This document shows, piece after piece, positions 1 through 64,000 of a DNA stretch of 64,000 nt (position 1 is the first letter of the stretch; every line of letters starts with the position of its first letter). The notes under the pieces were generated by a model. It made no database searches and was not told where the DNA came from. It was given only the letters and a program-made list of their open reading frames with translations. The stretch lies in NCBI GenBank assembly GCA_963739465.1, contig CAVUAS010000005.1, positions 218,261 through 282,260 of the forward strand, written 5' to 3'. Both the position numbers and the translations under genes were made by a program. The DNA is from an uncultured Actinomycetota bacterium. Lineage in GTDB: Bacteria > Actinomycetota > Actinomycetes > Mycobacteriales > Pseudonocardiaceae.

Positions 1-1787
1 GGTCTCGGCGGCCACGGCGTCGACCGGGCCCTGTTCGCGGACGGCCCAGGCGTGGCCGTCGCGGCCGAGCCAGAGGGTGTCGCCGTCCAGCGCGGCGGTG
101 TAGGTGCGGGTGATGCCATCGAGGGTGACGGTGAGGGTGTCGCCGTCAGGGTGCCGCGCGCCCGGAGCGGCAGCGGGGTGACATTCCGGACGTTGACGGT
201 GTACTGCAGTGTCACCCCTGCGGGACGTCCGTGGCGTCCGGGCGCCGCCGCCACCTCCACCACCGCGTCGGCGGCCCGGCCGTGGGCGCGCACCTCGACC
301 GGGTCGCGCCCGGCCACCGCCATCCGCCACGTCGTCCAGGCGGGCGCGCCGACCCGCCAGCCACCGGGCACGTCGAACGGGTCCACCACCGGGTCTCGCG
401 GCTCCAGCTCGGCCAGCGCGTGCACGGCCGCGGCCGGGAGGACGTCGGGTGGCACGTCGGCGACGGTCAGCGCGTCGATCCGGCGGCCGACGAGCCCGGT
501 GTCGAGCCTGCCCGCGCGCACGTCGGCGTCGGCGAGCAGCGCGCGCAGGAAGCCGATGTTGGTGCCCACGCCGAGCAGCACGGTGTCGCCGAGCGCGTTG
601 TCGAGCAGGCGCAGGGCTTCGGCGCGGTCCCGGCCCCAGGAGATCACCTTGGCCAGCATCGGGTCGTAGTCGCTGCCCACGACCCCACCCTCGGTGACGC
701 CCGCGTCCACCCGCGCGTCGCGGGGCCAGCGCAGCCGCAGGATCCGGCCGCCGGTCGGCAGGAAACCCGCCGCCGGGTCCTCGGCGTAGATCCGGGCCTC
801 GATCGCGTGGCCGCGCGGCGGGATGATGCGCCACGGCGCTCGCTCGCCCGCCGCGACCCGCAGCTGCGTCTCGACGAGGTCGGTCCGGTAGATCTCCTCG
901 GTGACCGGGTGCTCCACCTGCAGCCGGGTGTTCATCTCCATGAAGAACCACTGGTCGGGGGCGTTGCCGTCGACGATGAACTCCACCGTCCCCGCCCCGG
1001 CGTACCCGACCGCGCGCGCCGCCTCGACGGCCGCGGCGCCCATCGCCTCCCGCTGCGCTTCGGTGAGCAGCGGGGACGGCGCCTCCTCGATGATCTTCTG
1101 GTGGCGCCGCTGCAGCGAGCACTCGCGCTCGCCGAGGTGGATCGCGTTGCCGTGGGCGTCGGCCAGCACCTGGATCTCGATGTGCCGCGGGTTCGTGACC
1201 AGCCGTTCGACGAGCAGAGTGTCGTCGCCGAAGCTGCCGCGCGCCTCCCGGCGGGCGGACGCGATGGCGTCGGCCAGGTCCGCGGCCCGGTGCACCTCGC
1301 GCATGCCCTTGCCGCCACCACCCGCCGACGGCTTGAGCAGCACCGGGTAGCCGACCTGCTCCACGGCCAGCGTGAGCGCGGCGTCGTCGAGGCCCGCGCC
1401 GTCCGAGCCGGGGACGACGGGCACGCCCGCCTTCGCCACCGTCTGCTTCGCCCGGATCTTGTCGCCCATCGCCTCGATCGCCGACGACGGCGGCCCGACG
1501 AACACGATGCTCGCCTCCTCGCACGCGGCGGCGAACGCGGTGTTCTCGGAGAGGAAGCCGTAGCCGGGGTGGATGGCCTGCGCGCCGATGGCCCGGGCCG
1601 CGTCGATCACGGCGGGGATCGCGAGATAGCTCGCGATGCGGACGGCGAGGTCGGCCGTATGAACGTGCGGGGCGGCGGCGTCGGCGTCGGTGTACACGGC
1701 GACCGCGCGGATCCCCATGCTCCGCAACGTGCGGATCACGCGGCAGGCGATCTCGCCGCGGTTGGCGACGAGCACGGTGTCAAACAC
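1..1787 (-). CDS. Biotin carboxylase / acyl-CoA carboxylase alpha subunit (methylcrotonyl-CoA carboxylase-like); 3' end runs off the window
   Basis: Manual translation from GTG at 1787: [22 protein letters not shown], then [39 protein letters not shown] upstream. Absent from the ORF track because no stop lies in the window. Confidence 0.93.
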
Positions 1788-1832
1788 GGCGTCCTCCGGG
1801 GCGGTCGGGCGCACTGCGCACCCCTTCGCTGC

Positions 1833-1862
1833 ACCTCGCACCCCACCGGTGGGGTGCGAGGT
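1833..1862. repeat. Perfect 30-bp palindrome between the carboxylase subunit genes
   Basis: ACCTCGCACCCCACCGGTGGGGTGCGAGGT equals its own reverse complement; an extra GGGGTGCGAGGTCG copy follows. Confidence 0.8.
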
Positions 1863-1904
1863 CGACGTTGGGGGTGCGAGGTCGCGGTGGGGCAGGCATC
1901 GGGC

Positions 1905-3443
1905 TCACATCCGGAAGACGCCGAAGGCCGGGTCGCCCAGCGGGGCGTTCGCGGCGGCGGACAGGGCCAGGCCGAGCACGGTGCGCGTGTCCTTCGGGTC
2001 GATCACGCCGTCGTCCCAGAGGCGGGCGGTGGAGTAGTACGGGTGGCCCTGGCGCTCGTACTGGGCGCGGATCGCGTCCGGATCCGCCCCCGACCCGACC
2101 GTCCCGAGCACGATGGCGGCCTGCTCGCCGCCCATCACGGAGATCCGGGCGTTGGGCCACATGAACAGGAACCGCGGCGAATACGCCCGTCCGCACATCG
2201 AGTAGTTGCCCGCGCCGAACGACCCGCCGATGATCACCGTGAGCTTGGGGACACGGGTGGAGGCCACCGCCGTCACCATTTTGGCGCCGTTCTTCGCGAT
2301 GCCGCCCGCTTCGTACTCGCGGCCGACCATGAACCCGGAGATGTTCTGCAGGAACACCAGCGGGATGCCGCGCTGGTCGCACAGCTCGATGAAGTGCGCG
2401 CCCTTGAGCGCCGACTCGGAGAACAGGATGCCGTTGTTCGCGACGACGCCCACCGGGTGGCCGTGGATGTGTGCGAACGCCGTGACGAGCGTGGTGCCGT
2501 ATCCGGCCTTGAACTCGTGGGTGCGCGAGCCGTCGACGATCCGGGTGATCACCTCGCGGACGTCGTAGGACGTGCGGGAGTCGACGGGCACGACGTCGTA
2601 GAGCTCGTCCGGGTCGGCCAGCGGGGGTTGCGTCGGCTGGACGTCCCACGGGCGGGGCGCGCGGGGACCGAGGGTGCCGACGATGTCGCGGATGATGTGC
2701 AGAGCGTGGGCGTCGTCGTCGGCGAGGTGGTCGGTGACGCCGGAGACGCGCGAGTGCAGGTCGCCGCCGCCCAGCTCCTCGGCGGTGACGATCTCGCCGG
2801 TCGCCGCCTTCACCAGCGGCGGCCCGCCGAGGAAGATCGTGCCCTGGTTGCGGACGATCACGGCCTCGTCGCTCATCGCGGGGACGTACGCGCCGCCCGC
2901 CGTGCAGGAGCCGAGCACGGCGGCGATCTGCGGGATGCCGAGGCCGGACATCGTGGCCTGGTTGTAGAAGATGCGGCCGAAGTGCTCGCGGTCGGGGAAC
3001 ACCTCGTCCTGGGCGGGGAGGTAAGCGCCCCCGGAGTCGACGAGGTAGATGCACGGCAGCCGGTTGTGCAGGGCCACCTCCTGGGCGCGGAGGTGCTTCT
3101 TGACCGTCATCGGATAGTAGGTGCCGCCCTTGACGGTGGCGTCGTTGGCGACGATCACGCACTCCCGGCCGGAGACGCGGCCGACCCCGGTGATCATCCC
3201 GGCACCCGGCGCGTCGCCGTCGTAGAGGCCGTGGGCGGCGAGCGGGGACAGCTCGAGGAACGGCGACGAGGGATCGACGAGCCGGTCGACGCGTTCTCGG
3301 GGCAGGAGCTTGCCGCGTTCGACGTGGCGCGTGCGGGAGCGTTCCGAGCCGCCCCGCGCGGCGGCGGCGAGCTTCTCGCGCAGGTCGGCGACGAGGGCGC
3401 GGTGGACATCGCCGCCGGTCGCGGGGGGTGCGGCGGTGGCCAT
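1905..3443 (-). CDS. accD1: Acyl-CoA carboxylase carboxyltransferase (beta) subunit, methylcrotonyl-CoA carboxylase/AccD1-like
   Basis: 512 aa; [70 protein letters not shown]-terminus. Confidence 0.93.
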
Positions 3444-3445
3444 AC

Positions 3446-3473
3446 GGCGATGTTAATGGTTGTTAACATCGCC
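3446..3473. promoter_or_regulatory. AT-rich inverted repeat, probable TetR (BkaR-type) operator
   Basis: GGCGATGTTAA-TGGTTG-TTAACATCGCC directly upstream of the carboxyltransferase ATG. Confidence 0.7.
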
Positions 3474-3601
3474 CGCAACGGCTGGTTGTGTGCTTCGGAC
3501 CGACTTCGCACTTCGCAGGCGTCGGCGGGGTGCGGAGCGGGTGCACGGGTGCGAAGTCGGGCCGGCGCGTGCGGGGCGGCCTGGGCGGATAGCGTTGTGT
3601 C

Positions 3602-4276
3602 GTGCGGGTGTTGCTGGTCGAGGACGAGGTGCCGCTGGCCGAGATGGTGCGGCGCGGGCTGGTCGCCGACGGGCATTCGGTCGAGGTCGTGCACGACGGG
3701 ATCCGCGGTCTGGAGGCCGCGTGCGCAGGCGACCACGACGTCGTGGTGCTCGACATCATGCTTCCCGGCCTGTCCGGCTACCGGATCCTGGAGCGGCTGC
3801 GGGCCGCCCAGGTGTGGACGCCGGTGCTCATGCTCACGGCCAAGGACGGCGAGTACGACGAGGCCGACGCGTTCGACCTCGGCGCCGACGACTACCTGGT
3901 CAAGCCGTTCTCGTTCGTCGTGCTGCTGGCCCGGCTGCGGGCGCTGCTGCGGCGGGCGGGCGAGTCGCGGCCCGCCGTTCTCACGGTGGGCGACCTCACG
4001 CTTGATCCCGCGCGGCACCGCGTCCACCGGGCGGGCACGGAGATCACGCTCACCCCGCGCGAGTTCGGGGTGCTCGAGTACCTCATGCGGCACGCGGGCG
4101 AGGTGGTGACGAAGACCGACATCCTGCGGGCGGTGTGGGACGCGCACTACGAGGGCGAGGTGAACGTCGTGGAGGTCTACGTCGGCTACCTGCGCCGCAA
4201 GATCGACGCCCCGTTCGGCGTGCGCAGCATCGAGACCCTGCGGGGAGTGGGGTACCGGATGGTCGAGCCGGGCTGA
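3602..4276 (+). CDS. OmpR/PhoB-family response regulator
   Basis: RVLLVEDE, DVVVLDIMLPG, MLTAKD, GADDYLVKPF and a winged-helix C-terminus (IETLRGVGY). Confidence 0.95.
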   Translation: MRVLLVEDEVPLAEMVRRGLVADGHSVEVVHDGIRGLEAACAGDHDVVVLDIMLPGLSGYRILERLRAAQVWTPVLMLTAKDGEYDEADAFDLGADDYLVKPFSFVVLLARLRALLRRAGESRPAVLTVGDLTLDPARHRVHRAGTEITLTPREFGVLEYLMRHAGEVVTKTDILRAVWDAHYEGEVNVVEVYVGYLRRKIDAPFGVRSIETLRGVGYRMVEPG

Positions 4277-4382
4277 GCCGCCGTCCCCCGCCCGTCTGCC
4301 GCGTGATCAGCGGTTCGGCGCGAATCCGGCCGGATATGGCCGCTCGGCGCGCCGAACCGGTGATCTTCGCGGCGGCTGGAGG

Positions 4383-6410
4383 TCAGCGCCCGGGGGTGGT
4401 CGGGGAGGCTGCGCGGCCGTTGGTCGGGGCCGGGGTGGGCGGCGGCGGTTGGGGCGGCACCCAGTCGGCGTACGGGTCGTCGGACGCGGGCGCGGGGACG
4501 GGCGGGCGGCGCAGCACCGGCCTGCGGCGGGCGCGCCGGGGCCGGAGCGGGGGCGGGGCTGGGGCGCCGTTTCGCCCGGCCCCGTTCACCGCGCCGTCGT
4601 TGGGCTCGGGCACCGGGGCCGCGTCCGGCCGGGGCGCCGGGCCTGCCGCGGGCGATGCGGTCCCGTTCGGCGCGGGCGCAGTGGTGCTGCCGTTTGCCGC
4701 GGGCGCAGTGGTGCTGCCGTTTGCCGCGGGCGAGACCGTCGCGGCGTCGTGCGGCACCGGCGACGGTGATGCGGCCCCGTTCGGCGCGGGGGTGACTGCT
4801 GCGGCGCCGTTCTGCGCGGTGTCGGGTGTGGCCCCGTTCGCCGCGGACGTGGCCGCTGCGGCGCCGGCAGGCAGGAGCGTGGGCGACGGCGTTCCGTTCG
4901 CGGCTTGCGCGGGCGACGCGGCGCCGTTCATCGCGGGGGCAGGCAGGTCGGCGGGCTCGAAGTCGTCGTCGACCGGCAGCTCGGCCGCGGGCAGCCGGAC
5001 GCGGAACATCGCACCACCGCCCGGCGCGTCCTCGACCCGCACCAGCCCGCCGTGCGCCGCCACCACCTCGGCGACGATCGCCAGCCCCAGGCCGGAGCCG
5101 CCGTCGGCGCGGGCGCGGGCGTCGTCGAGTCGCACGAAGCGTTCGAAGATGCGGACCCGGTCGTCGGCGGGCACGCCAGGCCCGTCGTCGACGACGTCGA
5201 GGACCGCGTGATCGCCCTCCCGCCCGAGCGTGACCACCACCCGCGAGCGGGCGTGCCGGTGGGCGTTGTCGACCAGGTTGCGCAGCACCCGCATGAGCTG
5301 GCCCCGGTCGCCGACCACCCGCACGTGCGCGGCCCGCACCTCGGTGCGCACCCCGTCCTCACACGGCCGGGCGCGCTCGGCTTCGACGATCTCGTCGAGG
5401 TCCACCTCGTCGCGCCGTGGCTGCAGGCCGCGCTCGTCGGCGCGGGCGAGCAGCAGGAGGTCGTCCACCAGCCGTCCAAGCCGCTGGGTCTCGCCGCGCA
5501 GCGCCACGACGGTGCCCGGATCGCTGTTCTGCAACAGCTCGAGGCCCGCGCCGATCGTGGCGAGCGGGCTGCGCAGCTCGTGGCTCGCGTCCGCGACGAA
5601 CCGCCGCTGCACCTTCTGCGCCTGCTCCAGCCGCGCGATCATCGCGTTCATGGTTTCGGCGAGGCGGCCCACCTCGTCGCGCGCGGCGGGTACCGGCACC
5701 CGCTCGTCGAGATCCTTCTCGCTCATCGACGCGACGCGCGCCCGGATCGCCTCGACCGGCCGCAGCGCTCGTCCGGCGAAGACGTAGGTGGCCGCGCCCG
5801 CGACGACGATGAGGATCGGCACCCCGATCATCAGGTAGAACATCACCGTGTCCTGCGCGGCGTCGACGGCCGCCAGCGGCGCTGCGTAGAGCACGACGAA
5901 GTGCATCTGGTCGTTCGTGGTGGTGGTGCCGCCGACCGCGACGAGCGCGGCGTGCATCGTGCCGCCGTTGACGGGCACGAACGCGGAGGACACCACGGTG
6001 GTCTGCCGCGTGTTCGGCGTGATGTCGCTCATCGGGCCGAGGGAGGCGTTGTCGGAGCCGTCCTGGAGGGCCCAACCGCTGCCGTCCTGGTCGTCGGAAT
6101 AGTCGACGAGGATCTGCGCCAACGCCGGATTGCCCTTACCCATCAGCGTGTCGAGGGCCTCGACGGCGTTTTCCTTTGCGGTATAGCTGCCGTTGACGCG
6201 CTTGCCGTAATTCCCGTGCATCCGCGACGCGATCGCCTGCGCGTTTTGTACCGCGTCGGCCTCGACGGACCGCGAAAGCGACTTGCCCACCAGCAGGATC
6301 AGCGCGACACCGGCTACCACGAGCGCCAGCGCGACCACCGCCGCGGCCGACAGCGCGGAAGCGACCCGCACCCCGGCGCGGGCCCGCAGCCACCGCGGAG
6401 CCAGTGTCAT
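4383..6410 (-). CDS. Sensor histidine kinase (HAMP-HisKA-HATPase) with Pro/Ala-rich C-terminal tail
   Basis: Two TM segments, FVADASHELRSPL H-box, LRNLVDNA, DDGPGV, GSGLGLAIV; ATG at 6410 chosen over the longer ORF-track start. Confidence 0.92.
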   Translation of the reverse strand: MTLAPRWLRARAGVRVASALSAAAVVALALVVAGVALILLVGKSLSRSVEADAVQNAQAIASRMHGNYGKRVNGSYTAKENAVEALDTLMGKGNPALAQILVDYSDDQDGSGWALQDGSDNASLGPMSDITPNTRQTTVVSSAFVPVNGGTMHAALVAVGGTTTTNDQMHFVVLYAAPLAAVDAAQDTVMFYLMIGVPILIVVAGAATYVFAGRALRPVEAIRARVASMSEKDLDERVPVPAARDEVGRLAETMNAMIARLEQAQKVQRRFVADASHELRSPLATIGAGLELLQNSDPGTVVALRGETQRLGRLVDDLLLLARADERGLQPRRDEVDLDEIVEAERARPCEDGVRTEVRAAHVRVVGDRGQLMRVLRNLVDNAHRHARSRVVVTLGREGDHAVLDVVDDGPGVPADDRVRIFERFVRLDDARARADGGSGLGLAIVAEVVAAHGGLVRVEDAPGGGAMFRVRLPAAELPVDDDFEPADLPAPAMNGAASPAQAANGTPSPTLLPAGAAAATSAANGATPDTAQNGAAAVTPAPNGAASPSPVPHDAATVSPAANGSTTAPAANGSTTAPAPNGTASPAAGPAPRPDAAPVPEPNDGAVNGAGRNGAPAPPPLRPRRARRRPVLRRPPVPAPASDDPYADWVPPQPPPPTPAPTNGRAASPTTPGR

Positions 6411-6471
6411 GCGACCAGAGTAACGAGGCAGGACTGTGGCGGGGCTGAGCGAACCGGGGCACTCTGTGCAA

Positions 6472-7041
6472 ATGGCGACGCCCACGGTGCGGCACGGCTC
6501 GGGCAGGCGTGCGCAGATTCTCACCGTCGCCGCGGAGCTCTTCGCCAAGCGCGGCTTCCACGGGGTGAGCATCGCCGACATCGGTGCGGCGGTCGGCGTG
6601 AGCGGGCCCGCGCTGTACCGGCACTTCGAGGGCAAGGAGGCGCTGCTCGCCGAGATGCTGATCGGCATCAGCGAGCACCTGCTCGCGGGCGGCAGGCAGC
6701 GCGCCGACGCGGGCGGCGACCCGCGGGAGGTGCTCGCCGCGCTCGTGGAGTTCCAGGCCGACTTCGCGCTGCACGAGCCCGAGCTGATCGTCGTGCAGGA
6801 CCGCGACCTCGCCAACCTCCCCGAAGGCGCCCGGCACACGGTGCGCCAACTGCAGCGCCGCTACGTCGAGATCTGGGTCGACACCCTGCGCAGGCTGCAC
6901 CCCGGGCTGTCGGAGGAGGCGGCGCGGGTCGCGGCACACGGCGCGTTCGGCCTCCTCAACTCCACGCCGCACACCGGGCGCGGCCCCGAAGCCGTCACAC
7001 TGCTGCGCCGGATGGCGCTCGCCGCGCTCCTGGCGCTCTGA
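6472..7041 (+). CDS. TetR-family regulator (BkaR/Rv2506-like)
   Basis: AAELFAKRGFHGVSIADIGAAVGVSGPALYRHF helix-turn-helix; AHGAFGLLNSTPH C-terminus. Confidence 0.9.
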   Translation: MATPTVRHGSGRRAQILTVAAELFAKRGFHGVSIADIGAAVGVSGPALYRHFEGKEALLAEMLIGISEHLLAGGRQRADAGGDPREVLAALVEFQADFALHEPELIVVQDRDLANLPEGARHTVRQLQRRYVEIWVDTLRRLHPGLSEEAARVAAHGAFGLLNSTPHTGRGPEAVTLLRRMALAALLAL

Positions 7042-7130
7042 GCAGCGCCGCACCCGCCCAGCCGTGAGACGATGAGGGCCGAGCCGTCGTTCCCGCCGAC
7101 GCGAACGGCCTTCCCGCCCGGAGGCCTTAC

Positions 7131-9821
7131 GTGACCGTCCCCGATTCCCTTTCCGAGCACGGCCACGACGCACTGCGCGCCGACATCCGCCGTCTGTCCA
7201 CATTGCTCGGCCGAACGATCGCCCAGCACGCGGGCCCGGACCTGTTGGAGCTGGTGGAGCAGGTGCGGAAGGAGTCCCGCGCGGCCATCGCGAGCGGCGA
7301 CGACACCGCCATCTCCGCGCTGCTCTCCGGCCTCGACGCAGGCACCGCCGCGTGGCTGGCCAGGGCGTTCTCGCAGTTCTTCCAGCTGGCCAACCTCGCC
7401 GAGCAGCGCCACCGGGCCGCCGAGCTGGGGGGCCGCGCGCCGCTGCACGAGATCATGCAGCGGCTGGCATCGGCCGATGCCGACGAGGTGAACGCCGTCC
7501 TGGCCCGCCTGGAGCTGCGGCCGGTGTTCACGGCGCATCCGACAGAGGCGTCGCGGCAGACGGTGCTGGCGATCCTGCGGCGGGTGGCCGTCGCGCTCGA
7601 TGAGGGCGCCGACGACGATCGGCTCGGCGCCTGCGTCGACCAGCTCTGGCAGACCGACGAGCTGCGCCCGGGCAGGCCCACCGTGGCCGACGAGGCCCGC
7701 GCGATGGGCTGGTACATGGAGCAGCTCGGCCGCGGCGCCGTGCCCGACCTACTGGCCGAACTGGACCGCGAGGTGCGCGCCGCCGGGTTCGCCCTCCCCG
7801 AGGACGCCCGCCCGCTCGTGCTCGGCTGCTGGGTGGGCGGCGACCGCGACGGCAACCCCAACGTCACGCCCGCCGTCACCCGCGAGGTGCTGGAGCTCTA
7901 CACCGATCGGGCATTGCGGATCCACGAGAGCCTGCTGGAGCAGCTGCTGTCGGAGCTGTCGATCTCGACGCGGGTGGTGGGCGTCTCGGAGGAGCTGCGG
8001 GCGTCGCTTCAGCACGACCGGCGGCTGCTGCCCGAGGTCTACGACCGGCGCAACCGGCTCAACGCGCACGAGCCCTACCGGCTCAAGCTCTCCTACATCC
8101 AGGCGCGGTTGGCGGGCACCCGCACGCGCATCGCCACCGGCGCGCCGCACCGCCCCGGCCACGACTACCTCGGCCCGCACGGCTACGTGCACGACCTCGC
8201 CGTCATGGACCGCTCGCTGCGCGGCCACCTCGGCGGCCGCATCGCCGACGGCACGCTCGCCCGCGCGCTGCGCAACGCCCGCGCGTTGGGCCTGCACCTC
8301 GCGGAGCTGGACATCCGGGAGCACTCGGCGCGTCATCACGCCGCGTTGGCCGCTGTCTACACCGGGCTCGGCCAGCCCTACGCCGAGCTCACCCGGGCCG
8401 AGCGCACGGCGTTGCTGGCGGAGGAGCTGGCGGGTGGGCGGCCGTTGATCCGGCGCCACTACGGCCTGCCCGAGGGCGCCCGTGACGTCCTCGCCACGTT
8501 CGACCTCCTCCACGACGTACAGCACGAGTTCGGCCGCGAGGTGGCGCAGACCTACATCGTGTCGATGTGCCAGGGCGTGGACGACATGCTCGCCGTCGCC
8601 GTGCTCGCCCGCGAGGCGTTCATGGTGGAGCTGCAGCACGACCCGAGGTCGTCGGTCGACCTGGTGCCGCTGTTCGAGACCGTCGAGGAGCTGTCGCAGG
8701 CGGGGGTGCTGCTGGACGAGCTGCTGTCCGTCCCGGCGTACCGGCAGCAGGTGCGCAACCGCGGCGACCTGCAGGAGGTCATGCTCGGCTACTCCGACTC
8801 CAACAAGGGCGCCGGGATCACGACGTCGCAGTGGGAGATCCACCGGGCGCAGCGGCAGCTGCGCGACATCGGCGCGAAGCACGGCGTGCGACTGCGGCTG
8901 TTCCACGGCCGCGGCGGGTCGGTCGGGCGGGGCGGCGGGCCCGCGGCGGCGGCGGTGCTGTCGGCGCCGTTCGGCACGGTCGACGCGACGATGAAGCTCA
9001 CCGAGCAGGGCGAGGTCGTCTCCGACAAGTACTCGCTGCCCGCGCTCGCCCACGACAACCTGGAGATCCTCCTCGCGGCCGTGCTGGAGGCGACGCTGGA
9101 GCACCAGTCGTCACGCATCGACGGCGCCACGCTGGAGCGCTGGGACGCGGCGATGGGCGTCGTCAGCGAGGCGGCGCGCTCCGCGTACCAGGAGCTGGTC
9201 GGGCATCCGGGGCTGCCGCGGTTCTTCTCCTCGGCCACGCCGGTCGACGAGCTGGGCGAGCTGAACGTGGGCTCGCGGCCGTCGCGGCGGCCGGGGCGGG
9301 AGGCGCCGACGTTGGACGACCTCCGCGCGATCCCCTGGGTGTTCGGCTGGACGCAGACGCGGATGGTCGTGCCGGGCTGGTTCGGGCTGGGCAGTGGGCT
9401 GCGCGCGGCGCGGGAGGCGGGGCTGTCGGCGCAGCTCGATGAGATGCGGGAGTGGGCGTTCCTCACGAACCTGCTCGGGAACGTCGAGATGACGCTGGCC
9501 AAGACCGACCTGCGGATCGCCGGGCACTACGTCTCGGAGCTGGTGGACCCGCAGCTGCACCCGCTGTTCGACATGATCGTGGCCGAGCACGCGTTGACGA
9601 CGACGGAGGTGCTGCGGCTCACCGGGTCGGAGCGGCTGCTCGATCACCATCCCGTGCTGCGCACCACCCTCGCGGTGCGCGGCGCGTACCTGGAGCCGCT
9701 GCACCACCTGCAGGTGGAGCTGCTCGCCCAGCGGCGCAAGGGGGTGGGCGACCCGGACCTGCACCGCGCGCTCCTGCTGACGATCAACGGCATCGCGGCG
9801 GGGCTGCGCAACACCGGCTGA
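7131..9821 (+). CDS. ppc: Phosphoenolpyruvate carboxylase
   Basis: VFTAHPTE, VGGDRDGNP, QEVMLGYSDSNK, FHGRGGSVGRGG, LRAIPWVFGWTQ, LRNTG terminus. Confidence 0.97.
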   Translation: MTVPDSLSEHGHDALRADIRRLSTLLGRTIAQHAGPDLLELVEQVRKESRAAIASGDDTAISALLSGLDAGTAAWLARAFSQFFQLANLAEQRHRAAELGGRAPLHEIMQRLASADADEVNAVLARLELRPVFTAHPTEASRQTVLAILRRVAVALDEGADDDRLGACVDQLWQTDELRPGRPTVADEARAMGWYMEQLGRGAVPDLLAELDREVRAAGFALPEDARPLVLGCWVGGDRDGNPNVTPAVTREVLELYTDRALRIHESLLEQLLSELSISTRVVGVSEELRASLQHDRRLLPEVYDRRNRLNAHEPYRLKLSYIQARLAGTRTRIATGAPHRPGHDYLGPHGYVHDLAVMDRSLRGHLGGRIADGTLARALRNARALGLHLAELDIREHSARHHAALAAVYTGLGQPYAELTRAERTALLAEELAGGRPLIRRHYGLPEGARDVLATFDLLHDVQHEFGREVAQTYIVSMCQGVDDMLAVAVLAREAFMVELQHDPRSSVDLVPLFETVEELSQAGVLLDELLSVPAYRQQVRNRGDLQEVMLGYSDSNKGAGITTSQWEIHRAQRQLRDIGAKHGVRLRLFHGRGGSVGRGGGPAAAAVLSAPFGTVDATMKLTEQGEVVSDKYSLPALAHDNLEILLAAVLEATLEHQSSRIDGATLERWDAAMGVVSEAARSAYQELVGHPGLPRFFSSATPVDELGELNVGSRPSRRPGREAPTLDDLRAIPWVFGWTQTRMVVPGWFGLGSGLRAAREAGLSAQLDEMREWAFLTNLLGNVEMTLAKTDLRIAGHYVSELVDPQLHPLFDMIVAEHALTTTEVLRLTGSERLLDHHPVLRTTLAVRGAYLEPLHHLQVELLAQRRKGVGDPDLHRALLLTINGIAAGLRNTG

Positions 9822-9839
9822 CCGGCCGGGAGCGGCGGG

Positions 9840-9930
9840 CAAGTCGCCTGCATGGTGAGTCCCCCGTTTCGGCACGGTGAGTCGCGCGATTGAGCACGGC
9901 GAGTCGCCCGTTTCGGCACGGTGAGTCCGC
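9840..9930. repeat. 22-bp-period tandem array (4 units, GAGTC core), dispersed family
   Basis: GAGTC at 9857, 9879, 9901 and 9923. Confidence 0.8.
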
Positions 9931-10185
9931 GGTTTCGGCCCGCCGCGTCGGCATTCCGGTTCGCCCGTGGCGGGGTGATCGCCGGTTTGGTGCGCGGAGC
10001 GGCCATTTCCGGCCGTCTTTTGCGCCCAACCGACGATCACGGAGTGCGGGGTTCGGGTGCCGGTGTGCACCCAGGCTGCGGGCATCGGGCGCGGTGGGCG
10101 GGCGTGTCGTGGGCGGCGAGCGGGGGGCGCGGGCCGTAGCGGTGCGGCCCAGGTGGTGCGGCGCGGCGGGCTACAGGTCGGCGGC

Positions 10186-10896
10186 CTACAGGTCGCCGCG
10201 GCGGGCTACAGGTTGGCGTAAGCCTCGCAGGATCTGGGACTCGGCGTCGGTGAGGTAGCTGCGGACCTCGTCGGCCGCGGCGGCGCGGTCGCCCGCCTCC
10301 AGGAGCACGCAGATGGCATCGTTGCGGTCCAGATAGGGCTCGTGGAACGCGCGCACCTCGCGCATCCGGTGAAACACCAGCCGCATCTCGGCCAGCAGCA
10401 GCTTCATCTGCTGGTCCAGCCGCGGGCTGCCGCCGATCCCGACGAGCGCGCGGTGGAAGTGCTGGTTGGCGCTGGCCACGCGGTCCCAGTCGGCCGTGCG
10501 GGCCGCGGCCCGGCCCTCGTTGACCGCCGCCCGCACGCGCGCAACGGCCTCCGTACCCCAGGCCTCGCCGTCGCGGACCGCGGCCGTCTCGACGAGCCGA
10601 CGCACGCGGTAGACGTCGCGCACGGCGGCGGCGTCGGGCTGCGCGACGAACACACCCCGGTTCGGCTCCCGCACCAGCACCCGCTCGGTGACCAGCTGCG
10701 ACAGCGCCTCCCGCACGGTGTTGCGCGAGACGCCCAGCGCATCGCAGAGCGCCCGCTCCGGCAGCCTGCCGCCCGGCCGAAGGCGGCCCTCGACAACCTC
10801 TTCGCGGACGGCGTCGGCCACCCGTTCGGCGGTGCTGGTACGCAGGACGCTCGCCCGGGCGCGCGCCAACGACGAGAGTGGGTCGACGAGCGTCAT
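10186..10896 (-). CDS. GntR/FCD-family regulator; last residues possibly frameshifted
   Basis: [22 protein letters not shown] and [14 protein letters not shown] motif; the alternative frame gives ...EAYANL-stop. Confidence 0.9.
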
Positions 10897-10956
10897 GCCG
10901 GAAGCGTATCCGATCGCCCTCTTGAAGGATTGTTGAGCAATCCCTACGATGCGGAT

Positions 10957-11709
10957 GTGCTCGATCTCAACTCCGACCTCGGAGAGTCGTTCGGTCGCTG
11001 GGTGCTCGGCGACGACGAGGCCATCCTCGGCCTCGTGACGTCGGCGAACGTCGCGTGCGGCTTTCACGCAGGCGACGCGACGACGCTGCGGCGCACATGC
11101 GTGCAGGCCGTGGAGCGCGGCGTGGTCGTGGGGGCGCAGGTCGGGTACCGCGATCTCGCCGGGTTCGGGCGCCGGTTCGTCGACATGGACCCGGGCGAGC
11201 TCGCCGACGACGTGCTCTACCAGATCGGCGCGCTCGAAGGCATGTGTCGGGTGGCAGGCACCCGCGTGCGGTACGTGAAGCCACACGGTGCGCTGTACAA
11301 CGCGACGATGCACCACGAGGTGCAGGCCCGGGCGGTGGTCGATGCCGTGCGGGCGTACGACGCGGCGCTGCCGGTGCTCGGCTTGCCCGGCTCGGAGTTG
11401 CTCGCGGCGGCGGAGGCGGCCGGGTTGCGCGCGGTGCCGGAGTTCTTCGTCGACCGCGGGTACACGCCCGAGGGCAGGCTGGTCCCGCGGTCGCAGGACG
11501 GCGCGCTCCTGCACGACCCGGAGCACGTGACGGCGCGGGTGGTGCGGATGGTCGACGAGGGCGTCGTCGTCGCGGTCGACGGCTCCGACGTGACGGTCCG
11601 CGCGGAATCGGTGTGCGTGCACGGGGACTCGCCGCGCGCGGTCGCGATGGCCGCCGCCGTCCGGGACGGTCTGACCGCCGCGGGGGTGGATCTGCATGCG
11701 TTCGTCTGA
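10957..11709 (+). CDS. pxpA: 5-oxoprolinase subunit A (LamB/YcsF family)
   Basis: [40 protein letters not shown]. Confidence 0.93.
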
Positions 11710-13327
11710 GCAGGCCGTTGACGACGTGCGGCCGGCGGATGAGGTGGCGGACGGCGATCGGCGGGTGTGGGCGATGGGGGACGCGGCGCTCCTCGTGGAG
11801 CTCCCTGACCTCGACGCCGTGCTCGCCCACGCCGCCGCGATCGAGGCGGCGGACTGGTCGGGCGTGGTCGACGTCGTGCCGGGCGCGCGGACGGTGGTGG
11901 TCATCGTCCGCCCGGGCACCGACCTCGGCGCGCTACGTCGCGCCGTCCTCGCCTTGGACGTCGCGCCGCTCTCCGCGGAGGACGGGGCGACCGTCGAGAT
12001 CCCCGTCGTCTACGACGGGCCGGACCTGGCCGTGGTCGGGGAGCTGACCGGGCTCGACCTCGACGAGGTGGTGGCCGCGCACACCGGCACGCCGTGGCAG
12101 GTCGGGTTCGGCGGCTTCGCGCCCGGCTTCGCCTACCTGACCGGCGGCGACCCCCGGCTGCAGGTCGAGCGCCGATCCGAGCCGCGCACGAGCGTCCCGG
12201 CCGGGGCGGTGGGCCTCGCGGGCGAGTTCAGCGGGGTCTATCCCCGCAGCTCGCCGGGTGGCTGGCAGCTGATCGGCCGCACGGACACGCTCCTGTGGGA
12301 CGCCGCGCGCACCCCGCCCGCGCTGCTGACGCCGGGGGCGCAGGTCCGCTTCGTCGCCCAGAAGGCGCAGGACACCGACGCGCCCCGACTCCGGCAGGCA
12401 GCCCCCGTCGCGATGGCCGAGCGGGCTGCCGCGGCGGCGGGCCTGACCGTCACCCCGACGCGGGCACTGGAGGTCCTGTGCGTCGGCCCGCTCGCCTTGG
12501 TGCAGGACCTCGGCCGCCCCGGCCATGCGGCGGTCGGCGTGCCCCGCTCGGGCGCCGCCGACCGCGCGGCGCTCCGCCTGGCCAACCGCCTCGTCGCCAA
12601 CGACGACGAGGGCGCCGCCGCCATCGAGGTGCTCCTCGGCGGCCTCGTGGTGCGCGCGCACGGGCTGCGCACGGTGGCGCTCGCGGGTGCCCCCGCCCCG
12701 GCCGACGTCGACGGCACGCCGGTCGCCCACCACAGCGTCCTCACCCTGCGCCCGGGCCAGACCCTCACCCTCGGCCCACCTCCCGCAGGCCTGCGCACCT
12801 ACCTCGCCGTCCGCGGCGGCCTCGCCGTCGACGCCGTCCTCGGCTCGGCGGCGGGCGACACCCTCTCCGGCCTCGGCCCGGCCGCCCTCGCGCCGGGCGA
12901 CCTCCTGGCCGTCGGCCGCGAGCCCGACCTCCCGTGGCTGCTGGACCTCGCCCCCGTCGCCCCGCCCACCGACGCGACGGTCACGCTGCGCGCCGTCCTC
13001 GGCCCCCGCGCCGACTGGGTCGCCGACACGGGCGCGCTCGCCCACACCGCATGGACGGTCTCCAGCCGCAGCGACCGCGTCGGCATGCGCCTCGAAGGCG
13101 AGTCGCTGCGCCGCACCGACCGCCGTGAGCTGCCCAGCGAGGGCATGGTGCGCGGCGCGATCCAGGTGCCGCCGGGCGGCGAGCCGGTGGTGTTCCTCGC
13201 CGACCATCCGGTCACCGGCGGCTATCCGGTGGTGGCCGTCGTCGTCGACGCCGACGTCGACCGCGCCGCCCAGGCCCGCCCCGGCCAGTCCGTCCGGTTC
13301 CGGCTCGTCCCCCCGGAGTTCTCATGA
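11696..13327 (+). CDS. Fused 5-oxoprolinase subunits B/C (urea amidolyase-like)
   Basis: [58 protein letters not shown]; start approximate. Confidence 0.9.
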
Positions 13328-14085
13328 TCCCCCGCGACGCGCGCGCCCGTTTCCGCGACGGGCTCGTCACCCCTACCTCCGGCTGGTGCGACGGCTACAC
13401 GCAGGCCAACCTGATCTCCGTGCCACGCGACCTGGCCTGGGACTTCCTCCTCTTCGCCCAACGCAACCCGCGGCCGTGTCCGGTGCTCGACGTGCTCGAG
13501 GCGGGCGAGGTCGCCGGGCCGCTCGCCGAGGGCGACATCCGCACCGACGTCCCCCGCTACCGCGTCTGGGTCGACGGCGAGCTCGCGGCCGAGCCGACCG
13601 ACGTCCGCGACGTCTGGCGCCCCGACCTCGTCAGCTTCCTCATCGGCTGCAGCTTCACCTTCGAGGGCGCGCTCGCGGCGGCCGGGGTGCCGGTGCGGCA
13701 CGTCGAGCAGGGCGTCAACGTGCCGATGTACCGGACGTCGTGGCGTTGCCGGGCGGCGGGCGCGGTGGCGGGGCCGCTGGTCGTGTCGATGCGGCCGGTG
13801 CCCGCCGACCTCGTCGAGACCGCGACCGCCGTCACCGCCCGCTTCCCGGCCGTGCACGGCGCGCCCGTGCACGTCGGCGACCCCGCCGAGCTGGGCATCG
13901 CCGAGCTGGACGCGCCCGACCACGGCGATCCCGTCCGCTTCGAGGCAGGCGACGTGCCGGTGTTCTGGGCGTGCGGGGTGACGCCGCAGGAGGCGGTGAT
14001 GGAGACGCGCCCGCCGTTCGCGATCACGCACGCGCCCGGCCACATGTTGATCACCGACGTCCGCGACGCGACCTACAAGGTCTGA
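13324..14085 (+). CDS. Putative hydro-lyase (DUF1445 / D-glutamate cyclase-like)
   Basis: [46 protein letters not shown]. Confidence 0.88.
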
Positions 14086-14471
14086 GGCACGGCGATCCGG
14101 GGCACCGCGATGCGCGTCGGGCACGAGCGGCCGCGCAGGTGCTCTTACGCGCCGAGCTCCCAGTGCGTCGCCTCGGTCGCCGCCACGGCCCGCCCGGTGA
14201 CCAGCCGGAGCGGCCCGTACAGCACGACCCGCCGTTCGCGCTGCACCTGTGGGCGGCGTCGCCAGGCTTGCGGCGCAACCGGCGGCGTCCCCACCACACC
14301 CCGACCGGCGCCGCGACGGCCAGGGCTCAGACGCCGCCCGGACGCCGCGGCCGGGACGCCGCCGCCGACCCGGCCGCAATAGCCTTCGCAGGGCTCGTGC
14401 GCGCTTCGCAGGGGCATGGACTCGGCGAGGTGTCGGCGCGATCTCCGAGGTGGGCCGGTTGGTGACGGCCG

Positions 14472-14840
14472 CTACCGCGCAATCTCGCCGATGCGGTCGT
14501 TGAGGAACTCCAGCAGCCCGAACAGGGGCTCGGTGAGCTCCACGCCGAGCGCCGTGAGGCTGTAGCTCACCTGCGGCGGCGTGGTCGGCGCGACCGCGCG
14601 GGCCACGAACCCGTCGCCCTCCAACGTCCGCAGGGTCTGGGCCAGCATCTTCTCGCTTACGCCCCCGATGCGACGGCGGAGCGCGCTGAACCGCAGCGCC
14701 CCGGGCCGCAGAGCCACGAGGACGAGCACGGCCCACTTGCTCGTGACGTGGTCGAGCACCGCCCGGCTCGGGCAGTTGCTGTCGAACACATCGCCCCGCA
14801 ACGCGACACCGGCCCTTACCAAGAGGTACGTACTTACCAA
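14472..14840 (-). CDS. HxlR-family winged-helix regulator (true start probably downstream, around 14789)
   Basis: CPSRAVLDHVTSKW, GGVSEKMLAQTLRTLEGDG, YSLTALG. Confidence 0.88.
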   Translation of the reverse strand: MVSTYLLVRAGVALRGDVFDSNCPSRAVLDHVTSKWAVLVLVALRPGALRFSALRRRIGGVSEKMLAQTLRTLEGDGFVARAVAPTTPPQVSYSLTALGVELTEPLFGLLEFLNDRIGEIAR

Positions 14841-14847
14841 TCGTAAG
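14833..14847. promoter_or_regulatory. Probable HxlR-type operator
   Basis: CTTAC-N5-GTAAG between the divergent HxlR and NAD(P)-binding genes. Confidence 0.6.
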
Positions 14848-14860
14848 CGAGAAGGTTAGC

Positions 14861-15670
14861 ATGAGTTGCATGATCACCGTTACCGGAGTCACCGGAAAGC
14901 TCGGCCGCATCGCCCTCGACGACCTGCGCGGCCGCGTGCCCGCCGACCAACTCGTGGCCGTTGCGCGTACCCCGGAGAAGGCCGCCGACCCGGGGGTCGA
15001 GGTCCGCCGCGGCGACTACGACGACCCCGCCTCGCTGCGCGCCGCCTTCGCAGGCACCGACGTCCTGCTGCTCGTCTCCTCCCCGGACGTGACGCCGGGC
15101 GTGCGCCCGCGCCAGCACGGCAACGCGATCACGGCGGCCGCCGAGGCGGGCGTCGGCCGCATCGTCTACACCAGCGGCATCCACGCCCAGGACGGCCCGA
15201 CGTTCCTCCGCGACCACGGCGCCACCGAGGACCTCCTCGCGGCCGCGGGCGTGCCGTTCACGATCCTGCGCAACACCTTCTACGAAGAGGCGCTGGTGAA
15301 CCCGGGCCTGCGCGACGCCGTGGCGAAGGGTGAGCTGCTCGGCGCGGACAAGGGGGTGCCGGTCAACTTCGCCACGCTGCACGACCTCGGGCTCGCCGCT
15401 GCGGCCACCCTCACCGAAGACGGGCACGCGGGGGCGGTATACGAGCTGCGCGGTCCGCTGTGGACGGTCGCGGAGCTCGCCGCGACCGTCGCCGACGTGG
15501 CGCGCGCGCCGGTGGCCTACCGCGCGGTCGAGTCCGCCGCGCTCGGCCCGGCCGCGTTCGTGCACGACCTCATCGCCGAGGGCCTGTTCCGCGAGCCGTC
15601 CGACGACCTGGCGAAGCTCCTGGGCCGCGAGCCCACCCCGCTGCGCGACGCCGTGGCCGCGGCGCTGTGA
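14861..15670 (+). CDS. NmrA-like NAD(P)H-binding oxidoreductase (quinone reductase type)
   Basis: ITVTGVTGKLG Rossmann motif, RRGDYDDPASL, FTILRN. Confidence 0.88.
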   Translation: MSCMITVTGVTGKLGRIALDDLRGRVPADQLVAVARTPEKAADPGVEVRRGDYDDPASLRAAFAGTDVLLLVSSPDVTPGVRPRQHGNAITAAAEAGVGRIVYTSGIHAQDGPTFLRDHGATEDLLAAAGVPFTILRNTFYEEALVNPGLRDAVAKGELLGADKGVPVNFATLHDLGLAAAATLTEDGHAGAVYELRGPLWTVAELAATVADVARAPVAYRAVESAALGPAAFVHDLIAEGLFREPSDDLAKLLGREPTPLRDAVAAAL

Positions 15671-15675
15671 CCGGG

Positions 15676-15724
15676 TCGTGAGTGGAAATAGTGGCTAGTC
15701 TAGAGCAACGTTATCCACTCACGA
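15676..15724. repeat. REP-like palindrome, copy 1
   Basis: TCGTGAGTGGAAA...TTATCCACTCACGA, 49 bp, just after the upstream gene's stop codon. Confidence 0.85.
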
Positions 15725-17317
15725 GCCGGAGGCCAGGTCCCCGTGCTGCTCGCGCAGCTCGCGCTTGAGGATCTTCCCGCTCGGGTTCTTCGGCAGCGCG
15801 TCGGCGAGCACCACGTACTTCGGCCGCTTGTAGGCCGCCAGCTTCTGCTTGGCGTGCTCGTGCACGTCGTCCTCGGTGAGCTCCGAGCCGGACTTGGGCA
15901 CGACGACCGCCGTCACCGCCTCGATCCACGTCGGGTGGCTGATCCCGAACACCGCGACCTCGGCGACCCCCTCCAGCTCGTAGATCGCCTCCTCCACCTC
16001 GCGGGAGGCGACGTTCTCGCCGCCGGTCTTGATCATGTCCTTCTTGCGGTCGACCACCGAGAGGTAGCCGTCCTCGGTCATGACGCCCAGGTCGCCGGAG
16101 TGGAACCAGCCGCCGCTGAAGGCCTCGGCGGTCTTCTCTTCGTCCTCGTAGTAGCCCAGCGTGGCGTGCGGGGAACGGTGCACGATCTCCCCGACCTCGC
16201 CCGCGGGCACCGGCTGTCCGACATCGTCAACCAGCATCGTCTCGACGTTGATCGACGCGCGGCCCGCGGACCCGGCGCGGCTCACCTGCTCGTCGGGCCG
16301 CAGGATCGTGGCGAGCGGGGACATCTCGGTCTGGCCGTAGAAGTTCCAGAACCGTACGTCGGGCAGCCGCCGTCCCAGCTCCCTGAGCACCTCGACGGGC
16401 ATCGGCGACGCCCCGTAGTAGCCCTTGCGCAGCGACGAGAGGTCGCGGGTGTCGAAGTCGGAGTGGCGCAGCAGCGAGATCCACACCGTCGGAGGGCAGA
16501 ACAGCTTCGTCACCTTCTCGCGCTCGATCGTCGCGAGCAGGGCGGCGGGCTCGGGCGCGGGCAGGATGATGCTGGTGGCGCCGAGGTAGACGTCCACGGA
16601 GAAGAAGCAGTCCAGCTGCGCGCAGTGGTACATCGGCAGGGAATGCGCCTCGATGTCGTCGGCGGTCATCTCGCCGTCGATCACGCACGACACGTACTGG
16701 CTGATCAGCGACCGCGACGGCAGCAACACGCCCTTGGGCCGCGACTCCGTGCCGCTCGTGTACATGAGCCGCAGCGGGTCGTCGTCGGCCACCGCGACCT
16801 CGGGGTCGTCGGCGGGGCCCGCGCTCCACCAGTCGTGCACGTTCTCCCAGCCTGCCGCTGTGCTTTCGCCCTCCCGACCCGCCCCGGAGATGCGGCCGCG
16901 CACCTCGATAGGTGAGTCGCCGATCGCCTTCTCGGCCGTGGCGAGCAGCGCGTCGTCGGCGACCATCGCGGACGCGCCCGAGTGGCCGAGGATGAAGGCG
17001 ATCTCGTCGGCGTTCAGCATGAAGTTGATAGGCACGAGCACCACGCCGAGCTTCGCCGTGGCGAACACCAGCACCGCGAACGACCAGGAGTTGCGGCCGA
17101 GGAGCGCGAGCCGGTCGCCCTTGCTCAGGCCGCGGGCGGCCAGCGCGCCCGCGGCCCGGTTCACGGCGGCGTCGAACTCGGCGAACGTGTAGCGCTCGTC
17201 CCCGTAGACGACGGCGAGCTTGTCGGGCGAGCGCTGGGCGGTGCGACGCAAGAGGTCGCCCACCGAGTGCTGGCGGGCCCGCGCGACGGCGGCGGCGGTG
17301 TCGGCGCTGAACGGCAT
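15719..17317 (-). CDS. Fatty-acyl-CoA synthetase (AMP-binding)
   Basis: YTSGTESRPKG, NFYGQTE, WFHSGDLG, DRKKDMIKTGGENV, PKNPSGKILK. Confidence 0.95.
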   Translation of the reverse strand: MPFSADTAAAVARARQHSVGDLLRRTAQRSPDKLAVVYGDERYTFAEFDAAVNRAAGALAARGLSKGDRLALLGRNSWSFAVLVFATAKLGVVLVPINFMLNADEIAFILGHSGASAMVADDALLATAEKAIGDSPIEVRGRISGAGREGESTAAGWENVHDWWSAGPADDPEVAVADDDPLRLMYTSGTESRPKGVLLPSRSLISQYVSCVIDGEMTADDIEAHSLPMYHCAQLDCFFSVDVYLGATSIILPAPEPAALLATIEREKVTKLFCPPTVWISLLRHSDFDTRDLSSLRKGYYGASPMPVEVLRELGRRLPDVRFWNFYGQTEMSPLATILRPDEQVSRAGSAGRASINVETMLVDDVGQPVPAGEVGEIVHRSPHATLGYYEDEEKTAEAFSGGWFHSGDLGVMTEDGYLSVVDRKKDMIKTGGENVASREVEEAIYELEGVAEVAVFGISHPTWIEAVTAVVVPKSGSELTEDDVHEHAKQKLAAYKRPKYVVLADALPKNPSGKILKRELREQHGDLASGS

Positions 17318-17354
17318 GTGCTCACGGTAGATGCCGGTGCAACCAGCGGGCCGG

Positions 17355-18140
17355 TCACGCCAGGTGGCGCTGAAGCCACTCGACGGCCAGCCGATCGACG
17401 GTGGTGGCGTGCGGCAGCGGGTGTTCCTCCGGGTCGACGAGCGCGTGGGGCATGTCGGGCACGGTCACCAGATCGACCCGTGACGGGTCGGCGTACCGCT
17501 TGGCGAGCGCCTCCTGCAGCTCGACGGCGGCGTCCTGAATGCCGGCGTCGTCCCGTTCGCCGACGATCAGGCGCACCGCGGGGGCCGCGGCGGCGGTCTC
17601 GTCCGCGCGGGCGACGAAGTCGAGCTCGTCGGCGATCTCCATGGCCTTCGGGTTCCAGCGGTAGGTGACGTCGAAGCGGTGCTCGTTCACGGCCACCACC
17701 GTGCGCAGCCGGGTGACCGGGCTGACGAGCACCTCGGCGACGACGTCGTCCCGGTCGAGCGCGACCAGCTGCGCCACCACCGAGCCCAGCGACCCGCCCA
17801 GCAGGGCGAGCGGACCGGCGAACCCGAACCGCTGGGTCAGCGCGGCGTAGGCGGCCGGGAACTCGGCGCGGGCCTGCGCGGTGATGGGGCCGAAGTGGTT
17901 GACGACCGCGTCCTCGTAAGCCAGCCGCAGGTACTCCGTGGGGTCGATGCTGCGCGAGGAGTGCATCGGCAGGCCGAGGTAGATCCGCCACGCGTCGAGC
18001 CCGGCGAGGGGCAGCGCGGCGGCGAGGGCGGTCTCGCTGCGGGGCGGGTCGGCCAGGTGCCACGCCACGACGACGGGGGCGTCCGGCCGTTCGCGCTCCG
18101 GTGGGACGGCGACATAAGGAACTCCAGCAGCTAATTGCAC
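17355..18140 (-). CDS. Alpha/beta-hydrolase-fold protein
   Basis: LLGGSLGS (GxSxG) nucleophile elbow, LIVGERDD, PDMPHAL; GTG start 18140 inferred. Confidence 0.7.
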   Translation of the reverse strand: MQLAAGVPYVAVPPERERPDAPVVVAWHLADPPRSETALAAALPLAGLDAWRIYLGLPMHSSRSIDPTEYLRLAYEDAVVNHFGPITAQARAEFPAAYAALTQRFGFAGPLALLGGSLGSVVAQLVALDRDDVVAEVLVSPVTRLRTVVAVNEHRFDVTYRWNPKAMEIADELDFVARADETAAAAPAVRLIVGERDDAGIQDAAVELQEALAKRYADPSRVDLVTVPDMPHALVDPEEHPLPHATTVDRLAVEWLQRHLA

Positions 18141-18152
18141 GCCGTCCAATTT

Positions 18153-18169
18153 ACTGGACAGTGTACAGT
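18153..18169. promoter_or_regulatory. Probable TetR operator
   Basis: Near-palindrome ACTGGACAGTGTACAGT in the 35-bp gap between divergent starts. Confidence 0.6.
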
Positions 18170-18175
18170 TGCGCA

Positions 18176-18754
18176 ATGCCGCGCGGTCCCGGACAGCGGG
18201 CGGGCCTGACCCGCGCCGCAGTGCTCGAGACCGCCCATGCCCTGCTGGCCGAGGAGGGTCTGGACGCGCTGTCCATGCGAGCGCTGGCCCGCCGCCTCGG
18301 GGTGGCGCCGAACGCGCTCTACAGCCACGTGCCGGGCAAGACCGAGCTGGTCGACGCGCTGCTGGACGACCGGCTCTCGCTCGTGGAGGAGCCCGACCCG
18401 GATGCGCCGGACCCGGTGGCGGCGCTGGCGGGGCTGATGACGTCGACGTACGAGGTGCTGCTCGCCCGGCCCGGTCTGGTGCCGCTCTACCTCGCGCGGC
18501 AGGGCTCGCGCGGGCCGAACGCCGTGCGGCTGGGCGTGCCGATGGACGCGCTGCTCGCCCGGCTCGGGCTCGCCACCGACGACGTCCCCTCGGCGCGGCG
18601 GGCGCTGATCGTGCACGCGATCGGTGGCGCGGCCTTCGCGGGCGCGGACGGGCCGATGCCCGCGGCGACGGCGCGCGCGGACTTCGCCCGCTCCCTACGG
18701 TGGCTGCTGGCGGGCATCGCAGGGGACGCCCCCGCCAACGCCCGCCCGCCGTGA
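18176..18754 (+). CDS. TetR/AcrR-family regulator (TetR_C type)
   Basis: LSMRALARRLGVAPNALYSHVPGKTEL HTH. Confidence 0.9.
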   Translation: MPRGPGQRAGLTRAAVLETAHALLAEEGLDALSMRALARRLGVAPNALYSHVPGKTELVDALLDDRLSLVEEPDPDAPDPVAALAGLMTSTYEVLLARPGLVPLYLARQGSRGPNAVRLGVPMDALLARLGLATDDVPSARRALIVHAIGGAAFAGADGPMPAATARADFARSLRWLLAGIAGDAPANARPP

Positions 18755-18811
18755 TCACCAGTTGGTTGCGAATGCGGCCGGAAATGGCACGGAAATGCGC
18801 CGAACCGGTGA

Positions 18812-19262
18812 TCATGGGTGGGCTGGCCTGGGGCGGGCGGTGAGGTTGAAGCGGCCGATCAGCCTGCTGGTGTGCTCCCCGGCGTACTCGACCCGGTACG
18901 TGCGGGCCAGCCGCCCGAAGCGCGTCCGTCGGCCCGGGCAGGCCGACGCCGGTGATCTCCCGGCCACGCCGCCAGCCGTCGATCTCGAACAGCATGAGGA
19001 AGGGGTCGCCGACGGCCAGATCGTCCGCACCCGGGGTGAGCGTGCGCGGGCTGCGGCGGCCGCGGTTGTCGATCAGGTCGTTGCTGTAGGGGCGAGGCGG
19101 AGCTGGCAGACCCAGCGGAAGGTCGTCTCCGCGGGCGCCGCGACGTCGACGGCCCGGATCAGCCGCACCGCCGGGTCGGGCACGAGCGCGGCCCAGGGGT
19201 AGTCGGCGCGCCGCTCGTCGTCGGTCGCGCCCCAGCTCCACGGCAACGCCGCCCGCACCACC
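18812..19262 (-). pseudogene. SRPBCC/polyketide-cyclase-like protein with two apparent frameshifts
   Basis: WGATDDERRADYPW...VDVAAPAETTFRWVCQLRLAP continues in another frame as YSNDLIDNRGRRSPRTLTPG and in a third as FGRLARTYRVE. Confidence 0.55.
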
Positions 19263-19403
19263 TGCGCAGCGAACCACGATCGGGCGTGCGGCGGACAACG
19301 GCGCGGTGATCGGCACGAATCGCACCTCACGCACGTCGCGGCCTGCCTGGTGTGCGGCTCGGCGCGATCACCCGGCTCGGCGCGATCACCCGGGTTGGCG
19401 CGA

Positions 19404-20181
19404 TCAGCCGGGTTGCGCGGTGAGCACGCGGGCGCCGTCGGGCACGACGGCGATGGTGTGCTCCGCGTGGGCGGCGCGGGAGCCGTCGGCGGTGCGGATG
19501 GTCCATCCGTCGCGGTCGTGGCGGTAGCCGTCGGTGCCGCCCGCGATGAGCATGGGCTCGATCGCGATCACCAGCCCGGGCTGCAGCTTGAGGCCGCGGC
19601 GCGCCTTGCCCTCGTTGGGCACGTGCGGCTCCTCGTGCATCGACCGGCCGACCCCGTGGCCGCCGTGGTCGGCCAGCATCCCGAACCCGGCGGCACGGGC
19701 GACGGTGCCGATGGCGTGCGCGACGTCGCCCATCTTCGCGCCCGGGCTCCATGGCGGCGATCCCGGCGGCGAGTGCACGTTCGGTCGCGTCGATGAGGGC
19801 GAGGTCGCGCGGGTCGGGCCGGTCGCCGACGACCACGCTGAACGCCGCGTCCGCGCACCACCCGTCGAGGTGGACGGCGAAGTCCACCGACAGCAGGTCG
19901 CCCGACTTCAGCGGGCGCTTGCCCGGCACGCCGTGCACGACGGCGTCGTTGATGCTGATGCACGTGACCGCCGGGTACGGCCCGGGCGCCCAGCGCGGGT
20001 GGTAGCCGCGGAAGCTCGACACGGCGCCCGCGTCGGCGATCATGCCGGACGCGATGTCGTCGAGCTGGCGGGGCGTGACGCCGGGCGCGGCCTTCGCGCG
20101 CAGCACCGCCAGCACGTCGGCCACCACCCGGCCCGCCGCGGCGATCGCGTCGATCTCACCCGGCGTCTTCAGCTCGATCAC
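19404..20181 (-). CDS. map: Type I methionine aminopeptidase, frameshifted near 19745
   Basis: IELKTPGEI, CISINDAVVHGVP, DGWCADAA in one frame; GHGVGRSMHEEP, AIEPML, AAHAEHTIAV in the next; extra G in ATGGAGCCCGGGCGCG. Confidence 0.88.
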
Positions 20182-20201
20182 GCCGTCCACGATAGGCGGG
20201 G

Positions 20202-20245
20202 TCGTGAGCGGAAATAACGGCCGGAGCAACTATTTCCACTCACGA
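20202..20245. repeat. REP-like palindrome, copy 2
   Basis: TCGTGAGCGGAAATA...TATTTCCACTCACGA; supplies the TGA stop of the oxidoreductase gene. Confidence 0.85.
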
Positions 20246-21138
20246 CCGGAGCGCCACCTTGCCCAGCGCGTGGCCGCCCTCCACTGCGCGCATCGCGGCC
20301 GGGGCTGCTTCGAACGGGTAGACCTCGCTGACGTACGGGTCCAGCTCGCCCGCGGCCACCAAGCGGGCCAGCTCGGTGAGCACGGCGGTGCTGCGGTCGC
20401 GCGGCACCTCGTCGCCGCCCAGCTCTCGGGCCAGCGGCTTGTCCGCCACCGAGCGCAGCCGCTTCGGGTCGACCAGGCCCGCGACGGCGCGCAGCGCGTC
20501 CCCGCCGACGAGGTCGAACAGGCCGTCGACGCCGTCGGGGGCGGCCGCGCGCACCCGCTCGAGCACGCCGTCGCCGTACGCCACGGGCACCGCGCCCAGC
20601 GCGGTGAGCAGCTCGTGCTTCGCCGGGCTCGCCGTGCCGACCACCCGCAGCCCGCGCGCTCGCGCGAGCTGCACGACCGGCAGCCCGACCCCGCCGCCCG
20701 CCCCGTTGACCAGCAGCGTCGCACCCGTGGGCAAGTCGAGCGCCGTGAGCGCGTCGTACGCCGTGCCCGCGGCCACCGGCAGCACGGCGACCGCCTCCGG
20801 CGCCACGTCGGACGGCCGGTGCGCCGCGAACCCCGCCGTCACGCGGGCCAGGGGCGCGAACCCGCCCTGCATGTCGGGGCAGCCGCCGAACACCTCGTCG
20901 CCGACGGCGAAGCCGGAAACGCCCGGTCCGAGGGCCGCGACCGGCCCGCCACCTCCCGGCCCAGCACCGCGGGCGCGACCGGCCCGTAGGAGCCCTCGCG
21001 CAGCCGCCAGTCGCCGGGGTTCACGCCCGCGGCCCGCACCCGCACCAGCAGCTCGCCCTCGCCCGCCACCGGCTCGGGCACGTCGAGGAACGCCTCGCAC
21101 TCCGGCCCGCCGAGCGTCGTGAACCCGTAAGCCCTCAT
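20240..21138 (-). CDS. NADP-dependent (zeta-crystallin-like) oxidoreductase, frameshifted near 20943
   Basis: VRVRAAGVNPGDW...LGREVAG, then VAALGPGVSGFAVGDEVFG...LVNGAGGGVG...HALGKVAL in the next frame. Confidence 0.85.
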
Positions 21139-22301
21139 ACCGCCGCCTTCAGTGTTGATTTCAGGCCTGCCAACCGCGACACCGCCTCGGTCAGCACCTC
21201 GTCGCGCTTGCAGAACGCGAACCGCACCAGCGTGCGGCCGAGATCGGGGTCGACGCAGAACACCGACACCGGCACCGCCGCCACCCCGATCAGCTCGGGC
21301 AACCGCCAGCAGAACTCGGCGCCGTCGGCGACGCCCAGCGGCGCCGCGTCGGTGACGACGAAGTACGTGCCCGCCGTCGGGAACACCGTGAACCCGGCAG
21401 CCCGCAGCCCGACCGACAGCAGGTCGCGCTTGCGCTGCAGGTTCGCGGCCAGGTCGGCGTAGAACGCGTCGGGCAGGCCCAGCGCGGTGGCGATCGCGGG
21501 CTGGAACGGCGCGCCCGAGACGTAGGTGAGGAACTGCTTCGCCGTCTTGACCGCCGCCACCAGCTCGCGCGGGCCGTGTATCCAGCCGACCTTCCAGCCC
21601 GTGACCGAGAACGTCTTGCCCGCCGACGAGATCGTCAACGTGCGCTCGGCCATCCCGGGCAGGGCCGCCATCGGCACGTGCGGGCGCCCGTCGTAGAGCA
21701 TGTGCTCGTAGACCTCGTCGGTGACGACCACGGCCCCGAACTCGGCCGCGAGCGCCCCGATCGTCTGGAGCTGGTCGGCCGACAGCACGGTGCCGGTCGG
21801 GTTGTGCGGGGTGTTGACCAGCACGAGCCGGGTGCGCGGCGAGAAGGCCGCGCGCAGCTCGTCGGGGTCGAAGCCGAAGGTCGGCGGCCGCAGCGGCACG
21901 GGTCGGAGCACGGCGCCCGCAAGCGCGATGGTGGCGGCGTAGGAGTCGTAGAACGGTTCGAACGTGACGACCTCGTCGCCCGGGTCGCACAGGCCCAGCA
22001 CGGCGGACGCGATGGCCTCGGTGGCGCCGGTCGTGATCAGCACGTCCTCGGGGTCGACGGCCAGGCCGTGAAACCGGCGCTGGTGCTCGGCCACGGCCGT
22101 GCGCAGCGCGGGGACGCCGAGACCGGGTGGGTACTGGTTCACGCCCCCGGTGATGTTCGCGGCGGCGTCGGCGAGCAGCGACGGCGGCCCTTCGGTGTCC
22201 GGGAAGCCCTGCCCGAGGTTGATGGCGCCCGTGCGGACGGCCAGCGCCGACATCTCCGCGAAAATCGTCGACGTGTAGGGGCGCATCCGCTCGACCACCA
22301 T
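21135..22301 (-). CDS. PLP-dependent class I/II aminotransferase (DapC-like)
   Basis: INLGQGFPD, NTPHNPTG, DEVYEH, SSAGKTFSVTGWKVGW, VRFAFCK. Confidence 0.93.
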   Translation of the reverse strand: MVVERMRPYTSTIFAEMSALAVRTGAINLGQGFPDTEGPPSLLADAAANITGGVNQYPPGLGVPALRTAVAEHQRRFHGLAVDPEDVLITTGATEAIASAVLGLCDPGDEVVTFEPFYDSYAATIALAGAVLRPVPLRPPTFGFDPDELRAAFSPRTRLVLVNTPHNPTGTVLSADQLQTIGALAAEFGAVVVTDEVYEHMLYDGRPHVPMAALPGMAERTLTISSAGKTFSVTGWKVGWIHGPRELVAAVKTAKQFLTYVSGAPFQPAIATALGLPDAFYADLAANLQRKRDLLSVGLRAAGFTVFPTAGTYFVVTDAAPLGVADGAEFCWRLPELIGVAAVPVSVFCVDPDLGRTLVRFAFCKRDEVLTEAVSRLAGLKSTLKAAV

Positions 22302-22328
22302 GGTCGAGACGTTAGGCCATGTCCGGGC

Positions 22329-22598
22329 TCAGGTGCGGCCGAGGAATCCGAAGCCGAGCGGGCGGTGGTAGGCGGCGACGAGCGCGACCCCGGCGATGGC
22401 CATGCCGAGCACGGCGACCGACACCGAGACGATGGCCGACCCGAGCACGATCACCACCAGGCCGACGGCCAGCAGCACGGCCGGGCCCGTGAGCCTGCGT
22501 CTGCCCAGCCGAGTGAACAGGCGCACGAGCTCGGGATCTGACCGGCGCAGCTCCTGCTCGATGCTCTCAAGGACTCGGCGTTCGCGGTCACTCATCAC
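22329..22598 (-). CDS. DUF3040-like small membrane protein
   Basis: LESIEQELRRSDPEL followed by two hydrophobic helices. Confidence 0.75.
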   Translation of the reverse strand: MMSDRERRVLESIEQELRRSDPELVRLFTRLGRRRLTGPAVLLAVGLVVIVLGSAIVSVSVAVLGMAIAGVALVAAYHRPLGFGFLGRT

Positions 22599-22658
22599 GG
22601 ACCACCTCCATCCGTGAGGAGGGTATTGCCCGTCCGGACGGACTCTAATCCGGGGTCG

Positions 22659-23423
22659 TTACAGACTTGTGATCGCAGCGTGCCCCGAAATCAGCCCAGA
22701 GGCTTGTTCCGCGCACTCGATCGTGGCGAGGTGCGCACCGGGGAGGATCTCCAGGCGGGCGCCCGGGATGTTGTCGGCGAGGGTGTGGGCGTGCGGGTCG
22801 ACCGGGGTGGACGGATCGTCCGCACCGCCGATGACGAGCGTGGGCACGGCCACCGCGGGGAGCCGCGCGCGGTGGTCCCACGCGGCGATGGCCCGGCAAC
22901 AGCCGACATAGCCCGCGTCCGGCGTGCCCGCGATCTGGTTGCGCAGCGCGGCGACGACGTCGGGGTGCGCGGCCGCCCACGCCGGGGTGAACCAGCGGCT
23001 GACGACGGCGTCGGCGATCCCGGCCGTGCCGCCCGCCTCGACCGCGGCGATCCGCTCGTCCCACGGGCCGCGGTCGGCGAAGTGCGCGGTGGTGCAGCAG
23101 AGCGTGAGGCTGGTGAGCCGCTCGGGGTGCTCCGAGCCGAGGTACATGCCGACCATCCCGCCCAGCGACAGCCCGCAGAACGCGACCCGGGCGAGCCCGA
23201 GGTCGTCGAGCAGGGCGAGCACGTCGGCGGCGAGCTCGGGCATGGCGTACGGGCCGGGCGGCACCGGCGAACCGCCGTGGCCGCGGTGGTCGATGCGGAT
23301 CACGCGGAACCGGCCCGCCAGGGTCAGCTGCGGCTCCCACATTGCCAGCGTGGCGCCCAGCGAACCCGCGAACATGAGCACCGGCCCGTCGCGGGGGCCG
23401 TCGTCGGCGTAGTGCAGCTTCAT
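22659..23423 (-). CDS. pcaD: 3-oxoadipate enol-lactonase
   Basis: SLGATLAMWEPQ, DHRGHGGS, GLSLGGMVG, GAHLATIE. Confidence 0.88.
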   Translation of the reverse strand: MKLHYADDGPRDGPVLMFAGSLGATLAMWEPQLTLAGRFRVIRIDHRGHGGSPVPPGPYAMPELAADVLALLDDLGLARVAFCGLSLGGMVGMYLGSEHPERLTSLTLCCTTAHFADRGPWDERIAAVEAGGTAGIADAVVSRWFTPAWAAAHPDVVAALRNQIAGTPDAGYVGCCRAIAAWDHRARLPAVAVPTLVIGGADDPSTPVDPHAHTLADNIPGARLEILPGAHLATIECAEQASGLISGHAAITSL

Positions 23424-24163
23424 TCGTCGACCGTCGTCATGGACCGCAGGGTGGAGACCTCGGCGTCCGTCGGCGGTGCGGTGATCATGAGGTCCGCCGA
23501 GACCTGCAGCTCCCACCCCGTCTGCGCCCGCACCTCCTCGACCGAGACGCCCTGGTGGACGGCGGTGAGCACGAGCTCCTTGGTCTCCGGATCGGGCTCG
23601 AGCAGGCCGAGGTCGGTGATCACGCGGGTGGGGCCGCGGCCGCGCAGGCCGAGCACCGCGCGGTCGTCGGGGCCGGTGCCGTAGCCGACGGAGCTGACGA
23701 AGTCGACCTGCTCGACGAACGCCCGCGCCCGATGCCGCATCACGACGATCACCTCGCGGCAAGACGCCGCGATCTCCGGCGCGCCGCCGGAGCCGGGCAG
23801 CCGCACGAGGGGCTCGTCGTACTCGCCGATGACGGTGGTGTTGATGTTGCCTAAGCGGTCGATCTGCGCGCCGGAGAGGAAGCCGACGTCGATCCGGCCG
23901 GGCTGCAGCCAGTAGTTGAACACCTCGGGCACGCTGATGACGGTGAGCGCGGACGTCGCCAGCACGCCGTCGCCGATGGACAGCGGCAGCACGTCGGGGC
24001 GGGTGTCGAGGGCGCCGGACTCGTAGACCAGCACGAGGTTGGGCGCGTGCAGGCGGCGGGCGAGGTTGGCCGCCGTCGACGGGAGCCCGATCCCGACGAA
24101 GCACACTTGGCCGTCGCGCAGGGTCCGGGCCGCGGCGATGCTCATCATCTCGTCGGGGGTCAT
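23420..24163 (-). CDS. CoA-transferase subunit B (CatJ/GctB type)
   Basis: FVGIGLPS, VLVYESG, GFLSGAQIDRLGNIN, PGSGGAPEIA. Confidence 0.9.
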   Translation of the reverse strand: MTPDEMMSIAAARTLRDGQVCFVGIGLPSTAANLARRLHAPNLVLVYESGALDTRPDVLPLSIGDGVLATSALTVISVPEVFNYWLQPGRIDVGFLSGAQIDRLGNINTTVIGEYDEPLVRLPGSGGAPEIAASCREVIVVMRHRARAFVEQVDFVSSVGYGTGPDDRAVLGLRGRGPTRVITDLGLLEPDPETKELVLTAVHQGVSVEEVRAQTGWELQVSADLMITAPPTDAEVSTLRSMTTVDE

Positions 24164-24969
24164 GCCGCCACCTCGCGCAGCTCGCCGAGCCAGCGGCGGA
24201 AGGCGGCCCGGTCGCGGCTGATCGCGTCCCAGGCGCGGTACGCGGCGTTGTCGCGGTCGTAGTAGTCCTGCGCGTAGGACGGAGCGGCCCCGCCGGGCGT
24301 CACCGCGATCATCTCGATCACCCAGTGCGGCAGCACCACCGCGCCGGGCACCGGGTTGAGCTCGTCCACGATCTCCTCGACGGTGACCAGCGCGCGTTGC
24401 GACGCCAGCACGACCTCCTTCTGCACGCCGACGATCCCCCACAGCTGGACGTTGCCGTGCCGGTCGGCGCGTTGGGCGTGCACGATGCCGACGTCGGGGG
24501 TGAGCGCCTGGACCGCGGCCAGCTCCTCGCCGGTGAACGGGCAGGTGACGGCGGCGATCGTCGGCGTGTGCTGGGGCAGGTCGGTGCCCGCGTACCCGCG
24601 CAGCACGGCGAACGGCAGCCCGGACGCACCGGCGACGTAGCGGTTGGCCATGCCCGCGTGGCTGTGTTCCTCGATCGCGAGCGGGAGGGGCCAGCCGTTG
24701 GCCAGCGCGTCGCGCATGCGGTGCAGCGAGCCGACGCCGGGGTTGCCGCCCCAGGAGAAGACGAGCTTGGCCGCGCAGCCCGCGCCGATGAGCTGGTCGT
24801 AGATGACGTCGGGGGTCATCCGCACGAGCGTGAGGTCGCGCAGGCCCTGCCGGATGATCTCGTGGCCCGCGGCGAAGGGGATGAGGTGGGTGAAGCCCTC
24901 GAGTGCGACGGTGTCGCCGTCGCGGACCAGCCCCGCCACCGCCTCCGCCAACGGCACGATCTTCGGCAC
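24160..24969 (-). CDS. CoA-transferase subunit A (CatI/GctA type)
   Basis: ALEGFTHLIP, RMTPDVIYDQLIGAG, HAQRADRHGN. Confidence 0.9.
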   Translation of the reverse strand: MPKIVPLAEAVAGLVRDGDTVALEGFTHLIPFAAGHEIIRQGLRDLTLVRMTPDVIYDQLIGAGCAAKLVFSWGGNPGVGSLHRMRDALANGWPLPLAIEEHSHAGMANRYVAGASGLPFAVLRGYAGTDLPQHTPTIAAVTCPFTGEELAAVQALTPDVGIVHAQRADRHGNVQLWGIVGVQKEVVLASQRALVTVEEIVDELNPVPGAVVLPHWVIEMIAVTPGGAAPSYAQDYYDRDNAAYRAWDAISRDRAAFRRWLGELREVAA

Positions 24970-25147
24970 GAGGGGAAAGCTAGTGGGCCCGGCCGCGCTG
25001 CGCACCCCCCAGCCCGTCCGTCTTCGGGCGCTCTTCGGCCCCGCCGGCGCCGTGCGAAGTGGACATTCGGGGCTCGGGCGGGGCGGCCGGAGTGCAAGCG
25101 GTCACCTTCGCGCGCGCTCGACTCGCGAGGGTGCCAGGCTGGGCGCC

Positions 25148-25993
25148 GTGGCTTCTGGAGAACTCACCACCCGGTTCACCATCGGCGACCGCACCGTGCA
25201 CCGACTCGGCTACGGCACCATGCAGCTCACCGGCCCGGGGGTGTGGGGGCCGCCCGCGGACCCGGCAGGCGCGGTGGCGGTGCTCCGCCGCGCCGCGGAG
25301 CTGGGCGTCGACCTCTTCGACACGGCCGACTCCTACGGCCCCTACGTCGCCGAGGACCTCCTTCGCGAGGCGCTGCACCCCTACGACGGCCTGACGATCG
25401 CGACCAAGGCCGGCTTCCTACGCACGGGGCCCGCGAAGTGGGTCCCCTGCGGTCGCCCGGCGTACCTGCGGCAGGAGTGCGAGATGTCGCTGCGCCGCCT
25501 CGGCCTAGAGCGCATCGACCTCTTCCAGCTGCACCGCGTCGATCCGACCGTGCCCGCCGACGACCAGTTCGGCCTCCTCGCCGAGCTGCAGGCCGAGGGC
25601 AAGATCGCTGCGGTTGGGCTGTCCGAGGTGGACGTCGACCAGATCGAGCGGGCGCGCGCCATCGTCGACATCGCGACCGTGCAGAACCGCTACAACCTCC
25701 TCGACCGGGCCAGCGACGCCGTGCTGCGCTACTGCACCGAGCAGGGCATCGGGTTCCTGCCGTGGCACCCGATCGCGTCCGGGCGGCTCGCCGAGCCGGG
25801 CGGGCCGGTGGCGGAGGCGGCTGAGCGGTTCGGCGTCACCGCCTCGGCGGTGGCGCTGGCGTGGCTGCTGCAGCGGTCGTCGGTGATGCTGCCGATCCCG
25901 GGCACGTCGAGCGTCGCGCACCTGGAGGAGAACCTGCGCGCCGCCACGCTGCGCCTCGATCTGGAGACGGTGGAGAAGCTAGACGTGGGCTGA
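25148..25993 (+). CDS. Aldo/keto reductase
   Basis: RLGYGTMQL, FDTADSYG, IATKAG, IDLFQLHR, VQNRYN, IPGTSSVAHLEEN. Confidence 0.93.
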   Translation: MASGELTTRFTIGDRTVHRLGYGTMQLTGPGVWGPPADPAGAVAVLRRAAELGVDLFDTADSYGPYVAEDLLREALHPYDGLTIATKAGFLRTGPAKWVPCGRPAYLRQECEMSLRRLGLERIDLFQLHRVDPTVPADDQFGLLAELQAEGKIAAVGLSEVDVDQIERARAIVDIATVQNRYNLLDRASDAVLRYCTEQGIGFLPWHPIASGRLAEPGGPVAEAAERFGVTASAVALAWLLQRSSVMLPIPGTSSVAHLEENLRAATLRLDLETVEKLDVG

Positions 25994-25995
25994 CC

Positions 25996-26039
25996 TCGTG
26001 AGTGGATAACGCTGTTCCAGCAACCTTTTCCACTCACGA
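25996..26039. repeat. REP-like palindrome, copy 3
   Basis: TCGTGAGTGGATA...TTTTCCACTCACGA, 2 bp after the AKR stop codon. Confidence 0.85.
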
Positions 26040-26045
26040 CGCTAT

Positions 26046-28166
26046 GTGCACGTGGACGATCTCGCCGACGCGCTGGCCTCCGGCCGGGAGTGCGACCTCG
26101 CGGGCGCCGACGTGCCCGCCGCGCACCTCGTGGCGCTGCTCACCGCGCCCGCCCCACCGGGGGCCCCGGCGTTGCGGCTTCGGCGCGCCACCGTCCTCGG
26201 CGCGCTGCGCCTGCACGGCGCACGGGTGGGCGTGCCCGTCAAGCTGCGCGAGTGCACGTTCGCGCACGCCCCCGACCTGCGGATGGCCGAGCTCGCCGGG
26301 CTCGCGCTGACCGGGTCGCGCCTGCCCGGGCTGCGAGCGGGCAACCTGCGCGTCGCCGCCGACCTCCTCCTCGACGACGGCTTCGACGCCGCGGGCTCGG
26401 TCGACCTCACCGACGCCCAGATCGGTGGCTCGCTGCGGCTGTCCGGCGGCCGGCTGCGTGGCGGCGGCGAACACGCGCTCGTGGCCGACCGCGTCGTCGT
26501 CGAGGGCACCTGGTACGCACGGCGGCTGCGCGCGGACGCCGAGGTGCGGCTGCCCGGCGCACGGATCACCGGCAACGTCGACCTGGCGGGCGCCGTGCTC
26601 GGCTCGCCGACCGGCGACGCGCTGGACGCCACCGGCATCACCGTCGGCGGCAGCCTGCTCGCCGGGCGGCACGCGACCGGGCCGACGTTCACCGCCTCCG
26701 GCCGGGTCCGGCTCGCGGGCGCTCGCGTCGGCGGTGACCTGGTCTTCTCCGGCGCCGACATCGCGTCGACGACCATCCCGGACCCCGGCGAGGACGCCCC
26801 GGAAGGCAGCCGGGCGCCGGTGCTGCCCGCGGGGATCGTCGACCCGGCGGCGTGCCTCGTGGGCGACCGGCTGCACGTCGACGGCAACCTCGAGCTCGAC
26901 GACGGCCTGTGCACCACCGGCACCGTCCGCCTGCCCAACGCCGTGATCGGCGGGTACCTGCGGCTGTCCGGCGCGCGGCTCACCGCGGGCTCCGCGCGGG
27001 GAGTCGCGCTGCTGGCCGACGGGATGGAGGTCGGCGGCGACATCGAAGGCCGCGACACCGGCCGTGGCCCGATCTCCTGCGCGGGCCAGCTGCGGCTGGT
27101 CGACGCGACCGTGCGGGGGACGGCGAGCCTCTCGGGAGCGCGCCTGGGCGCGCCGGACGGCTACGCGCTGCTCGGCGACCGGCTGCGCGTCGGCGGCGAG
27201 CTCTACCTGCGCCGCGCCCGGTGCGAGGGCACGCTGCGGATGCAGAACGTGGACGTCGGCGCGACCCTCGACTGCACCGGCGCCGCACTGACCCGCCCCC
27301 GCCTGCGTCCCGACGACACCCTGCGCCCTTCGCTCGACCTGCGAGCCGCCACGATCGGCAAGGACCTGCTCTGCGTCGACGGGTTCGCCGCGGCCGGAGG
27401 CGTGCGGGCACGGGTGGCGGACGTGCACAAGTCCGTCCAGGTCATCGACGCCACGCTCGGCACCGCGGGCCGCACCCGCTACGCGCTCAACCTGTACGGC
27501 CTGACGACCACCGACCTCGTCGTCCTCCCCGCTCGGGCGCCCGCGGGCGCGGTACGCCTGGCTGCGGCCCGGGTCGGCACATTCACCGACGCGGAGGAGC
27601 TCTGGGCGGCCGAGGGCGGCGTCGCGGTCGACGGTTTCGGCTAGCAGATGATCGACGACACTCGGATCACCGACCCCCGACAGCGGCTTCACCTGCTCGA
27701 ACAGGCGACGGGCGACTACGCCCCGGGACCCTACGAGCAGCTCGCCGCCGCGTACCGGCGCGCGGGCCACGAGGACCGAGCCGAGCGCGTGCTGATGACG
27801 CGCCAGATCCGCCGCTACGGCGAGGCCGGGCCCGCCGGTCGGACGTGGGGCGCGCTGCAGCGCTGGACGGTCGGATTCGGGTATCAGCCCTGGTTGGCGG
27901 TGTGCTGGCTGGTGCTGGCGTGGCTGCTCGGCGGCCTGTGGTTCGTCGGGCACATGCCGAGTCCGGTCGACGACGGCCAGCACCCGGTCTTCGACCCTTG
28001 GATCTTCGCCGCGGACACGCTCCTCCCGATCGTGAACCTCGGGCAGGACGGGTACTGGCGATTGGAGGGCGCGTCGCAGTGGATCGCGACCGCGCTTGAC
28101 GTGGTCGGGTGGATTCTGGCGACGACGGCTGCGGCGGGTGCTGCCCGGATCCTCAAACGGGTGTAG
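26046..28166 (+). pseudogene. Beta-repeat 'membrane-associated oxidoreductase'-like protein interrupted by an in-frame TAG at 27642-27644
   Basis: ORFs 26046-27644 and 27648-28166 share a frame; repeated G.V.L..A.IGG.L units; C-terminal PYEQLAAAYR..G, VGFGYQPW, DTLLPIVNLGQ, GWILAT motifs. Confidence 0.7.
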
Positions 28167-28282
28167 CGCCACCACCCTGACGAGTTGATTCACCCGAGAG
28201 GGCTGTAACGGCTCGGCTGAACCCGTTTCCCCTGGCTGTGTGACCCCGTTATGGGTGGCAGCGACCCCTTGAAGGAGGAGAC

Positions 28283-28756
28283 GTGGTGATCGAAGAACTG
28301 ATCGGTGGGCCGAGAGTCGGCAGGCACGCGCTCGACGAGGACGCCATCCAGACCCCGATCTTCGCCGCCCTGACGCGGAGTGGTTGGCGGGAGCGACGGC
28401 CGGTACGGACGGCGGATTCGTTGGACGAGTTCCGCCGCGATCCCCTGACCGCGCCGATCCCCGTCCAGCTCGAAGCCGTCGTCGCGCCCGCGGGGCAGGA
28501 TGCGGGGGCCGACCTGGCGCGCCGACGGGCGGCCCGGGAGCGGTCGGTCTCGTCGTCAGGCCCGCGGGGCGTGACGGGTGCGCTGATCGCGGACATGACG
28601 ATGTGCACCGCCACCGACGTCACGCATCGGCGGGTGCCCGCTGCCGCACGGGGACGGGCGGCCCGGGAGCGGTCGACGCAGCGCGAATGGCCGGGCCTGG
28701 ACGCGTTGGCGGACACCGGGCGCCACCACCTGCAGCCGGTCGCCGCGAACTGGTAG
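28283..28756 (+). CDS. Hypothetical low-complexity protein
   Basis: Strong GAAGGAGG RBS; TPIFAAL and GRH motifs; RAARERS occurs twice. Confidence 0.55.
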   Translation: MVIEELIGGPRVGRHALDEDAIQTPIFAALTRSGWRERRPVRTADSLDEFRRDPLTAPIPVQLEAVVAPAGQDAGADLARRRAARERSVSSSGPRGVTGALIADMTMCTATDVTHRRVPAAARGRAARERSTQREWPGLDALADTGRHHLQPVAANW

Positions 28757-28821
28757 GTGGGCACGGCCGCGAGACCGACGGTTCCGGTGATCAAGTCCCG
28801 CGAACGTCGGTCTCGCCGCGA

Positions 28822-30135
28822 TCACGCGCGCAGGCGGGCGGCCACCGACCGCAGCCCGGCCCTCGTGGCGGCGCGGTCGACCCGCGTCGGCTCGCCGTCG
28901 GCCAGGACGGCCTCGCCCGCGACCCACACGTCGGTCACCAGCCGTGCCCCGCCCGCCCACACGAGGTTGGACAGCAGCTGCGCGTCGTCGGCCGGGTCGG
29001 TGAACACCGCGTCGTCGAGGTCGACGTGCACCAGGTCGGCCCACCGCCCAGCCTCCAGGGCGCCGAGGTCCGAGCGCCCGATCGCGGCGGCGCCGTCGCG
29101 CGTGGCCATCAGCAGCAGCTCGGCGGCCGTCAGCGCGGCGGCGTCGCCCGTGCTCACGCGGGCGAACAGGCCCGCGAGCCGGGCCTGCGCCCACAGGTCG
29201 AGGTCGTCGCCGGACGCCGGGCCGTCGGTACCCAGCCCCACCCGCACGCCCGCCCGCCGCAGCGCCGTGATCCGCGCCACCCCGGCCGCGAGCTTCGCGT
29301 TCGAGCCCGGGCAGTGCGCCACCGCCGCACCCCGCAACGCCAGGAGCGCCACGTCCGCATCCGACAGCTGCACCCCGTGCGCCGCCAACACCCGCCCACC
29401 CAGCAGGCCGACCGCGTCGAGCAGCGCGGGCACCGAGCCGTAGGCCGCGCGCTGGTCCCGGTCCTCGTCGGCGGTCTCGGCCACGTGGATGTGCACCAGC
29501 GCACCCCGCGCCCGGGCGTGCTCCCCGACCGACGCGAGCGCCTCCGGCGGCAGTGTGTACGCCGCGTGCGGCCCGTACCCGAGCTCGATCCGCTCACCCG
29601 GTCCGGACCGCAGGCCCTCGGCGTCGATCCGCGCGGAGACGTCGTCGCGCATCGCCTCCCACGGCCCGAGCCGATCCCACCCGGGCGCCGCGATGATCCC
29701 CGGCGTGAGCAGCACCCGCGAGCCGACGGCGATCACCGCGTCGAGCACGGCGTCGGTGAAGAAGTACATCTCGACGCTGGTGGTGCACCCGGTGCGGAGC
29801 AGTTCGACGCAGCCCGCGGTCATGGCGGTGCGCACGTCGTCGGCGCGCAGCCTGCCCTCCGCGGGCCAGATCACCTCGCGTAGCCAGCGCATCAGCGGCA
29901 GGTCGCCGCCGAGCCCGCGCAGCGCCACCATCGGCGTGTGCGCATGCGCGTTGACCAGCCCGGGGAGCAGCAGCCCCGACAACGCCCGCACCGGCGCCGA
30001 CGAGGGCGGCGCGGCGGCCCGGGGACCGATGAAGGCGATGCGGCCGTCCGCGTCGACGTCGACGACGGCGTCGCGCAGGACCGAACATGAAGCATCGCAG
30101 GGCAGAACGACGGGCGCCGTGAGGCGCAGTGTCAC
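28822..30135 (-). CDS. Amidohydrolase (MTA/SAH or 5'-deoxyadenosine deaminase-like)
   Basis: PGLVNAHAH, GPHAAYT, IHVAET, HCPGSNAKLAAG, LGTDGPAS, GALEAGRWADLV. Confidence 0.9.
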   Translation of the reverse strand: MTLRLTAPVVLPCDASCSVLRDAVVDVDADGRIAFIGPRAAAPPSSAPVRALSGLLLPGLVNAHAHTPMVALRGLGGDLPLMRWLREVIWPAEGRLRADDVRTAMTAGCVELLRTGCTTSVEMYFFTDAVLDAVIAVGSRVLLTPGIIAAPGWDRLGPWEAMRDDVSARIDAEGLRSGPGERIELGYGPHAAYTLPPEALASVGEHARARGALVHIHVAETADEDRDQRAAYGSVPALLDAVGLLGGRVLAAHGVQLSDADVALLALRGAAVAHCPGSNAKLAAGVARITALRRAGVRVGLGTDGPASGDDLDLWAQARLAGLFARVSTGDAAALTAAELLLMATRDGAAAIGRSDLGALEAGRWADLVHVDLDDAVFTDPADDAQLLSNLVWAGGARLVTDVWVAGEAVLADGEPTRVDRAATRAGLRSVAARLRA

Positions 30136-30749
30136 CGCTTCTCCAGCAGCGACCGCAGCGACCGGAACGGCGGCAGCCACGCCCCGCCGTCGGGCAGCGA
30201 GTCGAGGGAGATGCGCGGCAGCGGCTCGCGGAAGACGCCCTCGATCTCCTCGAGGTCGACGAACTCGATCACCTCGGAGGTGAGCGCGAAGCTCGCGTGC
30301 TCGCGGAACCCGATCACCGTGACGTAGGTGCCGCGGGTGCGCAGCTCCTCCAGCGGCTCCCGGAACGCCCGCCCGTCGCCCGACGCGACGACGACGTGCT
30401 CCAGCATGCCCTCGTCGGAGCGGAGCTTGATGTGGGCCAGCATGTCGTCGTCGATATCGGAATCTTCGGTCGTCTTGGGTTTGGCGAATACGGCGAAACC
30501 GACGTTGCGCAGCGCCTCCACCCACGGCCGGACGACCTCGGTGCTGCCCGGGACGACGTTGGTGAACACGCAGGCCTCGGCGACGGCGTGGTCGCCCGCG
30601 AGCTCGAGCAGCCAGCGGCCGACGGCGTCGAACCGCGGTCGGAACGCCGCCGTCGGGCGGGCGCCGAGCAGCGAGCCGAGGCTCATGTCCATGTTCGGGG
30701 CGTCCCACACCAGCAGCACGCGCGGCTCGGGGCCGGTGGGGGACGTCAT
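30132..30749 (-). CDS. NYN-domain (LabA/DUF88, PIN-like) protein
   Basis: LLVWDAPNMD, FAKPK...DIDDDML, VVASGDG, VIGFRE. Confidence 0.85.
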   Translation of the reverse strand: MTSPTGPEPRVLLVWDAPNMDMSLGSLLGARPTAAFRPRFDAVGRWLLELAGDHAVAEACVFTNVVPGSTEVVRPWVEALRNVGFAVFAKPKTTEDSDIDDDMLAHIKLRSDEGMLEHVVVASGDGRAFREPLEELRTRGTYVTVIGFREHASFALTSEVIEFVDLEEIEGVFREPLPRISLDSLPDGGAWLPPFRSLRSLLEKR

Positions 30750-30800
30750 GGATCCGACCCTATCCCGCTCGTTCCGCGGGGCCGTCGGAGGATCACGGCT

Positions 30801-31262
30801 ATGGACGACGGGACGGACGACGGCGCGGACGACGGTAGGGACGACGGCGGGGAGGTCGCGCGGCGCGCCGCGGCGGCCATGGAGCGGGCCGACGACGCGG
30901 GGCGCGACGCGGGCGTGCGACTGCTCGACGTCGGGCCGGGACGGGCGCGCACGGCGCTCATCGTGGAGCCCCGCCACCTCAACGGGCACGGCATGTGCCA
31001 CGGCGGCTACGTGTTCCTCCTTGCCGATGCCGCGTTCGCGTACGCCTGCAACAGCTACGGGGTCTCGGCGGTGGCGGCGGGCGCCGACATCGACTTCCTG
31101 CGGCCCGTGCCGCTGGGCGCGGAGCTCGTCGCGGAGGCGGTGGAGCGGGCGCGGGCGGGCCGGTCGGGGCTGTACGACGTCTCCGTGCGGGTGGCGGGCG
31201 AGGTGGTGGCGGAGCTGCGCGGACGGGCCCGCCAGGTGCCGGGCCTGCCCGGGCCCGCCTGA
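30801..31262 (+). CDS. paaI: PaaI-type hotdog thioesterase
   Basis: HLNGHGMCHGGYVFLLADAAFAYACNS, SGLYDVSV. Confidence 0.85.
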   Translation: MDDGTDDGADDGRDDGGEVARRAAAAMERADDAGRDAGVRLLDVGPGRARTALIVEPRHLNGHGMCHGGYVFLLADAAFAYACNSYGVSAVAAGADIDFLRPVPLGAELVAEAVERARAGRSGLYDVSVRVAGEVVAELRGRARQVPGLPGPA

Positions 31263-31265
31263 AGG

Positions 31266-31309
31266 TCGTGAGTGGAAATAGTCGCTATAGCGACTATTTC
31301 CACTCACGA
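31266..31309. repeat. REP-like palindrome, copy 4 (perfect)
   Basis: TCGTGAGTGGAAATAGTCGCTATAGCGACTATTTCCACTCACGA is fully self-complementary. Confidence 0.9.
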
Positions 31310-31310
31310 C

Positions 31311-32045
31311 TCAGGAGGCGGCGGGCTGCAACTCGTCGCGCTCGGCGTGCAGGTCGGCCGTCTCCCGGTGGTCGGCGCCGTACGTCGTGACGCTCGCGGC
31401 GATCGCCTCGTCGAACTGCGCGGCCGCGGCGAGCACCTGACCGTCCGCGACGTGGGCGCGCGCCAGCGCGATCCGCAGCTCGATCGCATGCGGGTGCGCG
31501 GTGCCGTGGGCGTCCTCGGCGTCGGTCAGCGCGGTCTGCAGCTGCGCACGGGCCTCGGCCCCGGCGCCTGCGGCGAGGTAGGCGAGGGCGAGGCCCATGC
31601 GGGAGGTCAGCGTGTCGACGTGCGCGCGGCCCAACGCCGCGGTGCGACCCGCCACGACCCGCTTGCCCAACGCCACCGCCTCCGCATTGCGGCCGAGCAG
31701 GCGATGGGCGGTGGCCAGGCAGTCGCCCGCGGTGAGCGTGGCCGGGTCGGTGGGGCCGAGGACGCGCCCGCGGGTATTGTGGACCTCGCGCAGCAGCGCG
31801 TGCCCCTCGTCGACGCGGTCCGCGCAGAGGTAGGCGATCGCGAGGTTGCCCTCCACGGTCAGGGTGGGTCCGCGGCGGACGCCGAACACGCCGCGACAGC
31901 CGGTCAGGAGCTGTTCGAGCCGCGGGACGGCCAGCTCCGGCCGCCCGGCCAAGAGGTGGGCGACCGCCTCCGCGTGCCGCGCGGCCAGGGCCGCTGCGGC
32001 CTTCTCGTCGATGCCGCGGCGCAGCCAGCCCCGCCTTCTCGCCAT
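31311..32045 (-). CDS. Tetratricopeptide-repeat protein
   Basis: Repeated LG..HP.TL....NLA.AY units about 42 aa apart. Confidence 0.85.
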   Translation of the reverse strand: MARRRGWLRRGIDEKAAAALAARHAEAVAHLLAGRPELAVPRLEQLLTGCRGVFGVRRGPTLTVEGNLAIAYLCADRVDEGHALLREVHNTRGRVLGPTDPATLTAGDCLATAHRLLGRNAEAVALGKRVVAGRTAALGRAHVDTLTSRMGLALAYLAAGAGAEARAQLQTALTDAEDAHGTAHPHAIELRIALARAHVADGQVLAAAAQFDEAIAASVTTYGADHRETADLHAERDELQPAAS

Positions 32046-32051
32046 CGGGAC

Positions 32052-33188
32052 CTACCTCCCCGGGTGGCACCGGAACGTATCAGGCGGCGGAAGGTAGGCC
32101 GGGCGGATCTCCGGGTCGGGCGCGTCGTAGTAGCGGTGGAACACCGGCGTGAGGGCGCCGGAGACCGGCGGCACGATCCAGCTCCAGTCGGCCGGGCAGG
32201 CCCGTCCGGCCCGCTCCTCCTTCGTCACGTGCTTGAGGAAGCGACGCGCCTCCTCGTGATGGTCGGACATGGTCACGCCCGCCACGTCGAACGAGTGCTG
32301 CACGGCCCGCACGAGCTCGATGACGGCCCGGTCGCGCCACAGCGTGCGCTCCGAGTCGCGGGCCAGACCCATCCAGTCGGCGACGACGGGCAGCAGGTCA
32401 TACCGGTCGGCGTCGGCGAGGTTGCGGGCGCCGATCTCCGTGCCGACATACCAGCCGTTGAACGGCGCCGCCGGGTACGTGACCCCGCCGATCGACAGCG
32501 GCATGTTGCTGATCGCGGGCACCGCGTGCCAGCGCAGCCGCAGGTCGGCGAACCAGTCGAACTCGGGATGGACGAGCGGCACCTCCAGCACCACGTCGCG
32601 CGGCAGCTCGAACGCCGCGGGAGGCGCGCCGTCGGAGGCGATGAGCAGCGGCAGGATGTCGAAGCGCCCTGGCGGGTCGGGCGCTCGCCAGCCCAGCGCG
32701 ATCGCGTGGTCGGTGAGCGCCACCTGGCCGCGGTCACCCCGGATCCCGCCGGTCGGCATGCGGTGCCCGGCGTAGCGGACGAGCTGGTCGTTGACGATGC
32801 GCGGGCCCGGCCTGCCGGGCCGGTCGGGCGCGAACACCGTGATCGTGGACCGGATGCGGCCGCCGCGGGTGGCCGCCCGCAGGTGCGCGGCGCACTCGTC
32901 GGCGACGGCCGCGGGGGTGTGCACCGCCCGCCGGTCGCGCACATGCAGCCCGTGCCAGTACAGCCGCCCGACGCAGCGCGCCGCGTTGCGCCACGCCACC
33001 CGGGCGCCGAACGTGATCTCGGCCTCCGTGTGCACGTACGTGCCCGTCCGCTCGATCTCCGCCCGTACCCGCCGCAGCCTGCGTCGCAGCGGGTACGCCG
33101 GGCTGGTCTCGACGTGGAACTGCTCCAGGAATGCCGTGGCGGCGTCGAGGTCGACGTGGTCCCGTCGGGGCGCCAGAGCGAGCGTCAC
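32052..33188 (-). CDS. nos: Bacterial nitric oxide synthase oxygenase domain
   Basis: GARVAWRNAARCVGRLYW (heme-Cys motif), WHAVPAISNM, APFNGWYVGTEIGARN, DHH, DWSWIVPP, TPVFH. Confidence 0.95.
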   Translation of the reverse strand: MTLALAPRRDHVDLDAATAFLEQFHVETSPAYPLRRRLRRVRAEIERTGTYVHTEAEITFGARVAWRNAARCVGRLYWHGLHVRDRRAVHTPAAVADECAAHLRAATRGGRIRSTITVFAPDRPGRPGPRIVNDQLVRYAGHRMPTGGIRGDRGQVALTDHAIALGWRAPDPPGRFDILPLLIASDGAPPAAFELPRDVVLEVPLVHPEFDWFADLRLRWHAVPAISNMPLSIGGVTYPAAPFNGWYVGTEIGARNLADADRYDLLPVVADWMGLARDSERTLWRDRAVIELVRAVQHSFDVAGVTMSDHHEEARRFLKHVTKEERAGRACPADWSWIVPPVSGALTPVFHRYYDAPDPEIRPAYLPPPDTFRCHPGR

Positions 33189-33244
33189 CGTCAGCGGACC
33201 TCCATCGTCGGGGCCCCGATCGGGACCGCGACCTTCCTACTCCG

Positions 33245-33931
33245 CTACCCTTCGTGTTCGCGAGGTGGCCTATGGTAAACGAGATCGTGGACGTCACGGC
33301 CCTCGGCTCGGGCCCGTGCCTCGAACTTGGTCACGGGCCGCCACGGCGGGCGCGGCGTCTCTCCGCCCACCAACAGTGGCTCCGCGTCGGTGACCACGCG
33401 CATCTGGTCGGCGTAGTCGGCCCAGTCGGTGGCCATGTGCAGGGTGCCGCCGGGCCGCAGCCGGGCGGCCGCGAGCGCCACGAACCCGGGTTGCACGAGC
33501 CTGCGCTTGTGGTGGCGGCGCTTGGGCCAGGGATCCGGGAAGAAGATCCGGATCCCGGCCAGCGACGCGTCCGGCACCCGTTGGGACAGCAGCGCGACGG
33601 CGTCCCCGCGCAGGACGACCAGGTTGGTCAGCTCTGCCGCCGCGGCCCGCATGAGCAGCGCGGCGATGCCGGGTTCGAAGACCTCGACGGCGAGATGGTC
33701 GATGTCCGGTTCGGCCGCCGCGAGCGCCGCCGTCGACTCCCCCATGCCCGAGCCGATCTCCAGGATGAGGGGGGCGGTCCGGCCGAACCAGGCGGGCGGG
33801 TCGTAGTCGAGGTCGGCGACCTCGCGGCCACGGGTGGGCCACCACCGGTCCCAGGCCGCCTGCTGGCCGTCGGTCAGGCGGGCGCGATGGTGGACGAAGC
33901 TCGTGACCGACCGACGGGGCGGCTCAGCCAC
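33245..33931 (-). CDS. trmB: tRNA (guanine-N7)-methyltransferase
   Basis: LEIGSGMG, FFPDPWPKRRHHKRRL, ATDWADY, TKFE; GTG start overlapping the upstream stop was chosen. Confidence 0.93.
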   Translation of the reverse strand: MAEPPRRSVTSFVHHRARLTDGQQAAWDRWWPTRGREVADLDYDPPAWFGRTAPLILEIGSGMGESTAALAAAEPDIDHLAVEVFEPGIAALLMRAAAAELTNLVVLRGDAVALLSQRVPDASLAGIRIFFPDPWPKRRHHKRRLVQPGFVALAAARLRPGGTLHMATDWADYADQMRVVTDAEPLLVGGETPRPPWRPVTKFEARARAEGRDVHDLVYHRPPREHEG

Positions 33932-34913
33932 CGGCGGCGGGCAGCCGCACACCGGACGTCGCGCCGGGCAGCCTGCCGCGGAGGTAGCCCGCTGTGGTGC
34001 ACGTCAGCGCCGTGACGACGGCCGCCGCCGACGCGACGTGGCGCTGCCGCAGCTCGCGCAGAACGGCGGCGGGGAGCACCTTGGCGACGTAGTCGCGCTC
34101 GGTGGACAAGGCGTCGTCCGCGCCCACGAGCTTCGACACCGCCGCCTTGGACAGGCCCTCGGCCCAGCTCCGCCGCCGCAGGTAGGCCCATTCGACGCGG
34201 TCGTGGCTGACGCGGTGGTCGACCTCGGCGCGCGGCTCGAACACGATCCGGATCTTCTCGCCCGCGCGGGCGTAGGCCTGGCGCGCGCGGATGCAGAGCT
34301 CGGTCTCCTCGCAGCCCAGCGGGTTCTTGCCGATGCGGCCGATCTCCTCGGCGAACCCGCCGACCCGCTCGAACACCGCGCGCCGGAACGACATGTTGCA
34401 GCCCATGAGGTTGCGCACGTCGGCCCGCACCCTCGGCTGACCCGTGTAGGTGCAGCCGACGATCCAGTCGAGCTCGCCGGTGGCGTCGCCGTCGAGCGGG
34501 TGGGCGCCGGGCAGCACGCTCGGTCGGCGGCCGCCGTTGGGCCACGTGGGCCAGTGCGGGTGGGCCACGCCGCCGACGGCCTGCACGGTGGCGTCCTCGT
34601 AGGGCTCCAGCAAGGCGGCGAGCCAGCCGGGGCGGGCGGCGGCGTCGTCGTCGAGGAACACCACCACGTCGCCCCGCGCCTCGGCGATCGCCGTGTTGCG
34701 GGCGCCGGACAGGCCCTGGACGTGGGCGTTGGCCAGCACCCGCACACCGTCGAGCTCGGCCTGCGCGCGGGCGAGCAGCTCCGGGTTGTGGTCGACGACG
34801 ACCAGCGTCTCGACCGGGGCCACGTCCTGCGCCGCGACGGACCGCACCGCCGCCACGATGTCGTCCCAGCGCTTCTCGGTGTAGACGCAGACGACGACGG
34901 TGGCGGTGGTCAC
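33924..34913 (-). CDS. Glycosyltransferase family 2
   Basis: VVVCVYT, GLSGARN, VVFLDDDA, GCNMSFRR, EETEL. Confidence 0.92.
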   Translation of the reverse strand: MTTATVVVCVYTEKRWDDIVAAVRSVAAQDVAPVETLVVVDHNPELLARAQAELDGVRVLANAHVQGLSGARNTAIAEARGDVVVFLDDDAAARPGWLAALLEPYEDATVQAVGGVAHPHWPTWPNGGRRPSVLPGAHPLDGDATGELDWIVGCTYTGQPRVRADVRNLMGCNMSFRRAVFERVGGFAEEIGRIGKNPLGCEETELCIRARQAYARAGEKIRIVFEPRAEVDHRVSHDRVEWAYLRRRSWAEGLSKAAVSKLVGADDALSTERDYVAKVLPAAVLRELRQRHVASAAAVVTALTCTTAGYLRGRLPGATSGVRLPAAGG

Positions 34914-34926
34914 ATGATCTCCGGGG

Positions 34927-35739
34927 TCAGCGGGTGCGAGCCAGCATGCGGCGATGCTCCGCGATCAGGGTACGGAGCACGCGGGCGCCGTCGGCGAAGG
35001 TGCGGAGGTTGGTCTCGCCGAACATGCGCTGCCGCTCGACGGACGGCACCTCCGTGATCCGCAGACCCGCCGCTGCCATCCGGCAGTTGAGCACCGTCTC
35101 GATCTCGAAGCCGTCGCCCCACAGCATCCCCGCATCGGTCGCGGGCACCTCGATCGGGGGGAGGTCGAGCAGCGGGAGGAGGTCGGCCCAGAAGGCGTTG
35201 TAGCCGTAGCAGAGGTCCGAGTACGCCGTTCCGAACAGCGTGTTCGCGACGCCGTTGAGGCCCGCGTTGCCGGAGCGGCGCAGCAGGGTGATGTCGTCGC
35301 TGCCACCGCCGGGGGCGAACCGGCTGCCCTTGGCGAAGTCGGCGCCCGCGACAAGCGCGGACACGAAGGCGGGGATCTCGGCCGGGTCGGCCGAGCCGTC
35401 GGCGTCGAACATCACGATGACGTCACCCGTGGCGGCGGCGAACCCGCACGCCATCGCGTTGCCCTTGCCCTTGCGGGTCTGGGTGATCGCCTTGACCGTG
35501 GGCAGCACGCGGCGTGCGACGTCGACCGAGCCGTCGGTGGAATGCCCGTCGACCACGATGATCTCGTGGACGGCCGGGCGCACCGCCGCGATGGCAGGCA
35601 GCACGATCTCCAGGTTCTTCGCCTCATTCCGCGTGGGGACGACGACGCTGACCAGCGGGAACGGGGTGCGGTTCCGCCGGGTCCGAGGCATGGGCGCGAC
35701 CGACACCGGAACCGGACGGGCGGGTGACACGGCGCTCAC
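34927..35739 (-). CDS. Glycosyltransferase family 2 (Dpm1/polyprenol-phosphate mannosyltransferase-like)
   Basis: VVVPTRNEA, VVDGHSTDGS, FDADGS, KGSRF, FEIETVL; GGAGG RBS before GTG 35739. Confidence 0.9.
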   Translation of the reverse strand: MSAVSPARPVPVSVAPMPRTRRNRTPFPLVSVVVPTRNEAKNLEIVLPAIAAVRPAVHEIIVVDGHSTDGSVDVARRVLPTVKAITQTRKGKGNAMACGFAAATGDVIVMFDADGSADPAEIPAFVSALVAGADFAKGSRFAPGGGSDDITLLRRSGNAGLNGVANTLFGTAYSDLCYGYNAFWADLLPLLDLPPIEVPATDAGMLWGDGFEIETVLNCRMAAAGLRITEVPSVERQRMFGETNLRTFADGARVLRTLIAEHRRMLARTR

Positions 35740-36337
35740 ACATCCTCCAAGGAGATCCGCTCCTCCGGTCAACGACGGCGTCGCCTGCGGGTTACGGGCG
35801 TTCGGTTCGTGGCAACGTGCGCCACATTGAGCTAGACGTACGTGAAGACGAGGGGTTGCCCCGCCGCGGCAATACATCGATCAAGCGCCGTGACCTGACC
35901 GTGATCAAAGGTAGGTGGTAGTACGCCTGGCCCGGGCCTCTGACCTGGGGAAAATCCGATGCATGAGCACTCCTCGGACGTCCGACCCGCTCGCCACGCT
36001 GGCCGCCGAGCTGGGGCGGATCGGGCGCAGGCTCGACGGCATGGGCGCCGAGCTGCTGGCGTTGCGCGCGGCCGAGTCCGTGGTGTCCACCGACGGGGCC
36101 GGTAGCGCGCCGCGGACCGTCGCGGCGCACGCCGCCGTCGCACCGCACGCCGCTCCCGCGCCGCCGTTGGGCGCCTACCCGGCGCCGTGGCCTGTGCCGG
36201 GCTACCCGCCGCCGTGGGCCGCGCCCCCGGCAGGCCTCGGCCCCGTCCCGCCCGGCGCTCCGGGCGGGCAGGCCCCGGGCTGGGCGGCGGCCGGTACACC
36301 GCCGGTCGGTCCGCCGTCCGCGACCTGGGAAGCTCCT

Positions 36338-36644
36338 GCGTCGGCTGCGTCGGCTGCGTCGGCTGCGTCGGCTGCGTCGGCTGCGTCGGCTGCGTCGGCT
36401 GCGTCGGCTGCGTTGGCTGCGTTGGCTGCGTTGGCTGCGTTGGCTGCGTTGGCTGCGTTGGCTGCGTTGGCTGCGTTGGCTGCGTTGGCTGCGTTGGCTG
36501 CGTTGGCTGCGTTGGCTGCGTTGGCTGCGTTGGCTGCGTTGGCTGCGTTGGCCGCGTTGGCTGCGTTGGCCTGCGTTGGCCGCGTTGGCCGCGTTGGCCG
36601 CGTTGGCCGCGTTGGCCGCGTTGGCCGCGTTGGCCGCGTTGGCC
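36338..36644. repeat. 34-unit 9-bp tandem array
   Basis: 8x GCGTCGGCT, 15x GCGTTGGCT, GCGTTGGCC, GCGTTGGCT, one 10-bp GCGTTGGCCT, 8x GCGTTGGCC; 307 bp in total. Confidence 0.95.
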
Positions 36645-37310
36645 GCGCCGAGGCGCTCGCCGCTCACCGGCGCCCGGTTGCTCGCCTGGACCGGCGGGGC
36701 CGTCACGCTGCTCGGCGTCGTCCTCCTGCTGGCGCTTGCCGCCTCGCGGGGCTGGTTCACCCCGGCGCCGCGGGTCGGGTTCGGCGCGGTGCTGGGCGCG
36801 GGCCTCGTCGGGCTGGGGATGTGGCTGCACCGCCGAGAGACCGCCCGCGCGGGTGCCCTCGCGCTGGCCGCCACCGGCTTCGCCACGCTGTACCTCGTCG
36901 ACGCCGCGGCGACCGCGGTCTTCGGCTTCCTGCCCGCCCTCCCGGCGCTGCTGCTCGCGTTGGTCGTCGCGGGCGCCGGGCTGGGGCTCGCCGACCGGTG
37001 GCGCTCCGAGCTGCTCGGAAGCGGGGTCGTCGCCGGGGCCGCCGTGCTCGCCCCCGCCCTGGCCGACGGATGGCTCCTGGTCGCGCTGGTCCTCGTACTC
37101 CAACTCGCCGCCCTGCTCGTCGTGCTGCGCAGGCGGTGGGCGGTGCTGATGCTGCTGGCAGTGGCCGGGCCGGTCCTGTACGGGATCGGTGCGGTCGTCG
37201 AGGAGCCGGATGTGCTCGCCGTCGTCGGGGTGGCGGCGGTCGTGCTCATGTTCGCGTTCGCCACCACGGCGCTCGCCGTTCGGCGGACGCGGGACGGACT
37301 CGCGGGCCCT

Positions 37311-37460
37311 CCCACCGCGGCTGCCCCGACCGCGGCTGCCCCGACCGCGGCTGCCCCGACCGCGGCTGCCCCGACCGCGGCTGCCCCGACCGCGGCTGCC
37401 CCGACCGCGGCTGCCCCGACCGCGGCTGCCCCGACCGCGGCTGCCCCGACCGCGGCTGCC
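37311..37460. repeat. 10-unit 15-bp in-frame tandem array encoding (PTAAA)10
   Basis: CCGACCGCGGCTGCC repeated. Confidence 0.95.
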
Positions 37461-38472
37461 GCGCCGCACCCGTCGCCCGAGCCGAGCCCGCGGAGGTGGG
37501 TCGGGTCGATCGCGGCGGTCGTTGCGGCCGCGGTTCTGCCCGCCCTGGCGGGTGCCCCGACGCTCGGCGGCTGGCGTGGCGCCCTTCTCGCGGGCGGCGC
37601 CGCAGCCGTGCTCGCGGTCCTCGCCCTCCTGCCTGCGACCCGGCATCCGGTCAAGGTGGCCGCGGGTGTCGCGGCCACCACCGCCCTCCTCACCGCCACC
37701 GTCGTCGGTCTCGACGGCGCCGCGGCCGTCCTGGCGGTCCTGGGGGAGGCCGTCGTGGCCGCGCTGGTCGCGATCGGCCTGCGCAGTCGGTTCCCGATGG
37801 TCACAGCGCTGGTGCTCGGCGGTTGGGGCCTCCTCGCGGCGCTCCAGCAGGACGCACCGATCGCGGCACTGGTGGAGTTCGTGATCGCGCCCGCGGTCCC
37901 CGAGCTCGCTACCGCCGTCGCGGCCAACGCGCTCATTCTGGCCCCCGCCGCTGCCCTCCTCGTGGCGGGCGGACGGCTCGGCTGGATCCGTCCGGACGCC
38001 GCGCGCGCTGCCGTCTGGGTGCCGATCGGGCTCGTTGCGCTTTACGGGGCGGCGGGCGTGGTCGTCAACGCAGCCCTCTTGATCTCCCCGTCGGCGACGG
38101 GCTTCACGGCAGGCCGCGCCGTCGTCACCGTCTCCTGGACCGTCGGCGCGTTGCTCCTTCTGGCCCGTGGCCTGCGCAGACCCGCGCTGCGGGTCGCCGG
38201 ACTCGTGCTCGTCGCCGCGGCCGTGGCGAAGCTGGTGCTGTTCGACCTCGTCGCACTCGACGGCCTCGCCCGCGTCGGCGCGTTCCTCGGCGCCGGGCTG
38301 GTCCTCCTGGCGGCGGGCACGCGCTACGCCAGGTTGGTGGCCGAGGCGGAGAAGACGCCGCCGTCCGAGTGATCGGCGTTCACACCTGCAAAGCGTTCCG
38401 CCGTGCGGCCCCCTGATGACCTGTGCGGCCGGCACAGTCGCGGACGAGACCCGCGGAAGGAAGGCGGCCAGC

Positions 38473-39255
38473 ATGCCCGATCGCTACGCCGACGCCGTCC
38501 GCGCTCGCCGGGCCGAGCTGCGCGCCGAGCAGGGTCCGCTCGCGGGCACCCACCGCGCCGAGCTGCGGGCCGAGCTGGCGCTGGCGCGCATCGTCGCCAC
38601 CGATGCGGCCGCGGCGGCGTTCGCCGACCTCGCCCGGGAGGTCGGGGCACACGCGGGCCATCCCGAGCGCGGGGTCGGTCGCGCGCTGCCCGGCTGTCTG
38701 CCCGTCGCGTTGGATGCGCTCGCCGCGCGGGTCCACACGGCCACCCTGGCCCAGCTCGGGCCCGGGCTGCGCCGGATCGCCACGGCGCGCAGGCTCGACC
38801 TCGGCCTGAGCTGGCCCGCCTTCCCGGCGCCCCGTCGTCCGCTGCTGGACCCGATGCCCGCCGCGCCGGTGCGCGCGCCGCGGCTGGCGGGCGCGGCCGA
38901 AGGGCTCGCGGTCTGGCGGGTCGCGCTGGTGATGCTGGCGGCGATGCCGCTGGTCGGGCTGCCGGTGTGGGGCGGCCCCGCGCTCGCGCCTGCCGCCGTC
39001 GGGATCGGAGCCGCCGCCGTGGCGGTCGCCGTGCTTGCCCGCCGGGGCGGCGCCGAGCGCGCCCTGCTGCGGCGCCGGATGGATGCGGTGCTCGTCCAGG
39101 CGCAGGCCGCGTTGCGCGTGGACGTCGAGCGCATGCTGCTGGAGCTGGAGCGCTCGGCCGCGGCCGAGCTCGACGCCGCCGTGGAGCGCCGCCGCGCCGC
39201 CGTCGAGGCCGAGCTGCTCACGCTCGCCGGCCCGCGGGCGGTGGCCCGTGTTTGA
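38473..39255 (+). CDS. Hypothetical membrane protein with predicted helical/coiled termini
   Basis: GC-biased codon use, two hydrophobic segments, GTGA-style coupling to the next gene. Confidence 0.6.
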   Translation: MPDRYADAVRARRAELRAEQGPLAGTHRAELRAELALARIVATDAAAAAFADLAREVGAHAGHPERGVGRALPGCLPVALDALAARVHTATLAQLGPGLRRIATARRLDLGLSWPAFPAPRRPLLDPMPAAPVRAPRLAGAAEGLAVWRVALVMLAAMPLVGLPVWGGPALAPAAVGIGAAAVAVAVLARRGGAERALLRRRMDAVLVQAQAALRVDVERMLLELERSAAAELDAAVERRRAAVEAELLTLAGPRAVARV

Positions 39256-39457
39256 GCCCCGCGACGTACCGGACCTCGACACGGCCCCACTCGTCCTCGA
39301 CACCGACGGCGATGGTCGCCTCGACACCAGCCTGGTCGACGACGGTGTCGACCTGATTCTCGGCACCGACATGAACGCCGACGGCATCGTGGACCAGATC
39401 CTGCAGATCGGGCCGGACGGCGTGATCCGGGTGGAGGTGCTCGACGACCTGACGTAG
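39248..39457 (+). CDS. Small acidic protein with DxDxDG motifs
   Basis: LDTDGDGRLD and TDMNADGIVD within 69 aa. Confidence 0.65.
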   Translation: MFEPRDVPDLDTAPLVLDTDGDGRLDTSLVDDGVDLILGTDMNADGIVDQILQIGPDGVIRVEVLDDLT

Positions 39458-39525
39458 CCCAGCCCGCCGTGGCCGCACGCCGCCCGCGTGGACGCCGCAT
39501 GCAGGCGTTCCCCGCCGCGCTCTAG

Positions 39526-41486
39526 CCCGAGTTTCCCGGCTAGCATGATCGCTGCCGGTGTTTTCCCTGGCCAGGAGCTAAGTTGATGTTGTTGTGTGCT
39601 ATGACCTAAGTTCGGGGTGCCCAGCGGTGTAGATCGAAGATCTCGGCGAGGTGGTCCTGGGTGGGGTTGGTCTCGGTGAGTATGCGGCGGGCCTTGGGTC
39701 GCCCGCCGGTGGAGGGGTAGATCAGCACCGTCTCCTGGATACCGGCGAGGGTGTCGAGCAGTTCACGCACGGATAGGTGCAGGCCGTGTTGGTGGGCGTG
39801 GCGGCGCATGAGGTGGGCGATCTGCAGGGCGAGCACGCAGGTGAACACGTGCACCCGGATGTTGTGCTCGGTCCAGTGGTGCATCGGGGAGAACGACACC
39901 ACGTGCGGGTCTTTGAGTTGGCGGAAGCCGAACTCGGCCTCGGACTGGGAGCGGTAGCCGGCGACCACGTCCGCGGTTGGCCACTGGTCGCGGTCGGTCA
40001 TCAGGACGCGTTTGCCGAAGACCTCGGCTTCCAGGTCGGTGCGGGCTTGATCGTCGAGGTCGAAGGCGAGCCGGTGCTCGGCGGGGGTGGCGCCGGTCAG
40101 CTGCCAGGTGATGACCCGACGCACCCAGGGGTCGTTGACGATCTGGGTGATCTCGGCGGTGACCTTGTCGTGGGGTCGGCGGGTGTGGCCCCGTGCCAGG
40201 GTGTCGGCCAGCGCGGAGAGCTTCGCGGTGGCCTTGGCCAGGGTCTGGTCGAAGCCGCGGGACTGGGCGGTGTGCAGGGTCGGGGAGTGGGTGAGCACGA
40301 CGCGGCGGTCGGCGCCGTAGACCGGGCGGCGTTGTTCCAGTGCGGTCACGCCGGGGAACCGGTCGGGGTCCACGGGGTGCCGGTCGGCGGCGGGGCGGGC
40401 CAGCAGGTCCGGGCAGTCAGACGGCGGGATCGACCCGACGAACCCGAGACCGGTCGCGCTCAGGTGCGCGAGGTTGGCCAGCGAGTTCTGCCCGGCATCG
40501 AACACCACCGTCATCTGCGGGGTTGTCGCGCTCACGCTGGGCGTGGGGTTATCGGGGTTATCGGGGTTGTCGGGGTTGTCGGGGTTGTCGGTGAGCGCCG
40601 CGGCCAACGCGGTATGCCGCGCCACCAGCAGGTCGATCATGGTGGCGAACTGGGTGACGTCGGGCCGGTTGCCGGGGTAGGCGTGGGAGACCAGCGGGAT
40701 CCCACCGTCGCGGGTGATCACCAGGCCGAGCCCGACCAGGCGTAGGTCGGCTCGTTTCTGCTTGGCCTTGCCGCGCTGCGCGATGGGTGCCTTGTCGTTG
40801 GTGGTATCGATGTAGGTGGCGAAGTTGGTCATGTCCAGGGCCAGCGCGGAGATGTCCAGCTCGAAGGTCTCGATCATGGCCAGGGCGAGACGGTGCTCGA
40901 TGCGGGCCAGTTGCTCGGGGCTGACCCCGTGCATCGCGTCCCAGAACTTGCGGTGGTCCAGCACCCCGGCACCGATCTTGGTGAACCGGTCGGCGGCGGT
41001 GCCGCGCCACCACTTCTCGAACCCGCGCTTGGAGCACGGGTCCACCAGGCGGCCCAGCGCGGCCAGCGCCAGGTAGGTGCCCACCGAGGCGCCCGCGTCG
41101 GCCCGGCGTGCCCCGACCACCTCATCGATCACCGCGACCACGCCGAGACGCTCCAGCATCCCCCACGCGGCGGCGACCCCGAACGCCAGGCGCCGGGTCC
41201 GCTCGGGCCGCAGCGCGGCCTCGCGTTCGTCGAACGCGGCGGCGATGTCGGCGGCCGACCCGAGGTAGCGCTCGGAGACCATCCTGGGTTTGCCCTGCAC
41301 CCAGGCCATCTCCCGCACGTACCAGTACGGCCTGCCGCTGATCACCTTCTTGTAGAGACTCGCCACCCTTTAGGTCATAGGCCAAAGCAAGATCAAACAC
41401 CAGCTGCCGCGCCGAGAACGCCCAGCTCAACTCACCTGGAGCCAGTTCCCAACACACTCAAGATCGAACTAACCGGGAAACTGGGG
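39526..41486 (-). mobile_element. Complete insertion sequence, IS1634-like, with terminal inverted repeats and CTAG target duplication
   Basis: Left CTAG|CCCGAGTTTCCCGGCTAG; right CTAACCGGGAAACTGGGG|CTAG; CTAG at 39522-39525 and 41487-41490. Confidence 0.88.
39606..41366 (-). CDS. DDE transposase (IS1634 family-like)
   Basis: GRPYWY N-terminus, ALDMTNF, GKAKQKR.DL, VFDAG, YRSQSEAEFGFRQLK, IRVHVFTCVLAL. Confidence 0.9.
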   Translation of the reverse strand: MASLYKKVISGRPYWYVREMAWVQGKPRMVSERYLGSAADIAAAFDEREAALRPERTRRLAFGVAAAWGMLERLGVVAVIDEVVGARRADAGASVGTYLALAALGRLVDPCSKRGFEKWWRGTAADRFTKIGAGVLDHRKFWDAMHGVSPEQLARIEHRLALAMIETFELDISALALDMTNFATYIDTTNDKAPIAQRGKAKQKRADLRLVGLGLVITRDGGIPLVSHAYPGNRPDVTQFATMIDLLVARHTALAAALTDNPDNPDNPDNPDNPTPSVSATTPQMTVVFDAGQNSLANLAHLSATGLGFVGSIPPSDCPDLLARPAADRHPVDPDRFPGVTALEQRRPVYGADRRVVLTHSPTLHTAQSRGFDQTLAKATAKLSALADTLARGHTRRPHDKVTAEITQIVNDPWVRRVITWQLTGATPAEHRLAFDLDDQARTDLEAEVFGKRVLMTDRDQWPTADVVAGYRSQSEAEFGFRQLKDPHVVSFSPMHHWTEHNIRVHVFTCVLALQIAHLMRRHAHQHGLHLSVRELLDTLAGIQETVLIYPSTGGRPKARRILTETNPTQDHLAEIFDLHRWAPRT

Positions 41487-41499
41487 CTAGGTTGGAACC

Positions 41500-43005
41500 A
41501 TGCTCGACCGCGTCGACCCGCAGTTCCGCGCGCTGCCGCTCGCCGCCCTCGCCGACGCCGCGCTCGACCGCGCCCGGGCCCGCGGCGCCCAGCACGCCGA
41601 CGTCCGCGTCGAGCGAATCCTCACCCAGACGATCTCGCTGCGCGACGGCTCGGTCACGGGTGTCGTCGACGAGACAGTGGTCGGGCTCGCCGTCCGGGTG
41701 CTGGTCGACGGCGTCTGGGGCTTCGCCTCCCACGACGACCTCACCCCCGAGCGCGCCGCTGCCACCGCCGAGCAGGCCGTCCAGGTGGCCCGCACCCTCG
41801 CCCCGGTCGCGCGGGAGCGGGTCGAGCGGGCCGCCGAGCCCGTCCACGCCGACGCCGTGTGGGTATCCGCGTACACGCGCGACCCGTTCGACGTGCCGAC
41901 CCGCGACAAGGTCGCCCTGCTCACCGAGTGGTCCCGCCGCCTGCTCGCGTCCGACGGCGTCGACCACGTCCAGACCGGCGTCGCCCAGGTCCGCGAGTGC
42001 AAGTTCTACGCCGACCTCGCGGGTACCTCGACGCTCCAGCAACGCGTCCGGATCGCGCCGACCCTCACCGCCACCGCCGTCGACCGCGCCGAAGGCGGCT
42101 TCGAGACCATGGACTCGCTCGCCGCCCCCGCAGGCCGCGGCTGGGAGTACCTCACCGGCGACGGCTGGGACTTCGACGCCGAGCTCGCCGCCATCCCCGA
42201 GCTGCTCGCCGAGAAGACCAAGGCGCCCAGCGTCGTCGCGGGCCCGTACGACCTGGTCATCGACCCGACCAACCTCTGGCTCATCATCCACGAGTCGGTC
42301 GGTCACGCCACCGAGTACGACCGCGCCATCGGCTACGAGGCCGCCTATGCGGGCACGAGCTTCGCCACCCCCGACAAGCTCGGGACGCTGCGCTACGGCT
42401 CGGACCTCATGCACGTCACCGGCGACCGCACGATCGCGCACGGCCTGGCCACCATCGGCTTCGACGACGACGGCGTGGCCACCACCGAGTGGGACCTCGT
42501 GCGCGACGGCGTGCTCGTCGGCTACCAGCTCGACCGCACCTTCGCGCCCCGTCTCGGCCTCGCCCGCTCCAATGGCTGCGCCTTCGCCGACTCCCCGCAT
42601 CACGTGCCGATCCAGCGGATGGCGAACGTCTCCCTGCAGCCCGCGCAGCAGAACGTCACCACCGACGACCTCATCGCGGGCGTCGAGCGGGGGATCTACG
42701 TGGTCGGCGACAAATCCTGGTCGATCGACATGCAGCGCTACAACTTCCAGTTCACCGGCCAGCGGTTCTTCCTGATCGAGAACGGTGCGCTCGCCGGGCA
42801 GCTGCGCGACGTCGCCTACCAGGCCACCACCACCGACTTCTGGGGCTCGCTCGACGGCCTCGGCGGCGCGTCGACCTGGGTGCTCGGCGGGGCGATGAAC
42901 TGCGGAAAGGCCCAGCCGGGGCAGGTCGCGGCGGTGAGCCACGGGTGCCCGTCGGCGCGCTTCCGCGGCGTCAACGTGCTCAACACGCGTGAGGAGGGCC
43001 GGTGA
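41500..43005 (+). CDS. tldD: TldD metalloprotease
   Basis: IHESVGHATEYDR (HExxxH), QRMANVSL, CGKAQPGQ, SHGCP. Confidence 0.93.
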   Translation: MLDRVDPQFRALPLAALADAALDRARARGAQHADVRVERILTQTISLRDGSVTGVVDETVVGLAVRVLVDGVWGFASHDDLTPERAAATAEQAVQVARTLAPVARERVERAAEPVHADAVWVSAYTRDPFDVPTRDKVALLTEWSRRLLASDGVDHVQTGVAQVRECKFYADLAGTSTLQQRVRIAPTLTATAVDRAEGGFETMDSLAAPAGRGWEYLTGDGWDFDAELAAIPELLAEKTKAPSVVAGPYDLVIDPTNLWLIIHESVGHATEYDRAIGYEAAYAGTSFATPDKLGTLRYGSDLMHVTGDRTIAHGLATIGFDDDGVATTEWDLVRDGVLVGYQLDRTFAPRLGLARSNGCAFADSPHHVPIQRMANVSLQPAQQNVTTDDLIAGVERGIYVVGDKSWSIDMQRYNFQFTGQRFFLIENGALAGQLRDVAYQATTTDFWGSLDGLGGASTWVLGGAMNCGKAQPGQVAAVSHGCPSARFRGVNVLNTREEGR

Positions 43006-44366
43006 CCCCGCAGGAGATCGTCGAGCGCGCGCTCACGGCGGGCGGGCACCTGCACGGCTGCGCGGTGCTCGTCCGGGAGACGAGCGAGGCGGTGCTGCGC
43101 TGGGCCAACTCGACCATGACGACCAACGGCCACAGCACCGCCACGCACGTCACGGTGATCGCGTTCGTCGCGGTGGACGGCGGCGTGGCGGCGGGCGTCG
43201 TGGGGGCGGCGGCCCTGGCCGACCCGGCCCAGCTCGTCGCCGCCGCCGAAGCCGCCGCCCGCGACGCCGGACCGGCCGACGACGCCGCCCCGCTGCCCGA
43301 ACCGACCGCCGACGACCCGACGTGGGCCGACGCCGCCGACGGCACCACGGTCGGCGTCTTCGAGAAGCTCGCGGGCGACCTCGGCGCCGTCTTCGACAGC
43401 CCGCAGCGGCACTACGGCTTCGCCAGCCACGAGATCGTGACCACCTGGCTCGGCACCTCCACCGGCATCCGCCGCCGCTGGGTGCAGCCCACGGGCTCCG
43501 TCGAGCTGAACGTCAAGACGTCCGACCTGGCCTCGTCGGCGTGGGCGGGTGCGTCGACCGTCGACTTCACCGACGTCGACACCGCCGCCCTCGCCGACGC
43601 CGCCGCGCACAGGCTGGAGTGGGGCGCCCGGCGCATCACCCTGCCCGCGGGCCGCTACGACACGCTGCTGCCGCCGTCCGCCGTCGCCGACCTCATGATC
43701 TACCTGGCCTGGTCGATGGAGGGTAGGCCCGCGCAGGAGGGGCGCAGCGCGCTCTCCGGGCCGGACGGGCTGCGCGTCGGCGAGCGGCTCACGGCCCTGC
43801 CGCTGAACCTGGCCTGCGACCCGGCCGCGCCCGGGCTGGAGTACGAGCCGTTCCTCACCACCACGCGCTCGGGCGAAGGCATCAGCGTCTTCGACAACGG
43901 CGCGCCCACCCGGCGCGTCGACTGGGTGCGTGAGGGCGTCATCACAGAACTCGCCTACTCCCGCGCGGAGGCCGCCGAGTTCGGCGCATCGTTCACGCCA
44001 CCGGGCGACAACCTGCTGCTCACGGGGGGCGCGGACGGCTCGCTCGACGACCTCGTCGCCGCCACCGACCGCGGCCTCCTGCTCACCTGCCTCTGGTACA
44101 TTCGGCTCGTCGACCCCACGACGCTGCTGCTCACCGGGCTCACCCGGGATGGCGTCTACCTGGTCGAACACGGTGAGGTGGTCGCCGAGGTCGACCACAA
44201 CTTCCGGTTCAACTACTCCCCGCTCGACGTCCTACGCCGCGCAACCCAGGTCGGCGCCGCCGAGCGAACGCTCCCGCGGGAGTGGAAGGACTGGTTCACA
44301 AGGGCGGCAATGCCCCCGGTGCGGGTGCCCGAGTTCTTCATGTCGTCGGTGTCGCTGGGCCGCTGA
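43002..44366 (+). CDS. TldE/PmbA partner subunit
   Basis: Coupled to tldD; [30 protein letters not shown]; no HExxxH motif. Confidence 0.88.
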
Positions 44367-44543
44367 GGGCCCACCGTTCGGCGAAATCCGCCCGCCGCTA
44401 CTCCAATCGGCCGTCGCGCTCGGCTGTTGCAGAGCCACCGTCCGTCGCACCACGGCGTGGCGATCCATACCCCGACGGCGCACATGCCGTTGACTGGACG
44501 TGCGCAACGACGCGCGGTTCTCATGAGAAGAAGGAGCCCAACC

Positions 44544-44846
44544 GTGTCGTTCGACGTGGTGAGTGCTTACACCCTGCTCGTCGGTGACGGCGAGGGTCCG
44601 CCCAGTGTCAGCGTGCACAACACTGCTGACGAGGCCTGGCGGGCACTGGACAAGGAGGTTCGCAGCCGCTGCTGGATGCGCCCGCGCCCGCGGCGCAAGA
44701 TGGACGCCGAGGCGGCCACCCGGCTGGCCAACGCCTGGCGTGCGGGTGACCCCGAAAACCGCTACTGGAACGTGACGGTCCACCGGCTGCCGGTCCCGCT
44801 CCCCGTGATCGCCCGCTCCGCCACGGCCGGGGCCGCCGCCCGCTAG
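44544..44846 (+). CDS. Small hypothetical protein
   Basis: AAGGAG RBS, GTG start, 100 aa. Confidence 0.65.
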   Translation: MSFDVVSAYTLLVGDGEGPPSVSVHNTADEAWRALDKEVRSRCWMRPRPRRKMDAEAATRLANAWRAGDPENRYWNVTVHRLPVPLPVIARSATAGAAAR

Positions 44847-44925
44847 CCCCACCCCGCCACGGCCGGGGCCGCCGACCGCTGCCCCACCCCGCCACGGTGA
44901 GTCGCGCGTTTCGCCACGGTGAGTT
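44820..44925. repeat. 36/35-bp tandem duplication of the gene 3' end, running into two units of the 22-bp family
   Basis: GCCACGGCCGGGGCCGCCG(C/A)CCGCT(A)GCCCCACCCC twice; GAGTC at 44899 and GAGTT at 44921. Confidence 0.75.
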
Positions 44926-44959
44926 CGGCGAACGTGCACACGACAACTCGCCGGACGGG

Positions 44960-46426
44960 TCAGCGGAACGCCGCGATCACCGGCGCCGTGCGGCTGATCG
45001 GCTCGGTGTCGGCCAGGTCCACGAGCCGCACGGCCACCTCCGCGACCCCGGCCTCCGCCAGCTCGCGGAACCGCCCGATCTGGTCGTCGACCGTGCCCGC
45101 GTGCACCGCGGCCGCCCACCGCGCCGGGTCCGCGCGGCGGGGACGATGCCGGGCGACCAGCGCGTCGAGCTCGGCGGGATCCCGGGCCACCAGCGCGGTG
45201 GTCAGATGCGACAGCGCCACCTCCCGCCCCGCCGCCGCGCAGTGCGCGCGCAGCACGGCGGCCTTGCGCGCGACCGTCGGCAGGTCGCCCAGCACGTTTG
45301 CCGCGTCCGCATAGCGCGCGGCAAGGGCCAGCGTCCGCCGCTCCCCCTCGCCGCCCAGCAGGATCGGCACCCGTTCCTGCAGCGGGCGGGGATAAGCGGC
45401 GGTGTCGGGCAGGTCCAGCACCTGACCCCGAAACGGCTTGCCGCCCGGCCCCCAGAGCACCGGCAGCGCCGCGAGCGCGTCCTCGAGCAGGGCATACCGC
45501 TCCCGGACCGACGGGAACGGCCACCCGTACGCTCGGTGCTCCGCGGCGAACCAGCCCAGCCCGAGCCCGCACACCGCCCGCCCGCCGGACAGCACGTCCA
45601 GCGTTGCGATGATCTTGGCGAGATGCCCGACGTTGCGGTGCGTCACGCCCGCGACGAGCGCGCCCAGCCGCACGCGCGACGTGCACGCCGCCAACCAGGC
45701 GAGCGTCGTGAAGCTCTCCAGGAAGTCCTCCCACGCCCGTCCGACCTGGGGGATCTGGCGGAAGTGGTCCATGGTGTAGATCGCGTCGAAGCCCGCGTCC
45801 TCCGCCGCGGCGGCAATGGCGCGGAGCCGCGGCGCGAGGGTCGCCGCGCCGCCGGGGAACGCCGAGAGGTGCAGTGCGAACCGCAGCCCCACCGGCTCGG
45901 CCCGCTGTCGCTGCGCGGCCGCATCCGAGCGCGCGAACGTGTCCGGCACCACCCGGACGGGCTCGGGCCGGAGCACGCGGTCGAAGCCCTCGCCGTCGAG
46001 CGCGTCGCGGACCGCGGGCCAGGCGCGTAGCTGGGCCGTCAGCGCGGCGGCGGGAACCGGGTGGGGGCGGGCGCGGTTGCGGGCCCGGCAGACGACGGCG
46101 GCGGTGTCGACGGCGACCGCGACGCACGCCATCCCGTACGTCCGTGCGAGCGTTCGCCACCGGGCGCGGCGATCGGCGTCCATGCCGGTCGTGTCGATGA
46201 CGGTGGTCAACCCGCGGGCCACCCGGCGGGTGACGATCTCCTCGAGCAGCGCGAACGCGTCGACACTCGCGGCGATGTCGTCCTCGCCCGCGCCGACGAC
46301 GCCGCGTAGCGCGTCCGAGGAGACGACGGCCGACGACGGGAAGTGGGTCGCCGCCCACGTCGACTTCCCCGACGCGACGGGTCCGGCCAGCACCACCAGG
46401 CACGGCGAGGGCAGCAGCAGCGGCAC
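44960..46426 (-). CDS. Fusion: polynucleotide-kinase-like P-loop domain plus LLM-class (probably F420-dependent) oxidoreductase
   Basis: GPVASGKS, SSDALR, VIDTT, RNRAR in the N-terminal part; MDHF, ESFTTLAWLAA, GRAVCGLGLGW, PILLGGEGE in the C-terminal part. Confidence 0.85.
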   Translation of the reverse strand: MPLLLPSPCLVVLAGPVASGKSTWAATHFPSSAVVSSDALRGVVGAGEDDIAASVDAFALLEEIVTRRVARGLTTVIDTTGMDADRRARWRTLARTYGMACVAVAVDTAAVVCRARNRARPHPVPAAALTAQLRAWPAVRDALDGEGFDRVLRPEPVRVVPDTFARSDAAAQRQRAEPVGLRFALHLSAFPGGAATLAPRLRAIAAAAEDAGFDAIYTMDHFRQIPQVGRAWEDFLESFTTLAWLAACTSRVRLGALVAGVTHRNVGHLAKIIATLDVLSGGRAVCGLGLGWFAAEHRAYGWPFPSVRERYALLEDALAALPVLWGPGGKPFRGQVLDLPDTAAYPRPLQERVPILLGGEGERRTLALAARYADAANVLGDLPTVARKAAVLRAHCAAAGREVALSHLTTALVARDPAELDALVARHRPRRADPARWAAAVHAGTVDDQIGRFRELAEAGVAEVAVRLVDLADTEPISRTAPVIAAFR

Positions 46427-46548
46427 GGCCGCAGCCTGGCGCACATCCCTGGGCCGCCGCCACCGCTCCGACGCGCACCCGCGTCGGCCGGTGCAGCGCG
46501 GCCGCCCGGCCCCGAAGGCCGGGCGGCGCCAGGGGTGCCGAGACCTCC

Positions 46549-46745
46549 AGCTCACCGTGGGAAGAAGCGCGACTCACCGTGCCGGGAAGGGCGACTCACC
46601 TGCCCCTGGAGGCCGACTCACCCGCCCCTGGAGGCCGACTCACCGTGCCGAAAAGGGCGACTCACCCGTGCCGAGGTGGCCGACTCACCGTGCCGAGGTG
46701 GCCGACTCGCCGTGTCGGGATGGTGGACTCACCGTGCCGGGGGGC
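46549..46745. repeat. 22-bp-period tandem array (about 9 units, GACTCACC core)
   Basis: GACTC at 46571, 46593, 46615, 46637, 46659, 46682, 46704 and 46726, plus a degenerate first unit. Confidence 0.88.
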
Positions 46746-46749
46746 GGGC

Positions 46750-47163
46750 TTACTCCTGCGGGGTCACCGGGCGGGGGTCGACGCCGCGTTCGGCCAGCTT
46801 CTCGGTGACGTGCTCGCTGATCGTGTCGGCCTTGCGCCGCTCCCGCACGCGGATGAGCACCAGCATGGAGATGCCGTACGCGATGCCCAGCACCAGCAGC
46901 ACGATCCCTAGCCGCAGGACGAAGCTCTGCAGGGGCTGGTCCTGCAGCTCGCCGATGTTGACGATCGAGATGATCGCCAGCACGCCGAGCGTGATGAGGT
47001 GGAACAGCACCGAGAGGAGCAGGTTCACCGACCGGGTGACCGCCTTGTCGCGGAACACCTCGGACAGGAACGGCTCACCCGCCCTGACGAGCAGCTGCCC
47101 GACCACGAAGGTCAGGATGACCGACACGATGAGCAGGGCGATGTACTGGGCAGTCCCGCTCAT
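46750..47163 (-). CDS. Small integral membrane protein (3 TM)
   Basis: GGAGG RBS; three hydrophobic helices. Confidence 0.75.
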   Translation of the reverse strand: MSGTAQYIALLIVSVILTFVVGQLLVRAGEPFLSEVFRDKAVTRSVNLLLSVLFHLITLGVLAIISIVNIGELQDQPLQSFVLRLGIVLLVLGIAYGISMLVLIRVRERRKADTISEHVTEKLAERGVDPRPVTPQE

Positions 47164-47288
47164 GGTGGCCTCCTGAAACCGCCGATGCTGAGGTGACGCT
47201 ACGCGCAACCGGGCGAACCCGACAACGCCGGCGCGCCGCCGTCCGCCGGGTACCCGGTCCGGTCGCCTGCTACCCGTTCCCGGCCGGT

Positions 47289-47330
47289 AACACGTCCGTC
47301 ACGTCGATCAACACGTCCGTCACGTCGATC
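47289..47330. promoter_or_regulatory. Perfect 21-bp direct repeat upstream of pckG
   Basis: AACACGTCCGTCACGTCGATC twice. Confidence 0.55.
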
Positions 47331-47517
47331 GAGAAAGCAAAAGTGGCGAAAACGCTTCCGCTCTGACTGAATCGATTACCTGATCGGTTTTGTGAGTGGG
47401 ACGACAGCCTGCGCCCGGTTTCGCCCCGGTACCGTCGGGAAATACCAAATATCCCAGTGACACACCCGCACCGGTGCCGGGGCGGGTGTGTTCCGTTATA
47501 CGCAGAAGAAGGGCGCC

Positions 47518-49342
47518 ATGACGGCAGCGACCGTGCCAGGGATCGATGCGACGCCGACCGAGAACGATCGACTGCTCACCTGGGTGCGAGAGGTTGCGGA
47601 TCTGACCATGCCCGACCGCGTCGTGTGGTGCGACGACTCGGCCGAAGAGTGGGACCGCGTGACGTCCCAGCTCATCGCGGCGGGCACCTTCGTCAAGCTG
47701 AACGAGGACAAGAAGCCCAACTCGTTCTGGGCCGCCTCCGATCCCGACGACGTCGCCCGCGTCGAGGAACGCACCTTCATCTGCACGGCCACCGAGGACG
47801 GCGCCGGGCCCACCAACAACTGGGTCGACCCGGACGAGATGAAGTCGACGATGACCGATCTCTACCGCGGGAGCATGCGCGGCCGCACGATGTACGTCAT
47901 CCCGTTCTGCATGGGCCTCGCCGAGGCCGACCACCCGATGCTCGGGGTGGAGATCACCGATTCCGAGTACGTCGTCGCCTCCATGAAGATCATGACCCGG
48001 ATGGGCGCCGAGATTCTGCCGCTCTTCGCCGACCGCGGCGACGACTACGTCAAGTGCCTGCACTCGGTCGGCGCCCCGCTCGACGAGGGCCAGGCCGACG
48101 TCGCGTGGCCCTGCAACGAGACCAAGTACATCTCGCACTTCCCCGAAACCCGCGAGATCTGGAGCTACGGCTCCGGCTACGGCGGCAACGCCCTGCTGGG
48201 CAAGAAGTGCTACGCGCTGCGCATCGCGTCGGCCATCGCGCACGACGAGGGCTGGCTCGCCGAGCACATGCTGATCCTCAAGCTGATCTCGCCGGAGGAG
48301 AAGGCGTACTACATCGCCGCCGCCTTCCCCTCCGCCTGCGGCAAGACCAACCTCGCCATGCTGCAGCCCACGGTCCCGGGCTGGCGCGCCGAGACCATCG
48401 GCGACGACATCGCCTGGATGCGCTTCGGCGAAGACGGCCGCCTCTACGCCGTCAACCCCGAGTTCGGCTTCTTCGGCGTCGCGCCGGGCACCAACTGGAA
48501 GACCAACCCCAACGCCATGCGCACCATGGCCGCAGGCAACTCGATCTTCACGAACACCGCGCTCACCGACGACAGGCGATGTCTGGTGGGAGGGCATGGA
48601 GGGCGAGCCGCAGCACCTGACCTCGTGGACCGGCACCGACTGGACCCCGGAGTCGGACGAGCCCGCCGCCCACCCGAACTCCCGCTACACCATGCCGATC
48701 GGCCAGTGCCCCGTGGTCGCGCCCGAGTGGGAGGACCCGAACGGCGTGCCGATCTCGGCGATCCTGTTCGGCGGCCGACGCAAGAACACGGTGCCGCTGG
48801 TGACGCAGGCCCGCGACTGGCAGCACGGCACGTTCATGGGCGCCACCATGTCGAGCGAGAAGACCGCGGCGGCGGCGGGCGGCCTCGGCCAGGTGCGCCG
48901 CGACCCGATGGCCATGCTGCCGTTCCTCGGCTACCACGTGGGCGACTACTTCCGGCACTGGATCGACGTCGGCAAGTCCGCCGACGCGGGCAAGCTGCCG
49001 AAGATCTTCTACGTCAACTGGTTCCGCCGCGGCGACGACGGCCGGTTCCTGTGGCCCGGCTTCGGCGAGAACAGCCGCGTCCTCAAGTGGTGCGTCGAGC
49101 GCATTGAAGGCCGGGCCGCGGCCGTCGAGACGCCCGTCGGGCACGTGCCGAGGCCCGACCAGATCGATCTCGACGGCATCGACGTGGATCTCGACGACGT
49201 GGCCGCCGCACTGGCCGTCGACACCGAGGAGTGGCGCGAGGAGATCCCGCTCATCGAGGAGTGGTTCGCCCGGGTCGGGGACAAGCTGCCGACGTCGCTG
49301 CGCGACGAGCTGCAGGCGATGAAACTGCGTCTCGGTATGTAA
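47518..49342 (+). CDS. pckG: GTP-dependent PEP carboxykinase, with a +1 frameshift near 48574
   Basis: [41 protein letters not shown]; GACGAC-A-GGCGATGTCTGGTGGGAG restores DDGDVWWEG; [26 protein letters not shown] follow. Confidence 0.93.
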
Positions 49343-49420
49343 TCGATACACGGCGGGCCGTCCCGATCGGTCATATCATCCCGCGTGTCCGCACCGCCGA
49401 CCCCTGCGGGAGGGTCATCC

Positions 49421-49705
49421 ATGTCATCGTCGACGCCGCCTCCGGACGAGCGGGAGGGGCTGCGGTTCTCACCGTGGAACCTCCTGCTCCTCCTGCCGTT
49501 CCTCATGCTCGTCACGCCGTGGTTCAACATGCTGGAGCCGCGTCTTTTCGGGATGCCCTACTTCTACTGGGTGCAGTTCGTGTGGGTCGTGGTCGGCGTC
49601 GTCTCGGTGGGCGTCGTCTACGTCAAGACCCGTGACGAAGTGAACCCGGACGCCCCCGGCGAGGACATCGACGTGGACGAGCTCGACGAGGGGACGCGGC
49701 GATGA
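49421..49705 (+). CDS. DUF3311 small membrane protein (symporter partner)
   Basis: PRLFGMPYFYWVQF; overlaps the symporter start. Confidence 0.85.
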   Translation: MSSSTPPPDEREGLRFSPWNLLLLLPFLMLVTPWFNMLEPRLFGMPYFYWVQFVWVVVGVVSVGVVYVKTRDEVNPDAPGEDIDVDELDEGTRR

Positions 49706-51366
49706 ACTGGGTGGAGCTCGTCGTCTTCGCGGTGCTCTTCCTCGTGGTGACGGTCATAGGCTTCCTGGCCGCCCGCTGGCAGCGCGGCGACACCCTCGAC
49801 CACCTCGACGAGTGGGGGCTCGGCGGGCGCAAGTTCGGATCGTGGATCACCTGGTTCCTCGTCGGCGGCGATCTGTACACGGCCTACACGTTCGTCGCCG
49901 TGCCCGCGCTGCTGTTCGGGGCGGGCGCGACCGGGTTCTTCGCCCTCCCATACACGGTGATCCTCTACCCGATGGTGTTCCTGCCGGTGCTGCGGCTCTG
50001 GTCGGTCTCGCGCGTGCACGGGTACGTCACGCCCGCCGACTTCGTCCGCGGCCGGTACGGCAGCTCGGTGCTCGCGCTCTTGGTCGCGATCACCGGGCTG
50101 GTCGCGACCATGCCCTATATCGCGCTGCAGCTGGTCGGCCTCGAGGCCGTGCTGCGCACGATGGGGCTCAACGCGAGCGGCTTCCTCGGCCACCTTCCGC
50201 TGCTGGTGGCGTTCGTCATCCTGGCCGTCTACACCTACCAGTCCGGCCTGCGCGCTCCGGCGTTGATCGCGTTCGTCAAGGACATCCTGATCTACCTGGT
50301 GATCCTGGTGGCGGTGTTCTACCTTCCCGCCAAGCTCGGCGGCTGGGACGTGATCTTCTCGGCGGCGCAGAAGAAGATGGCGACACCGAACCCGGCGACG
50401 GGCCAGCCCACCGGTTCGATCCTGCTGACGCCGAACAACCAGCTCCAATACATCACGCTGGCACTGGGCTCGGCGCTGGCGCTCTTCCTCTACCCGCACT
50501 CGGTCACCGGCGTGCTGGCCAGCCGTGGCCGCAACGTGATCAAGCGCAACATGGTCGCGCTTCCGGCGTACTCGTTCCTGCTGGGTCTGCTCGCGCTGCT
50601 GGGCTACGTGGCGATCGCCGCGGGTGCCAAGCCGATCACCAACGGCGCCACCGGTCGTGCGGACGGCAACACGATCATTCCGGTGCTGTTCGACACGCAG
50701 TTCAACTCGCTGTTCGCGGGCGTCGCGTTCGCGGCCATCGGGATCGGCGCTCTGGTGCCCGCCGCGATCATGTCGATCGCCGCGGCCAACCTGTGGACAC
50801 GCAACATCTACAAGGAGTACCTCAAGCACGACGCCACGCCCGAGCAGGAGGCGCGGCAGTCCAAGCTCGCCTCGTTGGTCGTCAAGTTCGGGGCCGTGTT
50901 GTTCGTGCTGGCGATCGACCCGCAGTTCTCCATCGACCTGCAGCTCATCGGCGGCGTGATCATCCTGCAGACATTGCCCGCGGTGGCGATTGCTCTGTAT
51001 ACGCGCTGGCTGCACCGCTGGGCGCTGGTGGCGGGCTGGGTGGTCGGTTTGGGCTACGGGCTCTACCTCCTCTGGCTCATCCCCAACCCGGCGAGCGGCC
51101 GGGCGCACTTCGGCGGCTCGGCGCTCACGCTCGACAAGCTCACGCTGCTGGGCTGGCACCCGTTCGCCGGGTCGCCGGTGCAGGTCTACGTCGGCTTCGT
51201 CGCGCTGGTGCTCAACCTGGTCGTCGCGGTGCTGGTCACCCTGGCCTTGCGGGCGGGGCACGTGAGCGAGGGCGAGGACGCCACCCATCCGGCCGACTAC
51301 CACGCCGACGAGGGCTCCCCGCGGTTGCGCCCCGTAGCCCCCGCCGTGGCCGGAACTGCCGACTGA
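49702..51366 (+). CDS. Sodium:solute symporter, MctP-like monocarboxylate permease
   Basis: EWGLGGRKFG, GGDLYTAYTF, ATMPYIALQL, PAAIMSIAAANL; multiple TM helices. Confidence 0.9.
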   Translation: MNWVELVVFAVLFLVVTVIGFLAARWQRGDTLDHLDEWGLGGRKFGSWITWFLVGGDLYTAYTFVAVPALLFGAGATGFFALPYTVILYPMVFLPVLRLWSVSRVHGYVTPADFVRGRYGSSVLALLVAITGLVATMPYIALQLVGLEAVLRTMGLNASGFLGHLPLLVAFVILAVYTYQSGLRAPALIAFVKDILIYLVILVAVFYLPAKLGGWDVIFSAAQKKMATPNPATGQPTGSILLTPNNQLQYITLALGSALALFLYPHSVTGVLASRGRNVIKRNMVALPAYSFLLGLLALLGYVAIAAGAKPITNGATGRADGNTIIPVLFDTQFNSLFAGVAFAAIGIGALVPAAIMSIAAANLWTRNIYKEYLKHDATPEQEARQSKLASLVVKFGAVLFVLAIDPQFSIDLQLIGGVIILQTLPAVAIALYTRWLHRWALVAGWVVGLGYGLYLLWLIPNPASGRAHFGGSALTLDKLTLLGWHPFAGSPVQVYVGFVALVLNLVVAVLVTLALRAGHVSEGEDATHPADYHADEGSPRLRPVAPAVAGTAD

Positions 51367-51390
51367 ACCGTTTCGAACAGCGCGGACGAC

Positions 51391-51430
51391 CACTGGACGG
51401 CGCCGGGGTACCGCTCGGCTCCGTCCAGTG
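51391..51430 (+). terminator. Probable stem-loop terminator after the symporter
   Basis: CACTGGACGG...CCGTCCAGTG. Confidence 0.5.
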
Positions 51431-51620
51431 TGTCCGCACCGTGTTCGCCCGTGCGTGATCGTGTCCTCACTCGACGGAGTGGCCGACCGGCGCCGGGGGT
51501 GACCATCTCGGCGTCCGGCCGTTGCCCGGTAGCCCGATCGGCGTGCAACATTCTGTCGACTGTCGCGATACGAAGGGTGACCGTCGCCGTGACGTGGTGA
51601 CGGCGACGGGAGGTGACCAG

Positions 51621-53492
51621 GTGTTGCAGGGCCCGGACGACAGCGCCGCCGACGGGGCCGACGATCTCGCCGTATTCGTCGAACGCCTCGCCGCGGCAGG
51701 CTCGGATGCCGCCACCGCGAAGGCCAGGGAGCAGATCCGGCGCTCGATCGCGGCCGCCGCCGTGCCGCCCGGCCTGCGCCACCTCGCCGAGGCGTTGGCC
51801 GCCACCCTCACCGAGACCCCCGCGCCACGCAAGCCCGCCGAGGACGCCGCGACCGTCGTCGCCGCGATGCGCGTCTCGCCGCTCGCGATCCTTCAGGACT
51901 TCGACCCGTCCGCGGTCGCCGGAGCCGTGGCCACCCTCGTCGGCGACGGCCGCCGCTTGCTCGTCACCGCCGCCACCGCCGACGAGCTGGCCGCCGTCCG
52001 TGCGGTGCTGCGGCCCGACGTCGCCGACCGCGGGCTCGACACCCTCCCCGACCTCACGCCTGCGGAGCTGCGCGAGCTGCGCAGGCTCCTCGTCACCGGC
52101 ACGCCCGAGCGCGCGGCCCGCGCCAACCAACAGCTGCCCCCCGCCGACCGGGTGCCGCACCCCCGCGAGGTCGCCGCCCTGTGCGGGCAGGCGGAGCACA
52201 CCGCCCCGCCCGGCCCGGCCGCCGCCATGGTGCCCGAACTGCTGGCCGGGATCGATCGGACGCGGCGCGAGGCCGTCACCTCCGTCGCGCGCTACGTGCA
52301 CCGGTCACTGCGGGCGATGTACCCGCGCGCCGATCGCCAGTGGGCGTGGGACCTGCTCGGCGAGCTCATCTACTCCCGCCACCGGCCCGCCTTCGACCAG
52401 CTGCTCGAGGACACCGCCCAGGCCGTCGGCGCCTTGGAGCGGGCCCGGCACCTGCCGTCCGTCGCCGTGGTGGCACCCGTGCCCGCGGGCGCGCTGTCGA
52501 TCCTGCGCCGCTACGGCGAGTTCCTCTTCGGCGGCGGCCGCGCCCGGGCCTACCTGCGCGCGCCCGCCGAACGCCGCGACGCCCTGCCCGTTCTCCGCCT
52601 GCTGCGGGTCGACGGGCGGCCGCCGCAGACCGCCGAGGACGTGCGGCGCGGCGTCGAGCACCTGGAGCTCGGCGAGCGGCTCTCGCACATCGACCTCGGC
52701 TGCGCCGCTGTCGGCATCCCCGCGCCCCGCGACGAGCGGGAGCTCCAGGAGCTGGCCGACGGGCTGGTCCGGGTGGCCGCCGCGGCCCGCTCGGTCGGGG
52801 CGCTGCGCCACGACGTGCTCTTCCTCGCTGACGACTCCCCGCTCGCCGTGCCCGACGTCGACACGGCCGAGCAGGTGGCCGCGGCCATCCTGCACTACGC
52901 CGAGCACGGACCGCATGCCGATGCGGGCCGCCGTCTGGACCGCATGGCCGACGAGCTCGCCGCCGCCTGCCCCACCCTCGTGCCGACCGCCGAGCACGAG
53001 GCCGCCGTCCGGGCTCTTCGGGCGCACGACGCCACGGCCTACGCCGCCGCCGTCGAGACGCTCGGCGCCGCCCGACGGCAGGCCCAGGACGCGCGGCGAC
53101 AGATCGCGCTGCTCGACCGGCTGCAGGCGGGCGCCCCACGGCTGGCCGCGGCATGGATCGAGCTCGCCGCACGCGACCCCGCCGCGCTCGGCTTCGTCTG
53201 CATGCGGCCGATCGAGGCGCTCCTCACCGCGATGCCGGAGGCCGACACCGCCGACGTCGTCATGGTGCTCGGCGCGCACCGGCTCGGCGTCGAGCGGCTA
53301 CTGGTGGCCGCCGCGGCGCCGCGGCTCATCGTCGTCGTGCCGCCCGGCGCGGAACGGCAGCAGACCCCCACGGCGCTCAGCGTGCTGGAGCGGGCCGCTG
53401 CACCGGTGATCCGTGGCCGGGCCGCGACCGAGCGCAACGTCGTCCCGATCGGGCCCCGCCCGAAGCCCCGTCCGGACATCACGGTCGCCTGA
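51621..53492 (+). CDS. Degenerate superfamily-1 helicase-like protein
   Basis: GRRLLVTAAT and ADVVMVLGAH...APRLIVV resemble SF1 motifs Ia, II and III; GKT and DE are absent. Confidence 0.55.
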   Translation: MLQGPDDSAADGADDLAVFVERLAAAGSDAATAKAREQIRRSIAAAAVPPGLRHLAEALAATLTETPAPRKPAEDAATVVAAMRVSPLAILQDFDPSAVAGAVATLVGDGRRLLVTAATADELAAVRAVLRPDVADRGLDTLPDLTPAELRELRRLLVTGTPERAARANQQLPPADRVPHPREVAALCGQAEHTAPPGPAAAMVPELLAGIDRTRREAVTSVARYVHRSLRAMYPRADRQWAWDLLGELIYSRHRPAFDQLLEDTAQAVGALERARHLPSVAVVAPVPAGALSILRRYGEFLFGGGRARAYLRAPAERRDALPVLRLLRVDGRPPQTAEDVRRGVEHLELGERLSHIDLGCAAVGIPAPRDERELQELADGLVRVAAAARSVGALRHDVLFLADDSPLAVPDVDTAEQVAAAILHYAEHGPHADAGRRLDRMADELAAACPTLVPTAEHEAAVRALRAHDATAYAAAVETLGAARRQAQDARRQIALLDRLQAGAPRLAAAWIELAARDPAALGFVCMRPIEALLTAMPEADTADVVMVLGAHRLGVERLLVAAAAPRLIVVVPPGAERQQTPTALSVLERAAAPVIRGRAATERNVVPIGPRPKPRPDITVA

Positions 53493-53723
53493 CGCACCGT
53501 CACCGGGCGACCACGGTTGATCACCCGATCGGACGACAACCATTTCGGGTCTTATTGCCGGGTCGGAGTGTCGTCTCGGAATGTCGGATCGCGGAGCTAT
53601 TAACGCCAGGTTACTGAGCCGACTCGGTGAAAGCCGGCAATCGGTGAAACGGAGACCGTGCGGCAAGCGATAACTAGATGTGCGTCGCCTCGACGGCGCG
53701 CCATCGGAAAGAAAGGATTCACC

Positions 53724-53894
53724 ATGCACCCCTGCGTGATTCACCACCCCGGTCCGCGTCCCAAGCCCACTCCTCCCCCTCCCCACCACGGCGGCGGTCC
53801 GAGGCACGATGACGACCCCTGCAAGCGTCACCTGAAGAAGCACCACCACCGGAATCACCACCACAGGCCGCAGCCCAAGCACCACCACTGCTGA
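53724..53894 (+). CDS. 56-aa His/Pro/Cys-rich peptide
   Basis: AAAGGA RBS; 16 His and 3 Cys, including a C-terminal Cys. Confidence 0.7.
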   Translation: MHPCVIHHPGPRPKPTPPPPHHGGGPRHDDDPCKRHLKKHHHRNHHHRPQPKHHHC

Positions 53895-53904
53895 CACGGC
53901 GGTA

Positions 53905-53940
53905 AAGGCTTCGCTCCCGCGCTCGCGGGAGCGAAGCCTT
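53905..53940 (+). terminator. Perfect 16-bp stem-loop between the peptide and transporter genes
   Basis: AAGGCTTCGCTCCCGC-GCTC-GCGGGAGCGAAGCCTT. Confidence 0.8.
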
Positions 53941-53956
53941 CGGGGGACGGAGGCCG

Positions 53957-56542
53957 ATGACCGAAACCGCCGACGGCGACAATTCGGCGTTGGCCGAGCA
54001 CGCACCGCAGGTCCGGATCCGCACGATGTTTTCGCGGTTCTGGCCCGACACCCGCCCGTTCCGCGGCCGGATGTTCCTGAGCCTACTGCTCGTCCCCGTC
54101 TCGCCCGCTCTCGTCACGGCGAGCGTCTACCTGTTCAAGGTGCTGGTAGACGACGTGCTCACCCCGCACGACTACCACCTGTTCGTGCCGGTGGCGCTGG
54201 CCTACGTGGGCCTCACCGTGGTCGGCGGGGTGGTGAGCTTCGTCGACGAGTACCTCACCGCTTGGGTGGGTGAACGATTTGTCACGTCGCTGCGGATACG
54301 GCTCTTTGCGCATCTGCAGCGGCTGTCCGTCGGCTGGTTCGAACGACGACAGCTCGGCGACATCATCTCCCGCTTGACCGGCGACATCGCCGCCATCGAA
54401 CAACTGGTGCTCACCGGCGTCAACATGACGCTGACCTATACGTTCCAGCTGCTGTTCTTCGCGGGCACGATGTTTCTGCTGAACTGGCAGCTGACGTTGA
54501 CGTCGTTTGTTGCCGCGCCCGCATTCCTGCTGTTGTCGCGCGCATTTTCCCGGCGAATCCAGAGCGCGTCACGTGAGCGTCGGCGACGTTCCGGCTCTAT
54601 CACTTCGGTGGCCGAGGAAAACCTCGGAAACATCCCGCTCGTACAAGCGTACGACCGCGCTGACCACGAGGTGGAGCGCTTCGCCGAAGAGAACCGGGCC
54701 GCCTTCTCGGCGCAGATGCTGGCCATCCGACTCGAGGCGTTGTTCGGGCCGTTCAGCAGCGTTGTCGAGTGCATCGGCGTGCTCACGGTGATGGCGGTTG
54801 CCATCTATGAGCTCGCCCAAGGCGCGATCACCCTCGGCGGTCTCCTGGCCTTCCTGGCGTACCTGAGCCAGCTCTACGGGCCCGTCCAGGGCTTCGCCGG
54901 GCTCTCGAACATGGTGTTCGCCGCGTCGGCGAGCGCCGAGCGGATCATCGAGATGCTCGACGCGGATCCGGCCGTCGCCGAGCTGGAGCAGCCGCGCAGG
55001 CTGGACCGCGCCACCGGGGCGATCTGCTTCGAGAAGGTCTGGTTCACCTACGAGGGAACGGAACGACCCGCCCTGCGCGGGGTGGACCTGCGGTTCGCGC
55101 CCGGTCGCAAGATCGCGATCGTCGGGGCGAGCGGCGCCGGGAAGTCGACGTTGACGAAGCTCCTGCTGCGCAGCTACGACCCCGACCGCGGGCGCGTCAC
55201 CCTCGACGGGCGTGACCTGCGCTCGCTGTCCCTCTCCGACCTGCGCCGCAACATCAGCGCGGTGCTGCAGGAAACCCTCGTGTTCGACGGCACCGTCGCG
55301 GAGAACATCCGGTGGGGCAAGCCGGACGCCACCGACGCCGAGGTGCGCGCCGCCGCCGAAGCCGCCGACGCGCACGAGTTCATCACGCGGCTCGACGACG
55401 GCTACGACACCCGGGTCGGTCAGCGCGGCAGGCTGCTCTCCGGCGGCCAGCGCCAGCGCCTGGCCATTGCCCGCGCCATGATCCGCGACGCGCCGGTGCT
55501 GCTCCTCGACGAGCCGACCACTGGGCTGGATGCCGTGTCCGGGCGGCGGGTGCTCGCGCCGCTCCGCAGGCTGATGGCCGGTCGCACCACGATCATCATT
55601 TCGCACGACCTGCTCACGGTGACCGACGCCGACGAGATCGTCGTCCTCGAGGCGGGCGCCGTCAGCGCGGTCGGTACGCACGAGCGACTGCTGATCACGT
55701 CGCCGACCTACGCACAGCTCTACGCGCTCCATCACCCGTCCGCGCGGGCGGCGGCGACCCCCGCAGGTGCCGCGGCGGCGCCGCGCCCGCGGCCCGCCCC
55801 GCCTGCCCACCGTGCCCCCCGCCTGTCTGCTCCGCCGACGGCCCCGCCTCCTGCGGGGCGCCCCGTCCGGCGGGGTGTGCTCGCCGCGATGGTGGACGTC
55901 GCGACCACGCCGATCCGGATGGTCCGGCCCGCGGGGCCGCCCCGACCCCGTCCGCAGGCGCCCGCGCCGCCGCTGCCGTCAACCCCGCCGCGGCCCCTTC
56001 CGCACGCCGCCGCCGCGACCCCACCTACGCCGCCGCTGTCGTCCACGCCCCCGCGGCCCCTTCCGCGCGCCGCCGCCGCGACCCCACCTACGCCGCCGCT
56101 GTCGTGCCCGCCCCCGCGGCCCCTTGCACACGCCGCCGCGCCGATGCCGCCCAACCCGCCGCTGTCGTCCGCGTCGTCCGCCGCGTCGCTGTCGTCCGGG
56201 CCGTCCATCCCGCAGGCGTCCACCCCGCCGCCACCGTCCACCCCACCACCGACGCCGCCGATCTTCCCGTTCGCGCTCGCCACGACGCCGCTGCCGGTGG
56301 TCACGCGCGGCCGACACGCGCTTTCGCGGCCGCCCGCCGCCGAGCCGACGGCCGGGGCCGCCGTTCCCCCGCCGCACGACCGGCCTCCCCATTCCGCCGT
56401 CGAGACGCCCCCGGCCGTGCCGCCACCGCGCACCACTGCGTCCCACGCGGTCGGTTCCGCGCCGGTGACGGCCCCCGGCATCGCCCGCCCCCTGCCCGAC
56501 CCGCGAGCGCGCCACGAAGCCTTCGCAGGCCTCCCCGAGTAG
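53957..56542 (+). CDS. ABC exporter (TMD-NBD fusion) with long Pro-rich tail
   Basis: GASGAGKST, LSGGQRQRLAIARA, LLLDEPT; about 270-aa low-complexity tail. Confidence 0.93.
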   Translation: MTETADGDNSALAEHAPQVRIRTMFSRFWPDTRPFRGRMFLSLLLVPVSPALVTASVYLFKVLVDDVLTPHDYHLFVPVALAYVGLTVVGGVVSFVDEYLTAWVGERFVTSLRIRLFAHLQRLSVGWFERRQLGDIISRLTGDIAAIEQLVLTGVNMTLTYTFQLLFFAGTMFLLNWQLTLTSFVAAPAFLLLSRAFSRRIQSASRERRRRSGSITSVAEENLGNIPLVQAYDRADHEVERFAEENRAAFSAQMLAIRLEALFGPFSSVVECIGVLTVMAVAIYELAQGAITLGGLLAFLAYLSQLYGPVQGFAGLSNMVFAASASAERIIEMLDADPAVAELEQPRRLDRATGAICFEKVWFTYEGTERPALRGVDLRFAPGRKIAIVGASGAGKSTLTKLLLRSYDPDRGRVTLDGRDLRSLSLSDLRRNISAVLQETLVFDGTVAENIRWGKPDATDAEVRAAAEAADAHEFITRLDDGYDTRVGQRGRLLSGGQRQRLAIARAMIRDAPVLLLDEPTTGLDAVSGRRVLAPLRRLMAGRTTIIISHDLLTVTDADEIVVLEAGAVSAVGTHERLLITSPTYAQLYALHHPSARAAATPAGAAAAPRPRPAPPAHRAPRLSAPPTAPPPAGRPVRRGVLAAMVDVATTPIRMVRPAGPPRPRPQAPAPPLPSTPPRPLPHAAAATPPTPPLSSTPPRPLPRAAAATPPTPPLSCPPPRPLAHAAAPMPPNPPLSSASSAASLSSGPSIPQASTPPPPSTPPPTPPIFPFALATTPLPVVTRGRHALSRPPAAEPTAGAAVPPPHDRPPHSAVETPPAVPPPRTTASHAVGSAPVTAPGIARPLPDPRARHEAFAGLPE

Positions 56543-56720
56543 GCCGAGTGCGGTGTCCACCGACGTCCGCCGAGCCGCTCGCACGCCCAGACGACGACTC
56601 GCGGCGTTGCCGCCCTCGCGAATACGCCCGGTATGAGCTTCGGGCGGCGCCTTGCGAGTCGCCGCCTGCATCACGCGATCGACCCGGCAACGTTCGTGGA
56701 CACCGCACTAGTCTCAGGGC

Positions 56721-57305
56721 ATGGGCAGCACGCACGAGGTCAGCCGGTTCGGGCACGTCGAGCTCGCGGACATGCCCGACGACCTGCGGGAACGGATCGG
56801 CGTCATCGCGGAGAGGTCCGGCTTCGTGCCGAACGTGTTCCGCGCGCTGGCCCGCCGCCCCCGGGAGCTGCGGGCGTTCCTGGACTACCACGACGCGCTG
56901 ATGGACTCGGACGACGGCCTGTCGAAGGCCGAGCGCGAACTCGTCGTCGTCGCGACGTCCGGGGCCAACCACTGCACGTACTGCGTGGTCGCGCACGGGG
57001 CGATCCTGCGGGTGCGCACCAAGGACCCGGAGATCGCCGACCGGGTCGCCACCAATCCCTACGGCGTCGAGCTGTCCCGGCGAGAGCGCGCGATCGTCGA
57101 CCTCGCGCTGCTGATCGCGATGGAGTCGGCGTCGCTCACCGGCGCCGAGCTGGACGACGCGCGCGCCGCGGGCCTCACCGACGACGAGATCTGGGACATC
57201 GGCGCGATCACCGCGCTGTTCGCGATGTCCAACCGCCTAGCGCACCTCACGGCGCTGCGGCCCAACCCGGAGTTCTTCCTGATGGGGCGCACACCGCGCG
57301 GATGA
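56721..57305 (+). CDS. Peroxidase-related enzyme (AhpD/carboxymuconolactone decarboxylase family)
   Basis: GFVPNVF, ERELVVVATSGANHCTYCVVAHGA, FAMSNRLA. Confidence 0.9.
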   Translation: MGSTHEVSRFGHVELADMPDDLRERIGVIAERSGFVPNVFRALARRPRELRAFLDYHDALMDSDDGLSKAERELVVVATSGANHCTYCVVAHGAILRVRTKDPEIADRVATNPYGVELSRRERAIVDLALLIAMESASLTGAELDDARAAGLTDDEIWDIGAITALFAMSNRLAHLTALRPNPEFFLMGRTPRG

Positions 57306-57306
57306 G

Positions 57307-57939
57307 TCACGGGCAGCCGCCGCCGCTGTCGGTGGCACCACAGCCGCTCGACGAGCGGAACGGTTCCGCCGTTGACGGCGGCTTCGACGTGGGCGCAGGC
57401 TTCGTTGTCGCGGTCGGAGTCGTCGCGGTCGGAGTCGCCGGGGGCCGCGTCGACGGTGGCCGTGCGACCGGCCTCGACGTGGGCTGGGACGCCTCCCGAG
57501 GAGCGGGCGCCGAGGTCACCGCCGCTCCCGCCTCGCAGCCGACGCCGTTGTGGTCGGCGTCGAGGCCGTACACGTCCTTGCCGACGACCAGCACCGGCCC
57601 CGTCACGTAGGACGGGCCGTTGCCCGAGCCGCCCGCGCAGTCGACGTCGACCGGGTCGTCGGGCACGCACGGTGTGTAGTTGCGGTTGCAGCCGTTCTGC
57701 GCGACGTTCCGCGGCGGCACGTCATCGGCCTGAGCGACCGCCGGGCCGGGTGCGCCCCCGCCCACCGCCGAGGGTCCCGCCGCCACCTCGTCGACACCCG
57801 GCGACGTGCTCGTGACAACTCGTGTCGCCACTGCCGCTTCGTTCCGGGCGGGATTGTCGGCGTAGCCACTCTGAGCTGCGGGTACGCCGCACGCGACGAG
57901 CAACGCGGCGGGCCCGACGGCGAGCAGTACGCGGATCAC
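57307..57939 (-). CDS. Lipoprotein with Cys-rich, Excalibur-like Ca-binding domain
   Basis: LLVAC lipobox; CNRNYTPCVP.D..DVDCAGGSGNGP...DVYGLDAD.NGVGCE. Confidence 0.75.
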   Translation of the reverse strand: MIRVLLAVGPAALLVACGVPAAQSGYADNPARNEAAVATRVVTSTSPGVDEVAAGPSAVGGGAPGPAVAQADDVPPRNVAQNGCNRNYTPCVPDDPVDVDCAGGSGNGPSYVTGPVLVVGKDVYGLDADHNGVGCEAGAAVTSAPAPREASQPTSRPVARPPSTRPPATPTATTPTATTKPAPTSKPPSTAEPFRSSSGCGATDSGGGCP

Positions 57940-58053
57940 ACTCCGTGCATCGCCGAGACCTGCTGCCGTGTTGCACACCATCGAGTGAGGCGAGGGTTCC
58001 CGTTGCAACACGTCGAACATCTGCGGGTAACGCCTCATCGCGACGATCTACCC

Positions 58054-59142
58054 ATGTCAAACCTATTCGGACGCCGGGCGGCGATCGTCTCCTATCGACT
58101 CGGCGGGGCCGACGGGGTGTCGGTCACCGCAGGCCAATGGGTGTGCGCGCTCCGCAAATTGGGCATGCGGGTGCGCACGGTCGCGGGTGGCGGCAGGCCG
58201 GACGTGCTGGTTCGCGGCCTGGCGCTGGAGTCGAGGCGCCCGCCGTCGCGGCGGGAGCTGGCGCGCGCGCTGGGCGACGCCGACCTCGTCGTCGCCGACA
58301 ACATCTGCTCGCTGCCGATGAACCACGCCGTCGGCGAGGCGCTCGCGGACTACCTGCGCGGCAGGCCCGCCGTGCTGCGCCACCACGACCTGCCGTGGGA
58401 ACGCCCCCGATACGCCCACCTCACGAGCTGGCCGCCCGACGATCCGGCCTGGTGGCACGTCACGATCAACGAGCTCGCCCGCCACGCGCTCGCCGCCCGC
58501 CGCGGCATCGCCGCCACCACGATCTACCACGGCTTCGCCGAGCGCCCCCACCCCGAGCAGCGCGGGGCTGTCCGGCGACGGCTCAAGGTGCCCGACGCCC
58601 CGCTGGTGCTGCAGCCGACGCGGGCGATCGCGCGCAAGGGCATCGACGTCGGGCTCGCCCTCACCGCGGCCCTCGGCGGCACGTACTGGCTCACCGGCCC
58701 GGCCGAAGACGGCTATCAGGCCGAGCTCGACGCGCTCCTCGCGGGCGGCGGCGTGCCCTACCGACGACGGTTGCCGTTCGGCGTCCGGATGGCCGCCGCC
58801 TACGCCGCGTGCGACGTCGTCGCGATGCCCTCGTCGTGGGAGGGGTTCGGGCTGCCGCTGATCGAGGCCGCGCTGCACCGGCGCCCGGTCGCGGTCGGGG
58901 CGTTCCCGGTGGCGCAGGAGCTTGCCCGGTTCGGCTTCCGCTGGTTCGACGCCCGCGACCCCGGCCCGCTGCGGGCCCACCTCGCCGACCCCGATCCCGC
59001 GCTGGCCGCCCACAACGAGGCGATCGCGCACGCGCATTTCGGCATCGACGCGCTCGCCCGCCGCCTGGAGCTGCTGCTCTCCGGCGCGCCGATGTGCGCC
59101 CACTCCGGCGGGGAAGCGGTGTGCGCCTGCCTCACCGCCTGA
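58054..59142 (+). CDS. Glycosyltransferase family 4
   Basis: GGADGVSV, HHDLPWER, QPTRAIARKGI, PSSWEGFGLPLIEA. Confidence 0.88.
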   Translation: MSNLFGRRAAIVSYRLGGADGVSVTAGQWVCALRKLGMRVRTVAGGGRPDVLVRGLALESRRPPSRRELARALGDADLVVADNICSLPMNHAVGEALADYLRGRPAVLRHHDLPWERPRYAHLTSWPPDDPAWWHVTINELARHALAARRGIAATTIYHGFAERPHPEQRGAVRRRLKVPDAPLVLQPTRAIARKGIDVGLALTAALGGTYWLTGPAEDGYQAELDALLAGGGVPYRRRLPFGVRMAAAYAACDVVAMPSSWEGFGLPLIEAALHRRPVAVGAFPVAQELARFGFRWFDARDPGPLRAHLADPDPALAAHNEAIAHAHFGIDALARRLELLLSGAPMCAHSGGEAVCACLTA

Positions 59143-59147
59143 CCGGG

Positions 59148-59191
59148 TCGTGAGTGGAAAACGTCGCCATGGCGACGTTTTCCACTCACGA
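59148..59191. repeat. REP-like palindrome, copy 5 (perfect)
   Basis: TCGTGAGTGGAAAACGTCGCCATGGCGACGTTTTCCACTCACGA. Confidence 0.9.
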
Positions 59192-59198
59192 TGGCGGC

Positions 59199-59780
59199 GT
59201 GCCCCTGCCGAACCGCGTCGACCCCTACGGGGCGCTGCACGCCCTGTCGGAGCGGGGGCGCTTCACCGGCAACCGCGGCTGCCTCGTCGACGACGCGGGC
59301 CACTTCGTCCGCCACCACCGCGGCACACTGTGGATCACCTGCCGGACCAGGTTCCGCGGGCGGCGCGTCGGGCTCACCCGGCCGCGCCGGTGGACGCCGC
59401 TGTTCTTCCTCGACGACGCCGTGGCGCTGGCCGCCGGGCACCGGCCGTGTGGGGAGTGCAGGCACGCCGACTACCTCGCCTACCGCGAGGGCGTCGCGGC
59501 CGCGGCGGGCACGCCGATGCGCGCGGACGAGCTGAACCGACGGCTGGCCGCGGAGCGCGGCGCGCACGGGCGCCGCACGTGGACCGGCACCGACCTCCCC
59601 GACGGCACGGTCGTGATCACCGACGGGCCTCGCCTCGTCCGCGGCGACCTGCTGTACGCGTTCGCCTTCGCGGGCTGGCGCGACCCCGTCGCGCGCCCGA
59701 CCGGGCCGCTCACCGTGCTCACCCCGCCGACGTCCGTCGCGGCACTGCGCCACGGCTTCGTCCCGGACCTCGCCGCCTAG
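59199..59780 (+). CDS. Conserved hypothetical protein with Ada-like RPCxxC motif
   Basis: [37 protein letters not shown]. Confidence 0.75.
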
Positions 59781-60538
59781 AGCACCTTCGACAGGAACGC
59801 CTGCGTCCGGGCCTCGCGGGGGTTGGACAACACCTCCCGCGGCTCCCCGGCCTCGACGATCCGGCCGCCGTCCATGAAAACGAGGGTGTCACCGACCTCG
59901 CGGGCGAACCCCATCTCGTGCGTCACGACGAGCATCGTCATGCCCTCGCGCGCGAGCTGACGCATGACGTCGAGCACCTCGCCCACCAGTTCGGGGTCCA
60001 GCGCGGAGGTGGGCTCGTCGAACAGCATGAGCCGCGGCTCCATCGCCAACGCCCGCGCGATCGCCACCCGCTGCTGCTGGCCGCCGGAGAGCTGGTTGGG
60101 GTAGGCGTCCCGCTTGTCGGCCAGCCCCACCCGCTCCAGCAACGCCGCCGCCTGCCCGCGACACGCGCCGCGGGACTTCCGTTGCACGGTGCGCGGCCCC
60201 TCCATGACGTTTTCCGCCGCCGTCATGTGCGGGAACAGGTGGAAGCGCTGGAACACCATGCCGATGTGCCTGCGCTGGCGGGCGATCTCGGACTCCCGCA
60301 GCTCGTAGAGCTTGCCGTTGGCCTCGCGGTAGCCGATCAGATCGCCGTCGACGCGCATCGTGCCCGCGTTGATCCGCTCCAGGTGGTTGACGCAGCGCAG
60401 GAAGGTCGACTTGCCCGACCCGGACGGCCCGATGATGCACGCCACCTCGCGGGGCTGCACCACCATGTCGACCCCGCACAACACCTCCGTCGAGCCGAAG
60501 CTCTTGTGCACGCCCTCCGCCACGACCATCGGCGTCAT
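59777..60538 (-). CDS. Polar amino-acid ABC transporter ATP-binding protein
   Basis: [35 protein letters not shown]. Confidence 0.95.
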
Positions 60539-61404
60539 CAGCGTTCTCCGATCGCGAACCCGCGCCCGAAGCGGCGCTCGATGAACATCTGCCCCACCGA
60601 CAGCACCGATGTCAAGGCCAGGTACCAGAGGGCCGCGACGATGAGCAGCGGGATCGTCTGGAACGTGCGTGAGTAGATGGTCTGCACGGCCACCGTCAGC
60701 TCGAAGTACGCGATGACGACCACCAGCGAGGTCGTCTTGAGCATCGAGATCGTCTCGTTGCCGGTGGGCGGCACGATCACCCGCATCGCCTGCGGGAGCA
60801 CGATCCGGCGCAGCGTCTGTGTGCGTGACAGCCCCAGCGCCCCTGCGGCCTCGCTCTGCCCCGGGTCGACGGACTGGATCCCGCCGCGCACGATCTCGGC
60901 CATGTACGCGGCCTCGTTCAGCCCCAGGCCGAGCAGCGACGCGGCGAACACCGAGATGACGGCGTTGGTGTCGACCGAGACGAACGTCGGCCCGAACGGG
61001 ATGCCCAGACCCAGGCGCGGATAGAGCGACGCGAGGAAGTTCCAGAAGATCAGCTGGGTGATCAGCGGGGTGCCGCGGAAGAGCCAGATGTAGACCGCCG
61101 CCGCGCCCGCGAGCACCGGGTTGGGCGACAGCCGCATCACCGCGAGCAGCACGCCGCCGATGATCCCGATGGCCATCGAAAGCACGGTGAGGATCAGCGT
61201 GTTGCGCAGGCCGCGCAGAACGGGGTCGGAGAACAGGTACTGGCCGACGACGTCCCACTGGAAGTTCGGGTTCGTGACGAACGAGTGGATCAGCATCGCC
61301 ACCAGTACGGCGATCACGGCGACCCCGACCCAGCGGCCCGGATGCCGGACCGGCACGGCCTGGATGGGACGTGCTGGTCCGGCGTCGGTCTGGTCGGCGA
61401 CCAT
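60538..61404 (-). CDS. Polar amino-acid ABC transporter permease
   Basis: [25 protein letters not shown]. Confidence 0.95.
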
Positions 61405-61407
61405 CGG

Positions 61408-62325
61408 TCAGCCCGCCGCCCCGTTGATCTTCGACGTGGTGATCGCGCCGGAGGAGACGTTCCACTTGTCGAGGATCGTCTTGTAGGTGCCGTCGGTCAT
61501 CAGGGCCTGCACCGCGCCCTGGATCGCCTGGGCGTACTTGCCGTCGCCCTTCGGGACCGCGATGCCGTACGGCGCGGTGTCGTAGGCGTCGCCTGCGGAT
61601 TCCAGCTGGCCGTTCGTCTTCGCCACCGCGTAGTCGACGACCGGGGAGTCGGCGAGCATCGCCTGCGCCCGCTTGGCCGTGATGGCCAGCGTGACGTCGG
61701 TCTGGGCCTGGAACTGCGAGACGTTGATCGCGGGCTTGCCCGCCTGGGTGCACTTTTCGTTGCGTGCCGTGAGGTCTTCGACCTGCACGGTGCCGCGCTG
61801 CACGGCGACGGTCTTGCCGCACAGGTCGTCGACCTTGATCCCTTCGGGGTTGCCCTTGGGGACGGCCATCTTCGTGCCCGCGGAGAAGTAGGTGACCATG
61901 TCGACCTGCTTCTCCCGCTCGGTGTTGTCGGTGAACGACGACATGCCCAGCTCGTACTTCTTGGCCGCGATGCCCGGCAGGATGCCGTCGAACGCGCTGT
62001 TCTGGAACTCCACCTCCAGCCCGAGCTTCTGGCCGACGGCCTTGCCGAGGTCGACGTCCATGCCGATGATCGTCGTGCCGTCGGCGTCGACGAACTCGTT
62101 GGGCGCGTACGAGGCGTCCGAGCCCACGATGATCTTGCCGTCGGACGCGACGTCCGACGGCACCAGCGCGGCCAGCGCGGCGTCCTTCTGCACGGCCGGG
62201 GCGGGGGCGGCGCTCGTCGCACCGGCCTGGCCGCCGCTGCCACTACTGCCGTTGCCGCCCGCCCCGCAGCCCGCGACCGTGACGGCGAGCAGGGCGATAG
62301 CGAGTGTTCGGGTGCGGACCAACAC
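61408..62325 (-). CDS. Amino-acid ABC transporter substrate-binding lipoprotein
   Basis: VAGC lipobox, YAPNEF, FDGILPG, SSFTDN.ER, PYGIAV. Confidence 0.93.
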
Positions 62326-62456
62326 GTCGGGTATCTCCTCCGATGACGGGATAGGTATCCGCATGCTGCCACTCGGGTCCCCCAAGCGAGATCACCGTTG
62401 CGTGACGGCCGGGATACGGTGGATCCGACGGGACGTTCCGATATGGAGGTACACCG

Positions 62457-62720
62457 ATGTCGATGGTCAAGAAGTTGGCGGTGTTGGCGGCCGCCGCGGG
62501 GGCGGCGCGGACTTACGCGAAGAAGAACCCCGAGCAGGCGGCCAAGTTCGTCGACCAGGCCGCCGGGTTCGTCGACAAGCAGACGAAGGGCAAGTACTCC
62601 GGACAGATCAGCGGCGCCGCCCAGAAGGCCAAGTCGGCGGCGGGCATCGACCGTTCGGGTCCAGCCACGCCGGGTTCGGCTACGCCCGGTCCGGCCACGC
62701 CTGGTCCCGTCACGCCCTGA
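62457..62720 (+). CDS. Rv0909-like antitoxin-family small protein
   Basis: KFVDQAAGFVDKQTKGKYSGQI; GGAGG RBS; (PATPG)-like tail. Confidence 0.7.
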   Translation: MSMVKKLAVLAAAAGAARTYAKKNPEQAAKFVDQAAGFVDKQTKGKYSGQISGAAQKAKSAAGIDRSGPATPGSATPGPATPGPVTP

Positions 62721-62860
62721 GCCCGTTGCAGCGGCCTTCGGTCGTGCCAGGATGCGCGTAGGGCTGTGTGCGGTCGCCCCGACCGGGCACCGCACACGGC
62801 CGGAAACTGGGCCCGCGCGGCCACGAGCCGGGCGCGTCCGTCGAGCACAGGAGGTCCACA

Positions 62861-64000
62861 GTGTCCGTACCCCAACCCTGGACACCGCAGACCGTGCCCA
62901 ACCCCGAGCACATGGTGGCCGCGCTGCACGCCACCGACGAGGGGGGCGCGGATCTCGTCCAGCTGCTGACACCCGAGGGCGAGCGGGTGCCCGACGAGCG
63001 GTTCGACGCCTATGCCGCCGACGTCGGCGTCGCCGAGCTGCAGGGCCTCTACCGCGACATGGTGCTGGTGCGCCGCTTCGACCGCGAGGCCAACGCCCTC
63101 CAGCGCCAGGGCCAGCTCGGCATCTGGGTGCCGCTCCTGGGCCAGGAGGCCGCGCAGATCGGGGCCGGGCGGGCGCTCGCGCCGCAGGACATGGCGTTCC
63201 CGTCCTACCGCGAGCACGGCGTGGCCTGGTGCCGCGGGATCGACCCCACCGAGCTGCTGGGGATCTTCAAGGGCACCGACCACGGCAGCTGGGACACCCG
63301 CGCCACCGGCTTCCACCTCTACACGATCGTCATCGGCAACCAGTGCCTCAACGCCACCGGCTACGCGATGGGCCAGAAGTTCGAGTCCAAGGTGGGCGAA
63401 GGGCCCGACGCGGAGGCCACCGTCTGCTTCTTCGGCGACGGCGCCACCAGCCAGGGCGACGTCCACGAGGGGTTCGTCTGGGCCGCGGTCTACGACGCGC
63501 CCGTCGTGTTCTACTGCCAGAACAACCAGTGGGCCATCTCCGAGCCCACCGAACGGCAGACCCGGGTGCCCCTCTACAAGCGCGCCCAGGGCTACGGCTT
63601 CCCCGGCATCCGGGTCGACGGCAACGACGTGCTCGCCTGCCTCGCGGTCACCCGCTGGGCGCTGGAGGAGTGCCGCACCGGCAACGGGCCGGTGCTCGTC
63701 GAGGCGTTCACCTACCGGATGGACGCGCACACCACCTCCGATGACCCCACCCGCTACCGCCTCGCCGACGAGCTGGAGCTGTGGAAGCTCAAGGACCCGA
63801 TCGAACGGGTGCGGGTGCACCTCGTCCGGTCGCTCGAGGTGGGGCAGGAGTTCTTCGACGAGATGACAGCCGAGTCCGACGCGCTCGCCGAGCGGTTCCG
63901 CCGGTTCTGCACGGAGATGCCCGCGCCCCCACCGGACCGGATCTTCTCCGAGGTCTACGCGGAGGAGTCGCCGCTGGTGGCGGCCGAGCGGGACGCGTTC
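62861..64000 (+). CDS. pdhA: Pyruvate/branched-chain 2-oxoacid dehydrogenase E1 alpha subunit (runs off the window)
   Basis: Manual translation from GTG after AGGAGG: LQRQGQLG, GQEAAQIG, FPSYREHG, FFGDGATSQGD, CQNNQWAIS, RMDAHTTSDDP. Confidence 0.92.
   Translation, partial: MSVPQPWTPQTVPNPEHMVAALHATDEGGADLVQLLTPEGERVPDERFDAYAADVGVAELQGLYRDMVLVRRFDREANALQRQGQLGIWVPLLGQEAAQIGAGRALAPQDMAFPSYREHGVAWCRGIDPTELLGIFKGTDHGSWDTRATGFHLYTIVIGNQCLNATGYAMGQKFESKVGEGPDAEATVCFFGDGATSQGDVHEGFVWAAVYDAPVVFYCQNNQWAISEPTERQTRVPLYKRAQGYGFPGIRVDGNDVLACLAVTRWALEECRTGNGPVLVEAFTYRMDAHTTSDDPTRYRLADELELWKLKDPIERVRVHLVRSLEVGQEFFDEMTAESDALAERFRRFCTEMPAPPPDRIFSEVYAEESPLVAAERDAF

Follow-up and report, generated by a model that had tools for sequence, protein, structure and literature searches.

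A conserved cassette of a small cationic peptide gene, a hairpin and an ABC exporter gene in Actinomycetes, with a His-rich member in Pseudonocardia

We analysed a 64,000-nucleotide stretch of actinomycete DNA (the window) and found that a short ORF of 56 codons is, on comparative sequence evidence, a real gene. It forms a cassette with a GC-rich hairpin and an ABC exporter gene. This cassette is evidently conserved and not a product of chance; it is widespread in actinomycetes and unannotated. Its peptides form an unannotated family of small peptides across Actinomycetes. We propose, with about even confidence, that the peptide is leaderless, unmodified and cationic, that it would be exported by the pump, and that the hairpin would keep the peptide mRNA in excess.

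The peptide gene (53724..53894, + strand) runs from an ATG at 53724 to a TGA ending at 53894. Its Shine-Dalgarno sequence AAAGGA (53712..53717, +) was read directly 6 nt ahead of the ATG. GC content by codon position was coding-like (0.74/0.47/0.81). The translated micropeptide is rich in His, Cys, Pro and Lys: its 56 residues include 16 His (29%), 13 Pro and 3 Cys, and the His residues are spread along the whole ORF. A hydrophobic patch at the N-terminus (CVI-HHPG) is followed by the conserved core HDDDPCKRHLKKHHH; a polyproline run (TPPPPHH) and an acidic DDD patch were also present, and the peptide ends in HHHC, the last residue thus being Cys. Its net charge was +7 with the 16 His left uncounted. 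Translation and domain search revealed no Sec/Tat signal, no double-glycine leader and no cleavable leader that would mark the peptide as cargo, although the patch conserved at the N-terminus might itself serve as a signal or be cut off as a tag. The AF2 model (pTM 0.23) had no fold, only a single helix at residues 32-45. A bacterial metallothionein of the SmtA or MymT type was rejected, because Cys residues are few (3, or 5%) and CxC and CxxC motifs are absent. The initial annotation had described this ORF together with its ribosome-binding site (RBS), a hairpin, an exporter gene and an AhpD-like gene; our translation matched its 56-aa peptide exactly, and every one of these elements was confirmed in place.

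The peptide stop is followed, ahead of the pump RBS, by a GC-rich hairpin (53905..53940, +) with arms at 53905-53920 and 53925-53940, a 4-nt loop and no U-tract. Direct reading gave 16 perfect pairs and RNAfold gave 15. The 71-nt stretch 53890-53960 had a folding energy of -40.3 kcal/mol (z = -3.4), a stability that not one of 200 shuffles reached. In the orthologous locus of G011, a compensatory change (T>C / A>G) keeps the pairing. An automatic rule detected an equivalent hairpin at 49 of the 64 non-redundant family loci, and inspection by eye added most others; the median energy was -35 kcal/mol. The distance from peptide stop to hairpin had a median of 16 nt (range 5-73), and that from hairpin to pump start codon a median of 18 nt; a T-rich tail followed the hairpin in only 1 of the 49 loci. 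No alternative antiterminator pairing was noticed at the locus, which has a single perfect hairpin. The gap of only ~18 nt is too short to hold a promoter for the pump alone, and the hairpin therefore cannot be a full stop. It would terminate transcription in part or protect the 3' end of an mRNA, and the earlier idea that the layout supplies precursor mRNA in excess agrees with this arrangement. A hisL-type attenuator was rejected on the 56-codon length, the spread of His, the single hairpin lacking a U-tract, the variable stop-to-hairpin spacing and the downstream gene being an exporter. A monitoring substrate of the SecM, MifM or VemP type was rejected on the position of the pump RBS (ACGGAGG, 53947..53953, +, read directly), which is outside and 3' of the hairpin; a GGAG follows the hairpin in most loci.

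The exporter ORF (53957-56542, 861 aa) has its ATG exactly 16 nt past the hairpin. Its core (53957..55750, +) combines a six-helix type-IV exporter membrane domain (Pfam ABC_membrane, 4e-50) with a nucleotide-binding domain (ABC_tran, 1e-34); these were the only two domains, and a C39 peptidase domain was absent. ABCB1, MsbA, TmrAB and Sav1866 were its PDB matches. The best NCBIfam match was MsbA (TIGR02203), but its 473 bits fell below the cutoff of 602, and an assignment to MsbA (lipid A flippase) or another named ABC exporter equivalog was rejected; all 25 matches listed were under their own NCBIfam cutoffs. The pump is an MsbA/ABCB-like half-transporter and presumably acts as a homodimer. 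It has an acidic N-terminal extension, which is His/Asp-rich in some clades, and a Pro/Ala-rich C-terminal tail of ~260 aa (55751..56542, +) that is free of in-frame stops before 56542 and includes a tandem repeat (63-bp x 3.3, 55965-56170). Orthologous pumps also have long open frames. The dN/dS was 0.09-0.14 for the core and 0.04-0.24 for the pump. Bulk charge and aromatic content of its membrane domain did not track peptide class.

The peptide itself was absent from a 5.8-billion-protein collection, in which a word search found no homologue, and direct tblastn gave one relative in 60 genomes; homologous loci were gathered by searching with the pump. Pump homologues were found in 66 of 137 Pseudonocardia genomes, in 44 of 301 genomes at family level (9 of 56 Pseudonocardiaceae genera) and in 24 of 401 genomes at class level (11 of 164 sampled Actinomycetes genera). 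The small ORF, hairpin and pump occurred together in 49 of the 64 family loci by the automatic rule and in at least 60 by hand inspection, as well as in 16 of the 24 class-level loci. Reading frame, RBS, stop position and composition were kept across pumps of 42-97% identity from many genera. The orthologues in G151, G141, G011, G119, G146 and more distant clades retained the frame, the RBS and the stop ahead of the hairpin, and the (A)AAGGA site was kept in nearly all Pseudonocardia loci. None of 10 paralogous type-IV ABC exporters of the same genome had a small ORF and hairpin in front; the layout is thus not generic to such genes. The initial annotation had treated peptide, hairpin and exporter as one unit and proposed a synteny check, which we ran and which held in dozens of genomes.

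The family peptides are ~32-72 aa long, hydrophilic, of low complexity and net cationic, with a fast-evolving charged body; no peptide class had a match in Pfam or NCBIfam. Feature statistics on 72 unique peptides (77 after additions, for the Cys test) demonstrated three common features: an N-terminal hydrophobic patch, positive charge and a near-C-terminal Cys. FILVM residues occupied 26% of positions 2-12 vs 3% elsewhere, and a patch of roughly Phi-x-x-Phi-x-P-(A/G)-(K/R) was found in 34 of the 72 peptides, against an expectation of 3.5 and no more than 9 in any of 1000 shuffles. A positive net charge was shared by 71 of the 72 peptides (median +6.5). Of the 77 peptides, 49 had a Cys within their last three residues, where 9.8 were expected and 2000 shuffles never exceeded 19; this Cys was present in 18 of 18 His-type peptides, and the C-terminal H-C was invariant in the Pseudonocardia branch. 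Peptide dN/dS, approximate for such low-complexity sequences and protein-guided alignments, was 0.17-0.39 in the window's clade and 0.1-0.9 overall, save one pair at 1.36; peptide sequences evolved 4-5 times faster than the pump. The body is His/Cys/Lys/Asp-rich in Pseudonocardia; elsewhere it is made of Gly-Trp repeats or is Arg-, Lys/Pro- or Tyr-rich. His-richness is therefore not the defining feature, since homologous pumps pair with these other peptides, and metal chelation can be no more than a speciality of Pseudonocardia peptides. Metal binding by the window's branch is chemically likely; it is not the common feature of the family.

Upstream of the peptide gene, the region 53626..53675 (+) resembles an ECF-sigma promoter, with a GGTGAAA box (53626-53632), a -35-like GTGAAAC (53644-53650), a 17-nt spacer and a -10-like CGATAACT (53668-53675). 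Most Pseudonocardia loci carry GAAAC-N16-17-CGA(T/A) at a fixed spacing from the peptide ATG (-74 to -89), and the motif has only four occurrences in the 7.5-Mb genome. No sigma-70 consensus promoter was found in 53400-54100. Further upstream, the 24-nt element TGATCACCCGATCGGACGACAACC (53518..53541, +) is identical in G000 and G011 and could be an operator or upstream promoter element; elements of the related form TTCACCCGATCAGCGGCCAACC were seen in further Pseudonocardia clades as well as at the pump-less locus L192. The peptide mRNA may carry a 5'-proximal stem-loop (53677..53705, +; -16.7 kcal/mol). Its equivalents in eight loci had z values of -1.4 to -3.7 vs shuffles, with weak covariation in the alignment.

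When flanking ORFs of the 64 loci were clustered, the pump alone was conserved; no conserved maturase or other modifying enzyme, and no conserved metal regulator, operator or metal gene, was found beside them, nor any metal gene in the neighbourhood of the locus in the window. A Hanks-kinase-like ORF follows the pump in nine loci of other clades. The AhpD-like, peroxidase-related CxxC protein gene (56721..57305, +; CMD match, TIGR01926 190 bits vs cutoff 82, HCTYC present) lies outside the cassette. The initial annotation had listed it behind the exporter; only the six closest loci have it in this place, their entire surroundings being syntenic, and it is a local neighbour reflecting local synteny. 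In 15 contigs of a pump-less lineage, leader, ORF and hairpin are all intact, so the peptide is not merely a leader for the pump. There the related peptide gene adjoins genes for CadD, a Fur-family protein with catalase-peroxidase (fur-katG) and an MntP-type protein, which lends some support to intracellular metal storage.

We suggest that the peptide gene would be transcribed from its own promoter (ECF-like GTGAAAC-N17-CGAT in Pseudonocardia) into a short message ending at the very stable hairpin, and that polymerase read-through, or longer transcripts escaping cleavage, would allow the MsbA/ABCB-like half-transporter to be expressed as well. A pump made only from such transcripts implies much peptide and little pump. 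The N-terminal patch would most likely be recognised by the pump, and the peptide would leave the cell uncleaved and unmodified, as leaderless bacteriocins and phenol-soluble modulins do. In the Pseudonocardia branch, including the window, the His/Cys/Asp/Lys-rich body would make it an exported metal-binding, histatin-like polycation. Transcription start, attenuation, export and an extracellular role (antimicrobial, metal capture or other) are all inferred.

Leaderless (class IId) bacteriocins such as aureocin A53 and lacticin Q, and the staphylococcal phenol-soluble modulins exported by Pmt, are amphipathic, hydrophobic-cored helices; a dedicated ABC exporter secretes the peptide and protects the producer. 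The cassette likewise places a small cationic peptide beside a dedicated ABC exporter, linked in at least 60 of 64 loci, without modification enzymes. However, no sequence relationship was detectable, the hydrophobicity here is confined to residues 2-12, and neither FILVM content nor the AF2 model indicated a compact amphipathic helical fold with a hydrophobic core; Pmt, moreover, is an ABC-2 type system, whereas the pump here is of the ABCB/MsbA type. Being disordered, hydrophilic polycations sets the peptides apart from the leaderless bacteriocins known so far and counts against export. So do the persistence of the peptide without an adjacent exporter in the pump-less copy, which fits an intracellular role too, the lack of a cleavable leader, Sec/Tat signal or C39 domain, and a membrane domain that does not track peptide class. 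In lantibiotic and bacteriocin operons such as nisA-nisB, only a minority of transcripts pass a stem-loop behind the short structural gene and run on into the export genes, which leaves precursor mRNA in excess. The order of structural gene, hairpin and transporter is shared; the cassette differs in lacking modification genes, immunity genes and a leader protease, and in hairpins mostly without a U-tract. Eukaryotic low-complexity antimicrobial peptides include the His-rich histatins, the Gly/His shepherins, the Trp/Arg indolicidin and tritrpticin, and the Arg/Cys protegrin and tachyplesin. Such composition classes recur in the family as His/Lys bodies, Gly-Trp-His repeats and Arg/Trp/Cys peptides, e.g. 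MGAFVGIKPAWGGRCRRRSSRCRSWRRCCHRWTWTCWR of Saccharopolyspora rosea; the family differs in being bacterial and predicted to use ABC export rather than the secretory pathway.

A rather unlikely alternative, already named in the initial annotation as metal storage, is that the peptide buffers or stores metal inside the cell and that the co-transcribed pump exports a metal-peptide complex, much as HMT1 exports phytochelatin-Cd, or does something else. Hpn and Hpn-like (Helicobacter pylori Ni storage) and the His/Cys-rich tails of SlyD, HspA, UreE and CooJ are cytoplasmic, have no linked exporter and are not strongly cationic. The window's peptide resembles them in being short, disordered and His-dominated with a few Cys and acidic residues (its DDD patch and HHHC end included), and the SlyD end, ...CGCH, resembles the ...HC(G/R/H) end of these peptides. 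The His/Cys/Asp-rich bodies and invariant H-C throughout the Pseudonocardia branch, the metal-related neighbours of the pump-less copy and the acidic pump extension also favour storage. However, the peptide has a linked exporter and a strong positive charge, sister clades with Gly-Trp, Arg, Lys/Pro or Tyr peptides have few metal ligands, no metal gene or regulator is conserved beside the loci, and the conserved hydrophobic patch has no obvious storage role; Pfam, NCBIfam and the word search gave no homology to Hpn.

It is improbable that the small ORF is only a regulatory leader whose translation, possibly stalling at PPPP or His runs, sets hairpin read-through and pump expression. The order of ORF, hairpin and promoterless pump gene, the TPPPPHH run and the faster evolution of the peptide would suit it; the variable stop-to-hairpin spacing, the RBS outside the hairpin, the lack of a U-tract and of any noticed antiterminator pairing, dN/dS below 1 with specific N- and C-terminal features conserved, and the intact ORF in the pump-less lineage speak against it, and 16 His, or up to 30% Trp, would be costly for a mere leader. 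We consider a RiPP precursor still less probable, with modifying enzymes encoded elsewhere or, in some clades, represented by the kinase-like gene behind the pump. A conserved N-terminal motif with a hypervariable body recalls a leader/core arrangement, and the near-C-terminal Cys is conserved; however, neither the window's clade nor the majority of the 64 loci has a conserved enzyme gene beside the cassette, no clustered modifying enzyme, C39 exporter or leader protease was found, and the AhpD-like gene is only syntenic. The RiPP-like system raised in the initial annotation thus lacks support. A chance ORF in GC-rich intergenic DNA, with the hairpin as terminator of the upstream gene, might explain the absence from the protein collection and the single tblastn relative; it is nevertheless highly improbable and was rejected as contradicted by the comparative data, namely conservation across many genera and dN/dS below 1; the ORF also begins 230 nt past the end of the upstream gene.

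For the preferred reading of an exported, unmodified polycation, a bolder form is possible though doubtful: the N-terminal patch may serve as an uncleaved export tag of a kind not recognised before, which a dedicated clade of ABCB-type half-transporters would read, the body composition of the secreted polycations being swapped in evolution. Phytochelatins, which enzymes synthesise from glutathione, are exported with Cd through the ABCB half-transporter HMT1. As with HMT1 and Atm1-type exporters, an ABCB-type half-transporter is here joined to a thiol-/imidazole-rich putative metal-chelating peptide; unlike phytochelatin, this one is gene-encoded. If the reading is true, the tag would let actinomycetes secrete 'programmable' disordered polycations with His/Cys, Gly-Trp, Arg or Tyr bodies, and the Pseudonocardia His/Cys body would be a gene-encoded secreted metal chelator, or a phytochelatin counterpart exported as a metal complex.

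The cassette has three parts on the + strand of the window. A small peptide ORF (53724-53894, ATG to the end of the stop codon), with the RBS AAAGGA six bases 5′ of the ATG, translates to exactly MHPCVIHHPGPRPKPTPPPPHHGGGPRHDDDPCKRHLKKHHHRNHHHRPQPKHHHC; its GC content by codon position (0.74/0.47/0.81) was coding-like. Ten bases past the stop begins a hairpin in which 53905-53920 pairs with 53925-53940 (perfect 16 bp, 4-nt loop; 15 pairs by RNAfold count). The hairpin with its flanks (71 nt) had a folding energy of -40.3 kcal/mol (z = -3.4), and none of 200 shuffles was as stable. No U-tract follows the hairpin. The ABC exporter ORF, here termed the pump (53957-56542; 861 aa; ABC_membrane and ABC_tran), starts exactly 16 nt past the hairpin, and a peroxidase-related AhpD-like gene containing HCTYC (56721-57305; TIGR01926) lies on the same strand. 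ORF, RBS, hairpin, exporter and AhpD-like gene were all found where the initial annotation had placed them. An Rfam search (E ≤ 1) across 52500-58500 revealed no known structured RNA or riboswitch.

The peptide itself was a poor query. A word-indexed search of a 5.8-billion-protein collection did not find it, and a His-type peptide profile retrieved only six metagenomic relatives, each "hypothetical", among the 5.8 billion predicted proteins. No peptide class matched Pfam or NCBIfam, and full-text searching found no description of the cassette in the literature. The initial annotation had proposed tblastn of the peptide as a test of synteny with the pump; in its own genome and 60 relatives this gave a single match, in the relative G011 (67% identity), where synteny was confirmed, and a pump search was needed for the rest. 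At the G011 locus the flanking genes, RBS, reading frame (despite indels) and position of the stop were all the same as in the window, and the hairpin carried a compensatory change (T>C / A>G) followed by the same pump start. In the window's clade, dN/dS was 0.17-0.39 for the peptide, an approximate value given the low complexity of these peptides, and 0.09-0.14 for the pump; the peptide evolves 4-5 times faster. The window-clade peptide is evidently still under purifying selection. An upstream small ORF plus hairpin was found at none of the 10 other type-IV ABC exporters of the same genome. That the ORF arose by chance is extremely improbable.

The family became visible because the conserved partner gene, rather than the peptide, was used as query. 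With the pump core (P0005), homologues of 54-97% identity were detected in 66 of 137 genomes of the genus Pseudonocardia, including P. sulfidoxydans, P. benzenivorans, P. acaciae, strain N23 and many soil MAGs. At almost all of these loci the pump is preceded by a 36-61-codon ORF with a strong RBS and, between the two, a GC-rich hairpin. Homologues were also present in 9 of 56 Pseudonocardiaceae genera (55-61% identity), Saccharopolyspora among them, and in 11 of 164 sampled genera of the class (42-56%), and the three-part layout recurs beyond Pseudonocardia. Cultured strains that carry the cassette include P. sulfidoxydans NBRC 16205, P. benzenivorans JCM 12694, P. acaciae DSM 45401 and Saccharopolyspora spinosa NRRL 18395. 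An automatic rule identified ORF and hairpin at 49 of 64 non-redundant family loci, and hand inspection raised this to at least 60. Hairpin energy had a median of -35 kcal/mol; the median distance was 16 nt from stop to hairpin (range 5-73) and 18 nt from hairpin to pump start. A T-rich tail followed the hairpin at one locus only.

While this layout persists, the composition of the peptide body changes completely between genera. One class consists of Gly-Trp(-His) repeats (e.g. MQIKDTFK...GWGWGSGWGWG...GWGC) and another is Arg-rich (e.g. MARSGLFAALQPAR...RRRRRRRR...); further classes outside Pseudonocardia are Lys/Pro-rich, Arg/Trp/Cys-rich and Tyr/Gly-rich. The His-richness on which the initial annotation centered is thus not general, since homologous pumps elsewhere are paired with Gly-Trp, Arg, Lys/Pro and Tyr/Gly bodies. 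Alignment of 18 Pseudonocardia peptides revealed an invariant C-terminal Cys and the common core DD.C.R..KKHHH. Among 72 unique peptides, hydrophobic residues made up 26% of positions 2-12 vs 3% elsewhere, an N-terminal motif of the Phi-x-Phi-x-P type occurred in 34 (3.5 expected in shuffles, maximum 9), and net charge was positive in 71 (median +6.5). Cys lay within the last three residues of 49 of 77 peptides, the set after additions (9.8 expected, maximum 19). Across the sequences compared, the N-terminal hydrophobic patch, positive charge and C-terminal Cys evidently outlast the turnover of composition. AF2 predicted no fold for the window peptide, only a helix over PCKRHLKKHHHRNH (pTM 0.23).

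Clustering of flanking ORFs from the 64 loci showed that the pump alone is conserved. The AhpD-like gene, which the initial annotation had noted downstream on the same strand, follows the pump only in the six loci closest to that of the window, whose entire neighborhood is syntenic; we therefore regard it as a case of local synteny and not as a partner. Nine loci from other clades (L055, L059, L061, L064, L065, L068, L104, L106 and L108), including Saccharopolyspora spinosa, have a conserved Hanks-kinase-like ORF 3′ of the pump; the window has none. Direct reading of the full-length Saccharopolyspora ORF (L106) showed HLDLKPGN...YMAPE; a 106-aa fragment gave no Pfam match. The kinase-like protein might phosphorylate the Ser-rich peptides of its loci. 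None of the window genes neighboring the cassette was recognizable as a metal, regulator or sigma-factor gene. The ORFs 49702-51366, 51522-53492, 57822-59153 and 59154-59780 had no Pfam match, and 51522-53492 had no NCBIfam match either. GC content was 0.60-0.67 over 53500-54900 (leader, peptide gene and first half of the pump) vs ~0.77 in the flanks, and genomic context differed between Pseudonocardia clades. The clade-dependent contexts suggest that the cassette moves over evolutionary time.

By sequence the pump is a half-transporter of generic MsbA/ABCB-like type; it scored below every curated NCBIfam cutoff among the matches listed and had no C39 peptidase domain. C-terminal to the nucleotide-binding domain is a Pro/Ala-rich tail of ~260 aa (55751-56542) with a tandem repeat of 63 bp (21 aa; 3.3 copies) at 55965-56170; orthologous pumps have long open frames of very unequal length (600-1600 aa stop to stop). 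Ahead of the first membrane helix the pump family has the motif LVE.AP, which in the window reads ALAEHAPQVRI (53957-54020). Most His-type Pseudonocardia clades have an acidic N-terminal extension (-1 to -10), whereas its net charge is mixed elsewhere; in the P. benzenivorans / strain N23 group the extension contains His/Asp/Arg repeats. For a link between the charge of the pump cavity and peptide class, bulk tallies of the acidic, basic and aromatic residues of the membrane domain gave no clear signal, and phylogeny confounded them.

Upstream of the peptide gene, no sigma-70 consensus promoter was found in 53400-54100. In Pseudonocardia the loci have the motif GAAAC-N16-17-CGA(T/A) in common, at a set distance from the peptide ATG (-74 to -89) and followed by a locally stable stem and the RBS. 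ECF promoter types include TGAAAC-N16-CGTA and GTAACG-N16-CGAT, and by this likeness the motif is a candidate ECF-like promoter, which we treat as a lead. It had four genome matches, about chance level, and no regulon was therefore definable. The 5′ stem was more stable than shuffles in 6 of 8 single-sequence folds; RNAalifold of 11 leaders gave four pairs with a weak covariation term. A 5′ stem-loop of the peptide mRNA is thus possible. Just 5′ of the promoter-like -10 are two GGTGAAA boxes (53626-53632 and 53644-53650, 18 nt start to start), which the closest clades retain; the genome has one further double TGAAAC arrangement of similar form (C7, ~445542, minus strand). G011 has the 24-nt element TGATCACCCGATCGGACGACAACC (53518-53541 in the window, ~180 nt 5′ of the ATG) unchanged, and other clades and the pump-less locus have it as TTCACCCGATCAGCGGCCAACC; it may be an operator. 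Leaders of the RPVSWHHK subfamily (L039, L040, L042, L044 and L192) have two or three tandem small hairpins, GGACCTCGCTCCCCGAGGT, 5′ of the RBS, where the window leader has a single stem.

Because the pump starts ~18 nt past the hairpin, it must be transcribed through it, and the hairpin therefore cannot end all transcription; a partial terminator or 3′-end protector is the best reading. In the model that we infer, in promoter assignment, attenuation, export and biological role alike, the hairpin would leave peptide mRNA in excess, the pump would be made from transcripts continuing past it, and the pump would export the unmodified peptide. To this last step we assign an even chance.

If the ORF were purely a regulatory leader of the pump, the peptide product itself would be dispensable. 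This reading is disfavored and quite unlikely: stop-to-hairpin spacing is variable, the stem does not contain the pump RBS, the peptide has dN/dS below 1 and conserved end features, and a Trp- or His-rich product is costly. Moreover, one metagenomic lineage (15 contigs) without the pump keeps the 5′ leader, intact ORF and hairpin; its peptide gene is P0006 (L192:4001-4168; contigs L192-L195), and past the 3′ end of the hairpin it is no longer homologous to pump-bearing loci. In the other three metagenomic relatives checked, the pump was present. The pump-less copy adjoins genes for CadD, DinB_2, a Fur-family regulator with a catalase-peroxidase, and MntP. Apart from DinB_2, these neighbors leave some likelihood to an intracellular role, linked to metals or redox, in the His-type branch. 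We regard it as unlikely overall that the peptide buffers metal inside the cell or is exported in complex with metal. A RiPP precursor served by distant enzymes is very unlikely; with no enzyme gene nearby, antiSMASH-type RiPP rules are probably blind to the cassette.

Leaderless bacteriocin and phenol-soluble-modulin systems, which pair a hydrophobic, helical peptide with a dedicated ABC exporter, are most like the cassette in working; however, the cassette peptide is not of the hydrophobic helical kind. The likeness of the window peptide to Hpn and to the His/Cys tails of Ni chaperones is one of composition only, and the peptide bodies of the family mirror histatins, shepherins, indolicidin and protegrins, eukaryotic low-complexity antimicrobial peptides. 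Gene callers mostly miss such peptides because they are short and of low complexity, and families of this kind are revealed by searching with the partner gene, not the peptide. Their compositions, like those of several eukaryotic host-defense peptide classes, would make synthesis and testing easy, and if the N-terminal patch proves to be a minimal tag for export by an ABC pump, it would be a useful secretion tool. Actinomycetes are the source of most antibiotics; if the peptides are secreted, the group would also hold a large stock of cationic peptides, ribosomally made and unmodified, that lack annotation. If the window's His/Cys peptide is secreted or pumped, it would represent a new route by which soil actinomycetes handle Ni, Zn or Cu.
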